NCBI GenBank assembly: GCA_963662285.2
Contig: CAXXMV010000001.1
Span: 64,001 to 128,000, forward strand
DNA from: a bacterium
GTDB lineage: Bacteria > Hinthialibacterota > Hinthialibacteria > Hinthialibacterales > Hinthialibacteraceae
DNA: 64,000 nucleotides
Reading direction: 5' to 3'
Shown: one piece after another, positions 1 through 64,000 of the stretch
Position numbering within the stretch: the stretch's first letter is position 1
Layout of the letters: every line of letters starts with the position of its first letter
Program-made: the position numbers and the translations under genes
The notes under the pieces: model-generated
Told to the model about the DNA's origin: nothing
What the model saw: only the letters and a program-made list of their open reading frames with translations
The model's database searches: none

Positions 1-1963
1 ATTCGTTGTTATTTAAATCGAACTGCTTTAGATATTTGCCTAATAAATCCGTTTCCCAAAGTAAACCATTTTGATCTACCAATCCAAAACCATTATCTGT
101 ATTCAAATTTTTAATTTTACTCCAGGATTGTCCGTCAAAATGCCCTAGGAGCCACTCCCTTACTCCTCTTACATAATTGAAAGTGATGCCAACTTTCGCG
201 TCCCCTCTAGGCAACCAGATTTCTTTGATATTCAGTTCAGGATCATAAGGGAATTCTTCCCATTGGGCTTCTTGAAGATTATTTGAAGCATTAGGTATCG
301 TCATTTTTACAAGTTTGTCGTGTTCAAACAACCACGTTGATTCATCCGATCCCTGAGAATTTATATCTCTAACCAAGTACCATCTAGCTAAAGCAGTCGC
401 ATTTCGCACTGTGTGGCATTCTTGAGTGCGTGCATCGAATTTAACAATTCTGTCATTCAGTTGAAGATAGACCTGATCAGTGGCTCCAGGGATAATGCAG
501 AAAGATTGAGTCGTAGGGAGAATTCCATCTAGTTGATAGGATACCCAGCGATCATCCTTATACTGACGTAAATCTTTGAATATAAATACTTGTGGTGTTA
601 CCGCCGCAACATAAGATGCAGCCCAGATTTGACCTGAAGCGCTCTCTACCGGTAATATCTGACCCAGAGGGTTCTCTAGTGAATAGAGTTCTTTTTTAAA
701 TGGAATGGTCGTAACATTGTACCCATCAATACGCGCAAACTCTCCTGTTTTTTTCTCGGTAATAACCACTCCTTTTGCGTTTACATTGATATTTCTTTTA
801 TTGAGAAAGTCCAAACCATCTGATTGTTTCCAGTAGCGCCAGATTGAAGTCGACACGCCCCTCATACCGGTTAACATAAATTTGGCCCGGTCTTCACCGA
901 CAATCGTGAATTGATTAATTTTCCCGCTGACAACAAAATCTTCGTCCGTTTCCTCATTATTAAAGGCTCGGTAAGTCAATAGAGTAGAACCGGATTCGGC
1001 CATCATCGACCATGTTATTGTTGCGCCATGCACGACTCCACCATGACTAACGGTATTGGCGCTCCATGCTTCGGGCAGGATTTCTTCTATGGTGATTTCT
1101 TGCGCATGGGGTGATTCGTTCATTATTTCAAGCGCAACATCAAAGGATTCACCTTTTTTAAAAACACCTCTAGGGAATCTTCGAATCGCCATTATCTCTA
1201 CAGGTTCCAGTTTGACATCCGAAAATCTCGCGCAAGCCAGTAGATCATTATCGGAAACATTGGTTATAGAGATGCCATAAGCCACTTCATCTCCCATATC
1301 TAAACTCATGGTATGATCAAAATTCCATATAAGACCATCATAAGACCATTCGGAACAGAAATAATTCTCCGGGGCGAAACGGGTTACCCGAAAGTAAATA
1401 CCATCACCGGGATCAGAAACAACAACACCGTCTTTCCTGGTATTTATACCATACATTCGGTAACCTGGCTTTTCCCGAATCCCCATCGAACAAGTACCAT
1501 TTTCAAGATTACCAGGCATAGCGCGCACATAGAATCGATAAGACGTAGAATTAGTAAGGCGGCCATTATTTCGAATATTGATGCCTGCATCAGGATGGTT
1601 TGAAGGTGGTTCACTGGGATCTCGTCCCTGATCTATCCAATGGACCTTGGCGGATAGACTCCACGAGCCGGACCGGGTGGTGTAGGCGTAGAATCCCTCA
1701 TCCGTGTCATTCCAGATATCATCGCCGTTGCCATAGAGGTCGTAGACAATGCCCTGCTCGGTCTGTTTCACTTCGACGCGCCCGGGTACTTTATTTTGCT
1801 TACGCATAGGCGGGAACTCCGGCTCGAGTCCCCAATCAGCGGTGGCATTGAAGATGCCAAGATTCGCTGAATCTTGCGCCGAAGAAGGAACCACCAGCAC
1901 GAATGACCAAGCAACCAAGAAACAAAACAGAATCATTAATTGAATAGAGAGACGCCTAACCAT
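1..1963 (-). CDS. Secreted/periplasmic sensor-type protein (signal peptide, ConA/DUF1349-like domain, Ig-like domain, two-component-regulator beta-propeller); 3' end runs off the window
   Basis: Absent from the ORF track because the stop lies outside the window. Hand translation from ATG 1963 gives MVRRLSIQLMILFCFLVAWSFVLVVPSSAQDSANLGIFNATADWG...YDLYGNGDDIWNDTDEGFYAY...IWRYWKQSDGL...IDGYNVTTIP...ESASGQIWA...QYKDDRWVSY. The propeller part aligns by eye with the N-terminus of the 24560..28096 kinase. Confidence 0.8.
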   Translation of the reverse strand, partial: MVRRLSIQLMILFCFLVAWSFVLVVPSSAQDSANLGIFNATADWGLEPEFPPMRKQNKVPGRVEVKQTEQGIVYDLYGNGDDIWNDTDEGFYAYTTRSGSWSLSAKVHWIDQGRDPSEPPSNHPDAGINIRNNGRLTNSTSYRFYVRAMPGNLENGTCSMGIREKPGYRMYGINTRKDGVVVSDPGDGIYFRVTRFAPENYFCSEWSYDGLIWNFDHTMSLDMGDEVAYGISITNVSDNDLLACARFSDVKLEPVEIMAIRRFPRGVFKKGESFDVALEIMNESPHAQEITIEEILPEAWSANTVSHGGVVHGATITWSMMAESGSTLLTYRAFNNEETDEDFVVSGKINQFTIVGEDRAKFMLTGMRGVSTSIWRYWKQSDGLDFLNKRNINVNAKGVVITEKKTGEFARIDGYNVTTIPFKKELYSLENPLGQILPVESASGQIWAASYVAAVTPQVFIFKDLRQYKDDRWVSYQLDGILPTTQSFCIIPGATDQVYLQLNDRIVKFDARTQECHTVRNATALARWYLVRDINSQGSDESTWLFEHDKLVKMTIPNASNNLQEAQWEEFPYDPELNIKEIWLPRGDAKVGITFNYVRGVREWLLGHFDGQSWSKIKNLNTDNGFGLVDQNGLLWETDLLGKYLKQFDLNNNE

Positions 1964-2082
1964 GATTTCACCCACTTAATGGAATAGCAGAATAAATCGA
2001 TAGTATGATTCTCTCAAAAAATTGAAGAAGAGTCTACTTGGAGGAAACAATATAACTAACAGATAGTAGATGGGGTGATGAT

Positions 2083-2691
2083 TTATTCTTCTTGCGTTTT
2101 GCGCTTAGGTTTCTTGGTTTGCTGCAAGAGATAACCGATAAAACAGAGAGGCAGAAAAAGAATGGGAATATCCATAGTATCAGAAAGAATGTAGGCGCCC
2201 AGGCAGGTGGTTAACAGAACAATAAGTTGTTTCTGGAAATATATGAATAAAAGAGATATTAACAATGCCAAGACCGCAGGCCATGCATTACCCAGAGTAT
2301 TATTAAGCGGTTCCAGGATGCCGATCCACGAAAAGAGTTGTTCAACTAAAGCCCGCTGCCGGTCATCAGCGTATAATATATAGAGTGCGCCGGATAATGA
2401 GCCGATAAAGATCAAAACAACATACATGCGTTTTGCCAATAAAACGCCAATAATTCCGGTTACGATGCCCACAAAAAACGCCGTATATGGATGCTGAGGG
2501 AAAAAGCGCAGCCATTCCTGGTTGATGATGCCGACCCAGGCGACTACCAGTTCGTACACGCTGGAACCAAAGACATAACCCAGCGCGAAACCCGTTGCGC
2601 GCAGCCCGTAACGAAACAGAGTCCACCCGAAGGCCAACAATCCTAAACCCAAGGCTAATCTTAAATAAATTTCAGGAGATATATTTAACAA
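2083..2691 (-). CDS. Multi-pass membrane protein (DUF4203/TMEM198-like)
   Basis: 202 aa with about 7 Gly-rich hydrophobic helices (LFRYGLRATGFALG; LTTCLGAY) and a basic C-terminal tail. Confidence 0.65.
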   Translation of the reverse strand: MLNISPEIYLRLALGLGLLAFGWTLFRYGLRATGFALGYVFGSSVYELVVAWVGIINQEWLRFFPQHPYTAFFVGIVTGIIGVLLAKRMYVVLIFIGSLSGALYILYADDRQRALVEQLFSWIGILEPLNNTLGNAWPAVLALLISLLFIYFQKQLIVLLTTCLGAYILSDTMDIPILFLPLCFIGYLLQQTKKPKRKTQEE

Positions 2692-2716
2692 TTATCAACA
2701 CCTATTTTTTAGTCAC

Positions 2717-4087
2717 TTACGACTGCGCCGCCAGTTCATTAAGAACTTCTCTACATTCGGAATCCGATGGATTCAACGCAGCAGCGGCCTGATAAGATTC
2801 TTTGACGCCTTCGAAATCATGCAACTCCAATCGCGCCCGGCCAAGCAGTTTCAAAGCTTCAAAATGGTCTGGCGCCTGCTCCAGACAACTGATCAGCAAC
2901 TCAACCGCCAATTCATATTCATTTTCAACAATAGCCGCGTATCCTTTCATAAACTGAATGGAAGGATGATCCGCGCTGCAGGATTGCGCCCGTTTGAGAA
3001 ATTCGTCTACTTTATCTTTTTCATTTTTGTCATAAGCCATACGGGCGAGATAAGCGTATGGACGGGGGTCGCGGCGGTTGATTTTGAGCGCTCTAAGAAA
3101 AAAGCGTTGCGCAGCAGCCATGTCGCCGGTCATTTGACAGGCGATGCCCATTTCGATCAAGGCCTCTTCAAAATCCTTATCCATAGCCAGCGCATCATTC
3201 AGGTATTCAATGGCGTTATCGTAGCGCCCCATGCGGTTAGCCGCCAAACCAAGGTTATACAATACCAGGATGTCGGCGGAATGCTCTTTAGCGAAGGTCA
3301 ACAAAGCATCATGCGCACGTTTATATAATCCCTTGCGGACGAAAGCCAATCCCAGCAGCATAGATGCTTCCAGTTCCACGCCAGAGCGTTCCTTCAGGTC
3401 GAGCAGGCGAATAATAACTTCATCATAGCGGCCTTCCGCATACAGCCCGGCAGCTTCGAGCATATCTTCTTTGGCTTCTTCTTCCGGGCTTAAGACCTTG
3501 CCTGTGGAGTTATTCTCCATAGCTCGGATCACGGAATTAAATCCCCGTTTCGCAGTTTCCTGATCAGGGTCTATCTCCAGACATTGTTCGTAATAGCTTT
3601 GCGCTTTGGGAAGTTTATTCTGCCGTCGTAATATATCGCCCGCAAATGCGTAAAATGGCGCATAATCAGGATTGGCTTTGATTCCCGACTCAACGGTAGA
3701 CAGAGCTTTGCGCAATTTTTCATTATGCATGTAATAACGGGCGATTTCCATACGCGCCCGTGGATCCCTGGAATTCATTTTCAATGCTTTGTTAAGCATC
3801 TTGATGCCTTTTTTGTCCTGACCGGCTTTAAGCAGGGTTTTGCCGTAGGTGAAATGGATTTCCAGATCGTTGGGCAGAAGGTTTTGCACCTTATCAAACA
3901 TAGAAAAGGCGTCAGCGAAATGTTCTAATTCGCCATAAACACAAGCAATTTTGAAATATGCATCAGGAAATTCCGGCTGGAGGACGAGAACTTTTTTAAA
4001 GTTATTCAGCGCTTCGCCGTAATGACCGGCATCGAAAAGTTCGACGCCTTTGGAGTAGTATTGAGTATACGCAGTTATATCGGCCAT
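2717..4087 (-). CDS. Tetratricopeptide repeat protein
   Basis: 456 aa made of recurring 34-aa TPR patterns (YYSKGVELFDAGHYGEALNNFKKVLVLQP; LYNLGLAANRMGRYDNAIEYLNDAL). Confidence 0.9.
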   Translation of the reverse strand: MADITAYTQYYSKGVELFDAGHYGEALNNFKKVLVLQPEFPDAYFKIACVYGELEHFADAFSMFDKVQNLLPNDLEIHFTYGKTLLKAGQDKKGIKMLNKALKMNSRDPRARMEIARYYMHNEKLRKALSTVESGIKANPDYAPFYAFAGDILRRQNKLPKAQSYYEQCLEIDPDQETAKRGFNSVIRAMENNSTGKVLSPEEEAKEDMLEAAGLYAEGRYDEVIIRLLDLKERSGVELEASMLLGLAFVRKGLYKRAHDALLTFAKEHSADILVLYNLGLAANRMGRYDNAIEYLNDALAMDKDFEEALIEMGIACQMTGDMAAAQRFFLRALKINRRDPRPYAYLARMAYDKNEKDKVDEFLKRAQSCSADHPSIQFMKGYAAIVENEYELAVELLISCLEQAPDHFEALKLLGRARLELHDFEGVKESYQAAAALNPSDSECREVLNELAAQS

Positions 4088-4142
4088 CGAAATTTTTCGG
4101 TGAGCCTTCTATTCAAGAATTTATCCTAAGAAATAAAAAAAA

Positions 4143-4216
4143 TGGGCGGTACTGGACTCGAACCAGTGGCCTCCAGTTTGTGATACTGGCGCTCTAACCA
4201 GCTGAGCTAATCGCCC
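4143..4216 (-). tRNA. tRNA-Val(CAC)
   Basis: Reverse complement GGGCGATTAGCTCAGCTGGTTAGAGCGCCAGTATCACAAACTGGAGGCCACTGGTTCGAGTCCAGTACCGCCCA folds as a cloverleaf. Anticodon arm is CCAGT-ATCACAA-ACTGG and the T-loop is TTCGAGT. CCA is not encoded. Confidence 0.93.
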
Positions 4217-4236
4217 ATTGATCCTTTTTATTATTA

Positions 4237-6087
4237 CTATTCTCCACGAGATGTCAAGCGGGTTTGCAAGTTCTTTATTATCAGATCATATAGCCCGATA
4301 AACATATCCAGGTCGCTCACTGCGCCATCAAACAATTCATGCAACGAATCATACCACCAATCTCTTAATTCCTCATCGCCTAAATCTGATGGAGGTTCCA
4401 TGCGCCAGGTGCTGTATCTCCTGCGCGCTAAACCAATATCAACGCCAACATCCAAGGCTGAACCCGATAATATTTCTTTCCATCGTGATAGAAACATAGC
4501 AGCGCTCTCTGGAGTAAAACCTGATGATTCAGGGAGTTTTTCATTTTTCCACTGAGCCAGTCGAGCCATACCAATTTTTAGCTGTTCCTGATTTTTTTTC
4601 AAATCCTGACTTAAATTGCTCAGGATTAGTATTATTGTTTTGATAGAACCAACCTGATTTGCAGGACCAATATCATGCAAACGGTTCAAAACCGGTTCCG
4701 CAGCAGTGTACTTACTCAAAGCTTCGCTAAGCGGCATCTGCACCGCGCCTCGTTTTTGGGCGCCGCCTTCAGTAGCGTCAATCACAAGGTTATTTATCTT
4801 AGCAATCTGATTTTCCAGGGTTATTATGGTGTGATGAAAATACGAAAAAGTGAGCACCGGCTCGCCGTAATATCCGGCAACCTGCGTCATGGGCGTATTG
4901 GCCGATTCAATATTACCCTGCAACCTGACCTGTTTGCCATCTTCTGATGGAGTAACCATACTGGCATTGGCCGTGCCCTCTGCATGAGATAGATTTCCCG
5001 GAGAAACAGCCAAATCCATGCCCGCCATGATAATGGGCGAACAACCCATAAATTTCGCCAGCATAAACGCGCAAAAACCCACATTCATCCGGCGGGGAAA
5101 AGCCTGTTTAATATTTAATGGCCGGGCCAGGCGCTGTAATAATTTAATTTGTAAATCATACAGGCAAAGCAACCGGGGATGCGCGGTGTATTGCTCAATA
5201 ATATCAGCGTTAACATCGGGCAAATACGCCAGAATTGATGATCCCAGAGAGTCGATTCCGGCAAAATGTTTATGATTGATTTTCAAAGGATCGCATGCCA
5301 CCACAAAATGAGGTTGGATTCCCTGCCGCAATAATGGCTTCAGGGCGGTATCCGAAGCGATAATCACAACGCCCGGCGCCGCCTTTTTTAATGCGGCGAT
5401 ATTCCCGGTTAATGATGGACCCGCGCCAACCACCACCGCCGGATTATCCGGAAATAGGTCATGAAAAGATTCCAACGGCATGGAACGCGTCATGGATGGA
5501 ATATTTTTAATAATATTGCTCTGAATAATCACGCCGCGTTCTATTTGCACCTGAACATTCTCACGGGCGCAGTGCAGCGCGAAACGCATATCGTTTGACA
5601 TCTCAGCGAACCATTCAGGTTCTTGCTCTGCCAATAATGAATCTTTCCAGGCATGAATGCCCCATGCGCCAATCTCGGTGACGTCATTCAACAGAGCCTT
5701 TTGGACATCACTGGTCATTGATCCGATATACCAACGAACGCGTATATCTTTCAACAATGCCATCCAGGGGCGGCGCCCCATCTGATTGCAGAAATAATCT
5801 ATGTTTGGTTCGATGATATATAAATAATGGATTGAATCATTGTAACGATTATAAAAATCCAACAGCCATTGCCCGTCTCTCATACCAAGCATAATTACAT
5901 AACGGGGATTTAGCGAAGTAAAACCGGGAATATCATCCAAATCTACCGGTTCCATCAGCTGATCTTCACTCTCAGGTAAAGATGAAATCCCGGTACATTC
6001 CACTGGCGTTATTGCTGCAAGAGAAGGATGCAACGCCTCAATAAGCGAGCGATTGCTAGTATATAGTAAGGAAGAATCTTGGTTCAA
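4237..6087 (-). CDS. Motility-associated factor (Maf)/DUF115-type glycosyltransferase (MptE-like domain)
   Basis: Motifs PAVVVGAGPSL, IIASDTALKPLLRQGIQPHFVVACDP, MGCSPIIMAGMDLA and VIDATEGGA are typical of Maf/DUF115 proteins. Confidence 0.82.
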   Translation of the reverse strand: MNQDSSLLYTSNRSLIEALHPSLAAITPVECTGISSLPESEDQLMEPVDLDDIPGFTSLNPRYVIMLGMRDGQWLLDFYNRYNDSIHYLYIIEPNIDYFCNQMGRRPWMALLKDIRVRWYIGSMTSDVQKALLNDVTEIGAWGIHAWKDSLLAEQEPEWFAEMSNDMRFALHCARENVQVQIERGVIIQSNIIKNIPSMTRSMPLESFHDLFPDNPAVVVGAGPSLTGNIAALKKAAPGVVIIASDTALKPLLRQGIQPHFVVACDPLKINHKHFAGIDSLGSSILAYLPDVNADIIEQYTAHPRLLCLYDLQIKLLQRLARPLNIKQAFPRRMNVGFCAFMLAKFMGCSPIIMAGMDLAVSPGNLSHAEGTANASMVTPSEDGKQVRLQGNIESANTPMTQVAGYYGEPVLTFSYFHHTIITLENQIAKINNLVIDATEGGAQKRGAVQMPLSEALSKYTAAEPVLNRLHDIGPANQVGSIKTIILILSNLSQDLKKNQEQLKIGMARLAQWKNEKLPESSGFTPESAAMFLSRWKEILSGSALDVGVDIGLARRRYSTWRMEPPSDLGDEELRDWWYDSLHELFDGAVSDLDMFIGLYDLIIKNLQTRLTSRGE

Positions 6088-6137
6088 ATGTTTATCTCTG
6101 AATTAAGGAATATTAATGCAAATTAAATGACAAATAA

Positions 6138-6180
6138 AACACCCGTCTATATTATGTTCATTGTAATATAGACGGGCGTT
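6138..6180 (-). terminator. Probable intrinsic terminator of the 6217..8730 gene
   Basis: Hairpin CCCGTCTATATT...AATATAGACGGG with a U-rich tail on the minus strand. Confidence 0.6.
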
Positions 6181-6216
6181 AAATGCAAAACAAACATTTC
6201 GGGATGCTAAATATAA

Positions 6217-8730
6217 CTATTCCCAAATCATCCAGTCTTCAACCGCTGTAACTACATCAGGAACCGGGATTCCTTCGCGGCCGGTTGGAATGGCGATTAG
6301 GCGTTGTTCGTAATATCTGAGCGGGTCGCTGGATAAACTATTTTTATAATAACTGCTGCATGCAAAAAGAGTTTTTGAATATTCTCCCCGGCCAAAAGCC
6401 AGGCCGCCCGATGAACCGATGTCATAAGTGAAGATGATTCTTTCGCCCTCAGGGCTTATTCTATATATATAGCCATAATCCTCATCGGTCACGTAAAGAA
6501 AACCGTCACGGTCAAAAGCCATACCCCGCAGCGCATTGGTGGAGAAATCATGATAGAGCGCAGCCGAGCCATCTGCTTGAATGCGGTAAATATTCGATTC
6601 TCCTACAGAGGCATTGCAGACTAATAATTCGCCATCCGGCGAAAAAGCCAGTCCGGTTGGATTGCGGACTGCTGAGGTATATTCCGTCCGCGTACCATCA
6701 GGAGCAATTTGCTCAACGATATCAGAACCTATTTGAGCAACTAGAAGATTGCCCTCCTTATCAAAGGTCATAGCGCTGGGGAAATTGAGATGATCCACAA
6801 AAGTTTCAGTGGCTCCACCGGGGAAAACTTTGACGATGCTATTGTTAACCGCGTTGGAGTAATAAAGCGTTCCTTCCTGGTCTATGGAGAGCGCGTTTGG
6901 CCCCAGCGTTCCGCCTTGGGTTGGAATGCCTTCAACCACAATTTCCATTGATCCGTCGAGTGCGTATTTACTTATCCGCCCCAGCGCCGAATCTGTGAGG
7001 TATAGGTTATTCTCTGTATCAACCGCCAATGCGTTGGGCATTCCTTCCATATCCGCGATGATTTTCGGAGCAGGCGCACTGAGCGGTACTGTTGAATTAT
7101 TAGCCCATGCCGCATCACTTACAGTCAGAAAGATTATTCCACCCGGCGTCGTCTCGACATCCAGTTCAACTGGTTTATCTTTTTCAATAGTAAACAAAAC
7201 CTCATCGCCGCTAAGATCGAAAACCATTGTGGCCGATAAGGGATAGGTGTCATCAGTGATAGCAGGCGTCGGGATTGAGATATGCACCCCAGCGGCGGAT
7301 GATGTAATGTCGATGAGATCGAAATCAATGTACGGCGCCGAGCGGTCGAATGTTGTTCCATGAGCCAATTGGATTACATAAACTCCGGTCAGCCTTTGGG
7401 TCATCTCCTGATCGGGTGAGGCGAATACCTGTATCCGGTATTGACCGGGGGCGGGCAGATCAATTCCACTGAGAATGGAGAAGACCCCGTCAACCGAATC
7501 GTCATTATAGAATACCATATTGCCTTGCATATCCATTATGCGAACCGCCGGATCAAGAAAATGCGCAGTGGGAGTCACCAGCACAGAGTAATCCTGTCCC
7601 TCTTCAGCGGTAAACAGATAACTGTCTTCGTCGCCAATAGGGCCGATTACTCCACCGAAAATAGAGCCATGCTCTAGCGCTATATCCTCTTCTTCATCTT
7701 CACGCATGTTGACCTCGACCTCAGTGTATCCGAGCATATCAGCGCCGACGCCCATGACTAGCAGATAGAGCGTATCATCTTCCACCGGAGTGAATCCCTG
7801 GATGAAAGCGGCTGGGTAGTCCTCCCGCGCTTCACTACTGGCGATAACATTTAATCTACTATCAGTCAAAGCAATAAGCGGGTAGAAATCGTCTATGGCG
7901 TATGCAGCAAAGTCGTAGACCTCATCGGTTTTTAAGGGAATCTGGTAAATACGCATATCACCGAAAATGCTGATCTCTTCATCGGAGATAAAGGGAGGAT
8001 TATAAAGCGGCGCCGAATGCGCCAGCATAGTATATGGACCGGTTGAATTGCTATATGCTCCATATAAAATAATCTGGTAGGTTCCATTCTCTTCCGGAGT
8101 AATCAGCAGAGTTGATCCGGTTCCGAAAAAATCATTATTATCCGCGACTACTTCTCCGGCTGCATTCATAACCTGGATATACGAATCCAAAATGCTTGAT
8201 GGGGTAGAGACCGTCAATAAAACTGGATTCCCCTTACGCACTGAGAGCGAGAAAGTATCCGCGTCATCTGCATTAGTTATGATTCCATCCACGCTTTGAT
8301 TTACGCTTAGAGGCCTATCATTCGCTTCATCTCCATCAAATTGACGAACGATAAAAGAGAAATCCATATCAACCTCTAAGAGTTTGTGAATTTTAATTGT
8401 GTACAGCCCTGATACAGGAACCTGAGTGAATATATACGCCCCGGCGAAATAGGGAAAATTCACAAATTCGTTGGATGCGATAATCTCGTCATTAATGTCC
8501 AATAAATCTAATCTAATGGGGTAATCACGTTCATCCACGTTTAAGGTTATTTCCAGCCATTTGCCGGATTGGGCTTCAACCGTATAAATCATTCTTGCTT
8601 GACTTGCCAGCATTGTTCCCTGATATTCCTGATCAAAGCTGACATAAGTTTGCGATAGAGCGCTTTGACTTAGAAATACAACCACTAACGTCATAAGCAG
8701 CCCATTGATTCGTTGCGTAGGTATATTCAT
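6217..8730 (-). CDS. Secreted protein with PPC (pre-peptidase C-terminal)-like repeats, an NHL/SMP-30-type beta-propeller and a C-terminal 'TAVEDWMIWE' tail
   Basis: Signal peptide; PPC-like repeats (DADTFSL..LDSYIQV..VADNNDF; DEDSYLF..LDPAVRI..YNDD); NHL-like repeats (PNALAVD, PSAMTFD, PTGLAFSPDG, RGMAFDRDG). Confidence 0.8.
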   Translation of the reverse strand: MNIPTQRINGLLMTLVVVFLSQSALSQTYVSFDQEYQGTMLASQARMIYTVEAQSGKWLEITLNVDERDYPIRLDLLDINDEIIASNEFVNFPYFAGAYIFTQVPVSGLYTIKIHKLLEVDMDFSFIVRQFDGDEANDRPLSVNQSVDGIITNADDADTFSLSVRKGNPVLLTVSTPSSILDSYIQVMNAAGEVVADNNDFFGTGSTLLITPEENGTYQIILYGAYSNSTGPYTMLAHSAPLYNPPFISDEEISIFGDMRIYQIPLKTDEVYDFAAYAIDDFYPLIALTDSRLNVIASSEAREDYPAAFIQGFTPVEDDTLYLLVMGVGADMLGYTEVEVNMREDEEEDIALEHGSIFGGVIGPIGDEDSYLFTAEEGQDYSVLVTPTAHFLDPAVRIMDMQGNMVFYNDDSVDGVFSILSGIDLPAPGQYRIQVFASPDQEMTQRLTGVYVIQLAHGTTFDRSAPYIDFDLIDITSSAAGVHISIPTPAITDDTYPLSATMVFDLSGDEVLFTIEKDKPVELDVETTPGGIIFLTVSDAAWANNSTVPLSAPAPKIIADMEGMPNALAVDTENNLYLTDSALGRISKYALDGSMEIVVEGIPTQGGTLGPNALSIDQEGTLYYSNAVNNSIVKVFPGGATETFVDHLNFPSAMTFDKEGNLLVAQIGSDIVEQIAPDGTRTEYTSAVRNPTGLAFSPDGELLVCNASVGESNIYRIQADGSAALYHDFSTNALRGMAFDRDGFLYVTDEDYGYIYRISPEGERIIFTYDIGSSGGLAFGRGEYSKTLFACSSYYKNSLSSDPLRYYEQRLIAIPTGREGIPVPDVVTAVEDWMIWE

Positions 8731-9130
8731 TTTCTGCTAAACCTTTTTATATAATCCAAGACCAATCAATTTTTTAGAACGCTACTAAATCAATACTTTA
8801 AACCAAAACAGGGGATTGTGTAATACATTTTTGTAAAGTTTTGTCTGTAGTTAAAAAAATATTGACAATGTCGTATCTTCATGAGAGACAGGTCTGGGCT
8901 AAATCCCGATGTTGGTTACTAATGTACACGAGTGAAACACCCTCCGAATTTGTTACCCGCTCGGTTCTTTGCCATATCATCAAAACGAATTTATTCGGTT
9001 TCGGGAATGATTGGATAACGCAATTAATTCTGAAGAAACAAAAAAACGCTGACAATCCTGCAATTCTTGGTAAGACAGGTTAAAATGAACTTATGACTGT
9101 CGAGATATAATTCATGTTCATATAATTCCA

Positions 9131-9168
9131 ATCAAAAAAATCCCCCTGAAATGGGGGATTTTTTTGAT
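9131..9168. terminator. Bidirectional intrinsic terminator
   Basis: Perfect inverted repeat ATCAAAAAAATCCCCC-tgaaat-GGGGGATTTTTTTGAT downstream of 9224..10303. Confidence 0.8.
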
Positions 9169-9223
9169 GAAATATTTTTAATACAGTATATAGTTCAATA
9201 TTTCAAATTACCCAATTAACAAA

Positions 9224-10303
9224 TTAACGTTGACGTCGTTCTACGGCGGCCATTCGGTATCTGAACTTTTGCTCGTCTGCTGTTTCGGACTCTTGGTCAG
9301 GCGTTGATTCGACTGTTGCTTTAGGAGAAGGTGATTCTTCTTTTGGGCGCCGTTGCGAAAAGAGTTCTTCCAAATGCTCAATTATGGAAGTTGTTTCATC
9401 TTCTTTTTTCTTCAGAACGGATTGTTCTTTTTTTACGACTACAAGTTCTTTCTCTCTTACATCTAATTGCATAGACTTGTCGCTCAACGATAATTCGTAA
9501 TTTATCTTTTTTTCACCCTCAGCGCTTTTTAAGAGAGATTTCATAGTTTCAATATTAGTACGCAAATCGTGGGTCTCTTCCTGCAGTACTCCTTCACGCT
9601 GGGCGACCAGATAACGATGCGTGCTCAGAATACTTTTTTTATCACGTTGCAAATCCACTCGTATAGAACTGGATTCATGCGTATCTGATTCCAAACCACG
9701 GCTTAACCGGACATATTTATGCTTCATCCCGGCCAGATCTTGAGCAATCCGGGCGGCTTCTTCACGTTTACCCATTTTTTGCAGGTTGAGCAGTTCACCC
9801 ATTTTATTTTCGAAGGCGTCAAGAATCGGTTCATTGGTTCGAACCAGTTTCATACGGTCATCAATGGTTTTGAGTGAACCAAGTTGAAAATTTACTTGTC
9901 GACCAAGACGAATAAGATTGGGTTCAATACGTTGGATTTCACTTACAGGGATTAATTTTTTATCTCGATATTGATGAAGAGTGTTATGCGCCAGGATGAA
10001 GAGGACTTTTATTTCCTGCTCTAATATGCGGCGGTCTCCCCGCAGAGCATTATGAATAGATTGTTTGAGGTTTTCATTTTCATTTTCGGAAGGTTGTAGA
10101 TAAGCTTCAGCTTCGTCTGCTGTCATCCAAGTGACTACGCCATTGTCAACAACTCGCACAAGTTCATTAGGATTAGTCCGGTTTTGTTGGAAAGTATCAG
10201 TGACGACTTTTTCCAAAAAACCTTCTAACTTAGATAGAGATATATCTTCCGGATTTCCACCGAATATATCATCAAATGAAATAGTGACGCCATTGGTATC
10301 CAT
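9224..10303 (-). CDS. Hypothetical coiled-coil protein (paralogue of 10390..11517)
   Basis: 359-aa ORF with a GGAG RBS. It is E/K/L-rich and helical, with the N-terminal motif ISFDDIFG..LVRVVDNGVVTWMT. Confidence 0.8.
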   Translation of the reverse strand: MDTNGVTISFDDIFGGNPEDISLSKLEGFLEKVVTDTFQQNRTNPNELVRVVDNGVVTWMTADEAEAYLQPSENENENLKQSIHNALRGDRRILEQEIKVLFILAHNTLHQYRDKKLIPVSEIQRIEPNLIRLGRQVNFQLGSLKTIDDRMKLVRTNEPILDAFENKMGELLNLQKMGKREEAARIAQDLAGMKHKYVRLSRGLESDTHESSSIRVDLQRDKKSILSTHRYLVAQREGVLQEETHDLRTNIETMKSLLKSAEGEKKINYELSLSDKSMQLDVREKELVVVKKEQSVLKKKEDETTSIIEHLEELFSQRRPKEESPSPKATVESTPDQESETADEQKFRYRMAAVERRQR

Positions 10304-10389
10304 ACCGGCTCCAATGATCTCCTGTATTTATATGGTTTTCAAGACGAAAATGAAACTCAAGGTGTGGAATCTAAACTGTTTACCCTATT

Positions 10390-11517
10390 TTATCGTTTAC
10401 GAACATGCATTCCGATAGACTTTTTCTTTTCTATAGCTGCATTTGCTGAGCCAGCTTGTTTGGGTTTGGCTTTCATTGATTCTTTCTGCAACTGCGCTTG
10501 AACATTCATTTTTGAATCAGTTTCGCCAAGCACCTGTTCAGAAATCGTTTCAATTACTGCATCGACGCTGGCTACTTGATGGTCAATAATCGCGCTTTCA
10601 TGTTTAAGAGTTTCTAACTCTGTTTCTCTTTCATTAATAACCTGTTTTACTTCTTTAACTTTCTCTTCATCATAGAGATCCTGGCGGTCTATCAATGCGG
10701 CAGCCGTACCCTGCCCGGCGAATTCGGCTTCTTTAGTCTGAGATTGTACTAAATTGATGCTGTTTTTTAAATCATTCAGTTCTAACACCAGCGAATCCTT
10801 GCGGGTTGAGCATAGTTCATTCTGGGTGTTTAGAAGCCGTTTTTTGGTTTTCTGAAGACTTAAGCGATGGTAATAGATGGTTTTTACATCTGGTTCGATA
10901 GATCTTGTTATGAGGATGTAACTTTTCTTCTTGACAGCAAGAACTTTGGCTATTTCAGTAGCAGCTTCCATATTCCCGGTGGATTTTACTTTTAACAACT
11001 GCCCCATCAATTCTTCAAATTCTTGAATCACCGGATTGCGACGTCTTTTGTCATTGACAATGGCTTCGCTCTCCGATGTCTGATTGACGCCCTCTTGAAT
11101 CTCATATTGCCGTCGTTGCAAGCCCGGTTCAATGCGTTTGATTTCATCGGGAGGAATTGCATCGTTCTCTTTGAATTTTTCGAGGGTGTAGTGGCCTAAA
11201 GCTAAAAGGATTTCTAATTCCTGCCGTATATTTTTTAATTCACCTTTTAATGCCGCTTCAATGTCTTTCCGTAAATTTGATTTACTGCCGCTTTCCTGTA
11301 GATACTCAGACGCCTGTTCCTGGGTCATCCAGGTTACTCTTCCATTATGTACAACACGCACCAAGGCAGTTGGACTGACTTTCGCTTGTTCAGAAGCAAT
11401 GTCAACTATTTTATTCAAGAACGCTTCTACGCGTTCCATAGATAAGGCGCCATTGCTCGATCCGCAAAGATCCTCAAATGATATGCCTGCACAGTTTTGT
11501 AAATTGAATTCACTCAT
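10390..11517 (-). CDS. Hypothetical coiled-coil protein (paralogue of 9224..10303)
   Basis: 375-aa ORF with the motif ISFEDLCG..LVRVVHNGRVTWMT and a long heptad-rich region. Confidence 0.8.
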   Translation of the reverse strand: MSEFNLQNCAGISFEDLCGSSNGALSMERVEAFLNKIVDIASEQAKVSPTALVRVVHNGRVTWMTQEQASEYLQESGSKSNLRKDIEAALKGELKNIRQELEILLALGHYTLEKFKENDAIPPDEIKRIEPGLQRRQYEIQEGVNQTSESEAIVNDKRRRNPVIQEFEELMGQLLKVKSTGNMEAATEIAKVLAVKKKSYILITRSIEPDVKTIYYHRLSLQKTKKRLLNTQNELCSTRKDSLVLELNDLKNSINLVQSQTKEAEFAGQGTAAALIDRQDLYDEEKVKEVKQVINERETELETLKHESAIIDHQVASVDAVIETISEQVLGETDSKMNVQAQLQKESMKAKPKQAGSANAAIEKKKSIGMHVRKR

Positions 11518-11853
11518 AAGTTAGAGTACATCCACAATTTATCTACTTTATATAATAATCAATTATATAATATTTATGAACTTAAGTTAAGTACTTTTTT
11601 ATTGTTTCTGCGTGTTCATCAATATATATTATAATGTGGATCATTGGGTGATCTTGATGACGCTAGTTCCTGAAAAACCAGATTTTAAACATATAATCAA
11701 GAGCCGTCAATTTGCGAACAAAAAAAATTAGAACGGATAATCAGTAGAACTCTTACAAATGATATGCGATAATCTATATATAAACAAGCATTGAATCAAT
11801 ATATTTCTTTTAGGATTCTTGATGTCAATCGATCCTTATTTTAAAGGTATTAT

Positions 11854-11881
11854 TAGACAAATTGATATAATCCCCTATAAT
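11854..11881 (+). promoter_or_regulatory. Possible sigma70-type promoter for the ABC ATPase gene
   Basis: TAGACA-16 nt-TATAAT in the AT-rich divergent intergenic region. Confidence 0.3.
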
Positions 11882-12011
11882 GTTTAAGGATGCGAAGTTC
11901 CATTAGAGCGATAATGGCCTTATAAAAACGTTGTAAAAGTAATATCTTAAGTTAATTCTACGGAAATTTGGAAGAATATCCTTTTTCCTTTTTGCCCAAA
12001 AAGAGTGAAAT

Positions 12012-12770
12012 ATGATTCGTATTGAGCACTTATCCAAAAATTATGGTAATATTAATGCATTAAGCGACTTATCTCTTAATATCTCTACTGGAGAATTTTT
12101 CGGATTTCTTGGCCCAAATGGAGCGGGAAAAACCACAACAATCAAGATTATTGCTGGATTGTTACAGCCATCATCCGGTCAAGTGGTGCTTAGCGGTGAT
12201 GGAACTGGTGAATATGATATTTCCCTTGAAGCAGAAAAAGCTAAAGCGCTGACTGGTTATATTCCTGACCGGCCTTATTTGTACGAAAAATTGACTGGAT
12301 ATGAATATGTTCATTTCGTGGGAGGATTATATAACGTCCCCCGCAAGGAGATTGATGAGCATATAAAAGAGTATTTCAAGTTATTCGACTTACTAGATGC
12401 GGCGCATTACTTGATTGAATCTTATTCTCATGGCATGCGCCAGAAAGCCGTAATGACTGGCGCATTAGTCCATAATCCTAAAGTCCTGGTGGTTGATGAA
12501 CCAATGGTGGGGCTTGATCCACGCAGCAGTCGGTTGGTGAAGGATTTACTGAAACGCAAAAGCCGGGAAGGCATGACCATTTTTCTCTCTACCCATACCC
12601 TGGATGTGGCTGAAGAACTATGCGACCGTATTGGAATCATCCAAAGAGGTCATCTGATTGCCCTGGGAACTATGGAAGAATTAAGAAGCTTGGCTAAAGA
12701 AGAGGTTTCCGACTTGCGTCTTGAATCAGTATTCCTTAAACTAACCGAAGAAGAGGTCGATATTATATAG
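12012..12770 (+). CDS. ABC transporter ATP-binding protein (ABC-2/CcmA type)
   Basis: Walker A GPNGAGKTT, signature YSHGMRQK, Walker B LVVDEP and H-loop STH. Confidence 0.95.
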   Translation: MIRIEHLSKNYGNINALSDLSLNISTGEFFGFLGPNGAGKTTTIKIIAGLLQPSSGQVVLSGDGTGEYDISLEAEKAKALTGYIPDRPYLYEKLTGYEYVHFVGGLYNVPRKEIDEHIKEYFKLFDLLDAAHYLIESYSHGMRQKAVMTGALVHNPKVLVVDEPMVGLDPRSSRLVKDLLKRKSREGMTIFLSTHTLDVAEELCDRIGIIQRGHLIALGTMEELRSLAKEEVSDLRLESVFLKLTEEEVDII

Positions 12771-12893
12771 TATCTATCTCAATAATTGGCTTATATTTAT
12801 TTTATGTTTATAATGCTTTTGGATAAGCATTTGAGTTTTTTGTAATAATATTTCGCGGTTGATAACGATTAAATTTCACAACCGCTCTAAGAC

Positions 12894-13460
12894 ATGCGAC
12901 CTATGGCTACAATACGACCTGATCAACCAACCGATACTATCAAGTTTATCTCTTCACGTTTTGGAGAGATAGAACTGCCTGATTCGGAAATCCTGACCAT
13001 GCCGGAAGGTTTGTTAGGTTTCAATCATTTGAAACGGTACGCCATTTTAAAGGATCCGGATGAAGAGCCGTTTATCTGGCTGCAATCCATTGATGAAGCA
13101 GATCTATCGTTTGTGGTTGTCGATCCTTTCATTTTTTTTCCGGGATATGAAATTCAAGTAAAAACCAATGAACTAAGTTCCATTATGTTGGATGACTTGG
13201 ATAAAGCTACGGTGTTGGGCATTGTTACCGTTCCGGAAGATCCCATGAATTTGACTGCAAATCTTCGTGGTCCATTAGTAGTGAATACCGAATGCAAACT
13301 AGCTAAACAGTTTGTTTTAATTGATGATAGATATCACACTAAGCATTTTCTTTTGAAAGATATTCCACCCTATTTGGCCGTTCCACCTGATACGCAAAGA
13401 CGTACGATAGGCGCATCGAGTCAAAAGGGGAGTGGGAAACAACATGAACCATTGGCTTGA
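12894..13460 (+). CDS. fliW: Flagellar assembly factor FliW (CsrA antagonist)
   Basis: SSRFGEIE, PEGLLGF, PFIWLQS, FVVVDPF and TANLRGPLVVN motifs; lies immediately upstream of csrA. Confidence 0.93.
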   Translation: MRPMATIRPDQPTDTIKFISSRFGEIELPDSEILTMPEGLLGFNHLKRYAILKDPDEEPFIWLQSIDEADLSFVVVDPFIFFPGYEIQVKTNELSSIMLDDLDKATVLGIVTVPEDPMNLTANLRGPLVVNTECKLAKQFVLIDDRYHTKHFLLKDIPPYLAVPPDTQRRTIGASSQKGSGKQHEPLA

Positions 13461-13520
13461 ATAGCCTCTGGTTGTGAAGCGCATACATAGTCCAATAGAC
13501 TTTGGGCATTGGAGGCCCGC

Positions 13521-13778
13521 ATGCTGGTTTTAAGCCGGAAGCGCGATGAAAGCATCATCATCGGAGATGATGTTGTTATTACGATAGTGGATATTAAAGG
13601 GGAGCAGGTGAAAATCGGCGTCGCCGCACCCAAGACTGTATCTATTCATCGTAAGGAAATTTATGAAGCCATCCAACAGGAAAACCGGGCGGCGGCGAAT
13701 ACTAAAATTCAAAACCTGAGCGGCCTGGTTACTGTTCTGAGAAAGCAAAAAAATCCCGCTGCCGAGTCAACTGACTGA
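13521..13778 (+). CDS. csrA: Carbon storage regulator CsrA
   Basis: MLVLSRKRDESIIIGDDV...VKIGVAAPKTVSIHRKEIYEAIQQEN. The ATG at 13521 is preceded by GGAGG. Confidence 0.97.
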   Translation: MLVLSRKRDESIIIGDDVVITIVDIKGEQVKIGVAAPKTVSIHRKEIYEAIQQENRAAANTKIQNLSGLVTVLRKQKNPAAESTD

Positions 13779-13882
13779 ATTATTCATTCCTGATTATCCA
13801 ATTTTCCTTCGATCTTATCTAAATTTTAATGTTTATTAACTTTTTTTATTTGTATATAGGCAGAATAATGCAAATCACATTG

Positions 13883-14218
13883 TTATTGTGCGTGAATTGT
13901 TGAATGTTTTAATCGATTTATTGTTGATGAATTATTTTTTATTGAATAAACGTCAGAATTTCCCCCTACGATTGTTCTCTTTTTTGGTTGATATACTTGA
14001 TGAATTGGTTTTACTGGTGGAGATATCATTGAAACTGGTTTGATTGTTTTTAACTGCATTTTGGTTGCTGTACAGAATAAACGGAATAGCGCGTTTGATT
14101 CGGGGGAATCGGGATCGTAGCGTTTGTTTAAGTTATCAGAAATCTTCATGATGCAGTTAAAAAACGTGTCAATGATTTGCTCATCGAATCTGGCAATGGC
14201 TTCGGTTGTGATAGACAT
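13883..14218 (-). CDS. Hypothetical protein
   Basis: Part of the 172-aa ORF. The likely start is MSITTEAIARF at 14218, after an AGGAG RBS. No recognisable motif. Confidence 0.45.
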   Translation of the reverse strand: MSITTEAIARFDEQIIDTFFNCIMKISDNLNKRYDPDSPESNALFRLFCTATKMQLKTIKPVSMISPPVKPIHQVYQPKKRTIVGGNSDVYSIKNNSSTINRLKHSTIHAQ

Positions 14219-14452
14219 TTTAGTTCTCCTGAGTACTATTTTTATAAAACTCCAGTACGCAATATGGCAAGAAGCGTGCCAATTAGGGGACTTTTGTTCA
14301 GTTGGTGGGGATGAAGGCGCTTGTTTTTTGTCTGAATCTGGATGGTCAGGATAGAAGGATGGGTAGGATTTTGTTGTATCTGAAGTGTAACCGGTGCGCA
14401 AGATATTTTCTGCGCCCCGGTTGTTATCTCATTCGTTTTGCGGTTTATTCGG

Positions 14453-15323
14453 TTATTGTTGGGTTTGCTTTTCCATTTTTTCAATCGGCGGCAAGAGCCA
14501 GTTTTCTTTGTTGGCTTCCCACCATTTCAAACAATATTCGCTCATCTTGTCAGCAGCGACGCCCGCATCATCGGCGGATTTCTGTAAGGCGTCGTCTGTC
14601 CAGTAATTTATAGCGGCGATCAGGTCTGTGTCGCCTTCTCGGATTTTCTCGATGGCTAAAGGTAAAGCGAGTACGCCCAAGTCTAGAAATTGTTGATACG
14701 ATGTTCTTTTATGTGGACGTAATTTTTCTTTTTCGGCTCCTTCAGGCATTGCTTTCCAACTCTTCATAGCATTGCGGTAACCTTCAGGATCACCCTTGTA
14801 CTTTTTAGTATGATCATTAACAAAACCTGTCTTGAATTTTGATTCAGATATTTCCTGTTTCCAATCCGAGTATTTCTTTGTAAAACGTTCTTTTATTTTC
14901 GGTCTTCCACCATTCCAAATACTTTGTTGTGGCTGGAATAGAATCTACGAATATAAATATATCTCTAGGAGAAATTTTACATATTTTATTTACAGCCACT
15001 ATTAAGGCGCCACCAAAAAATCCCCTATTACCTTCAATTTTCTCGAAGATTAAAGGTAATGCAGGAATCCCTAATTCTACAATGGCATCAAATTCCTCAT
15101 AATTTTCAGCAAATGTGGAAAAAGCACTTGATGCGAATTCAGGATCATTACGCACGCGATGTTCCCATTTCTGGTAAAGTTCTTCAAAGATTGCTTCATT
15201 CTTTTCTGTTTCCATATCAGAAAATCCATTATGCGAAACAACCATGCAAAAACTGAATATAATCAACATAAAAACTGATATACTCATTTTTGATTTTTTG
15301 AATAACACTTTTATTTTGTTCAT
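14453..15323 (-). pseudogene. Secreted two-repeat helical protein, split by a frameshift near 14900 (ORFs 14844..15323 and 14453..14767)
   Basis: Both ORFs share the motif (I/F)(V/L)(E/D)LG(I/V)xALPLxxEKIxxG...YxxxWW. The downstream frame is open upstream of its ATG (GGRPKIKERFTKKYSDWKQE...) and overlaps the end of the first ORF. The first ORF has an AGGAG RBS and a signal peptide. Confidence 0.6.
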
Positions 15324-15365
15324 CGATACACTCCTTTTTCAGATATTTCCAAGTTGAGTATACCT

Positions 15366-15676
15366 CATAACCGGGGCGCAGTAGAAACGTTGCATCCCAG
15401 GCTCTTCGCCCTTGCCACCCATCCTTAAGTGATTTAAAACCCCCCTCTGACTCCCCCCAGGCTTGGGGGGAGAATTCTTCTTGATAGCGGTTATGCTTTA
15501 GACAAGGGGATATCCATGTGATTAGGTGGCTACGGTGGTGGGCTACGCTTCGCTTTTAGCCCACCCTACGCGTAGGTGAACTCAATCAAGGGCTGAGCGC
15601 AATGCGCTCTTGCCCTTGGCGCCCATGCGTAGGTGACTTGATCAAGGGCAGAAAAAACACTGCCCTTGGCGCCCAT
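15366..15676. repeat. Cluster of REP-like palindromes (several families)
   Basis: CTCCCCCCAGGCTTGGGGGGAG (within 15440-15476), GGTGGGCTACGCTTCGCTTTTAGCCCACCCTACG (within 15537-15574), and two ATCAAGGGC...GCCCTTGGCGCCCAT copies (15585-15626, 15641-15676). All recur elsewhere in the window. Confidence 0.8.
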
Positions 15677-15705
15677 GATTACGCAATCATACCTTAAATA
15701 AGCAA

Positions 15706-16746
15706 TTATCCCTCAAACAGTTTTTTGAAGTTTATGTCATAAGGCGGGCGGATGACTCCCTTTTCGGTTATGAAGGCGGTTACGTATTTATTAGGAGTTA
15801 CGTCGAAGGCCGGGTTGTATACATCTATACCGTCTGGAGCGGTTTGTTTGCCGAAACCGTGGGTTATTTCTTCGGGATCGCGTTCTTCTATGGGTATCTC
15901 ATCGCCGCTGGCCAGGGCCATGTCAATGGTCGAGGTGGGCAGCGCTACATAGAAGGGGATATTGTGCTCTTTGGCTAATATGGCTACGCCGTAGGTGCCG
16001 ATCTTGTTGGCTACGTCTCCATTGGAAGCGGTGCGGTCGGTGCCGACTATAACCGCCTGGACTTTACCCTTGGCCATCACTGATGCGGCCATATTGTCGC
16101 AGATCAAGGTGACGGGGATGCCCGCTTCTTGCAGTTCCCACGATGTCAGGCGGGCGCCTTGCAGCAGGGGGCGGGTTTCGTCGGCGTAGACGTGAATCTT
16201 CTTGCCGCGCTCATGAGCGATGAAAAACGGCGCTAAAGCGGTGCCGTAGCGGGTGGCGCATAGTCCACCGGCGTTGCAGTGGGTCAAGACGCCTTGTCCG
16301 TCTTGCAGCAGTTCATCGCCATATTCACCGATTTTGCGGCAAATAGCGGTATCTTCTTCAGCCATACGCTGCGCTTCAGCGAGAATGGCCTGTTTCAGTT
16401 CTGGGACGGGTAGTGAAGCGTTCTTCTTGATGAAGGTCTTCATCAAATCCAAAGCCCAGAACAGATTTACGGCGGTGGGACGCGAAGTAGCCAGATAATC
16501 AGTTGTCACTTCGACATCATTCCAAAAGGAGGTAAAATCTGCTGCTTGGGAATCTTTAATTCCCAGGTAGGTTCCGAATGCCGCAGCAATTCCGATGGCC
16601 GGAGCGCCGCGTATGCGCAGTATCTTTATCGCTTCCCACATCTCTTCTTTATTATGGATAACGCGGTATTCCGTTTTGGTTGGAAGCAATGTTTGATCGA
16701 TTATTTTGACCTGACCATCATCAACAGTTATAGTGTAAACAGACAT
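15706..16746 (-). CDS. mtnA: S-methyl-5-thioribose-1-phosphate isomerase
   Basis: IRGAPAIG, SRPTAVNLFWAL, LTHCNAGGL, ETRPLLQGARLT, NGDVANKIGTY and YNPAFDVTP motifs. Confidence 0.96.
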   Translation of the reverse strand: MSVYTITVDDGQVKIIDQTLLPTKTEYRVIHNKEEMWEAIKILRIRGAPAIGIAAAFGTYLGIKDSQAADFTSFWNDVEVTTDYLATSRPTAVNLFWALDLMKTFIKKNASLPVPELKQAILAEAQRMAEEDTAICRKIGEYGDELLQDGQGVLTHCNAGGLCATRYGTALAPFFIAHERGKKIHVYADETRPLLQGARLTSWELQEAGIPVTLICDNMAASVMAKGKVQAVIVGTDRTASNGDVANKIGTYGVAILAKEHNIPFYVALPTSTIDMALASGDEIPIEERDPEEITHGFGKQTAPDGIDVYNPAFDVTPNKYVTAFITEKGVIRPPYDINFKKLFEG

Positions 16747-16748
16747 TA

Positions 16749-17714
16749 TTGATACCTCGCTTTATAGATTCGATTGAGAAAGAGAAAATAGCATTGAATT
16801 CAGCTGAAGCCAACCTTACGGGCCAAATATCGGATGTATGGGGAACCCTATACTCCCGCAATGGCCTGACGCGTTTTATGAAATCTGAGGGATTTTTCAT
16901 GTCGCGCTCTCTCGGACAGAATTTCCTGATTAATAAAAAAGTTCTCAATTCTTTCCTGGAAAAGTCTGATTTTCCCACTGAGGGAACAGTTATCGAAATC
17001 GGTCCGGGCATCGGCAATCTTACCTGGCTTTTGTTAGAACGTGGATTGAAAGTCGTTGCGGTGGAAAAGGATAATATGTTCGCCGAACGAATGCCAAATT
17101 GGGTTAAACAGTGGGGATTCGATGAATCTCAACTTGATATTCTGCATCAGGACGCGCTCGAAACAGATTTTAAGGAGTTAGCGGAAACTCATGACGCCAA
17201 GCATGTCATCGGCAACCTGCCCTATAACGTCTCGGTTCCCATATTGTTTCATCTGGCGTATAGCGGTGCTAGGTTCGATTCAATCTGCGTAATGGTGCAA
17301 AGGGAAGTTGGCGATCGAATTCTTTCCGTGCAAGGCTGCAAGAGTTACGGGCGGCTTTCGGTGGTTTTGAAATATCTGTTCGATATCAAAAAGGTGATGA
17401 TCATCAATCCCGGCGCTTTTTATCCCCAGCCCAAGGTTGATTCGGTTTTTCTGAAATTCGTCCCCAGGGCTGATGCGGATGTGGGATTCGCCAAGGATTT
17501 TCTAGAGCGCGTCGCCCAAATCGGTTTTATGCACCGGCGTAAAAAAATCCGCAAAAACCTTAAGGGATGCATCGTACAGAAAAGGGTGTTCCAAGATGAA
17601 ATGATGGAAAAACTGGAGGCTGCTTTCGATCTGGATAGCCGCGCTGAAGATTGGCCGTTGAAAGACTGGATTCGCTTTGCTACTTTTATCCGCGATTGCG
17701 AGCCAGATCAATAG
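16749..17714 (+). CDS. rsmA: 16S rRNA m6,2A1518/1519 dimethyltransferase (true start probably downstream, e.g. TTG 16794)
   Basis: SLGQNFL, VIEIGPGIGNLT, IGNLPYNVS, MVQREV, YGRLSV and FYPQPKVDS motifs. Confidence 0.93.
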   Translation: MIPRFIDSIEKEKIALNSAEANLTGQISDVWGTLYSRNGLTRFMKSEGFFMSRSLGQNFLINKKVLNSFLEKSDFPTEGTVIEIGPGIGNLTWLLLERGLKVVAVEKDNMFAERMPNWVKQWGFDESQLDILHQDALETDFKELAETHDAKHVIGNLPYNVSVPILFHLAYSGARFDSICVMVQREVGDRILSVQGCKSYGRLSVVLKYLFDIKKVMIINPGAFYPQPKVDSVFLKFVPRADADVGFAKDFLERVAQIGFMHRRKKIRKNLKGCIVQKRVFQDEMMEKLEAAFDLDSRAEDWPLKDWIRFATFIRDCEPDQ

Positions 17715-17728
17715 TGAGATAGGAGTGG

Positions 17729-23533
<5,805 letters not shown>

Positions 23534-23545
23534 TAGCAGGAGCTT

Positions 23546-24397
23546 TTGAGAATGACGAAACGTGAGATAACTATAGGACACAGCCCGGACGCAGATGACG
23601 CCTTTATGTTTTATGCATTGGCCAATGATAAGATTGATCCGGGACCGTTTTCTTTCAAACATATATTATTGGATATTGAAACGCTGAATCATAAAGCTGC
23701 GGTGGGAGAGTTGGATATCACTGCAATTTCGGTTCATGCCTATTCTTATGTACATCACCGTTATGCGTTGTTGACTGCTGGCAGCAGTATGGGCGAGGAA
23801 TACGGCCCCATGGTGGTGGCCCGCGAACCGATGAGCATTGATGAGGTTAAAAAGAAGACTATCGCCGTTCCAGGCAAGATGACGTCCGCCTTTTTAGGGC
23901 TTAATCTGGCTATTGGCGAGTTTGATTATGACGTCACGCCCTTCGATCAGATTATCCCCGCTGTTGTTGATGGGCGGGTAGACGCCGGGCTGATTATCCA
24001 TGAAGGCCAGTTATTTTACGGCGACAAAGGATTGCATAAAATCCTTGACCTGGGTGAATGGTGGGCTAAAGAGAACGCCGGGCTTCCGCTGCCGCTAGGT
24101 TCTAATGCCATCCGCAAAGATTTAGGCGACGATTTGATTGCCGAGTTAGCGCCTTATATGAGAAAGACTATTGAATACAGCCTGACTCACCGTGAAGAAG
24201 CTCTGGCCTACGCCATGAAATTCAGCCGTGACCTGCCCACCGAAAAGGCGGATAAATTCGTGGGGATGTATGTCAATGATCTAACCTTACATCTGGGCGA
24301 CAACGGCAAAAAAGCCTACCAACTTTTCCTTGATAAAGGATACGACGCCGGTCTGATACCAAATAAGGTAGAGTTGGAATTTGTTGATTGTGGATAA
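23546..24397 (+). CDS. mqnD: 1,4-dihydroxy-6-naphthoate synthase (futalosine menaquinone pathway)
   Basis: GHSPDADDAFMFYAL, DIETLN, GLIIHEGQL, DLGEWW..LPLPLG and MYVN motifs. Confidence 0.9.
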   Translation: MRMTKREITIGHSPDADDAFMFYALANDKIDPGPFSFKHILLDIETLNHKAAVGELDITAISVHAYSYVHHRYALLTAGSSMGEEYGPMVVAREPMSIDEVKKKTIAVPGKMTSAFLGLNLAIGEFDYDVTPFDQIIPAVVDGRVDAGLIIHEGQLFYGDKGLHKILDLGEWWAKENAGLPLPLGSNAIRKDLGDDLIAELAPYMRKTIEYSLTHREEALAYAMKFSRDLPTEKADKFVGMYVNDLTLHLGDNGKKAYQLFLDKGYDAGLIPNKVELEFVDCG

Positions 24398-24434
24398 ATC
24401 AGGGGGAGTGGTTTGATGTCGGGAGTGGATTTTT

Positions 24435-24505
24435 GATGGGTCGGTGAAGCGCTGACCCATCCTACGCTTGGGTGGTTACACATCCTTCCCGTGGGGAGAG
24501 GGGAC
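24435..24505. repeat. REP-like palindromes between convergent genes
   Basis: GATGGGTC..GACCCATCCTACG (GTAG-type end) and CCTTCCCGTGGGGAGAGGGG. Confidence 0.6.
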
Positions 24506-24559
24506 GAGTGCGCATGATATATTGAGTTGGCCAGAATACCAGTATTCTGGAATACTCTT

Positions 24560-27500
24560 TTATGCATTCAGTATTTGACGGATTTTTGTGGCGATTTCTA
24601 TGTGGGTAAAGGGTTTTTGCAGCAAGTTCATTCCTTCATCCAGGATGCCATGATGCGCAATCAGATCGTCGGTGTAGCCGGATATAAAAAGGACTTTTGC
24701 TTTTGGATTCCTGGCGAGGACGTGATCGGATAATTCTTTACCGCTCATCCCGGGCATAATCACATCGGTGAGCAATAAATCAATTGAGTCATGGAACTGT
24801 TCGAACATGTTTAAACCCATTATGCCATCGTTTGCTACATGAACTATATAACCATATTTATTCAATGTCTTGATAGTCAGGTTTCTGACTAATTGATCAT
24901 CCTCAACCAGTAGTATAGTCTCTGAACCTTGCAGAGATTCGATGGTGATATCCGGTTTAATCATTACCTGCGGCTTCTCGTAAACGCGCGGGAAATATAG
25001 TTTGAAGGTGGTTCCTTTATTTAATTCACTGTATAACCAGATGCATCCATCGCTTTGTTTAACAATACCGTACACGGTAGAAAGTCCGAGACCCGTACCT
25101 TTACTGCGTTCTTTGGTTGTAAAAAATGGTTCGTAAATTCTTTCCTGGGTTTTTTTATCAATCCCGACGCCGGTATCGCTTACAGAAATCATGATGTAAT
25201 CACCGGGTTTTAGTTCTGGATGATGTTCAGTGTATTCATAATCTAATGATACATTAGCGGTTTCGATAATTAGTTTCCCGCCTTTGGGCATGGCGTCGCG
25301 CGCGTTGACTGACAAATTCAAAATTACTTGCTCGATTTGCCCCGGATCAGCTTTTACAATCCCTTCTTCTGAAGATAACCTGGTGATTAAGCGTACATCT
25401 TCTCCAATCAAGCGTTGCAGCATTTTTTCCATATCGCCAATATATTCATTGATTGACATCAACTTAGGCTGCAACACTTGTTTACGGCTGAATGCCAATA
25501 GTTGACGGGTTAAAGACCTGGCTCGCTGCGCTGCTTTTATTATCTGTTCTACATCATCGCGCGTTTGAGGGGGAAGGTTTTCTTCCATTAAAATAAAATC
25601 TGAATGCCCGATAATGGCCAAAATCAGATTATTGAAATCATGAGAGATGCCGCCGGCCAGTTTACCTATAGCTTCCATTTTTTGCGATTGACGTAATTGA
25701 TCCTGAAGATTTTCCAGATCAATCATGTCTTGTTGGAGTTTTTTATTGGCTTGTTGTATTTCTTTAGTGCGTTTACTGACAACATCTTCCAAACCGCTGG
25801 CGTATTTTGCCAGTTTGATCCTTGCTGACAAGGCGATAATAGCGGACGAGCAGACAGTTAAAAATATTAAAATGGTGACGGGCCAAAACCACACGCGATT
25901 CTGCAAAGGTATGGGTGGAATACTAAAACTGAATACTGCGGGAGAAGGATCAACATTCCCATTTCGGTCAACAGCCTTAACTTCTAATTGATGGGCGCCT
26001 ACTTCAAGCCCGGTGGCGGATGCGATGGTATCCGGTGAATATGACGACCATGGGCCATTATTAAACCGGTATGAGAATAATAATCGCTCGTCTCTGGTGT
26101 ATTTCCATTGATCCTTGCCTGTGAAGGAGAAATGCACCTCTCCGCCCGGCATAGCATTTTCTGCATTAATTTCCGGCGGAATATAGGTTTGTGGAGGATA
26201 GGGATCGGCCTCCGGGTGGTATTGGTATACTGATCCACCAGCCAGCGCCCATAACCTGTTGGAGGAATCTTCTATGACCTGATTAATTATTTTGTCGGGG
26301 AGACCTTCATCCGCCGAATGGGTAATCCAACTGTTTTTATAATAACGATGTAAATTTTTGCCAGATGCCACCCATATTCTGTCTTGGCTGTCTTTAATCA
26401 TGGAATTAATTCGTTCTTTAGCAGGAGAACTCTGAATTTTAGTCCACTTATCTCTATTATATTGCTGAATTATCCCTGTGCCTCCGATCCATACATTGTA
26501 ATCATCCACCTTAAGCGCGGTTATAGTATCTTTCCCCAAATAACCATCTTCTTCAGAAAATATCCGGTTTTCGCCTTTATCATGAAAGGCGACGCCTTCG
26601 GTGCTGCAAATCCAATATTGTTGATTGCCTAATGACAAAACATAGCGTATCCGGAGAAATTTTCTTGAAAAAACGTTGTCTATCAGCGGTTTAAAATCAA
26701 GGCCGTAAAATACACTATGTTGGTATTTTGAATCTGCATCATTCTCAATCCACACCAGGCCATCTTCTTCGGGGAAAACTTTCAGAATGTTCTTATTTTC
26801 AGGAATAGGAGCAAACTGATATTGCATATCTTCTTTGGTATCATAAAGACAAAGACGTTTTTCTGCGGAATAATTGTCGATAACAACAACAGCCAGTTGG
26901 TTATCAGATAATGAGGCAATCGAATTGTAAAAATGATAGTTTTCGGGAGGAAGATATTCAGAAAAACTATTATTATGAAAACGAAACAACTTTTCTTGCG
27001 CTAAAAACCAAAGGTTGTGCTTTGCATCCTCATAAATCGACATTATTTCATCATTAACAGAACGAAAATAATCATTCTCCTGCCATAGAGGAGGCGACCA
27101 TTTCAACACTCCATTCGCGGTTGCAACCCAGAATGTACCATCCCTAGAGTTCAACAAAGGTTTTGAAATAGCTTTTAATTCAAAAGGCATGTCATAATTA
27201 AATGAAGAATCCTTGATCTTAGTAAACACTGAATTATTTTTCAGCAACCAAATACTATGATCCGGGGTTTGCCATCCGTATTCAAGAATTTCATCATCGA
27301 TTTGGTATATAACGTTCCATTTATCTTTGTCAAATTCTAAAAGAACATACTTATCTTTATCATTTTCACCTATAACAAAAAAATGGTCAGAATCGCTGAT
27401 TAGTAAATTATGAAGCATGGATAATCCACTGGTTTGATCAAGAAGATAAACAGTTAATGTGATGCGGTTCGAGGTTAAATCGGTAAGATCGGTTTTAGCG

Positions 27501-28096
27501 ATTCCATTGTTTCCTACTATCCATATATTACTATCTGGAGTCCTATGAATTTCATGCAAACCACCCAAGGCATCAGGCGCATCGTTTTGTATGATAGTTG
27601 TTGATTTTGTATTAGCGTCGTATCGATAAATATGATTATTTTGAAGATAGAGTAATTGGTTGTTTCCAATGGGAACAAAAGGTAAGTTATGTTTATTATT
27701 GTCAAAGGATGATTCGATATTATCATCACGATATGGAATCCATGAGTTATCACTGAATTTCTGGAAACCGATTATAAATCTTTTGGTATCATCCCATAAA
27801 AGAGACCATAGGATTCCTGAAGCATCATCAATAATAGCAGCCCAATGCCCCGGGCTGGGGATATTCTCTACATCATAATCCTTTATTAGAGTTGATTTAT
27901 CAACATGACCATGGTTCAGCAAAATAGAACCATCTTTGCCTTGATAAATCTGCATAGTCCACGATTCGCCTAAATTGTCCTGGGCGTTCCATAACCTCCA
28001 CTCAACCAGATTTTCAGAAAAAGCAGATAATGATACAAACAGCAAAGCAATTATGCAGTAGAAGATGATTGTTTTATTTTTTTTTCTCATAGTCAT
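24560..28096 (-). CDS. Hybrid sensor histidine kinase/response regulator (beta-propeller + Y_Y_Y + TM + HisKA + HATPase + REC)
   Basis: Signal peptide, propeller repeats (DGTFWVAT, DSQDRIWVAS), FSYRFNNGPWS, H-box LAGGISHDFNN, NARDAMPKGG, DTGVG, PFFTTK..GTGLGL, and a receiver domain (ILLVEDD..LLLTDVIMP). Confidence 0.95.
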   Translation of the reverse strand: MTMRKKNKTIIFYCIIALLFVSLSAFSENLVEWRLWNAQDNLGESWTMQIYQGKDGSILLNHGHVDKSTLIKDYDVENIPSPGHWAAIIDDASGILWSLLWDDTKRFIIGFQKFSDNSWIPYRDDNIESSFDNNKHNLPFVPIGNNQLLYLQNNHIYRYDANTKSTTIIQNDAPDALGGLHEIHRTPDSNIWIVGNNGIAKTDLTDLTSNRITLTVYLLDQTSGLSMLHNLLISDSDHFFVIGENDKDKYVLLEFDKDKWNVIYQIDDEILEYGWQTPDHSIWLLKNNSVFTKIKDSSFNYDMPFELKAISKPLLNSRDGTFWVATANGVLKWSPPLWQENDYFRSVNDEIMSIYEDAKHNLWFLAQEKLFRFHNNSFSEYLPPENYHFYNSIASLSDNQLAVVVIDNYSAEKRLCLYDTKEDMQYQFAPIPENKNILKVFPEEDGLVWIENDADSKYQHSVFYGLDFKPLIDNVFSRKFLRIRYVLSLGNQQYWICSTEGVAFHDKGENRIFSEEDGYLGKDTITALKVDDYNVWIGGTGIIQQYNRDKWTKIQSSPAKERINSMIKDSQDRIWVASGKNLHRYYKNSWITHSADEGLPDKIINQVIEDSSNRLWALAGGSVYQYHPEADPYPPQTYIPPEINAENAMPGGEVHFSFTGKDQWKYTRDERLLFSYRFNNGPWSSYSPDTIASATGLEVGAHQLEVKAVDRNGNVDPSPAVFSFSIPPIPLQNRVWFWPVTILIFLTVCSSAIIALSARIKLAKYASGLEDVVSKRTKEIQQANKKLQQDMIDLENLQDQLRQSQKMEAIGKLAGGISHDFNNLILAIIGHSDFILMEENLPPQTRDDVEQIIKAAQRARSLTRQLLAFSRKQVLQPKLMSINEYIGDMEKMLQRLIGEDVRLITRLSSEEGIVKADPGQIEQVILNLSVNARDAMPKGGKLIIETANVSLDYEYTEHHPELKPGDYIMISVSDTGVGIDKKTQERIYEPFFTTKERSKGTGLGLSTVYGIVKQSDGCIWLYSELNKGTTFKLYFPRVYEKPQVMIKPDITIESLQGSETILLVEDDQLVRNLTIKTLNKYGYIVHVANDGIMGLNMFEQFHDSIDLLLTDVIMPGMSGKELSDHVLARNPKAKVLFISGYTDDLIAHHGILDEGMNLLQKPFTHIEIATKIRQILNA

Positions 28097-28224
28097 ACTT
28101 TTAATTTAAATAAAAAAACAAAAAAACGATTGTATACCATTGTTTGATAGTTTATAATCTACTTGTTTTACTTGAATAAAGCAACACAAATCCAGTGAAT
28201 TAACAAAACAAAAGGAGGATTTTC

Positions 28225-28560
28225 ATGGCTGCTAAAATCACTAAATCGTTTGTCCTGAAAGATCTCATAATTTTCGACGAGGGGAAAAAGTTTGTTATAG
28301 ATAAGCTTGAAATTGCGGAATCGGGTGAATTGGTCGGTATTTTGAAAAAAGATAAACATGAAGGCCCAATTCCCAAGACCGTAAACCGCATGGAAATTTC
28401 AGTCGAAGTTAGAGAGGATAATTTAATCCAAAAGACGCATAAATTCGTTGGACACAGTGATACGAATTTTGAAAAAGCAGAGGTATTTCCTGAGATTCAT
28501 CATTACGGCATATCATCAATATCGAATTACATGGTAGTACTGCCATCAAAGAAAAAATAG
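28225..28560 (+). CDS. Hypothetical protein
   Basis: 111-aa ORF with a strong AGGAGG RBS, followed by a terminator hairpin. Confidence 0.7.
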   Translation: MAAKITKSFVLKDLIIFDEGKKFVIDKLEIAESGELVGILKKDKHEGPIPKTVNRMEISVEVREDNLIQKTHKFVGHSDTNFEKAEVFPEIHHYGISSISNYMVVLPSKKK

Positions 28561-28572
28561 AACAAGTTATAT

Positions 28573-28639
28573 CTGTCCAACGAAAACTGAAATATGCAAT
28601 ATATACTTGTATTTCATTAGTAGTTGGACAGTTTTTTTT
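28573..28639 (+). terminator. Probable intrinsic terminator
   Basis: Long hairpin CTGTCCAAC...GTTGGACAG followed by a T run. Confidence 0.55.
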
Positions 28640-28775
28640 AGTAAAATTTCAGTTCCCGCAATTTGATTTAAGAAAACCAGATAAGATCATATTATTAGTC
28701 ATATGTTGATTAAATAGAAATGGGGAATTGCGTCTATTATTACGCGTTTTTCCAGCAATGTCTCTTAAACATTTT

Positions 28776-28960
28776 GTAACAGGTCAGCCATATGAAGCAG
28801 TAACACTATAACTATGTTTTATACAAGGCTTTTTTATTAAAATTCTCCCTCCAAGTTTGGGGGGAGTTAGAGGGGGGTTGCGTTTCAACGAATCGACCCC
28901 CACCTAACCTCCCCCAGGCTTGGGGGAGGGATAACGCACTTCAATTGGCTGACCAGTTAT
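28776..28960. mobile_element. 185-bp MITE-like element with 15-bp TIRs, an 8-bp target-site duplication and an internal inverted REP pair
   Basis: TIRs GTAACAGGTCAGCCA / TGGCTGACCAGTTAT (13/15 match). Flanking direct repeats AACATTTT at 28768-28775 and 28961-28968. Internal CTCCC..CCAAG..TTGGGGGGAG palindromes at 28841-28931. Confidence 0.7.
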
Positions 28961-28994
28961 AACATTTTTTAGAGTAAATTCAGGAATATTATCA

Positions 28995-29909
28995 ATGATA
29001 TCAAAAGGTATTGCATATATCGTCGATCAGAAATATGAGGAAATGTTGTATGTCTCATTGCTTAGTTTGTTGGATAAGGGAAATATAAAAGGGACTATCC
29101 CTATCATAGTATATTCATTCGGTTTTTCCGAAGAATATGAAGATAAAATCAAAGATTTGAATTATGTTGATATTCTTGATATTAATAAAATTACTGAAGT
29201 CTCTTATACTAACATTGATCCGCATCATCGGCAGCGTATTATCAAAACTCTGGTTTTCGATGATCTCTCGCCATTTGATATAACATTGTTGCTTGACGCC
29301 GATACCATAATTTTGAATGACATTAATGGAATTTTCCATAATCTGGAAAAGTCAGGATGCAGTTTCGCCGCAGTACCTGAAATCAAGCCTTCTCATGAAG
29401 ATTCGTTGTTTTTTTTCATCAAAAAATATAAAAGGAAAGATTTCGAAGTCGTCTCCAGGAAAGTATCAGAAATTTTAGGCCTTACCTTCCCCGATGATAT
29501 TAATATTCCCTATTTTAATGGCGGCGTACTATGCGCATATAAAGGCGATTGGAGCCGTGAATGGAGAGAGATTATTCTGCGGTCGCAACTGGCGCCAGAG
29601 GTGGAGATACGCGACGATCAGCTTCCATTACAGGCTGCATTGATCAATACCGAAACCAAAGTACTAACCCTTAATCCAACCTGGAATTTCAGTTTTTTCA
29701 CCAGCCTTGAATCCAATGGCCACTGGTGGAATATAATGGATTTATTTGATAGCAAAGCGCCAATGCAATCGACTTCGGGTGATATCGAACCTCTACGCAT
29801 CCTCCACGCTATCGGGGGAAAGTTATGGACAATACCGTTTATCCGGTTCCCGGCCAATAAGTTGTATCTTGATTACATGATGTCGATTATATACAAAAAA
29901 GAGAATTAA
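28995..29909 (+). CDS. Glycosyltransferase, GT8-like
   Basis: LLLDADTII (DxD), FAAVPE, YFNGGV, DDQLPL, LNPTWN and ILHAIG motifs. Confidence 0.85.
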   Translation: MISKGIAYIVDQKYEEMLYVSLLSLLDKGNIKGTIPIIVYSFGFSEEYEDKIKDLNYVDILDINKITEVSYTNIDPHHRQRIIKTLVFDDLSPFDITLLLDADTIILNDINGIFHNLEKSGCSFAAVPEIKPSHEDSLFFFIKKYKRKDFEVVSRKVSEILGLTFPDDINIPYFNGGVLCAYKGDWSREWREIILRSQLAPEVEIRDDQLPLQAALINTETKVLTLNPTWNFSFFTSLESNGHWWNIMDLFDSKAPMQSTSGDIEPLRILHAIGGKLWTIPFIRFPANKLYLDYMMSIIYKKEN

Positions 29910-29921
29910 AGGCAGCCTATT

Positions 29922-31115
29922 ATGCCCAATCATAATAATTTATGTTTTGCCGCAAAACCCCGCTTACATATTCTTGGCATTGCCCATACCCGTTTCACAG
30001 ATGAGTACTCCAATTGTTCATTCACTTCACTCACCCGCCGTTTTTGCAATATGATGCATGCAAATGGATACGAAGTATTTGTGTATGGAACTTCGGGCGG
30101 GCATTTGGAATGTACTGAATTTGTTGAATGCCTTGAAAAGAATGAATTCGAACGTTATTTCTATCAAAAAAAATCTGATTCTGAAAATCATTCATCAGGA
30201 AACCTGATTCAAGAAGGCTGGGCTTTATTTAATGAGAATTGCGAAACAGAGTTAAAACGCAGAATTCAAAAAAACGATATTGTCATAATTCATTTTGAAG
30301 ATTCTCAAAAATTCGCCTTTGACATACCTGAAGCAATAACCGTTGATGCGCACTATGGAATGATGAAACCGAAATATACCGTCTACCCCTCAAAAACATG
30401 GCGTTCTTATATGTATGGCTTGTCAATTCATAACACTATGCTTGAGAAAGTTGCACCTCCTTATTGGAATGATGTGGTTATATATCATTACCTCGATCTG
30501 GAGAGTTTCCCTCACCAGGAGCAAAAAGAAGATTACGCCGTCTTCCTGGGAAAAATCGTCACTACCAAGGGAGTATATGACGTCATACGTCTGTGCCAGG
30601 AGAAAGGGGTTAAATTAAAAATCGCTGGAAGCATAAACCAGGATATTGAAGAAGATTTATTTAAATACTTAAAAGAACATCCTACTGCTGAATATATGGG
30701 AGTACTGGATGCTAACCAGCGCACTCAATTGATTGGTAAAGCAAAATGCTTGTTTTGCCCGACTTACCACCTGGAGCCATTCGGTTTAATCGCCATTGAA
30801 GCCATGGCTACGGGAACGCCCGTTATTGCCACCGATTGGGGAGGCTTTTCTGAAACAGTGATACATGGCAAAACCGGTTTTTTGATTTCTCATTATTCAG
30901 ATTTGGGAAATGCGCTGGATAACATCGACCGAATCTCTCCCCATGACTGCAGGAAATGGATTGAAGCCAATTTTACAACCGGGATTGCTTTTGAATATTA
31001 CGACAGATTCTTTAAGCGGATCATGGCCATAGAATCATCCCAGGGGAATAGTTGGTATACTGCGAAATTCATTGGTGATGGGCCGATATCTCAGGTTTTG
31101 GTGCATCCCTGGTAA
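29922..31115 (+). CDS. Glycosyltransferase, GT4 (GT-B)
   Basis: FLGKIVTTKG and EPFGLIAIEAMATGTPVIATDWGGFSETVIHGKTGF. Confidence 0.9.
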   Translation: MPNHNNLCFAAKPRLHILGIAHTRFTDEYSNCSFTSLTRRFCNMMHANGYEVFVYGTSGGHLECTEFVECLEKNEFERYFYQKKSDSENHSSGNLIQEGWALFNENCETELKRRIQKNDIVIIHFEDSQKFAFDIPEAITVDAHYGMMKPKYTVYPSKTWRSYMYGLSIHNTMLEKVAPPYWNDVVIYHYLDLESFPHQEQKEDYAVFLGKIVTTKGVYDVIRLCQEKGVKLKIAGSINQDIEEDLFKYLKEHPTAEYMGVLDANQRTQLIGKAKCLFCPTYHLEPFGLIAIEAMATGTPVIATDWGGFSETVIHGKTGFLISHYSDLGNALDNIDRISPHDCRKWIEANFTTGIAFEYYDRFFKRIMAIESSQGNSWYTAKFIGDGPISQVLVHPW

Positions 31116-31261
31116 GCGATAGACTGCATTAATTGTATATAACAAAAATAGGAGGGATGCACTGATGGAAATCTTGATGAGTGAAGGTAAATCTGAATGC
31201 CCGTAAAATATAGATGACGCAAAGCGAAACGCGCCCCATCGCATCTCTACTCGCGCAACCC

Positions 31262-31603
31262 CTACGACAAATCCTCCAAAGTAATATCTTCAATTTCGGG
31301 TGATATATTAACTTGAAGTGATTCATATAGACTCAGAATCCCGGTTTGAAGATGCATGGCCGCTTCGCATAGGGGAGAGCAAATTTCGCCGGTGGGATCA
31401 TGTTCACGGGCCAGTTCAATCGATTCTTCGATTCTTTCCAGCGCGGTTTTACCTGTCTTAAATGTTATTAATAAAGAATTTATATAATGAAACTTAAATT
31501 CAGAATCAGGATCTTCATCAGAAACTGTATTTAGAATAACTTTCACTTCATTAATCAGACCAACCAACACTCCATCTCGAATAAATCTCTTATGCGCCAT
31601 CAT
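31262..31603 (-). CDS. Hypothetical protein
   Basis: 113-aa helical ORF with a GGAG RBS. No recognisable motif. Confidence 0.55.
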   Translation of the reverse strand: MMAHKRFIRDGVLVGLINEVKVILNTVSDEDPDSEFKFHYINSLLITFKTGKTALERIEESIELAREHDPTGEICSPLCEAAMHLQTGILSLYESLQVNISPEIEDITLEDLS

Positions 31604-31716
31604 CTAACTCCAAAATAAAATTTATTACTACAATTTAGTATACTTGGAGATTTTTAAAATATACAAGTATTTTAGTGATTCATTAATTTTTCATCTTGAG
31701 GATAGGTATAATAAAT

Positions 31717-31750
31717 AGTGGGCTGCAAGCGAAACGCTATACAGCCCACT
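31717..31750. repeat. REP-like/terminator hairpin
   Basis: AGTGGGCTG-caagcgaaacgctata-CAGCCCACT, just downstream of the fucosidase gene. Confidence 0.55.
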
Positions 31751-31756
31751 GAAATA

Positions 31757-33241
31757 CTATTTTATATCTATGATCTTGAATACATATAAGTATTGCAATT
31801 CCGGGGCGATCTTGTTTGGATCAAAGTCAGGCATTTCGATTACTATATTACCATCGCTTTGTTTCCATTCAAGTTTTTCTCCAGTGGCGAGAAATTCAAC
31901 TGTGCAGTCTTTCGATGCAGAGACGTCTTTGATAACCAATTCTTTGCCCGGCCATCGAGGAGTCATAGCGAACAAAGCATCGTCTTTAGAGGTAAAGATG
32001 ATTTCTTTGGTTGCATAACCCGGTTCGGGATTGACCATCAATTTCAGAATATACTCGCCGCCCAGGTAACTCTGTTTCTTTGGTTTATAATTACGGTCTC
32101 CAGCGGACCATTGATTGGAGCGTTGCCATTTGCGCGTACCGTATATCGCATCGCCGTTAACTGCAAGCCATTTTCCAATCTGAATTAAGCGCTCTTGCAT
32201 AATAACCGGGATGCTGCCGCGTCCATCTGGACCGATGTCCAACAGTAGGTTTCCACCATGGCTCACAATATCAGCCAACATCAATATCAGCACCTGCGGC
32301 GAGTTGTAATCGTCTGCGTCTTCGTTTTGGTTATAACCGAATGAAAAACCCATACCCCGGCATTCTTCCCAGGGTTTATCGTAATTGGCGGTGGCGTCAT
32401 ATTCGGTGGTGAAGTATCCACCATGCTTTTGCCTTACTCCTTTGCCCCAGCGGTCATTAATAACGATAGTGTCTTTGACGGATGATTCGTTGAACAGCCA
32501 GGCCAGCAGTTCCTGTGATTTCCACTTTTCCGCTTCCATATCCCACTCGCCGTCGCCCCATAAAATATCCGGTTGATAGCGCTCAACCAAATCTTTAACC
32601 TGAGGGTGGAAATGTTCTTTAACGAAGCGGTCTTTATCGTTCTGCCACCAGGGGTGATACCATTCATACAATGAATAATAGAAGCCCATTTTGATGCCCG
32701 CCTCTTTAACCGCTGGAGTCAGTTCACCTAACAGGTCGCGCTTGGAACCAACATCAGCGCTGTTCCAGGCGAAACCACGGTCATTGGCCTGCTTATTGGG
32801 CCACAGGCAGTAACCATCGTGATGCTTTGAGGTGATTACAATATATTTGGCGCCAGCGCGTTTGAATAAATCAGCCCATTCCTGCGCATCGAACAAATCC
32901 GCTTTGAACTGCTCGCCGAATTTATAATAGGGAAAATCTTCACCATAAGTTTTTGTATGATAATCATAAACTTCGGTTCCCTTAAATTTACCATTGCCAG
33001 ATAATGATTTGTTTTGCAACCAATGTTGATACCATTCAGAATAAGTGCCTTTGGGCGTAAACGCTGGAACCGCGTATGGTCCCCAGTGAATAAAAATACC
33101 AAATTTGGCATCCTCAAACCATTGGGCGACCGGGCGCTGGTCTAATGATTCCCAAGTGGCTTCATAATCCGCTGAGTAAGTTGGAAGAGCGGAAAAGGCC
33201 GCGAACATGAATAAACAAATGGCTAGTATCTTTCGCATCAA
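31757..33241 (-). CDS. Alpha-L-fucosidase (GH29)
   Basis: YEATWESLD, WFEDAKFGIFIHWG, SKHHDGYCLW, YYSLYEW, ILWGDG, INDRWG, WEECRG and GGNLLLDIGP motifs. Confidence 0.96.
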   Translation of the reverse strand: MMRKILAICLFMFAAFSALPTYSADYEATWESLDQRPVAQWFEDAKFGIFIHWGPYAVPAFTPKGTYSEWYQHWLQNKSLSGNGKFKGTEVYDYHTKTYGEDFPYYKFGEQFKADLFDAQEWADLFKRAGAKYIVITSKHHDGYCLWPNKQANDRGFAWNSADVGSKRDLLGELTPAVKEAGIKMGFYYSLYEWYHPWWQNDKDRFVKEHFHPQVKDLVERYQPDILWGDGEWDMEAEKWKSQELLAWLFNESSVKDTIVINDRWGKGVRQKHGGYFTTEYDATANYDKPWEECRGMGFSFGYNQNEDADDYNSPQVLILMLADIVSHGGNLLLDIGPDGRGSIPVIMQERLIQIGKWLAVNGDAIYGTRKWQRSNQWSAGDRNYKPKKQSYLGGEYILKLMVNPEPGYATKEIIFTSKDDALFAMTPRWPGKELVIKDVSASKDCTVEFLATGEKLEWKQSDGNIVIEMPDFDPNKIAPELQYLYVFKIIDIK

Positions 33242-33484
33242 TCAAATCCTTGTTTTTATAAGATTTCATGGTGTAATCCATCAAAAATTGTACATTTATA
33301 TTGGGCAAAACGTAATGTTCATTGTCTCTTGTATTATTAATGGTCGATTCATTTTTATATTATTTAGAAATGGCTCATAGGTTTAAGGTTTAACTTGTGG
33401 AAAAAATCAGGTACTGTTATTAGACAGTGGATATGCCGGTTTAGAATGATTGTTGATGTAATTTAATGCTTAGGAGATCGTTAA

Positions 33485-34498
33485 ATGAAAAAGAGACTGT
33501 TATGTAGATCAATGACGCTTAGAAATCTATTTATCTGTTTACTAGGATTTATCATTGCAACAACAAATGCGGTTGTGGTTTGCAGCAGTGAAGCCGAGAC
33601 CAGCGTTCCTCCAATGCCGGAGGGATATTCCAGTGAAATGATGATTAAAACGGCCTTTCTGCTTAATCAAATAAAGCTGATTGATGCCAAAAACGTCATT
33701 GTTCCCGACAATGTGATTGAACAAATGGATATCGAATATGGCAAAGCCGGGGATAAGTCATTACAGCTGGATTTATACAGCCCCAAGGAAATGAATAAAC
33801 CGGCGCCGGGGATCATCTTTATCCACGGGGGAGGCTGGAAAAGCGGTCATCGCCGGGATATGAAATTTTATACAGTCAATTTCGCCAAACGGGGATACGT
33901 ATGCGCTACGGTATCATACCGTTTAACTGGCGAGGCCCTGTTTCCCGCCGCTGTTCAGGACGTCAAATGCGCCGTACGCTGGATGCGCGCCAATGCCGGG
34001 AAATATAATATCGATCCTGATCGAATTGTCGTATCCGGGAACTCGGCTGGCGGGTACCTGTCTTTAATGACCGGCTATTCATCAGATGTTCCCGAATTGG
34101 AGGGGGATAGTGGAAATGCCGGAGTCAGCAGCCGTCCCCGGGCGGTTATCAATTTCTATGGTCCTGTAGACCTGACCACCGATTTCGCCAGGAAACAGAG
34201 TCTGGTAGTGGACTTTTTGGGGAAATCCTATGATGAAGATCCAAAACTGCATACCTTCGCTTCTCCCATATCGCATCTGACCAAGGACGATCCACCGACT
34301 TTGATTTTGCATGGAACCATTGATAGCATCGTCCCCATCAAACAAGCGGATATGCTGGCGGATAAATTGAAATCATTGGGAATCGATTATTTCTATGAAA
34401 AATATGAAGGATGGCCGCATACGATGGATTTAGCCGAAGCGGTTAACTTGCGTTGTCAGTATCAGATGGTTCAGTTTTTGGAGAAATATTTGAAGTAA
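33485..34498 (+). CDS. Secreted alpha/beta-hydrolase (HSL/BD-FAE-like esterase)
   Basis: HGGGW oxyanion motif, GNSAG nucleophile, HGTIDSIVP and WPH. Confidence 0.9.
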   Translation: MKKRLLCRSMTLRNLFICLLGFIIATTNAVVVCSSEAETSVPPMPEGYSSEMMIKTAFLLNQIKLIDAKNVIVPDNVIEQMDIEYGKAGDKSLQLDLYSPKEMNKPAPGIIFIHGGGWKSGHRRDMKFYTVNFAKRGYVCATVSYRLTGEALFPAAVQDVKCAVRWMRANAGKYNIDPDRIVVSGNSAGGYLSLMTGYSSDVPELEGDSGNAGVSSRPRAVINFYGPVDLTTDFARKQSLVVDFLGKSYDEDPKLHTFASPISHLTKDDPPTLILHGTIDSIVPIKQADMLADKLKSLGIDYFYEKYEGWPHTMDLAEAVNLRCQYQMVQFLEKYLK

Positions 34499-34516
34499 AT
34501 GAAGTAATAGTATAGC

Positions 34517-34803
34517 ATGGGTGGCAAGGACAGTGTCCTTTCTGTCCTTGACTGACAACTATGGAGATACAAAATCCACCTTGATTCTTTATAATCCAAG
34601 TACGGGTCCAATAAATTGGATTTAATTATGTCATCAACGTGGATTGATGAAAAAAAAACAATGCAAATAAATGAAGTAAACTCAATCAAGGGCAGAAAAT
34701 ACACTGCCCTTGGCACCCAGCATTAACATAAGTGAATTGAATATCCCCCTCACCCTTGCCCACTCCCGGCGGGAGAGGGGACATTCAATAATCCGGTTAT
34801 GTT
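34517..34803. repeat. REP-like repeat cluster
   Basis: ATGGGTGGCAAGGAC..GTCCTTGA (34517-34551, inverted copy), AACTCAATCAAGGGCAGAAAATACACTGCCCTTGGCACCCA (34679-34719) and CCCCTCACCC..GGGAGAGGGG (34744-34782). Confidence 0.7.
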
Positions 34804-34806
34804 GTT

Positions 34807-36504
34807 TCACCATAGATATGCGTATACCGCCGCTATGGTTAAGGTGGGGACTAACCACCATATCCAGAGATTACTGTACCATGCTGCGCCTGATGCATTC
34901 AACATACTGGAATCCCACATGTTGTCTTCAGGCGTTGTGCGCTTGATTCCCAGTAAAACAATTAGCACCGACATGGTAACCAGCACCAAGACGGCCATCA
35001 ATGTTGCGCTGAATGAGGCCATAATGAATATTGGAATTACGGTAATCGCAGAATAAATCCAACCAGACAACCAAGTGCGGTTGTAGGAAAAACAGATTAG
35101 CAATGCGATTGACGACAGCGTCATGGCGCCAGCGAAAACCAGGGGATTGGCTAAATTAGTCGGCAGAAGTTCAATGCCGTAGTCAGACAGAATAACTTTT
35201 GAAATAATAAAGGGGATGGAAAGTATTGATATCCATAAACAGATGACCGCGCCTCTCTCATTAGCCTTTTTCCAAAGAGCGCCCGCTAAAAATATGATTA
35301 CAATGGGAGCGGCCATCGGCGCCCAGATATCCTGCGCATAGCGGAATAAATTATCCCATTTCATCACGATAGGAGCGATCAAGGCCCCGATCAGCAAAGC
35401 GATTCCTCCCGACCATCTACCGATGCTCACAAGGTCTTTTTCCGCCCAATTCTTCCCCTTCCAGCGTTGAACTAAATCGAGCGTTACCAATGTTGAAACC
35501 GAATTAACCAGGCCGGAGATGGTAGACATAATAGCGCCTACTATGGCTGCGGCCACCAGTCCTCTAAGTCCGGTCGGCACTACCGCCGCCACGACCATGG
35601 GATAAGCGGCGTCAGCATCGATCAAGTTGGGATTTATTACGCGGTATACCATGCCGGGAAATGTCGTGGCCAATGGCAGAAATATCTGTAACATCATGGC
35701 AATTATGATGCCCATTTTGGCATGCCATTCATTACGCGCTGCCAGACAGCGCTGGTTGATGTACTGATTGGTGGCGTAGTACCATAGATGTGAGGTTAAC
35801 AGCATACTGGCCAAAGCGGTCCAGGGTACTTCGTGATCAGCGGGCGTTATCAAGTGCGCTTGATCTCCGGTTCCCAGGATTGCTTGGAAATCCCAACCTA
35901 TCATGGACATTCCAGCGAAAAAGACATATATGCCGCCGCCCATCAATAACACGCATTGAAACGAACTGGTCCAGGCCACAGCCGTCAATCCGCCATAGAT
36001 TGTATATAAACCCGTTATTAGAGCGATAGCCCAGACAGCGGTTAGTTGATCGATGCCCCACATCATTTCCAGAGCGTATCCTGCGGTATAAAACACCACG
36101 GCGAAATTGACCAGGACGTAACTGGCGATTAACAGGCAGGCGTACAGCGTCCTGGTTTGGCCGCCATAGCGCTTCTCCAGATATTCGGGCATGGTGGTGA
36201 CTTTGTTACGAAAATATAGCGGGATGAAAATCCATAATAGCAGAGTTAAAGCAGGGAATACCGACCATTCCCAATTGGCTACCGGCATACCCAGCTTATA
36301 GGCGTAGCCCACTTCACCGACAAATTGTTCTGAACTGATGCCCGCCGCCACAATTGAAAAACCAATGGCATAGAATGGCAGGCGGTTGCCGCCGCGAAAG
36401 TAGCCGCTGATGGTATTACGCTGCTTTCGCGCAGTGACAATACCGATAACCATTACCAGAACGAAATAACTTAAGAAGCAGACCAGGTCGATATTATTGA
36501 ACAT
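34807..36504 (-). CDS. Sodium:solute symporter (SLC5/SSS, sugar type)
   Basis: GYFRGGNRLP, ISSEQFVG, TMPEYLEKRY, YTIYGGLTAVAWT, NQYINQRCLAA and AIMSTISG motifs; about 14 TM helices. Confidence 0.93.
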   Translation of the reverse strand: MFNNIDLVCFLSYFVLVMVIGIVTARKQRNTISGYFRGGNRLPFYAIGFSIVAAGISSEQFVGEVGYAYKLGMPVANWEWSVFPALTLLLWIFIPLYFRNKVTTMPEYLEKRYGGQTRTLYACLLIASYVLVNFAVVFYTAGYALEMMWGIDQLTAVWAIALITGLYTIYGGLTAVAWTSSFQCVLLMGGGIYVFFAGMSMIGWDFQAILGTGDQAHLITPADHEVPWTALASMLLTSHLWYYATNQYINQRCLAARNEWHAKMGIIIAMMLQIFLPLATTFPGMVYRVINPNLIDADAAYPMVVAAVVPTGLRGLVAAAIVGAIMSTISGLVNSVSTLVTLDLVQRWKGKNWAEKDLVSIGRWSGGIALLIGALIAPIVMKWDNLFRYAQDIWAPMAAPIVIIFLAGALWKKANERGAVICLWISILSIPFIISKVILSDYGIELLPTNLANPLVFAGAMTLSSIALLICFSYNRTWLSGWIYSAITVIPIFIMASFSATLMAVLVLVTMSVLIVLLGIKRTTPEDNMWDSSMLNASGAAWYSNLWIWWLVPTLTIAAVYAYLW

Positions 36505-36576
36505 CTTATATCCTCCGGAGAGTGTATTGAAAATGCTCTATTTAATAGTGTGTCCATTTCCATGTCAGTGATTCTT

Positions 36577-36787
36577 GGTGGGCTACGCTTTCGCTTTTAG
36601 CCCACCCTACGCGTAGTCTATTTCTATGTCAGTAAGCGTTTTCCGTTTGGTTCTTTTCATTGCCTTTGGCGCCCATGTGGTGTCATTAAGTTGAGGAATT
36701 TAAGCCTATCGTTGGTGGCTTGATCAAGGGCTGAGCGCAATGCGCTCTTGCCCTTGGCACCCAATCCTACCGCTTAAGTTAATGATA
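36577..36787. repeat. REP-like repeats; 36681-36787 is bracketed by an imperfect TIR pair (MITE-like)
   Basis: Near-identical copies of the 15537 and 15585 repeats. TGTCATTAAGTTGAG...CTTAAGTTAATGATA form an imperfect inverted pair. Confidence 0.7.
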
Positions 36788-36827
36788 TCGCCCACTAGGG
36801 GGGCGCCCTATATTAAGCATTTTATGA

Positions 36828-37508
36828 TTAGTGCAAACGGTGGTTGCTGGTGAATTTTTGCATATCAAAATCCGCCAAATCATCCAATACCAAATCCGCA
36901 TGGGATAAATCCTGCATATGAACATTTTTACGTAGTAAACCAACGCAATGCATACCCGCTTGCTTGGCTGCCAGCACGCCTACGTGTGAATCCTCGAATA
37001 CGATGCAGTTTTCCGGTTTGCAGTTCATCTTTTCTGACGCCGCCAGATAGCAAGTTGGATCAGGTTTGCCGGGATGGTAATCTTCGGCGCCCAGGAAAAA
37101 ATCGAGATGAGATGCGACGCCCATCATTTCAATCCCTTCCTCAATTTCAAACCGGGGGGCGCCGGATACGATAGCTACGGAATAATCCGATGAGAGTTGT
37201 TTCAGTAGATCGATTGACGAATGAATGCGGATGTCCATTTTATCGCGCAACGCTACGAAATGCCTGCGCACTGCAATCCCCAATGATTCCATTGTAGGAA
37301 AAGCGCCAGGAAAGCGTTGATTCGTTGCTTTATAAATATCGGGCCATGATACGCCGTAAACCAATTTAATAATTTCTTCTTGTGAAATTTCGCAATCTTT
37401 CTCTGAGAATGCCTGCGTTACTGCCTCAACATAAAGTATTTCCGTATTAATCAAAGTACCGTCCATATCAAACAATACGGCGCGAATATCAATATTTTCT
37501 TTTGGCAT
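36828..37508 (-). CDS. HAD-family phosphatase (beta-PGM/YqaB-like)
   Basis: FDMDGTL, GKPDP and VFEDSHVG motifs. Confidence 0.92.
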   Translation of the reverse strand: MPKENIDIRAVLFDMDGTLINTEILYVEAVTQAFSEKDCEISQEEIIKLVYGVSWPDIYKATNQRFPGAFPTMESLGIAVRRHFVALRDKMDIRIHSSIDLLKQLSSDYSVAIVSGAPRFEIEEGIEMMGVASHLDFFLGAEDYHPGKPDPTCYLAASEKMNCKPENCIVFEDSHVGVLAAKQAGMHCVGLLRKNVHMQDLSHADLVLDDLADFDMQKFTSNHRLH

Positions 37509-37566
37509 TAAATGATTCCTTAATAAATTATTTAAGCGGATAATCCACCATTATATGTCAATTTCT

Positions 37567-39528
37567 CTAGTTAGACTTGATTGAAATAGTCACTTCAAAT
37601 TCCGAGATCGTGTCGCCTTTTCGGTATTGTTTATTCTTGATGAAGTTTAGATACAGATAATCCGTTGTCCTGGCTCGCGTGGGTTTAAGTGAACTTATAT
37701 AGACTGCATTCAACGGTGATTCGCTTTGGATAGACAGTATTTGATCGATTTCAATGCGTTTCTCATTTGATTCGAGGGACTTCCCACTATGCGCCATGAT
37801 CCGGTTTTGTTTGCCATCCATGAATACATCACGATAGCCTTTTTCGTATATCCAATTTGGATTATTTAATATCCCGATCAGACCGGTTTGAACTTGATCA
37901 ATTTCAATATCATTCAATGCAATCAACTTTTCGCTTATCAACCAATTTCCATTGGGGTATGAATGGTAATGCAAATCAGCGCGAATTTGATTTTTACCAT
38001 GATCCAATTGCATACGGACATCGAATTCATTGTCAGTATGCTCTACATCAATAGTGTTGATGGAAACATCTAATGCTTTGGATTGACCATTTAAGCGGAC
38101 CGCGCCGATGCCATTACGCTGATCTGGCGAGACGATTCTATCCAGTCGGTTGGCTACAGTCTGCGCCATTACCTTTGCGCCCCAACTGAAGGTGTGAATC
38201 GCATGGGGAGTGCGGTTAATTATTATTTTACCCGTGTCTAAACGCCGGACGCCCGATCGTTCATGGTATGCATTGTGGATGGGTGGACCTATTTTTAGCG
38301 TCAGCCAGGCTCTTAATAGATAGTAGATGCAGTCGGATTGAGTGGATGCGAAGAAGAATTCTTCATCCAGATAAACCTGTCCTGATGGGGAGCGTTGCTG
38401 CATTTTCTCGTGCGTATCAAACGAGCGCATGGCCAGGGTCCATGCGTCGGGATCATGACCATACGCCGCCATTAATATGTGCGGGAAAAACCAGTCGGAA
38501 TTGTTGAAAAGACGCCAATCCTGTCCGGAAGGATATACAATGCCGCCATCGGGCAGCGAGAACCACTTAAGGTTTTCATAAATCCCTGCGACATTAAACC
38601 TGAGCGCTTCGGGCGCCCGCCGCTTGGTCATGACGTAATCAATGAAGCAACTCATCGAAAGCGTGAATGTACTCATGTAATCAGGATGAACGATACTGTG
38701 ATTTTCCAAGGTGAAGTCATCGTATACATTGGCGCCGTAAAATTGCTCTGAGACGGGACGGCCATCAACCATAACTGCTGAATTTTTATCTGCGGGACGT
38801 TGGAATGATGACAGCACCCATTTTTGAAATTCGCGTTCCCACACATCGCGTTGAGAATCCTGAGGCATCAGTAGAATGGCGACAGAAAAGATTTGCGCAT
38901 TCCAGGCATTTTCTTCGGCTTTGGTGTCATTCTTCAGTTGGCTGGGCGGCGTCTGGCCGACGAATCGTTGCGCTTCGTGTTTGACTACGCGGCGGATGCC
39001 TTCTTTTAAGTCATCCGGCAGATCATTCCAAATCCACCATCCAGCCCGTCCCAGCATGTGCGCCCAATGGGCTGACTGCCAGGCGTCGCCCCACGGTTTC
39101 CCATCGCTGGTCATGCGGTCTCCCGTGTTATGAGTAGCGACCAGATAGCGCATCATGGGAATGATTTTTTGGTTCAATAATGCGTCACGCTCCAAACCGA
39201 CAGCCGATTTATCATAAGGACCGAACTGATAGAGGAACGATAAACCCGCCACTGTTCCAGTGTTGGGACGAATCCAATGTTCGCCGCTTTTACTGTCCGT
39301 CAAGAGCAGCATTGATTCATCTTCAGGCCAGGGGTGTAACTTGGATAACAAAAAACGCGCCTGGTGTTGGATGGATTGATATACCCGGTTTGAAATATCT
39401 CCTCTAATGCCCTGCCCGTTTTCTGATGGGATGGAAAAATTCAGTGGAAGCACTGTATCTTCTTGAGCAGGCGCATTTATGGTAGCAACCATAAAATTGA
39501 TTATTAATAATGGGATAATATATTTCAT
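37567..39528 (-). CDS. Secreted hypothetical protein (possible alpha/alpha-toroid lyase-like fold)
   Basis: Probable start MKYIIPLLII (signal peptide) at 39528. The N-terminal half is Trp/His-rich and helical (WGDAWQSAHWA, DTKAEENAW, TLENHSIVHPDY) and the C-terminal half is beta-rich. Confidence 0.7.
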   Translation of the reverse strand: MKYIIPLLIINFMVATINAPAQEDTVLPLNFSIPSENGQGIRGDISNRVYQSIQHQARFLLSKLHPWPEDESMLLLTDSKSGEHWIRPNTGTVAGLSFLYQFGPYDKSAVGLERDALLNQKIIPMMRYLVATHNTGDRMTSDGKPWGDAWQSAHWAHMLGRAGWWIWNDLPDDLKEGIRRVVKHEAQRFVGQTPPSQLKNDTKAEENAWNAQIFSVAILLMPQDSQRDVWEREFQKWVLSSFQRPADKNSAVMVDGRPVSEQFYGANVYDDFTLENHSIVHPDYMSTFTLSMSCFIDYVMTKRRAPEALRFNVAGIYENLKWFSLPDGGIVYPSGQDWRLFNNSDWFFPHILMAAYGHDPDAWTLAMRSFDTHEKMQQRSPSGQVYLDEEFFFASTQSDCIYYLLRAWLTLKIGPPIHNAYHERSGVRRLDTGKIIINRTPHAIHTFSWGAKVMAQTVANRLDRIVSPDQRNGIGAVRLNGQSKALDVSINTIDVEHTDNEFDVRMQLDHGKNQIRADLHYHSYPNGNWLISEKLIALNDIEIDQVQTGLIGILNNPNWIYEKGYRDVFMDGKQNRIMAHSGKSLESNEKRIEIDQILSIQSESPLNAVYISSLKPTRARTTDYLYLNFIKNKQYRKGDTISEFEVTISIKSN

Positions 39529-39568
39529 ATTGGTAGTTACTGCCTTTATGTTCGGTATGGAAAATTGA

Positions 39569-40762
39569 TTAATCTGCCTTGTCACAAGCCTGGATAAAGC
39601 TTTGTGCGGCTGCGTCTATCTCTTCATCGGTGGAATCGATATTGACGCCAAAGGCTGAACCAAGCCCGGCGTCCACAACGCCTATGCTGATGTTGATGGA
39701 GCGTTTCAGGACATCATCGGTACGGGGAAATTCCTCGATGGTGTGAGGATAGCCGCGTTCTTTAATATAACGAACCACCTGATCCATGTTGGAATAGACA
39801 TGCCAGCCCGTATCATCAACCGTTACTGTGTTCAGCATTTGGCTTACTTTAGCGGCTTTTTCCTGCGTATCGAAGATAACTGTCAGTAGCGACCCGCATT
39901 CTCCCTCTACGTCGTGCAGCGTGCGGAATTTCATTCCTTTTACGCCTGAGATTTGTTCTTTGAACCGGTTCTTTTTCTCGCGCATGGTTGCGGTTATTTT
40001 ATCCAGTTTGCGCAACTGAGCCAGAGCGAAAGCGCCTGTCAGTTCATTCATGCGGAAATTAAGCCCCATTATGCTGGGAGGCGCAATCTCCAGGATGCCG
40101 GATTTCTTCTTATAACCTTGATCGGTCATCGAAAAGGCGTATTGGTAATGTATATCATCGTTTGTGATAAGCATCCCACCGTCGCCCGCCGTGATGGTTT
40201 TGAATATATTCAACGAGTATCCGCCCAGTTCGCCGAAGGTTCCCACTTTCCTGCCTTTATACGAAGCGCCGCAGGCCTGACAGCAGTCTTCTATAACCGG
40301 CAGACCTTTTTTATTGGCGATATCCATGATGGCGTCCATATCGCATGGGTTGCCCAGGATATGAACCGGCATAATGGCTTTGGTTTTGGGGGTGATGCGC
40401 CGTTCGATGTCAGCTGGATCAATGCACAGGCTTTCGTCTATTTCGGTAAGCACTGGAATGGCGCCGAGAAAGATGGCGGCGCCGTATGAAGCGATGAAGG
40501 TATAGGTGGGGATGATAATCTCATCATCGGGTTTGAGGCCCATGGCGCTCAATGAAATCAATAGAGTGCTGGTTCCCGAACTGGTTGCTACGCAATGCCT
40601 GGCGCCGCAGTATTGCGCAAACTCTCTTTCAAGAGATAATACTTTGTGTTTAAAACTCGTATCGTTGAGGTCGCCATAACGATTTACCTTGCCGCTTTCC
40701 AGAACATCGAGTACTTCTTTTTTCTCTTCTTCACCAATCCAATAAGCTCCGGGTCCAGGCAT
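39569..40762 (-). CDS. DegT/DnrJ/EryC1/StrS PLP aminotransferase (KdnA-like subgroup)
   Basis: SSGTS, EDCCQACG, SLNIFKTITAGDGG (PLP Lys) and GLNFRMNE motifs. Confidence 0.9.
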   Translation of the reverse strand: MPGPGAYWIGEEEKKEVLDVLESGKVNRYGDLNDTSFKHKVLSLEREFAQYCGARHCVATSSGTSTLLISLSAMGLKPDDEIIIPTYTFIASYGAAIFLGAIPVLTEIDESLCIDPADIERRITPKTKAIMPVHILGNPCDMDAIMDIANKKGLPVIEDCCQACGASYKGRKVGTFGELGGYSLNIFKTITAGDGGMLITNDDIHYQYAFSMTDQGYKKKSGILEIAPPSIMGLNFRMNELTGAFALAQLRKLDKITATMREKKNRFKEQISGVKGMKFRTLHDVEGECGSLLTVIFDTQEKAAKVSQMLNTVTVDDTGWHVYSNMDQVVRYIKERGYPHTIEEFPRTDDVLKRSINISIGVVDAGLGSAFGVNIDSTDEEIDAAAQSFIQACDKAD

Positions 40763-40959
40763 ATCATCATCTCCTTAATTCGTGAATGATTCAATTTATG
40801 GTTGTCGAATCCATACTGAGTTTCAGTCTTGAATCAGAATCTATACCTTAACACACAATGCAATGTGAACGGAATAGTAATTGCCGCTTTTTAGATCGAA
40901 AAAATTCTGTTTTTAATCGATATTTATGTATAATCAACTATTCTGATTTGAAAGAGGCC

Positions 40960-41304
40960 ATGATGAATAAACTCGAACAAATAACTCAAAAGCGCAAAGA
41001 TGCTCACGCCAAACTGCTGGCGCTGAAATCTAAAGTATACCAGGCCTTTCTCACCATGGAAAAAGCCGCTTTTTCTGATGGCGCCTTACCCAAAAAAGAG
41101 AAAGAACTGATCGCCGTCGGTATATCAGTAGTGATTGATTGTGAATCTTGTATGCAATGGCATATCGAACAGTCGGCCAAATGCGGCGCTACAATACAGG
41201 AGATTCTGGAAGCCATCGAAGTGGGCATCGAAATGGGCGGCGGCCCCGCTACCGCATCAGCGCGTTTCGCACTCGATGTAATCGAAGATGCGTTCAAGGA
41301 TTAG
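40960..41304 (+). CDS. Carboxymuconolactone decarboxylase/AhpD family protein
   Basis: DGALPKKEKELIAVGISVVIDCESCMQWH. ATG 40960 follows GAGG. Confidence 0.88.
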   Translation: MMNKLEQITQKRKDAHAKLLALKSKVYQAFLTMEKAAFSDGALPKKEKELIAVGISVVIDCESCMQWHIEQSAKCGATIQEILEAIEVGIEMGGGPATASARFALDVIEDAFKD

Positions 41305-41332
41305 AGTATATGAAATAACGAAAGGAAATATC

Positions 41333-41773
41333 ATGATTACTCAAAAAATTTTGGCGTTGAACCTTGGATTCATCATCATAGTATTGCTGTGCGCTTTGTA
41401 TATGATCTCAAGCCCCAAGACTGCTGATACCAAAGAGCCGACCAAACTGGCGGTTGTGTGGAGCAGCGACGATCCCTATGTGGCGCACCGCGTCTGCCTG
41501 ATGTATACCCATGCCGCCCGGAATCAGAAATGGTTCGATGAAGTTGAACTGGTAGTCTGGGGGCCATCGGCCAAATTGCTCAGCGAAGACCAGGAACTGC
41601 AAAAGAAAGTCAAAGCCATGATGAATGATGGCGTAATTGTTGAAGCATGCGTCGCCTGCGCCAATGCTTATGGCGTTAGCGATGATCTGCGCGAGTTGGG
41701 GATAACCGTCAAAGGAATGGGCAAGCCGTTAACCGATTTCTTGCAGAAAGGCTGGAAAGTATTGACCTTTTAG
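41333..41773 (+). CDS. DsrE-family protein with an N-terminal signal/anchor
   Basis: VELVVWGPSAKL, VEACVACANAYGV and GWKVLTF motifs. Confidence 0.85.
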   Translation: MITQKILALNLGFIIIVLLCALYMISSPKTADTKEPTKLAVVWSSDDPYVAHRVCLMYTHAARNQKWFDEVELVVWGPSAKLLSEDQELQKKVKAMMNDGVIVEACVACANAYGVSDDLRELGITVKGMGKPLTDFLQKGWKVLTF

Positions 41774-41779
41774 ATATAT

Positions 41780-41819
41780 CCCCTTCCTCTAACTCCCCCC
41801 AAACTTGGGGGGAGAATTT
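41780..41819. repeat. REP-like palindrome
   Basis: CCCTTCCTCTAACTCCCCCCAAACTTGGGGGGAGAATTT, the same family as 15440 and 28841. Confidence 0.75.
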
Positions 41820-41826
41820 TACTTAC

Positions 41827-43140
41827 TCATACAATCCAGGGATCGCGCTTGGTCAATGACAGCATTTTGTTGGCTTCGTCATCATTGATGAAGCATTCTT
41901 TTATTGGATCCCATTTCAATTTACGGTTCAATTGCTTGGCGATGCCGCCGAGTAACATAACGCTGGCGGAGTGATGGGCTACGTTGACATTACAGATGGT
42001 TTGCTTACGGGTTTTGATGCATTCCAGGAAATTGCCCGAATGGCTGTCGCTGTGATAGACCTGGATATTATTGGCGCCCAGCGGCTTTTCAAGGATGCTG
42101 GGGGGTTTGGAAAGCAGATGTTCACGGTCGACGCCGATGCAGCCTTCTGATCCGAAATACCACCCGCCGCCGGTTTCACCGATTTTGTCGTCTTGATAGG
42201 GACGGCCATAAACTTTAACGCCATTCGCGTATACATAGACGGCGCTGCCATTTTCGATGCTGATCTCAACCGGGCCGGTTTTATCTGCATCCAGACACCA
42301 TTGTACAATATCATAATGATGCTGCCCCCAATTGATCCCGCCAAAACCAAATAAGTGAGCGTCTGAGCGGCCCTGATAGGGCATATCGGGCGCTGGTCCG
42401 AGCCATAAATCCCAATCCAATTCTTTGGGGATGGGTTGTTCCGCTTCGTGAGTTGTAGGCCAGATGGCGCCGCCGCCGTCGCGGAATGTATATATCTCTT
42501 TCAAATCGCCGATCCGTTGATTGCGCATGTACTCGCAGGCCACCCTGAACCGGGCGTCATATTCTGAGCGCTGCTGGGTTCCCGCCTGAAAGATGCATTT
42601 GTTTTCGGTGACGGCTTTAACCATCGCCTGACTTTCCGCGATGCAGACCGAGGTCGGTTTTTCGCAATAAATATCTTTCCCGGCTTTGGCGGCCAAGATC
42701 GCCATAGTGGCGTGCCAGTGGATGGGAGTGGCGATAAGAACGGCGTCTATATCTTTACGCGCCAGCACCTCACGGAAATCTTTATAGGCGGTAACTGATT
42801 GATATTCGCCTTTTTGATAGCGCTTGGCATAGAACTTATTAGCGCGGTAGCGAGAAACCTCACGCTTATTTTCCCAAACATCGCAAACCGCCAGGGTTTG
42901 AACGTCTTTACGTCCTATATATCCTTCGGGAAGATATGTCCATGCCTCGCCGAATAGATGCCCGTTGCCCATAGTTCCCATGCCGATAAAGGCCATGGTG
43001 ATCCGTTCGCTCGGCGCAACAGATTTATCGAGTCCCAGCGCGGAAGATGGTATTACGCTTGGCGCAGCCAAGGCCATTCCTACCAGGCTTCCACTATATT
43101 TGAGAAAATTCCGGCGTTTGATATTTTTGGATTGATCCAT
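41827..43140 (-). CDS. Tat-exported Gfo/Idh/MocA oxidoreductase
   Basis: Tat signal KRRNFLK, IGMGTMG, DAVLIATPIHWH, KDIYCEKP, GTQQRS and LDWDLWLGPAP. Confidence 0.92.
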   Translation of the reverse strand: MDQSKNIKRRNFLKYSGSLVGMALAAPSVIPSSALGLDKSVAPSERITMAFIGMGTMGNGHLFGEAWTYLPEGYIGRKDVQTLAVCDVWENKREVSRYRANKFYAKRYQKGEYQSVTAYKDFREVLARKDIDAVLIATPIHWHATMAILAAKAGKDIYCEKPTSVCIAESQAMVKAVTENKCIFQAGTQQRSEYDARFRVACEYMRNQRIGDLKEIYTFRDGGGAIWPTTHEAEQPIPKELDWDLWLGPAPDMPYQGRSDAHLFGFGGINWGQHHYDIVQWCLDADKTGPVEISIENGSAVYVYANGVKVYGRPYQDDKIGETGGGWYFGSEGCIGVDREHLLSKPPSILEKPLGANNIQVYHSDSHSGNFLECIKTRKQTICNVNVAHHSASVMLLGGIAKQLNRKLKWDPIKECFINDDEANKMLSLTKRDPWIV

Positions 43141-43417
43141 TGAACTCTATTCCTTTGCAGAGCGTTTGTTCCACATGCAGGCGATGCAGAAACATTTTAT
43201 ATATGGTTGAATTGATTCTCTCATAAAAAAGAGAGTCTTGTCAATCTGCCTTTTACTATAATTCACCTTAAAGAGAGGAGTAACTCCATTAACAGTATCG
43301 TATGCCTCTAAAGAGTTGAGCGTAGATCACATATTCTGGTAGTTTTTTTTTGACATGATCTAGTTTTGCATAGTATAATGTTAAGGTAATTATTACCCGG
43401 GAATGGAGTAAGAAAAA

Positions 43418-43645
43418 GTGAAGACTGCAGAAGAATATATTATTGGCTTCAATAAGCTTCCCCCGGAAGAGAAACAAATAGTCGTTGACTTTGTGATCTC
43501 TACCGAGGAAGAGGTATTCAAGGAAACCAAATATTCAGAAGAAGATTTGGCTTTACTCGACCAACGTTATGAAGAAGCCAAAAAAGGGATCAATGTAGAT
43601 AGATTTTCCTCGATGGAAGAAGCGATTAACTCAAAACTAGTTTGA
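43418..43645 (+). CDS. Small antitoxin-like protein (addiction-module type), no cognate toxin visible
   Basis: 75 aa with a GGAG RBS and GTG start. KLPPEEKQIVVDF...LLDQRYEEAKKG..FSSMEEAI resembles addiction-module antitoxins. Confidence 0.55.
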   Translation: MKTAEEYIIGFNKLPPEEKQIVVDFVISTEEEVFKETKYSEEDLALLDQRYEEAKKGINVDRFSSMEEAINSKLV

Positions 43646-43726
43646 ACAGAATTACTTATCTGTCGTTGGTCTATTATTGAATTTCCAGCATTACAATTAT
43701 TATTTGTAGAGAAGGATAAATCATTA

Positions 43727-44611
43727 CTAGGGAGTTGTAGAAGAATTAACACTACATGAATTCATTATTTCTATTTCAAGTTTTTTATTCTCAAGTAGTG
43801 ATGGTGGTTTAACTATTTCATTCCCAGTCGGTATCTGTGGTTCAATTAGGGATTCAGAGAGTTCAACATTACTTTGTGAATCTTTTAATTGCTCTCGTAT
43901 TTTATTGTTATTATTTTTCAACTCTCTTGAATCATTGTCGATAACCATAAAAGCACATAAAAGCATAAATGATAAAAGACCTAATGTAATAGCTCTACAT
44001 GAAGCTCTAAAGACTCCTATTCTATAGTTATTACACTCTGAAAGTTTGTCGCCACAGTGAAAAAACTCTTGTACAAAGAATCTCTTAACCTTATTAAGGT
44101 CAGCAAAAGACATGACTCTTTTCTGATTTGGGACGTAAACCGTTTGTACTCCAAAATGTACAAGAACAAGAAAGATCGCGCTTGTAATTAGTATTAAAGG
44201 AATTAAGATTAGCCATTTTATTTTTATATTTGGACTAACGAATGCAAGTGCAGTAATTAATAGAGCCGCTATGGTAAGAATAATCTTATTCTTCTCATCA
44301 ATGATTTGGCTTCTCTTTTCTTCATCATCATAATGGGAATGGGATGAACTTAATTGTATATCAAGAATCGCTGGATCAATTGACTCTTCGTTCTCTCCCA
44401 ATTGTTCGCTCTCTTCCCCTTGTTCTAAAGAAGTAAACATGCGATTTTTTTCTACTTCCTGATACGTATGTCCTGGATTAAGGATAAAGAGTAATATCCA
44501 AGTTATTCTATTTAAGCATTTTTCGTACCATTTCTCAAAAGTTTCAAATAATTTATTTATTCTATTGTTTAAGAGTATTAATAAAGGCATCTGAAATATT
44601 TGCTCCTCCAA
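43727..44611 (-). CDS. 3-TM membrane protein in the graspetide operon (start uncertain; ATG 44440 is an alternative)
   Basis: RSQIIDEKNKIILTIAALLITAL / WLILIPLILITSAIFLVLVHF / NNYRIGVFRASCRAITLGLLSFMLL. The ORF overlaps the end of the ATP-grasp gene. Confidence 0.7.
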   Translation of the reverse strand: MEEQIFQMPLLILLNNRINKLFETFEKWYEKCLNRITWILLFILNPGHTYQEVEKNRMFTSLEQGEESEQLGENEESIDPAILDIQLSSSHSHYDDEEKRSQIIDEKNKIILTIAALLITALAFVSPNIKIKWLILIPLILITSAIFLVLVHFGVQTVYVPNQKRVMSFADLNKVKRFFVQEFFHCGDKLSECNNYRIGVFRASCRAITLGLLSFMLLCAFMVIDNDSRELKNNNNKIREQLKDSQSNVELSESLIEPQIPTGNEIVKPPSLLENKKLEIEIMNSCSVNSSTTP

Positions 44612-45515
44612 AAATATCTAGCCAAGCCCATTGTCCATTGGGGTTGATTTCAAAGAAATACCATTCCCCCAATTCTGTTACACCAAAGTCAAGTGCAGCA
44701 AATCGTAACTTGTAACTACGCAGAAGATTTCTTATAGCAATAGAAATCTTCATTGGTATATCGATTGGGAAATATTCCACATTATCCATATTATCGCGAC
44801 GAATGTCTAATTGTTCAATATTGTTTTTTAATCCCATGCCAACTAGAGTATTGTCAATTACTGTTACCCTGACATCAAATATCTTCTCTATTTGTGATTG
44901 GAAGAGAATAGGGCATGTGCTAATTTTTTCCAAGAGAATATGGTGTTCCTCTTTGAAAAGATTAGTATAGATAATTGTGTCGTTATCAAGATGATCTCTC
45001 TCAATGTAGCCACTAGCCAGAGGTTTCACGATTATGCCGTTTGGTTCTGAATGGATAAAATTTTTAGCTTCTTCAATGTTGTTTGTGACTATAGTTCGGG
45101 GAATCATCAAACCATATTTCTTAGCTCGACTTAATTGTTCGATCTTGTGGCTAGCACAAGAGTTTCGTGCAGGATGATTGATCCAATATTCTTCTTCAAT
45201 ATGCGCCAAAAATCCTTCAATTGATTCTGACCATTCCCCTGCAGTATGCATTTCTGCGTATTCATCTTCTATCTTTTCAATATTAATGGGCTTGGGTCTT
45301 CTTAAGATTACGGTTTTTATCTGTTCCGGTTGTATTGAATCAAAAGCCCATTTTAGGTTCAATGATTCAGGCTTGTAAGAAAATAACGATGTACAACAAT
45401 CAATATCTGTATTAAATCGGCAAAAAGGTAAATCATGCTCTTCTAGCCGCATGCAGAGATAATCTGATGTTGTATCTTCTGAATTTGTAAGTATAAAAAC
45501 CTTATTAGTGTTCAT
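44562..45515 (-). CDS. ATP-grasp ribosomal peptide maturase (MvdC/MvdD family, graspetide synthetase)
   Basis: FCRFNTD, WINHP, HKIEQLSRAKKYGLMIPRTIVTN, IVKPL, ILFQSQIEKIFDVRVTVI, DIRR, FAALDF and FFEINPNGQWAWL. Overlaps the precursor gene by 4 bp. Confidence 0.92.
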   Translation of the reverse strand: MNTNKVFILTNSEDTTSDYLCMRLEEHDLPFCRFNTDIDCCTSLFSYKPESLNLKWAFDSIQPEQIKTVILRRPKPINIEKIEDEYAEMHTAGEWSESIEGFLAHIEEEYWINHPARNSCASHKIEQLSRAKKYGLMIPRTIVTNNIEEAKNFIHSEPNGIIVKPLASGYIERDHLDNDTIIYTNLFKEEHHILLEKISTCPILFQSQIEKIFDVRVTVIDNTLVGMGLKNNIEQLDIRRDNMDNVEYFPIDIPMKISIAIRNLLRSYKLRFAALDFGVTELGEWYFFEINPNGQWAWLDIFGGANISDAFINTLKQ

Positions 45516-45826
45516 GATTTGTGGGTTTGGGGTATAGAGAAAAAATTCCGATTGCTTTCGTCTTGGTCGTTCTCCTCTCGCGCTTCTGTAAGTGTTTTTG
45601 TTTGTAAATCTGTTTTGAGTGGCAACGCATTATAACTAGCGTTTTCTCTATTTTGTTCAGGTTCTTCCCGAGCTTTCGTAATCGTTTTAGATGCATTATA
45701 CATAAGCCTATAATCCTGTTGCCCTTGTTGTTTCGTTAGTGTTTTATTCCCTTCAGTAGAATCTTGTTTATCAGGAACTACCTTCTCTTCAAAAATGGAC
45801 CAAAATCTACTTTCAATCATTTTCAT
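45512..45826 (-). CDS. Multi-core graspetide (omega-ester peptide) precursor
   Basis: 104 aa with a GAGAGG RBS. Leader SRFWSIFEE; repeats KTLTKQQGQQD, KTITKAREEPEQ and TKTLTEAREENDQDE (TxTxxxExxDxD). Directly coupled to the ATP-grasp gene. Confidence 0.85.
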   Translation of the reverse strand: MKMIESRFWSIFEEKVVPDKQDSTEGNKTLTKQQGQQDYRLMYNASKTITKAREEPEQNRENASYNALPLKTDLQTKTLTEAREENDQDESNRNFFSIPQTHKS

Positions 45827-46054
45827 TCCTCTCAGTTTTTTTAGATATGGTATCTTTCTAAAATTATTGTAGTTAGATTTTTAAACAATACTTCATTTGT
45901 ATAATTTATTATACACGACTTTATAATAATTATTATACAATGTCTAGTTTTCATAATATTTTCGTGTTAATAAAATATGTGGGAAAAATTACTTTTCAAA
46001 AGAATAGATATTAAATGAAGATTTATTTCAATCTAACGTTGAAACTGAAGGATT

Positions 46055-46089
46055 TGTTCAAAGCCCCAATATTTCGGAGGCTTTGAACA
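46055..46089. repeat. Palindrome (terminator/REP-like), same family as 51858
   Basis: TGTTCAAAGCC...GGCTTTGAACA. Confidence 0.6.
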
Positions 46090-46130
46090 TGAATTATTAA
46101 ATATGATATTTGGAGAAGCGCTCTAACAGT

Positions 46131-47339
46131 TTATTTTTCAAGAGCGCGTAATTTTTTAGTTGCCAGTTTCAAATCTATCGGGTGCACCTGATTTACGATC
46201 TCTTCACGCATGGCTTTTCCTGCTTCGGTTTGTTGGGGGTAGGATATAAAACCGAGTTGCAAATCGAGTTTCCTGGCCAGACGCCGCGTAATGGCCGGCC
46301 AAATCAAACCCAGGTCGCCGATAACCGGCAGACTGTTGGGCAGCCGGGCGAAGCCTGACATCTCCATGCGGAACGGGATTTTGAACATTTTGGTTTTGGG
46401 CTGCCCGTCAGCGATAGCTTTTTGAACGCTGCCGCCTTCCCTTTCGATCTGCCATGCTTTATCAAGAGCGGGATCTAAATCGATGCGGATGATGGTTTTG
46501 CCTTCGAGCGAATAGGTGGGGTGTCCCTGCCAGGCAGACCACATGCCATGTCCGGTATAACGTTCCAGTGGTCCGTCGTGAATCTCTTGAGTCAATGCCA
46601 CGCCGGATTCAATAATGATATCAGCTTCGCTAAGCAAATCAGCTAAACGGTTGGCTCGTTCGGTGATGCTGATGCTATCGCCGATGCATAGACCAACCAT
46701 CCCGCCGCCGATCAGTTGGGGAATGGTCACCATAACTGGAATGTTCTTTTTGGCGCCCATACCGATCATGGTTCGTTCGCTGGCGCCAAGCCCGGCGACC
46801 TCTTCAAAGCACATGCCGTGTGAACGAGCCAGCATGACGATTTCCATTGATACGCGTTCGAGCCATAGGCCAACCGGATAACCAAGATTACCCGCCGCCT
46901 TAATGATGGTTTTACCTTCGGCTTGCTTGAGCCGTTCCATCAATTCCCGGTCGATCGGCATATACTCTTCAATATCTTGGAGTACTTTCGGGCTGAGTTC
47001 AGTCAGTTCAAAGTCGCCGCCATAAGGTAATAGATGAGGCGATACGCCGACCGATTCGCCCTGACAGCGTTTGACCTTATCTAACGTCCCGCCCATTTCA
47101 TGAGCTATGACCGCAGAACTTGTGGTGACTCCATCAATAATGCCCAAACTCATTAGTTCGGCGATTAAGGTAGTGACGCCTTCATGGACGTTAGGGCCGC
47201 TGCCAGTGACCACTACTACCTTTTTGCCATTCTGTTTTGCGTTAACAATAAGATCAGCGGATTGATTAATCCGGTCTAAGGTTTTGGAATCTAATATTTC
47301 TTCCGATTTTTCAATAATCTGATTGTAATTCTTGTCCAT
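46131..47339 (-). CDS. Hypothetical enzyme with a deoxyhypusine-synthase-like (DHS-like NAD-binding) N-terminus
   Basis: VVVVTGSGPNVHEGVTTLIAELMSLGIIDGVTTSSAVIAHEM and IGMGAKKNIPVMV resemble DHS-like proteins. Lies 18 bp downstream of the kdsB-like gene. Confidence 0.55.
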   Translation of the reverse strand: MDKNYNQIIEKSEEILDSKTLDRINQSADLIVNAKQNGKKVVVVTGSGPNVHEGVTTLIAELMSLGIIDGVTTSSAVIAHEMGGTLDKVKRCQGESVGVSPHLLPYGGDFELTELSPKVLQDIEEYMPIDRELMERLKQAEGKTIIKAAGNLGYPVGLWLERVSMEIVMLARSHGMCFEEVAGLGASERTMIGMGAKKNIPVMVTIPQLIGGGMVGLCIGDSISITERANRLADLLSEADIIIESGVALTQEIHDGPLERYTGHGMWSAWQGHPTYSLEGKTIIRIDLDPALDKAWQIEREGGSVQKAIADGQPKTKMFKIPFRMEMSGFARLPNSLPVIGDLGLIWPAITRRLARKLDLQLGFISYPQQTEAGKAMREEIVNQVHPIDLKLATKKLRALEK

Positions 47340-47357
47340 GCTATATCGGCCTTCTTC

Positions 47358-48134
47358 TTACTTAAGATTACGTTCGAGCAACATTGCTTCCGCTCGTAGA
47401 GCATCCTCTTCAGTGTCAATATTGAATCCATGAAACTCAGTGTTTTGGCATTTAGACTCGATCACCCGTAACTTATAGCCGTTTTCAAGTACCCGTAATT
47501 GCTCTAATGACTCAATCTGCTCCAGAGGAGTAGGAGACAAACCAGCGAGTTTAATCAAAAAATCTTTGGTATAGACGTACATTCCAACGTGTTCAAATAC
47601 AGAATGGGCAAAATCTTTTTGAGGATAGGGAATCAAAGAACGGGAAAAATATAAAGCGTTGCCATGTAAATCTGTAACAACTTTTACAATCCCCGGATCA
47701 TGCATATCCGCTTCATTTTTGATGGGATGCATCAATGTACACATATTAATCGAATCATCATCAAGTAAGGGTTGTACGCCTTCATCAATCATGACGGGAT
47801 CAATAAAAGGCTGGTCACCCTGAATATTTACTACTATATCCATATCTATGGTTTGAACCGCCTCAGCTATGCGGTCCGTTCCGCTCACGTGATCAACTGA
47901 CGTCATAATGGCTTTACCACCGAAAGATTCAACTACAGACGATATGCGCTGATCGTCGGTGACAACATAAACCTCTTGCAGAGACGTACATTTTATCACT
48001 CGTTCATAAACTCTTTGAATCATGGGAACGCCTAGAATCGGCCTCAGCGCTTTTCCGGGCAACCGGGTTGATCCATATCGAGCAGGGATAAAACCTACAA
48101 CCTTTTTTTGATTCATAATCAATGTCCTTCTCAT
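47358..48134 (-). CDS. kdsB: 3-deoxy-manno-octulosonate cytidylyltransferase (KdsB-like)
   Basis: IPARYGSTRLPGKAL, HVSGTDRIAE, VNIQGDQP, ALYFSRSLIPY, ESLEQLRVLENG and IDTEED motifs. Confidence 0.88.
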   Translation of the reverse strand: MRRTLIMNQKKVVGFIPARYGSTRLPGKALRPILGVPMIQRVYERVIKCTSLQEVYVVTDDQRISSVVESFGGKAIMTSVDHVSGTDRIAEAVQTIDMDIVVNIQGDQPFIDPVMIDEGVQPLLDDDSINMCTLMHPIKNEADMHDPGIVKVVTDLHGNALYFSRSLIPYPQKDFAHSVFEHVGMYVYTKDFLIKLAGLSPTPLEQIESLEQLRVLENGYKLRVIESKCQNTEFHGFNIDTEEDALRAEAMLLERNLK

Positions 48135-48141
48135 GCAATTT

Positions 48142-48189
48142 AAAAAAAATATATAGTCGCCGCCAGAAAGCTTCTAACGACGACTATAT
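48142..48189 (-). terminator. Probable intrinsic terminator of 48284..49255
   Basis: ATATAGTCG...CGACTATAT hairpin with a U-tract on the minus strand. Confidence 0.6.
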
Positions 48190-48283
48190 TAATAATATTG
48201 TACATCGCTTACCAGGAGGTTGAATCATATGTTGCTACTCTCATTTTTGAAAGAGAAAGCCACATTATTATTTGTCAATATCG

Positions 48284-49255
48284 TTATTCAATAGACCAAT
48301 CCGCCACAGCGGTTGGCTCTTCGCCAATAGCCCACTGTACGCAGCGTTGTAAAACTGCTTTGCCGGCAGGCGTCATATAATCCAGAACCACTACCCATTT
48401 CATTGGTTGTTCGGCTCCGTTAATAGGACGAACTTGTCCTCCACCGAAGAATGGCATTACCCTTCGGGCAGGAGCTGTTGTTCCATCAGAAAGTGCATCG
48501 CCCGCTTCAACTACGGCAAGAGCTGCCTTGGAAGGATCAGAAGTCCATACAGCCAGAACCTGGGTTCCTGAACCGGCGTTTGCGACTAAATCAGAAATTC
48601 CCTGCCATGCATCGCCTGGATTTTCTGGAGGTCCATCCGGGCCATCACCAAAAATAATGATTTCTTCTGGCAATCCTTTTGTCAAAGGATGAGTTTTACC
48701 AGCTTCGGTGAGCGTGATTGATTGTGCGCCTTCGCCACCCATGTCACCGCTTTGGTCGCCGCTAAAGATAAAAGTTGATCCCAGTTTGTTATCTCTGGAA
48801 CCGAGATTAGCATGTTCTCCCTGGATAACAGGTACAGGTACTTCTTTCAAAGCCGGGCCAATAGTTGACCAGCAGGTTCCTGTATTCCATATTAATGCAT
48901 ATCCTTCATCCTGGAAGAAAGTTGGATAAGCCATGTAGACGCCGTCATCCACCCAATTAAAATAATCGGCGTCATCACCAAGTGGAAATGGAACAAATCC
49001 TTCATTCATCATATATTGCACAACATAATCCGGCATGAGAATCGGGAAATATCCCCATTCTTGAGCAATGTATCTTAGAGTTTCGTCATCCATTGAAAAA
49101 TGAGGCATTACAGCGAAGTCTCTGTCAATTGTGTTGCCATCGCTGCCCGGCGCCCATGATATGCGTCCTGAAAGCGCAATTTTCTTGGGTTGCGCATCTG
49201 CAATAATTACGCTAAACGCCAAAAACAGAATGATAAAAGGCACTAGTTTTCTCAT
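48284..49255 (-). CDS. Secreted hypothetical protein with C-terminal 'TAVADWSIE' tail
   Basis: Signal peptide MRKLVPFIILFLAFSVIIADA, a GATase/ThuA-like feel (THPLTKGLP; GKAVLQRCVQWAIG) and a GGGAG RBS. Confidence 0.75.
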   Translation of the reverse strand: MRKLVPFIILFLAFSVIIADAQPKKIALSGRISWAPGSDGNTIDRDFAVMPHFSMDDETLRYIAQEWGYFPILMPDYVVQYMMNEGFVPFPLGDDADYFNWVDDGVYMAYPTFFQDEGYALIWNTGTCWSTIGPALKEVPVPVIQGEHANLGSRDNKLGSTFIFSGDQSGDMGGEGAQSITLTEAGKTHPLTKGLPEEIIIFGDGPDGPPENPGDAWQGISDLVANAGSGTQVLAVWTSDPSKAALAVVEAGDALSDGTTAPARRVMPFFGGGQVRPINGAEQPMKWVVVLDYMTPAGKAVLQRCVQWAIGEEPTAVADWSIE

Positions 49256-49393
49256 GATAATATTCTCCCTTTTTTATTTACTAAGATGATGTTTCAAGAA
49301 TTATTGTTGCATTAACTTTGTCGTTCTATTTATCTACATCTGTAAGCAAAAAACTTTTCTTTACCTCCTTTCAAATATTTTTTTAAAAATTCA

Positions 49394-50158
49394 TTAGGGA
49401 ATGATTACTTTTTCATCAAATTGTTCTTCAGATTCTTCATGAAATGCGTCCGAAAGCGTATTTCTGATATGATTCACCATGATGGTGATTGATTTCCCCG
49501 AATCCCGTTGAGCCAAGGCTTCTACAAGTTTCATGTGATCGGTCATATCTTTGCTGGTGGGCAATGTTCGATGATGGCCATCCAATGAGGATTCATTGAA
49601 ATATTCCACCAGAATTGCATGGAATTGCTCGGTGAATTCACAACCGGCGGCATTAAAGATTATTTGGTGGAACTCAACTTCCAGTTGGGCGATTTTCTCT
49701 TCAATTTCTCTTGTAATTGGTTGAGTTGAACTAAATAATTCCTGCATCTCTTCAGCCAGCTGACGCATGCGTTCTATCTGTTCATCTGTTGCCAGTTCTA
49801 TAGCTAAGGGAATCGATCCGATTTCCAATACAAACCGCAAATGACACAGCCTGTTCCAGGATTCTTTATCCCCGGCTATGGGCGCCAGAATTTTTTCGAT
49901 TTTATTAATGGCGTCGCCGTTGGTGACGCATAATCCCAGACCCTGCCGACTTTCAACGATGCCTAATCCCCGCAATTGCCCGATTGCTTCTCTGATTACA
50001 GTTCGAGATACCTTAAACTGAGCAGCTAACATCGCCTCGGTACCCAGTACAGTACCTGGCGTTTTATGCTTTTCCCGAATCCATTTGCTTAGGCGATTGG
50101 CAATCTCCGTGCTAAGGGCATTGCGGGAATGAAGTAAATCTCGAAGTTTTGATGTCAT
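49394..50158 (-). CDS. GntR/FadR-family transcriptional regulator (FCD domain)
   Basis: HTH LGTEAMLAAQFKVSRTVIREAI..LGIVESRQGLG, plus LRFVLE and EFHQII. Confidence 0.93.
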   Translation of the reverse strand: MTSKLRDLLHSRNALSTEIANRLSKWIREKHKTPGTVLGTEAMLAAQFKVSRTVIREAIGQLRGLGIVESRQGLGLCVTNGDAINKIEKILAPIAGDKESWNRLCHLRFVLEIGSIPLAIELATDEQIERMRQLAEEMQELFSSTQPITREIEEKIAQLEVEFHQIIFNAAGCEFTEQFHAILVEYFNESSLDGHHRTLPTSKDMTDHMKLVEALAQRDSGKSITIMVNHIRNTLSDAFHEESEEQFDEKVIIP

Positions 50159-50593
50159 TATTACCGATCTTTCAATATTTCCGGCTCATTTAATTAAGAA
50201 TTGTCACCTATCACTATTATTATTAACTCGATTGTATGATAATCTCATAATATGATAATAACGAATGATTCTCAAGAGCAGTTTCATAAATTGGATAAAT
50301 TTATTTAAACTATTTTTATTATGATTAAAGCGGTTTTTTTTAAACATGAATATAAACAATATTTCAATGTCTCCAATTGAAAAAACATTGAGTTAATTCC
50401 ATGCTTCTAGAGTAGTTATCATAATAATGTTCTGATTGGCGATTCGAAAAACCAGAAAAGATTGGCTTTTTCGAAGACCAAAAGTAATAATAAACGAACA
50501 TATTTTTGATAATCGCTCTAATATTCATGATTTTAGGATTAACCGCAATAATCTGTATTAAAAGCATATATAAGATAATGGAGAAAAAGATCG

Positions 50594-51835
50594 ATGCGAA
50601 AAACTCATGTCTTACCAGATTTCATTTATTCAAAGGATTCATGTAAATTAGAGATGTACGGCAAAATAATGATAATTAACCTGTTTATTTGTATTGGGTT
50701 ATCTGCTTCAGCCGAACCGTTTCTTGCTGGAGAACTGATCTTCCCTACCCAGGAGAAGCATGTGCATTCCAGTTGCATTGTTGAGTGTCCCAATGGCGAC
50801 ATAATGGCCTGTTGGTTTTATGGAACAGGCGAAAGAAGATCATCAGACGTAGTAATTCAAGGCGCTCGATTAAAAAAAGGTTCCAAAAAATGGAGTCCTG
50901 TTTTTCAAATGGCGGATACTCCCGACATCCCGGACTGTAATCCGGTTCTTTTTGTTGATAAAAAGGATGAATTATGGCTGTTGTGGATCGCAGTTTTAGC
51001 CACTCGATGGGAAGACTCTATCCTCAAATACCGCAAATCCAATGATTACTACAGTAAGGGAGCGCCCAAGTGGTACTGGCAGGATGATATTATCTTGAAG
51101 CCGGGGGAACAATTCGCCAAAGATATGGAAAAAGGCTTTGAAGATATGAACTATCCCGAAATTGATTTCGGTAGTTATGCGCCGCATCCTTTGGAAGCGC
51201 TGGTGGAAGCGGCCAAAAACAGCAGTTACCGTCAACGAGGGTGGATGACCCGTACTCATCTGAATGTTCTTCCCGATGGCCGTATTCTTATTCCTCTCTA
51301 TTCTGATGGATTCTATGTCTGCCTGATGGCAATATCCGATAATGATGGCGAGACATGGAGAGCAAGTTCTCCAATAGTGGGAGTTGGATTAAATCAACCC
51401 AGCGTGGTTAGAAAGCAAGATGGTACGTTGGTGGCCTACATGCGTGATGAAGGTCCGGCGCCGAAGCGTATACAGGTCAGCGAATCTAAAGACAACGGTG
51501 AAACATGGTCTCTGGCGCGTGAAAGCGACATCCAAAATCCTGATGCCAGCATAGAAGCGATTGCGTTGCAAGATTCCCGCTGGGTTATGGCTTTTAATGA
51601 TCAAGAGGATGGCCGCGACCGACTGGCCCTGGCTATGTCGGATGATGAAGGCGAAACCTGGAAGTGGAAACGCCATATAGAAATGAAAAGCGGCTGCGCT
51701 TACCATTATCCATCAATCATACAAACCAGAGATGGATTAATTCATGTAAGCTATACCTATGATGTCGGCGGCAAAGCAGGCCGTTCTATCAAACATGTCG
51801 TCCTAAACGCTGATTGGATTCTGGAAGGCGACTGA
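50594..51835 (+). CDS. BNR/Asp-box sialidase-family protein
   Basis: HSSCIVECPNGD..WFYGTGE, Asp-boxes SDNDGETW, SKDNGETW and SDDEGETW, and YHYPSIIQ. Confidence 0.88.
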   Translation: MRKTHVLPDFIYSKDSCKLEMYGKIMIINLFICIGLSASAEPFLAGELIFPTQEKHVHSSCIVECPNGDIMACWFYGTGERRSSDVVIQGARLKKGSKKWSPVFQMADTPDIPDCNPVLFVDKKDELWLLWIAVLATRWEDSILKYRKSNDYYSKGAPKWYWQDDIILKPGEQFAKDMEKGFEDMNYPEIDFGSYAPHPLEALVEAAKNSSYRQRGWMTRTHLNVLPDGRILIPLYSDGFYVCLMAISDNDGETWRASSPIVGVGLNQPSVVRKQDGTLVAYMRDEGPAPKRIQVSESKDNGETWSLARESDIQNPDASIEAIALQDSRWVMAFNDQEDGRDRLALAMSDDEGETWKWKRHIEMKSGCAYHYPSIIQTRDGLIHVSYTYDVGGKAGRSIKHVVLNADWILEGD

Positions 51836-51857
51836 AGTGGTTACTGCAAATAATCAA

Positions 51858-51893
51858 TGTTCAAAGTCCCTGGAATAAAAGGGACTTTGAACA
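51858..51893. terminator. Palindrome between convergent genes
   Basis: TGTTCAAAGTCCC-tggaataaaa-GGGACTTTGAACA. Confidence 0.65.
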
Positions 51894-51914
51894 ATATCTC
51901 ATGATGTCAATATT

Positions 51915-52511
51915 CTATAATCCTACTAAAGCATCATCGCATGGATAAGACGATCTGGCGCCGAGTCTGATTAAATCACCCATACTGCTTAAACCATTGG
52001 AAACTTGATAGGTAACAGTGTTGCCCCATGTATTAGTGTAATCAGGACCAGCGCTGGTAACTTTATAGTCGCAGCAACGCGCCTGTGGAGGTAAAACAGT
52101 CAATTTACCAAAATTAATCCGGCTCCAGCCATCGGTATAGTCATAAGTTATATATGCGGCATCCTGCTCATCGTTCAGGCGTTGTCCGGGAGCGCCATAG
52201 AGAAACGGGTCTTGGGGAACGGTTGGCATATAAGAGACAGGAGTGGTTAAAGGAATAAGCCGTCGGTTAACCGGATTCTTTTGCACCCCGCTTGCATCAA
52301 GCCAAGGAGGGTAAATATTGTTATCGATTTTATAACTCTCAAGAGCAGTAGCGATAGTACGTAATTCGGATTCGGCTTTGGCAATCTTGGAACGAATCAT
52401 GGCATTGATGAAATTCGGTACCGCGATAGCAGCCAATATTCCAATGATTGCGACTACTATCAGCAATTCAATTAAGGTAAACGCTTGCTTCTTTTCAATA
52501 ATAGAAAACAT
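51915..52511 (-). CDS. Prepilin-type N-terminal cleavage/methylation protein (PulG/GspG-like)
   Basis: QAFTLIELLIVVAIIGILAAIAVPNF, LTTPV, DPF, SAGPD and SNGLSSMGD motifs. Confidence 0.9.
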   Translation of the reverse strand: MFSIIEKKQAFTLIELLIVVAIIGILAAIAVPNFINAMIRSKIAKAESELRTIATALESYKIDNNIYPPWLDASGVQKNPVNRRLIPLTTPVSYMPTVPQDPFLYGAPGQRLNDEQDAAYITYDYTDGWSRINFGKLTVLPPQARCCDYKVTSAGPDYTNTWGNTVTYQVSNGLSSMGDLIRLGARSSYPCDDALVGL

Positions 52512-52614
52512 CCGTAACCTCCTGGATAATGTGATTTTTTTATTATCTCACAATAAGATATACTTGGAAACAGGAAATTTTGTTATTGAGCCAACTAAAT
52601 TAATAGTTAAACCG

Positions 52615-53601
52615 TCAACCTTCCACAATCCGATGCTCGATTTTGGCAATATCATTAGTCCCTAATCCAAGTTTCGCCGCTTCGGCGATGTACTTGGCTG
52701 GACGCCCCACTTCAGCAAATGGCAGAAGTTCTTTGGATTCTCGGACGGCCTCTATGCGGGATGTACCGATAGTATCAAGCGCGACGCGGTCAGCGGCGAT
52801 ATAAAGAGAATCATAATTGAATAGGCCTGATGGATTATATCCTGGTCCTTTATCAAAACATCCCTGAAAAGCGTCGAGGATGGTCAAACGATATTTCTGC
52901 TGAACCAAAGGCGTTGCGTTGACCTCTGCAATTTGGGGGCAACAATTGTTTTCATGAAATTTATTGGAACTATTGGTAATGCCATGCGAAATATTTTTCA
53001 TTGAGATCGTTGATCCCGAATGACGGTGATCTTTCAAAATGGGTAGATTAATAAAAGCAGTAATTTGTTGAGCCAGAATTTTGGTAATATTGGCGGATAC
53101 AGAACCGAATTTGTATTCTTTTTCATCCCATCCGATGGAAGGATGGTCGGTTGGATACACGCGGACGCCGGTGTCGCCCATATTCTCATCCATGCCGATG
53201 GAACGAATGCATCTTTGCCGGTCATCCCACACGATGATGTTGTTTTCTTTAACGCCAAACTCCACTAATCGTTTGATGATTGCGAAAACCAATTCTTTCT
53301 TGGTAGATAAATTGGGGCCGCCCAGTCCATTAACTTTTAATCCTACTACATCGTCTTTCTTTATGAATTTGGCCCATTGATCTTTGGTGGATTTCTGGCC
53401 GGTGAATTCCATCATGGCTTTATCCAGCATTTGCTGGACGCCGATGGCATCAGGCCGATTATCTTGTCCTGTGATTCCCGGACGATGAACTTCGACAATC
53501 AGACTTTTGTCTTGAGCGGCGTATGAATTAAGCGCTAAAGCGCCAGCAGCGGCAGGGATGGTTTTGATGAATCCACGGCGGTTAATGGAAGGATGATTCA
53601 T
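52615..53601 (-). CDS. Tat-exported DUF362 domain protein
   Basis: Probable start MNHPSINRRGFIK (Tat). DVVGLKVN, INLPILKDH..TISMKN and DRVALDTIG motifs. Confidence 0.82.
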   Translation of the reverse strand: MNHPSINRRGFIKTIPAAAGALALNSYAAQDKSLIVEVHRPGITGQDNRPDAIGVQQMLDKAMMEFTGQKSTKDQWAKFIKKDDVVGLKVNGLGGPNLSTKKELVFAIIKRLVEFGVKENNIIVWDDRQRCIRSIGMDENMGDTGVRVYPTDHPSIGWDEKEYKFGSVSANITKILAQQITAFINLPILKDHRHSGSTISMKNISHGITNSSNKFHENNCCPQIAEVNATPLVQQKYRLTILDAFQGCFDKGPGYNPSGLFNYDSLYIAADRVALDTIGTSRIEAVRESKELLPFAEVGRPAKYIAEAAKLGLGTNDIAKIEHRIVEG

Positions 53602-53860
53602 ATCATTTATCCTTTGGGAGAAATAGTAATTGATTGAAAAGATTATATATTCCTTTATCAATCCAACAAGGATATTTTTGAGAAACACTCTAACTGCAAT
53701 ATATAACGCTATTTTTTCATCACAACAAATGTTAGACTTTGACTTATGACAAATGTGCTAATAAACCAATTCCTCAGGAAATTTCTCCTTATGGAATTCA
53801 TGTAAAAATAGTGTAAATTTGTGTGAAACATTGGCAATTAACCATAACAAGGAGTTGAAA

Positions 53861-54463
53861 ATGAAAAGATATAGTTGCAAGGCATTTACCCTTATAGAGT
53901 TATTGATCGTCGTAGCCATTATCGGGATTCTGGCGGCCATTGCCGTACCCAATTTTTTGAATGCCCAGGTTCGGGCTAAAATCGCACGGGTTGATAGCGA
54001 CCTGCGCACCCTGGCGGTAGCCATGGACTCTTACCGTATTGACCGGGGCGCCTATCCACCTGACTGGATTGGCGCTGGAGGCGGCAGCGTTCAAGAAAAA
54101 GGTTTTATCCGGGCGATGTACAATTTAACCACCCCGGTAGCCTATCTTTCCAGCGTTGATCTTTCTGATCCGTTTTACACTGGCGCTGCAAAAAACGTTA
54201 CTTTCAATGGGGGCGGCTATGATCAAGCCACTTACCGCTACTTCTGCTATCGTTATGGTTGGGGAGACGCAGTCAATTATGTCAAAGATGGCTATGCCAT
54301 ACTCTCTTACGGCCCGGATAAAATTGAAAGTTATGGTGAATGGTGCGGCATCCCAAGGGGAAAAGGTTGGGATGGAATTTATAGTTCTTCCAATGGACTT
54401 CGCAGCATGGGCGATATTGTAAGGGCTGGCGGGGCGGTCAACGTAAATGGATGGCAGCAATAA
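53861..54463 (+). CDS. Prepilin-type N-terminal cleavage/methylation protein (PulG/GspG-like)
   Basis: AGGAG RBS; KAFTLIELLIVVAIIGILAAIAVPNF, LTTPVAY, DPF, SYGPD and SNGLRSMGDIVR. Confidence 0.9.
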   Translation: MKRYSCKAFTLIELLIVVAIIGILAAIAVPNFLNAQVRAKIARVDSDLRTLAVAMDSYRIDRGAYPPDWIGAGGGSVQEKGFIRAMYNLTTPVAYLSSVDLSDPFYTGAAKNVTFNGGGYDQATYRYFCYRYGWGDAVNYVKDGYAILSYGPDKIESYGEWCGIPRGKGWDGIYSSSNGLRSMGDIVRAGGAVNVNGWQQ

Positions 54464-54486
54464 GCAATACACTAGATGTACAAGTT

Positions 54487-54520
54487 CCCTCGCCCACCGG
54501 GAGAGCTAGGGTGAGGGTGA
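54487..54520. repeat. REP-like palindrome
   Basis: CCCTCGCCCACCGGGAGAGCTAGGGTGAGGG, a reverse-orientation relative of 34744. Confidence 0.55.
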
Positions 54521-54588
54521 ATTTAATAATACCTATTCACTACCAACACTAAAAAAACTTATTGTTAAACACGGGGAGGCAAGCAGTC

Positions 54589-57500
54589 ATGCGTAATCTA
54601 TTATTATTTGTACTATCTATTTCATTTATTCTCACTGGATCAATACTGCAGACGGACGCAGCTGACGTGGAGGCGCCGATTCAACTAACCTGCGAATATC
54701 TAAACAATCCTATGGGGATTGATGAGCCTGCACCACGTTTTTCATGGCAAATCAATGACGTCCGACGCGGCGCTGTTCAAAGCGCATATCAGATTGTGGT
54801 CTCTACTAACCGCGGCAAACTGCTTAAAGATCAGGGCGATGTTTGGGATACAGGGAAAGTCCAATCACAACGCAGCATTCTAGTGCCTTATGATGGTATA
54901 ACTCTTCAAAGTAATACCCGGTATTTTTGGAAAGTCCGCACTTGGGACGGCGATGGGAAACCATCCCCTTATAGTAAAATTGCCTTTTGGCAAATGGGTT
55001 TGCTCCAGGAATTTGAATGGCAAGCCAAGTGGATCGGATTCGGAGGACAACTGCCTGATCCCCAACGGCGCCATAATGGGTATCATAGTAAAATCAGTAA
55101 TACGCCCGATACAACCAAATGGGTAGTCGTAGATTTATCCAAAGTCCAACAGTTCAATGCGGTCAGGCTTTATCCCGCGCATCCTTTTAATTTCAAGGAT
55201 ACTCCCGGCTTTCTATATCCGGTTCGGTTTAGAATTGATGTTTCCCGTGAACCCGGCTTTGATTCGTTTGATACAGTAGTTGATAAAACAGGTAGTGATG
55301 TCATCAATCCGGGTGATGCAGCGCAACTTTATCAGTTTGATGCAGTCAGCGCCCGCTACGTGAGGCTCCAGGTTTCCAAACTGGCGCATCGTGAAAAGCA
55401 GGAGTATGGCTTCGCCTTAGCGGAGATGCAGGTTCTGAACCAGGATGATAATCTGGCGCAAGGCAAGATCGTAACAGGTCTTGATACTATAGATGATGAT
55501 TCATGGTCTCAGGATCGCTTAACTGATGGCGTGACAATTGCGGTTAATCCCGGTAAAAATTGGAGTCCCCATCCATCACCCATGTTGCGCAAGGATTTTA
55601 ACCTGCCTGCTCCCATTAAACGCGCCGCTCTTTCTGCGACTGCGCTGGGGCTTTATGAAATATTCATTAACGGCCAACGCATCAGCGATAATCTCCTAGC
55701 GCCTGAATGGACCGATTATAATACCCGCATTCAATACCAAACCTATGACGTCACCGCCCAACTCAACCAGGGGCAGAACGCCATTGGCGCCATGCTGGGC
55801 GATGGTTGGTACGCAGGCCGCATTGGTCTGATCGGGTTACGCGTTTACGGCGACCAACTGGCTCTGTTGGCTCAACTGGATGTTACCTGCACCGATGGCA
55901 GCCGCCATCTGATCACGACGGATTCAAGTTGGCGCGGGACATTGGAAGGTCCAATCCGCGGCGCCGATATCATTCATGGTGAGATGCATGACGCCCGGCG
56001 GGTGATTCCTGATTGGAACAAGCCTTCTTTTGATGACGCCGATTGGGGTGCGGTGAATATCCTGCCTAAACCACAGGCCAAGTTAGTTCCGCAGATTAAT
56101 CAACCAATTCAAATCACCCAAAAGATAAAACCACTCAAAGTTACCGAACCCAAACCGGATGTATTTGTATACGATCTTGGTCAGAACATGGTTGGTTGGT
56201 GCCGTCTTATTCTACAGGGCGAGGCGGGAACGAAAGTAACCTTGCGCTATGCGGAAATGCTTGATCCCAATGGCGCGGCGTATATGGATAATATGCGCGG
56301 CCCGTTTCAAATCGATGAGTTCATTCTGGATGGTTCCAACGACTGCGTCTTTGAACCGTGTTTTACTTATCATGGCTTCCGCTATTTAGAGGTGACTGGT
56401 CTGACTGAAGCGCTTCCTCTGGAGAATATCACCGGGATGGTTTTTCATTCCGCTTCCCCGATGGTCAGTTCGTTTGAATGCTCCAGCCCCATGTTGAATC
56501 GGTTGATGAAGAACATTCTATGGACTCAACGCGGCAACATGCACAGCACGCCGACCGATTGTCCCCAACGCGATGAACGTCTGGGTTGGATGGGCGACGC
56601 CCAAATCTTTTCTCAGGCTGCCTGTTTCAATATGAACATGGCCGCTTTCCATAACAAGTGGCTTCAGGATGTACGCGACGCCCAGACCGATAAAGGGCAG
56701 TATTCCGATTTTTCTCCCAATCCAGTCATGGATAAAGAGCAGTTTGTCGCGGCGCCCGCCTGGGCTGATGCGGGAGTGATCATCCCCTGGCGCATGTACG
56801 TCAATTATGGTGATAAGCGAATCATCGCGCGTCATTATGCATCCATGAAGCGATGGGTGGATTATGTGCAGAAAAACTCGGTGGATTACATCTGGACGGA
56901 GGGGCGCGGCAACGATTACGGCGATTGGCTCAACGCTGATACGTTGATTCTAGAGAACTGGCCTAAGGAAGGCGGCGCCATCTCCAAAGAACAGATAGCA
57001 ACCGCATTCGCAGCTCATTCGGTTGATCTCTTATCGCGTATGGCGCAGGTTATCGGCAAAGAGAGCGATGCGCAGAAATACGCTGAGCTGTTTAAGAATA
57101 TCCGTCATGCATTTATTCAGAAATATTTCGAGGCCAATGGACGTAATAAGGAAGATAACCAGACCGCCTACGCCCTGGCTCTGCATTTCAATTTGATACC
57201 CACCGATCAGCGCTCAGAGGCGGTTCAGAGCATCTTGCGTAAAATAAAGGATTACAATGGCCATATCTCCACTGGCATCCAGGCTACCAACCGCATGATG
57301 CTGGAACTGACCAACGAAGGTCAGAACGATGCAGCCTATCAATTACTCAATAACCGCACCATTCCATCTTTGGGTTATATGATTGACAATGGCGCCACCA
57401 CGATCTGGGAGCGTTGGGATGGTTGGGTCGATGGGCGCGGATTCCAAAATACCGGTATGAACTCTTTCAACCATTACGCCTTAGGTGCTGTCTGCGAATG

Positions 57501-57861
57501 GATGTTCAGAAACATAGCGGGCATTAATCCCGATCCATCAGAACCGGGCTATAAACATTTCATAATTCATCCCCGCCCCGGTGGAGGCGTCACCTATGCT
57601 AATACCACCTATAACTCAATACGCGGCCCCATTATCACCAAATGGCGCATAGAAAATAAAACGTTTACGCTGGATGTAACCATTCCAGCCAATACCAGCG
57701 CCGCCATTGTTCTGCCCACTTCAGAAATAAGTCAGGTAACAGAAAACCAAGGTACACTGAAAGACTCTAAATTCATTGAGATTATGAAATCGGGAGATGA
57801 TGGCGTAACGCTGAAGACGTCTTCAGGTCAGTACAAGTTTTTGGTAAAGTTAGAGGATTAA
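54589..57861 (+). CDS. Alpha-L-rhamnosidase (GH78) with an inserted F5/8-type C/discoidin-like module
   Basis: LTCEYLNNPMGID..PRFSW, TALGLYE, DLGQNMVGW, FTYHGFRY, PTDCPQRDERLGWMGDAQ, GATTIWERW and MNSFNHY motifs. Confidence 0.95.
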   Translation: MRNLLLFVLSISFILTGSILQTDAADVEAPIQLTCEYLNNPMGIDEPAPRFSWQINDVRRGAVQSAYQIVVSTNRGKLLKDQGDVWDTGKVQSQRSILVPYDGITLQSNTRYFWKVRTWDGDGKPSPYSKIAFWQMGLLQEFEWQAKWIGFGGQLPDPQRRHNGYHSKISNTPDTTKWVVVDLSKVQQFNAVRLYPAHPFNFKDTPGFLYPVRFRIDVSREPGFDSFDTVVDKTGSDVINPGDAAQLYQFDAVSARYVRLQVSKLAHREKQEYGFALAEMQVLNQDDNLAQGKIVTGLDTIDDDSWSQDRLTDGVTIAVNPGKNWSPHPSPMLRKDFNLPAPIKRAALSATALGLYEIFINGQRISDNLLAPEWTDYNTRIQYQTYDVTAQLNQGQNAIGAMLGDGWYAGRIGLIGLRVYGDQLALLAQLDVTCTDGSRHLITTDSSWRGTLEGPIRGADIIHGEMHDARRVIPDWNKPSFDDADWGAVNILPKPQAKLVPQINQPIQITQKIKPLKVTEPKPDVFVYDLGQNMVGWCRLILQGEAGTKVTLRYAEMLDPNGAAYMDNMRGPFQIDEFILDGSNDCVFEPCFTYHGFRYLEVTGLTEALPLENITGMVFHSASPMVSSFECSSPMLNRLMKNILWTQRGNMHSTPTDCPQRDERLGWMGDAQIFSQAACFNMNMAAFHNKWLQDVRDAQTDKGQYSDFSPNPVMDKEQFVAAPAWADAGVIIPWRMYVNYGDKRIIARHYASMKRWVDYVQKNSVDYIWTEGRGNDYGDWLNADTLILENWPKEGGAISKEQIATAFAAHSVDLLSRMAQVIGKESDAQKYAELFKNIRHAFIQKYFEANGRNKEDNQTAYALALHFNLIPTDQRSEAVQSILRKIKDYNGHISTGIQATNRMMLELTNEGQNDAAYQLLNNRTIPSLGYMIDNGATTIWERWDGWVDGRGFQNTGMNSFNHYALGAVCEWMFRNIAGINPDPSEPGYKHFIIHPRPGGGVTYANTTYNSIRGPIITKWRIENKTFTLDVTIPANTSAAIVLPTSEISQVTENQGTLKDSKFIEIMKSGDDGVTLKTSSGQYKFLVKLED

Positions 57862-57933
57862 GGATTTGTATACATGACTCATCTTTTAAGATGATTGAGC
57901 TATATTTATTACAATTCAATGAGGAGAAACAAC

Positions 57934-60522
57934 ATGTTTAAGCGATTATGTCTACTAGCCCTCGCCTTATCATCCATTGTCAGTTTGTCATATAGCGAAA
58001 TACCAACCTATGACAATCAACCCTCATCCGCCTTTCTGCGTAATTGGCTGTTATGCGGTCCTTTCCCTAATCCGGCGGCCGTTTATAGCAAGCGTGAAAA
58101 GCATACGCCCGGGTTTTATTTTGATTATTTGCAGGCGCATGGCGGCGAGACCAATCTCTCGGTTAAAGCGGGGCAGCAGGAACAATTCGGTGATGCTTCG
58201 TTGGAGTGGGTTGAATATCAATCCGAGAATAACTCGATTGATCTGGATAAAGCGGTCTCTATTAAACCTCATGTGCTGGCCTACGCTTACTGTGAAATAG
58301 AATCATCTGTGGAAAAACCCTGCTTCTTAGCTTTGGGCAGCAATGACGGGGCGCGGGTCTGGTTTAATGGCGAGCAGATACTCGACCTGCCGGTGGAGCG
58401 TGGATTACGTAGCGACGACAACATTATCCCTGTCGTCTTAAAAAAAGGCCGCAATTCTGTACTATTGAAGATTGCTGAGACGGAGAATATGTGGGGATTC
58501 TGCTGCCGTATGGTTCCGTTTGATCTGAAGCGTCTCGGTAATGACCAGAGTCTTTTCCGGGTATACACCAATAAAGCTGGTGAAGCCTCACTCTCTTATA
58601 CCGGTTCAAAGTCGTTGATCGGCAAGGTTCTTAAGAAGATTGATTTACAGATATCACCTTCGAGTAACCCCGATGAAGTGATATGGAAAAAACAATGGTC
58701 GAAACAGGATAAGACCGCCCTTGATATTGCTTCTAATGAATATGGCGAATATATATTAGAAATTACCATCACGTTGCTTGATGACAGTCAACAATTAATA
58801 TCCATGCCTTTTTTCGTTGGACAACGGATGGATTATAGCCTCTTCGAAAATAACAAAACCGATTACTCAATCGTCGTTGGAGAAGATGCCTCTGAATCAG
58901 AACAATGGGCTGCTAAAGAGTTGCAGCATTGGCTCGAAGAAGTCAGCGGCGCTGCACTCAGCATCAAGTCTGATAACGAAACGCAGACGCCTAATCAGAT
59001 TATCATCGGCTTAAACCGGCATAGCAGATCATTGCTCGGTAAAGATCAAAGCAAAGAACTCCAGGAACTCGATGAATCTTTCACTTATCGCAATGTCGGG
59101 CCTTCAATTGTGATATGGGGCGGCAAAGCGCGGGGAACCATGTATGGCGTGTTCTCTTTTCTCGAAAACGATCTGGGCTGCCGTTGGTACACTCCTGAGG
59201 TTACTGTTATCCCAAGCAGGGAGCGTTACGCTTTTCATCACTTAAACCATAGCGAAGCGCCCGGCATCCGGGTCAGGAATGATTTCTATTTTGAAGCCTT
59301 CAATCCCATCTGGGCGGCCAGGAACAGAGTTAACGGCGCTATGGGATACCGTGAGCAACCGGGCGGGGTTGAAAGTTATTGGGCGGTGCACACTTTTTAC
59401 CCCATGATGCCGCCATCTGAATTTTTTGAAGATCATCCCGAATATTACAGTTTGATTGATGGTAAAAGGGTGCATAACCGCGCTCAACTATGCCTAACCA
59501 ATCCCGACGTTCTGCGCATCATAACCGAGCGTACGTTGGAAACAATCCGCCAGAATCCTAAAAATCTGATCTATTCAGTTTCGCAGAACGACTGGGCCGG
59601 GCCATGCCAATGCGAGGCCTGTCAGGCTATAGCCAAAAGAGAAGAGAGCGAATCGGGGCCGGTAATCTGGTTCGTCAATCAAGTGGCCGAAGCGGTCGAG
59701 AAAGAGTTTCCCGATAAATTCATCGGTACCCTGGCTTATCAATACACCCGCAAGCCCTGCAAGACCCTGCGTCCCCGTCATAACGTTGTGGTGCGATTTT
59801 GCAGCATCGAATGCTGCTTCGCCCATGATTTCGAGCATTGCCCGGAAAACGTTTCGTTTGTAGAAGATATCGAAGGCTGGTCGGCCATCGCGCCCAAACT
59901 TTATATATGGGATTACGTGGTCAATTTCTCTCATTACGTAATGCCTTATCCCAACTTCAATGTGCTGCAACCCAATATCCAGTTTTTCCGCAAGCACAAT
60001 TCCATCGGAATCATGGAGCAGGCCGCCTATCAAAGCAGAGGAGGCGAATTCTCTGAATTACGGGCTTACCTGATTGCCAAACTTTTATGGAATCCCGATT
60101 GCGACGTCCAAGCAGTTATCAATGATTTCATGTACGGCTACTATGGCCGCAGCGGGCAGTATATCAGAAACTATTTTGATCTGCTGCATGACCAATTGAC
60201 TCCTGACACCCATATCCACCTGGGGCTGCAACCTGATGATCCATTGTTCTCTGAAGAGTTCATCACGCAAGCCGATCTGATTTTCGATCAGGCCGAAATC
60301 GTGGCGGATAATGATGAAATCAAAAAACGGGTAGAGATGACCCGCCTGCCTCTTATGTATCTAAAGTGTAAGCGAGATGCTCAAAAAGCCATCCAGGATG
60401 GAACCTATCAGCGCTTCTCTGAAATCACCGAACGCGAAGCAGTCCATAATTTCGCCGAAGTCGGCGCCAAACACCGTGAAGCCTTTCACGCCGCCATGCG
60501 CAATGAGATGGAGCAGGAATGA
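57934..60522 (+). CDS. Secreted DUF4838 domain protein (GH20/GH67-like N domain) with an N-terminal beta-sandwich
   Basis: WLLCGPFPN, LGSNDGARVWFNG, RGTMYGVFSFLE..GCRWY, VHTFY, QLCLTNP, SVSQND..CQCEAC and YLIAKLLWNP motifs. Confidence 0.85.
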   Translation: MFKRLCLLALALSSIVSLSYSEIPTYDNQPSSAFLRNWLLCGPFPNPAAVYSKREKHTPGFYFDYLQAHGGETNLSVKAGQQEQFGDASLEWVEYQSENNSIDLDKAVSIKPHVLAYAYCEIESSVEKPCFLALGSNDGARVWFNGEQILDLPVERGLRSDDNIIPVVLKKGRNSVLLKIAETENMWGFCCRMVPFDLKRLGNDQSLFRVYTNKAGEASLSYTGSKSLIGKVLKKIDLQISPSSNPDEVIWKKQWSKQDKTALDIASNEYGEYILEITITLLDDSQQLISMPFFVGQRMDYSLFENNKTDYSIVVGEDASESEQWAAKELQHWLEEVSGAALSIKSDNETQTPNQIIIGLNRHSRSLLGKDQSKELQELDESFTYRNVGPSIVIWGGKARGTMYGVFSFLENDLGCRWYTPEVTVIPSRERYAFHHLNHSEAPGIRVRNDFYFEAFNPIWAARNRVNGAMGYREQPGGVESYWAVHTFYPMMPPSEFFEDHPEYYSLIDGKRVHNRAQLCLTNPDVLRIITERTLETIRQNPKNLIYSVSQNDWAGPCQCEACQAIAKREESESGPVIWFVNQVAEAVEKEFPDKFIGTLAYQYTRKPCKTLRPRHNVVVRFCSIECCFAHDFEHCPENVSFVEDIEGWSAIAPKLYIWDYVVNFSHYVMPYPNFNVLQPNIQFFRKHNSIGIMEQAAYQSRGGEFSELRAYLIAKLLWNPDCDVQAVINDFMYGYYGRSGQYIRNYFDLLHDQLTPDTHIHLGLQPDDPLFSEEFITQADLIFDQAEIVADNDEIKKRVEMTRLPLMYLKCKRDAQKAIQDGTYQRFSEITEREAVHNFAEVGAKHREAFHAAMRNEMEQE

Positions 60523-60566
60523 TGCAATACACTATTCATCAATCAACCTTGATTCGTGAAACAAGT

Positions 60567-61478
60567 ATGAAATTAGTCTCTTTTTGCTTGTTTGTTTTGT
60601 TGTTGATAATTCCATGTTTTTCGATATTGGCCGACGATCTTCCAGACGGATGGGAATCCAGTTTTGCTGAAGTTAATGGTCTGAAATTGCATGTTATAAG
60701 AACCAGCGGTGATAAACAGCCAATCGTTATGGCGCACGGTGGTTTATCGAATGGTGTTTTATGTTGGGAATATCTGGCAAAAGCATTTCAAAAGCAATAT
60801 GACGTAATCATGTATGATTCCCGCGGGCATGGCGATTCGCAGAGAGCCAAACATGATTATTCTTTGCATACTCTTGCGAAAGATCTTGCCGGTTTAATTC
60901 AAAATCAACAGTTGAATAAGCCGATATTGATTGGACATAGTATGGGTTCGTACGCTACTTTATTTTGCACAGCCGAGAATCCTGAACTCCCTCGCGCTAT
61001 TGTTCTGATTGATCCATTAATACGTAGTTACCCATCGAAAGATGATAAGGATGGTTTGGTTGTATTTAATAAGTGGGTTAGGGATACGAAGAAGGAGTTC
61101 GTTAAATGGAAAAGTATGTCACGGGATGAACTGCTTGAATATTTTCCTCCAATTGATCCATTGATAAGCAAACAAGGGCGAACGGTGGAAAAGAGAATTA
61201 ATAGTATACAAAAATTAGATATTAATGCCTTATCAGTCATCGATCATATCGGCAAAATGCGTTTTGAAGATTTTAAGAACATGTTCAAAAAGATCACTTG
61301 TCCAGTTTTGATTTTAAGTGCGGACGTTCAAGGCGAAGATAAAGAGAAAGAGTGTCGGTTGGTTGCCGAATTTCCTAACATCAACATTGTTCATATTGTC
61401 GGCGCCGGTCATAACGTACATCATGATCGTGCGGATGAATGCATTAAATTGATTTCTGATTTTCTCGAAAAGAATTAA
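60567..61478 (+). CDS. Secreted alpha/beta hydrolase
   Basis: MAHGG, DSRGHGDS, IGHSMG nucleophile and GAGHNVH. Confidence 0.9.
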   Translation: MKLVSFCLFVLLLIIPCFSILADDLPDGWESSFAEVNGLKLHVIRTSGDKQPIVMAHGGLSNGVLCWEYLAKAFQKQYDVIMYDSRGHGDSQRAKHDYSLHTLAKDLAGLIQNQQLNKPILIGHSMGSYATLFCTAENPELPRAIVLIDPLIRSYPSKDDKDGLVVFNKWVRDTKKEFVKWKSMSRDELLEYFPPIDPLISKQGRTVEKRINSIQKLDINALSVIDHIGKMRFEDFKNMFKKITCPVLILSADVQGEDKEKECRLVAEFPNINIVHIVGAGHNVHHDRADECIKLISDFLEKN

Positions 61479-61545
61479 ACAATCTTTCTAAAAAGAAGAA
61501 TGATGGATTGTGTATCGCTTTAAGAATTTCAACACGAACAAGAAT

Positions 61546-61585
61546 AAACCGCCCGTTGAGATCATTCTCACCGGGCGGTTTTTTT
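61546..61585 (+). terminator. Intrinsic terminator
   Basis: AAACCGCCCG-TGAGA..TCTCA-CGGGCGGTTTTTTT. Confidence 0.8.
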
Positions 61586-61687
61586 GTACAAAACGTTTAT
61601 GTTTTGCTACCTTTTTCCCCGCTTGAACGTCTTTATATATGATAGGCTGTATTCCGGCAAAGGTATAAGCGCGGGTGGAGAGAAACT

Positions 61688-62248
61688 TTGGATCGATTCA
61701 TTGAGAAGGATTTACGTAAAGGGAAACAGCAGGCCTTCGCGCATTTGTTCGAACTGCATGCCGATAAACTGCTGCGTCTGGGATACGCATTGCTGTTCAA
61801 TCAAACCGATGCTGAAGACGTGGTTCAGGATGCGTTGATCGGATTTGTTGACGCTTTGCGGGATGGGCGTTTTCGCGGCGGCAATGGCGTTGTCGAAGCC
61901 TATTTGAGACGCAGCGTCCGCAATCGGTGCATCGATAAACTACGCCAGTCGGGAAGACTGCCAACCTCGCAGGTTGCAAATATCGATTGCGAATTATATA
62001 CGCGACATAAACCGATATTGCCTTCAGGGGTATTAGAAGAAAAACGGATGCAGGCATTGATAGAGGCGGCCATTCAAAACTTACCCGATGCGCAACGAGC
62101 CGTCATTGTGTTGCGCTTACTGGAAGATTACTCCTACCAACAGATCGCAGACGAATTACGAATCTCTCTCGATTATGTAAAGAACCTCATGGCGCGCGCC
62201 CGTAAGCATCTGCGTCAGGAATTAGACCCTTTTGTGGAGGATAAATAA
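61688..62248 (+). CDS. ECF (sigma-70 family) RNA polymerase sigma factor
   Basis: AFAHLFE, DAEDVVQD, RNRCIDKLR and LPDAQRAVIVLR..YSYQQIADEL..VKNLMARAR. Confidence 0.93.
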   Translation: MDRFIEKDLRKGKQQAFAHLFELHADKLLRLGYALLFNQTDAEDVVQDALIGFVDALRDGRFRGGNGVVEAYLRRSVRNRCIDKLRQSGRLPTSQVANIDCELYTRHKPILPSGVLEEKRMQALIEAAIQNLPDAQRAVIVLRLLEDYSYQQIADELRISLDYVKNLMARARKHLRQELDPFVEDK

Positions 62249-62253
62249 GTCTG

Positions 62254-62826
62254 ATGGATAAACATACCGACCAATTCAAGCAGGAAGATGATTTGATTCG
62301 TGACGCTTTGCAGCAGATGGATATTCCAACCCAAAGGGAATCCATGAAACAGGCTTTTATCGAACGCGCTAGGAATCGTTATACGCCATCAAAAAGCCAG
62401 GGCGGTCTATGGGTTAAACGTTTAGCGCTGGGTGGAGTGGTTTGTTACGCCATGCTTACATTGGCGTACTTATGGGTAGTATTCAACGCTTCCGCAGTGC
62501 AGAGCATTCGAGGAATCAATGCGAATGATTGGCGAATTCATTATAAAGCAGCTTTGGGTGATGCAGTTCAATACAAAAAAGGCGACCAATTACTATTAAC
62601 CGACGGATCGACTATAGCATGTCTGGATGATTCCGCCTTGAGCGTTATTTATACCAATAAACAAAGGCTGATTGAGCTGCGGCAGGGGACGATAGAGATT
62701 GAAGCGGCGCATAACCGGAATTATCCAATGGTAGTTTATAGCGGTGATGCAGAAATACGGGTGACTGGAACAAAATTTGTGGTTTCCACGGGCGAAGCAT
62801 ATTGGGAGAAGGAGAGAGGGCTATGA
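62254..62826 (+). CDS. Anti-sigma factor with TM and a truncated FecR domain
   Basis: Cytoplasmic N-terminus, one TM, then LTDGSTIACLDDSALSV..RLIELRQG..IRVTGTKFVV. The stop comes about 16 aa after GT. Confidence 0.85.
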   Translation: MDKHTDQFKQEDDLIRDALQQMDIPTQRESMKQAFIERARNRYTPSKSQGGLWVKRLALGGVVCYAMLTLAYLWVVFNASAVQSIRGINANDWRIHYKAALGDAVQYKKGDQLLLTDGSTIACLDDSALSVIYTNKQRLIELRQGTIEIEAAHNRNYPMVVYSGDAEIRVTGTKFVVSTGEAYWEKERGL

Positions 62827-64000
62827 CTCGTGGGAAATGGACGCTTGTGATATCGCTAGTCATCTTCATCACATCAGGATTGATGTATCTAAATTCGCTG
62901 TCGCTTCAAGATACAGCGACGCCGGAGAATATGTATGTTGAAGTCATTGATGGATCAGTAGAACTGTACAACAAAAAGGGGATGGTTGACCTTAAGGCAG
63001 ACGACCGGGCCTTGAGTCGACCGGGAGAAGCGCCAAAGGTTTTTTCTACAGTAAAACCGACGCCGGTAAAAGCGCCAACCCAACCTCCCCAAGTGATTGC
63101 TTTCGCGGTCAATGTGATTAACGATGTTTCGCAACCCGTGAAAGGCGCCAACGTCCTGGTGCGTGAGGGAAGCGCCGTCATCGCATCGGCGTCCAGCGAT
63201 GAAACAGGCTTTGCATCATTTACTCTTAAACTCAGCAATGACGCCAGCGTTTTAGCTCAGCAGAAGGAACATTTCGATAGCAAGCCAATCTCTGTTTTAG
63301 GAAAAGAAAAATGGATTTTGACCTTGGATCGCAAACTATCTATTCAAGGCAAGGTTATTGATCAAAACCAGAATGAGGTCATAGACGCGGTTGTTTCCAT
63401 TGCTGGAGCATCTAATGTTCAATCTTCAACCAGTTCACCTTTTCTATTTGCTTCTCTTCATCCTGGAACCTATCACGTCCAGGCCAGCCATGCAACACTG
63501 CTTGGCGAAGAACAAACCGTTCAGGCGGGGGATGAAATCGTGTTGCATCTGGCAACCAGCGCAACGGTTATTGCCTCAGTATCCACCTTACGCGGTGAAG
63601 CGGTAGGTGGGGCGGTATTGGATATGACCTCCAAACGGGGCAGCGGTTTTATTTTCTCAGAAAAACAGAATACCAACACCAAAGGCATCGCCAGTTTCAG
63701 TGATATCCAACGGGGAACCTATTCTATCGGCATCAAACATCCCTGGTATCAAAGTCTGAAACGCACTGACGTCCTGGTCGATTCAGTGACGGAAGAGATA
63801 TCTATCATATTACCCGATAAAAACCATTCTATATCAGGACATGTTTTCGACGCCAAAACGAACCAGCCAATCGCCAACGCTCCAGTTGTGTGCGGTTTGG
63901 ATTGGGGCAGTAAAGAATCGCTTCTTATGCTAATGGGTATTGAGAAAAATACTGGACCCTTATCGGCTACCTATACCGTCTATACCAATGAAGATGGTTT
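62823..64000 (+). CDS. Membrane-anchored protein with a FecR C-terminal half-domain followed by carboxypeptidase-regulatory-like (Ig/transthyretin-like) repeats; runs off the window
   Basis: Absent from the ORF track because no stop lies in the window. ATGA overlap with the upstream gene. Translation reads MTRGKWTLVISLVIFITSGLMYL..MYVEVIDGSVELYNKKGMVDLKADDRAL..PVKGANVLV..IQGKVIDQ..LHPGTYHVQASH..ISGHVFDAKTNQPIANA. Confidence 0.82.
   Translation, partial: MTRGKWTLVISLVIFITSGLMYLNSLSLQDTATPENMYVEVIDGSVELYNKKGMVDLKADDRALSRPGEAPKVFSTVKPTPVKAPTQPPQVIAFAVNVINDVSQPVKGANVLVREGSAVIASASSDETGFASFTLKLSNDASVLAQQKEHFDSKPISVLGKEKWILTLDRKLSIQGKVIDQNQNEVIDAVVSIAGASNVQSSTSSPFLFASLHPGTYHVQASHATLLGEEQTVQAGDEIVLHLATSATVIASVSTLRGEAVGGAVLDMTSKRGSGFIFSEKQNTNTKGIASFSDIQRGTYSIGIKHPWYQSLKRTDVLVDSVTEEISIILPDKNHSISGHVFDAKTNQPIANAPVVCGLDWGSKESLLMLMGIEKNTGPLSATYTVYTNEDG

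Follow-up and report, generated by a model that had tools for sequence, protein, structure and literature searches.

A plesiocin/thuringinin-like graspetide cassette with a probable remote PycTM relative as membrane partner on an AT-rich bacterial island

The window, i.e., the whole 64,000-nt stretch of DNA that was analysed, carries on its minus strand a compact cassette of a precursor peptide gene (45512-45826), a gene for a graspetide-type ATP-grasp ligase (44562-45515, 317 aa, matching TIGR04187) and a gene for a membrane partner (43727-44590, 287 aa as called). The ORF list agrees with the preliminary description in the coordinates and the overlap of these three minus-strand genes. The precursor ORF comprises 104 aa, and a GAGAGG ribosome-binding site stands 7 nt upstream of its second ATG (45820), from which the gene call gives 102 aa. 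For the membrane gene (gene call P0122), an ATG at 44590 is used as start, and the ORF extends to a TTG at 44611 (294 aa). We consider the ATGs at 45820 and 44590 the likely starts. Precursor and ligase gene overlap by 4 nt (ATGA), ligase and membrane gene by 29 nt; judged by these overlaps and the ribosome-binding sites, the three window genes are translationally coupled. No terminator-like site was found at the cassette. Upstream of the precursor, the minus-strand region 45896-45999 combines two sigma-70-like, i.e., promoter-like, sites (45999-45972 and 45946-45918) with two palindromic TGTATAAT..ATTATACA copies and the direct repeat D1 (copies at 45896-45915 and 45920-45939). This region would be the control region of the cassette, with putative roles for both sites and palindromes.

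The cassette lies on an AT-rich island (43150-46130, no strand) that coincides with a break in synteny. Beside the three cassette genes, the island holds a 75-aa ORF and nothing else. Its GC content is 0.334 compared to 0.440 for the genome (standard deviation of 3-kb windows 0.036), and equally low values are found in 39 of 7267 windows. The lower GC content relative to the flanks, which had been noted at the outset, is also reflected in the GC profile, i.e., 400-nt windows across 43200-46199 range from 0.27 to 0.37, while flanking ones are mostly at 0.43-0.54, with a dip to about 0.39-0.41 at 47.2-48.4 kb. At third codon positions, the three island genes show a GC content of 0.25-0.30 versus 0.53-0.56 in two neighbour genes. 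To the right of the island, KdsB and a 402-aa gene are kept in the relatives G011 and G004, and the subsequent genes differ in each of them, such that no clean empty site is demonstrable. As to attachment signs at the island, flanking direct repeats are not convincing and a nearby tRNA is absent. One short-read contig, possibly from the source sample, covers 42000-47500 with 0 differences, which shows only that the island junctions are bridged.

Within the host phylum, the ligase is found in 1/35 genomes, namely that of the host, and there in a single copy. Its tree position is nested among Phycisphaerae-type proteins (support 99/96), and the six organism-named matches among the 120 listed are all Phycisphaerae-class MAGs. 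The cassette is patchy elsewhere as well (3/401 genomes of the class containing locus L001). Phage records yield just two weak matches, and 11 viral contigs carry ligases of 23-34% identity. Since the 34 other genomes of the phylum lack the ligase, and judged also by tree nesting and outlying composition, the cassette is horizontally acquired, in line with what the preliminary description had proposed.

The best curated model for the ligase is TIGR04187 with 223 bits (E 5.5e-66, model positions 2-311 of 312), a score that does not reach the model's cut-off of 350 bits. Lower scores, likewise over the full length, are obtained for TIGR04185 (MvdC, 157 bits) and TIGR04184 (MvdD, 132 bits), i.e., below both microviridin equivalog cut-offs (425 and 475 bits), as well as for TIGR04192 (grasp-with-spasm, 85 bits), while RimK gives 27.6 bits; none of the curated cut-offs is reached. 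This comparison sustains the earlier assignment to a graspetide cluster, and a clustering with RimK/LysX-type ligases, named there as the outcome that would speak against it, is not seen. The pre-ATP-grasp model PF21068 matches residues 5-116 with 23.8 bits (cut-off 27), and there is a weak match to PF02955. At E <= 0.001, seven solved structures match, six of them graspetide ligases or MvdD-like proteins and one a designed protein. The best solved relatives are AMdnB, CdnC, MdnC, MdnB and PsnB, where the match to PsnB is very weak (E 1.6e-6). All 56 invariant columns of a 42-sequence family alignment are retained, including the FEINPNGQWAW block. The EINPNGQW motif therein, first described as the end of the protein, is present near the C-terminus (residues 289-296 of 317). 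Several homologs carry the JGI label 'glutathione synthase/RimK-type ligase-like ATP-grasp enzyme'. By its sequence, the protein is a graspetide-type ligase of the MvdC/MvdD/TgmB superfamily with a predicted leader-binding pre-ATP-grasp domain.

The precursor shows both the SRFWSIFEE stretch and the core TKTLTEAREENDQDE that had been reported for its 104-aa ORF. Its leader recognition motif FWSIFEE (45785-45805, minus strand, residues 8-14) is common to relatives, i.e., all 10 precursors inspected from six loci (L001, L004, L005, L006, L038, L039) show F[LIW]x[RIK][FY][EQ]E near the N-terminus, with variants FWRHFEE, FLLRYEE, FLLRFEE, FILRFQE, FLMRFEE, FILRFLE and FLLKFEE. The motif may play a role analogous to that of PFFARFL in microviridin and LFIEDL in plesiocin, the counterparts given in PMC8939145 and 10.1101/2021.03.09.434688. 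Downstream follow three minus-strand repeats: a degenerate repeat 1 with a single acidic residue (NKTLTKQQGQQD, 45713-45748, residues 27-38), core repeat 2 (SKTITKAREEPEQN, 45650-45691, residues 46-59, then YNALP) and core repeat 3 (TKTLTEAREENDQDE, 45557-45601, residues 76-90, then FFSIP). Across loci, precursors contain 1-4 copies of TxTxxRxExxDxD, and repeats 2 and 3 of the window retain the complete Thr/Arg/acid pattern. The pair of a small residue and Gly ahead of the cores, present in most relatives, is mostly lost in the window precursor. No signal peptide was read in its sequence.

A search with the precursor sequence returned itself only, and relatives were reached via the ligase. The window precursor aligns with that of L004 (E 2e-14), whereby repeat 1 pairs with the first L004 core. 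In a six-frame translation of the genome, the core motif occurs twice, both times inside the precursor ORF. Because of this homology and the confinement of the motif, we consider the ORFs to be beyond chance. In known graspetides, as covered in PMC7823629, nucleophiles stand ahead of acids. The window precursor adjoins the ligase gene and places Thr ahead of Glu/Asp in its core, as expected for a graspetide precursor.

The order of precursor(s), ligase and membrane gene is identical in all seven complete loci (the window, L001, L004, L005, L006, L038 and L039), of which L038 and L039 were found via the membrane protein and not via the ligase. P0006 and P0123 carry successive locus tags. Some neighbours look mobile or defence-like by eye, i.e., an integrase, a PIN/RHH pair and an 825-aa S8 peptidase at L001, a DNA methyltransferase at L004 and an NTPase-like protein of >1000 aa at L006. 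An Acaryochloris plasmid carries a clearly broken cassette copy beside IS1.

The membrane partner belongs to a family of 501 representative clusters (E <= 0.001). Its hydropathy shows three hydrophobic helices with a K/R-rich loop between TM2 and TM3, and its AlphaFold model (pLDDT 79-93 over residues 71-240) places helices at residues 73-121, 125-147 and 165-248. The PycTM-like core (43937-44377, minus strand, residues 72-218) comprises an amphipathic helix with R..DxKxxxLLT followed by TM1 (103-121), TM2 (127-145) and TM3 (200-218). Natural fusions of ligase and membrane protein are found in three independent representatives, P0162, P0247 and P0272 (571-584 aa, TIGR04187 203-223 bits), with the ligase being N-terminal. 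Since the ligase stands in front, the N-terminus of the membrane protein is predicted to be inside, i.e., cytoplasmic, and its tail outside. A collagen-type tail is found in 11/12 close relatives and is missing in the window protein; given that a collagen match is present in only 60/140 representatives, this tract seems optional. A complex prediction for ligase and membrane protein scored 0.00 and carries no information either way.

The similarity to PycTM becomes visible when profiles are compared. Aligning the family with 14 PF18967 proteins using hhalign gives a probability of 90.4% (E 1.4e-6) over 143 collinear columns. Reversed profiles result in 0.5-0.6%, and all 20 block shuffles fell short of the real alignment (best 70% over 43 columns); a smaller profile gave only 56% against PycTM. 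PADLOC's PycTM models match 12/140 family members (best E 6e-5), and in the ESM Atlas, the closest cluster that bears a name is one of PycTM (0.88-0.89). The Pfam PycTM model PF18967 (threshold 27.2 bits) itself finds nothing at E <= 1 in the membrane protein, no hit at E <= 0.01 among the 140 family members and two unrelated matches only (E ~0.5) over the own genome, and weak Pfam matches of family members spread across many unrelated membrane families. Foldseek searches of the model against PDB and viral structures returned none at E <= 0.001 and generic long-helix matches only. A pyrimidine cyclase PycC partner is absent from the island according to both ORF list and PADLOC. Taken as a whole, the protein is probably distantly related to PycTM, a Pycsar effector described as forming a membrane-spanning pore (PMC11224242).

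We consider it probable that the cassette constitutes a self-contained, functional and multivalent graspetide (omega-ester RiPP) pathway of the plesiocin/thuringinin kind. Following the homology of its parts, the leader helix FWSIFEE would dock on the ATP-grasp ligase, which would use ATP to activate the Glu/Asp side chains of the core, as is established for the family's chemistry. Upstream Thr hydroxyls would then attack the activated acids, such that each core forms nested macrolactone rings. With two competent-looking cores (residues 46-59 and 76-90) and a degenerate first repeat, the product is expected to be a bivalent hairpin peptide. The conserved Arg that separates the Thr block from the acid block would occupy a loop, and for this reason inhibition of trypsin-type serine proteases is the most likely activity, which we put forward as a tentative assignment with somewhat less than even chances. 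Ring number, topology and activity of the product are predictions throughout. Conserved beside the ligase and fused to it in places, the three-helix membrane partner may work together with the ligase at the membrane and could give the finished peptide its passage in place of the usual ABC exporter; for such an export role we see about even chances. Compared to its relatives, the window copy looks somewhat eroded, i.e., the acids of repeat 1, most of the xG pairs and the collagen-type tract are lost.

The same parts can be read as a conflict or abortive-infection module, in which a PycTM-like membrane-disrupting effector is controlled by the ligase-modified peptide, perhaps acting as a crosslinked plug or as a decoy sensing phage proteases. 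Such a module would fit the remote PycTM similarity, the fusions of ligase and effector, the patchy, mobile distribution and the mobile or defence-flavoured neighbours (few loci, by eye). We nevertheless consider it unlikely: the cassette lacks a cyclase and any other known sensor, PADLOC assigns ligase and precursor no defence family, the relatives on viral contigs are just 23-34% identical, and the characterised multivalent graspetides covered in PMC13097080 are protease inhibitors.

As the preliminary description had stated, neither a protease nor an ABC exporter is encoded within the island (ORF list), and Peptidase_C39 has zero matches in the whole host genome (92.5% complete). It had concluded that the product may act intracellularly, i.e., within the producer cell, with the membrane protein serving as immunity or anchoring factor, and the precursor's lack of a signal peptide would be in accordance with that. 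The conclusion is left unsupported, because published plesiocin/thuringinin clusters share the exporter-less layout with a membrane protein, for which transport has been proposed (PMC8939145). Furthermore, the partner is conserved beside the ligase and sometimes fused to it, and its predicted periplasm-facing tail and pore-like core would fit passage better. We thus rate intracellular action as improbable.

A comparably improbable reading is that what remains of the acquired cassette in the window is decaying and has lost its function. The degenerate repeat 1, the xG pairs lost ahead of the cores, the strongly foreign composition, the in-frame loss of the collagen-type tract kept in most close relatives and the broken Acaryochloris copy all point that way. 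Yet the three frames are all open, the invariant columns of the ligase are complete, overlaps and ribosome-binding sites are intact, two cores retain the full Thr/Arg/acid pattern, and the collagen match is found in less than half of the family representatives anyway. Finally, a primary-metabolism ligase of RimK/LysX/glutathione-synthetase type next to a spurious upstream ORF, as the JGI names of homologs and weak PF02955 and RimK-family matches might suggest, is highly improbable given that RimK reaches 27.6 bits where the RiPP maturase model reaches 223 bits, and given precursors kept in 7/7 loci and their pairwise homology (E 2e-14).

Graspetides are a well-known RiPP class, and the functional multivalent pathway we favour is in itself an addition to that class rather than a surprise. 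To our knowledge, multivalent graspetide clusters lack exporters and their membrane proteins have not been characterised by anyone. Here, the traits of the partner, i.e., its place beside the ligase, the three fusions, the predicted outward tail and the pore-like core, make the release step directly testable, while the conserved loop Arg provides a concrete prediction of the protease target. They also hint at an exchange of membrane modules between defence systems and natural-product pathways. A bolder idea, which we regard as rather unlikely for now, is that the partners of transporter-less clusters are, in the window family, PycTM-type pore formers that are physically coupled to the ligase and in certain organisms fused to it, forming either a minimal make-and-release machine or a pore gated by a crosslinked peptide in the style of abortive infection. 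If true, one membrane module would be common to RiPP biosynthesis and phage-defence effectors.

Plesiocin and thuringinin are multivalent ester-only graspetides that rely on one ATP-grasp ligase. The window cassette resembles both (groups 2 and 3; PMC8939145, PMC12291112) in its tandem cores, its one ligase, Thr placed before Glu/Asp and its short, hydrophobic/acidic leader motif (cf. LFIEDL). Their clusters are described as precursor, ligase and a membrane protein without an assigned function (10.1101/2021.05.19.444834; PMC8939145), with transport being the proposal of Makarova et al. (PMC8939145). As a thuringinin-type stand-in of our own choosing, we used the locus on B. thuringiensis plasmid pHS18-2. 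The thuringinin-like core suggested in the preliminary description is partly supported in that TKTLTEAREENDQDE resembles the plasmid's cores TTxxTxxxENxDxDE. The likeness does not extend further: the window ligase is 31% identical and on a separate tree branch, the precursor comes first in the window and last on the plasmid, and no homology could be detected between the two membrane proteins (hhalign 0.1-0.9%). Measured against this stand-in, orthology to the thuringinin-type (group 3) cluster is not supported by the ligase and membrane protein values. The idea of a single export partner shared across multivalent graspetides is unsupported as well, since the B. thuringiensis membrane protein is not detectably homologous.

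TIGR04187, the model of TgmB/SAV_5884 from actinobacterial graspetides and graspimiditides, matches the window ligase over its full length, and as for TgmA/TgmB the precursor is located directly upstream. In contrast to that system, the window cassette has no O-methyltransferase, and its ligase is 26-31% identical to Streptomyces/Kitasatospora tgmB and outside the Kitasatospora tgmB branch. With 223 bits below the cut-off of 350 and on another tree branch, it does not belong to the TgmB/SAV_5884 subfamily. Microviridin systems (MvdC/MvdD, MdnB/MdnC) share with the window the ligase superfamily, the pre-ATP-grasp domain and, as predicted for the window, a recognition that depends on the leader helix, and they supply the nearest solved structures, AMdnB, CdnC and MdnC. 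They differ in using two ligases instead of one, while the window core has neither TxKxPSD nor a Lys amide partner, and the PCAT and HlyD genes of the microviridin Nostoc locus are lacking in the window cassette. Given low scores, the single ligase and the missing motif, it is not a microviridin cassette.

The membrane partner is collinear with PycTM from the amphipathic helix DxKxxxLLT into TM1, over a tight hairpin, TM2 and a loop, to an aromatic-Arg helix leading into TM3. Unlike PycTM, it adds about 70 N-terminal residues and often a collagen-type tail, has no cyclase beside it and is partnered by an ATP-grasp ligase, in some cases within a single protein. With the Pfam model PF18967 unmatched and PycC absent, it is not a PycTM or Pycsar member proper. 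The latest survey of graspetides defines 43 groups with >21,000 predicted members (PMC13097080). Long precursors with repeats are frequent in its groups 34 and 35, and group 34 comes with an extra protein left unassigned there, such that the window family could belong to it. The literature search found no characterised member of the window's cassette family, consistent with the earlier suggestion of an uncharacterised cluster. The cassette is a plesiocin/thuringinin-like multivalent graspetide cassette of a known kind, while what appears to be new is its membrane partner, i.e., the size of its family, its three natural fusions to the ligase and its remote likeness to PycTM.

Direct observations cover the gene set, its conservation and the way its genes are coupled, the natural fusions, the ligase's family membership and the precursor's motif structure. 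According to the ORF listing, the cassette comprises three overlapping minus-strand genes, i.e., a precursor peptide (104 aa, 45512-45826), an ATP-grasp ligase (317 aa, 44562-45515) and a hydrophobic membrane protein (294 aa, 43727-44611), which confirms the gene arrangement and the peptide strings of the preliminary description. Its ligase "ending EINPNGQW" contains this string, though at residues 289-296, i.e., short of the C-terminal end. Precursor and ligase overlap by ATGA, and a GAGAGG ribosome-binding site is positioned for the precursor's second ATG (45820), giving the 102 aa of the gene call. The membrane gene is called from the ATG at 44590 (287 aa, P0122) and shares 29 nt with the ligase gene. 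The GC profile bears out the AT-rich island: positions 43150-46130 show a GC of 0.334 vs 0.440 for the 7.29 Mb genome (3-kb-window sd 0.036), where 39 of 7267 3-kb windows are equally low, and GC3 is 0.25-0.30 in the three genes vs 0.53-0.56 in the two flanking genes. In a second AT-rich stretch of the window (24560-31115, ~35% GC) lies the gene of a 1178-aa hybrid sensor kinase/response regulator, whose N-terminal portion is a large repeat domain, and after it come glycosyltransferase-like genes; the cassette is thus not the sole low-GC segment.

Inside the island and convergent with the cassette lies a 75-aa acidic ORF (43418-43645, plus strand), with a perfect sigma-70 consensus (TTGACA, 18 nt, TATAAT; 43350-43379, plus) upstream of it. 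It has no match in Pfam, NCBIfam or PADLOC; we take its 'KLPPEEK...' N-terminus to be reminiscent of small addiction-module antitoxins, and no toxin gene lies downstream. Upstream of the precursor, a spacer of 27% GC holds the palindromic element TGTATAAT-AA-ATTATACA and an imperfect twin, 24 nt apart (45896-45939), a candidate operator or candidate tandem -10 boxes. At position 45836, in an A-run 10 nt ahead of the first precursor ATG, one base is missing in one assembled contig of run X2, while the contig of run X1 equals the window.

A sequence search with the precursor returned only itself, and its relatives came from the neighbours of homologous ligases. In L004, a related locus with a 59% identical ligase, the corresponding peptide has 145 aa and aligns to the precursor of the window at E 2e-14. 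All precursors (window and loci L001, L004, L005, L006, L038, L039) start with the leader F[LIW]x[RIK][FY][EQ]E (FWSIFEE in the window) and carry 1-4 T-x-T-x-x-R-x-E-x-x-D-x-D repeats. An aromatic-x-[AS]-[IL]-P stretch lies some residues behind most repeats, and in most relatives a small residue plus Gly stands ahead of each repeat. Two repeats are full in the window, SKTITKAREEPEQN and TKTLTEAREENDQDE, and these are the only two places where KT[LIVM]T..RE[ED] is found in the genome's six-frame translation. At the sequence level, this pattern is that of multivalent graspetides. Two tandem precursor genes are seen at L005 3459-4013, L006 3393-4022 and L038 3177-3652, each time for a short single-core and a longer three-core peptide, both of which have their own leader motif.

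With regard to the membrane partner, neither Pfam nor NCBIfam holds a family for it. A profile search, with collagen tails trimmed off the profile, yields 501 representative clusters at E <= 0.001 (322 at E <= 1e-10), and one of ten close relatives has a locus tag consecutive to that of a ligase homolog. The membrane gene directly follows the ligase in 7/7 complete loci, a count without L007, which is cut inside the ligase. Three fusion proteins (P0162, P0247, P0272; 571-584 aa), drawn from both sub-branches of the family in a 25-row ligase tree, join a complete or almost complete ligase (203-223 bits for TIGR04187) to a following membrane domain, which places the membrane protein's N-terminus in the cytoplasm. 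Hydropathy gives three helices (103-121, 127-145, 200-218) with a tight hairpin between the first two, and the K/R-rich loop before the third argues for a tail outside. The core is modelled by AlphaFold at pLDDT 79-93. In the family alignment, there is no invariant polar triad pointing to an enzyme; one Arg and one Lys are near-invariant in the helix leading into TM1.

PADLOC models of PycTM, the transmembrane effector of Pycsar anti-phage systems, weakly match 8/12 and then 12/140 members of the membrane family (best E 6e-5), and the nearest named ESM Atlas neighbour is a PycTM cluster (0.88-0.89), a placement that the tool itself rates as a lead only. We aligned 14 PycTM proteins above the Pfam cut-off, from 13/401 genomes, and compared them with the 140-member profile by hhalign (probability 90.4%, E 1.4e-6, 143 collinear columns, PycTM profile positions 20-182 of 188). 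Reversed-profile controls reach 0.5-0.6%, and 20 shuffles by 20-column blocks reach at best 70% over 43 columns (median ~8%). A smaller 7-sequence profile gives only 56%, the Pfam model PF18967 does not match the window's protein, and the family's weak Pfam matches spread across unrelated membrane families. On balance, these results modestly favour a remote homology of the membrane partner to PycTM. The available text of PMC11224242 describes PycTM as a membrane-spanning pore former. Our literature searches found no paper on PycTM together with ATP-grasp and none in which graspetide clusters are linked with a membrane protein of collagen-like kind; 'collagen-like' in the sole paper with those terms describes the peptide corallotide. 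As far as these searches reach, no publication treats the large family of the membrane partner, its natural ligase fusions or its probable PycTM kinship. A PycTM-like effector, mobile neighbours and a patchy distribution would also suit a conflict or abortive-infection module, which we consider unlikely.

For the graspetide cassette we favour, the ligase would bind the precursor's leader and activate Glu/Asp with ATP for attack by Thr, giving nested lactones in two cores. The conserved Arg would be presented on a loop, which would make the product a trypsin-type protease inhibitor, and the peptide may pass through the membrane partner. The preliminary description had suggested an intracellular product because an exporter is missing, and neither a C39 peptidase domain in the host genome nor another transporter in the island was found. 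Yet plesiocin and thuringinin clusters are likewise without exporter in the available text, and Makarova et al. propose a transport role for thuringinin-locus membrane proteins (PMC8939145; 10.1101/2021.05.19.444834); action inside the cell is not supported and appears improbable.

Neighbours of the cassette relatives, read by eye, include mobile or defence-type genes: L001 (1603-3310 and 6079-8556) has a tyrosine recombinase, a PIN/ribbon-helix-helix pair and a subtilase-like protein of 825 aa, and other loci have a >1000-aa NTPase-like protein (L006 5850-8954) and a DNA methyltransferase (L004 2-1261). On the Acaryochloris plasmid pMB09 (L009 3501-4467), a ligase with 42% identity to that of the window shows up as four matching pieces and appears to be a decayed plasmid copy. 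Its pieces are annotated merely as short hypothetical proteins and adjoin an IS1 transposase and two integrase genes. In the window, the precursor's first repeat has lost its acids, and the membrane protein is without the collagen-type Gly-X-Y tail repeats seen in 11/12 close relatives and 60/140 representatives, which looks like an in-frame loss; the ligase keeps 56/56 columns that are invariant in a 42-sequence family alignment. We give little credence to a decaying copy here.

Searched against NCBIfam, the window's ligase matches TIGR04187 (ATP-grasp ribosomal peptide maturase) over its full length with 223 bits (E 5.5e-66), and the MvdC, MvdD and grasp-with-spasm models with 157, 132 and 85 bits. 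The RimK model scores 27.6 bits, such that this check sides with the graspetide-type maturase proposed earlier and a RimK/LysX-type enzyme is hardly credible. Since every NCBIfam score lies under its curated cut-off, the ligase represents a separate subfamily. Its MvdD pre-ATP-grasp domain is slightly sub-threshold in Pfam, and the nearest solved structures belong to graspetide ligases (AMdnB, CdnC, MdnC, MdnB and, weakly, PsnB) and to an MvdD-like protein.

A word-index search with the ligase left 818/1393 candidates at E <= 0.001, the top non-self match having 61-62% identity; the six organism-named entries among the 120 matches listed are all Sedimentisphaerales, Phycisphaerales or Phycisphaerae MAGs. 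The ligase is single-copy in the host genome, and the 34 other genomes of the host class (the whole phylum in the collection; completeness 68-99%) yield no match at E <= 1e-20. The tree includes 12 hand-picked family members spanning the identity range, the loci, the three fusions and four named references; it places the window's ligase within a Phycisphaerae-type clade (support 99/96), with TgmB, the B. thuringiensis ligase and MvdC/MvdD as a separate long-branched group. The adjoining 402-aa gene (46131-47339, minus; weak matches to the GSU2086 family domain and a deoxyhypusine-synthase-like N-terminus) is kept in 9/19 other genomes of the host family at 56-76% identity, after kdsB wherever inspected. 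Because relatives retain KdsB and this gene right of the island while downstream genes vary, the cassette sits at a synteny break; attachment repeats and tRNA were sought around the island and none found. Given absence from the 34 genomes, nesting, low GC and the synteny break, the horizontal acquisition assumed beforehand is well supported; the donor lineage is only suggested. In the class of L001 (annotated Limisphaerales), 3/401 sampled genomes have the cassette's membrane protein.

The graspetide class and the three-gene layout are already known. In the available texts, the tetravalent plesiocin and the trivalent thuringinin carry two esters in each repeat (PMC12291112), nucleophiles stand ahead of acids (PMC7823629), and the short leader motifs PFFARFL and LFIEDL activate the ligase (PMC8939145; 10.1101/2021.03.09.434688). 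Close to the window's cores is the repeat pattern of a graspetide-type locus on the B. thuringiensis plasmid pHS18-2 (L008 3168-5826, beside an IS6 transposase), whose 130-aa precursor has four TTxxTxxxENxDxDE repeats. Its gene order differs, i.e., a 393-aa ligase and a 361-aa membrane protein precede the precursor; the N-terminal part of that ligase is annotated as a PH domain. Since homology of its membrane protein to the window's family is not detectable, the analogy between the two membrane partners is positional and not evolutionary. A 2026 survey, as far as its available text goes, arrives at 21,584 predicted graspetides and sorts them into 43 groups, of which some have long precursors built of repeats and extra proteins without assignment, and the window's family may well be among them (PMC13097080).
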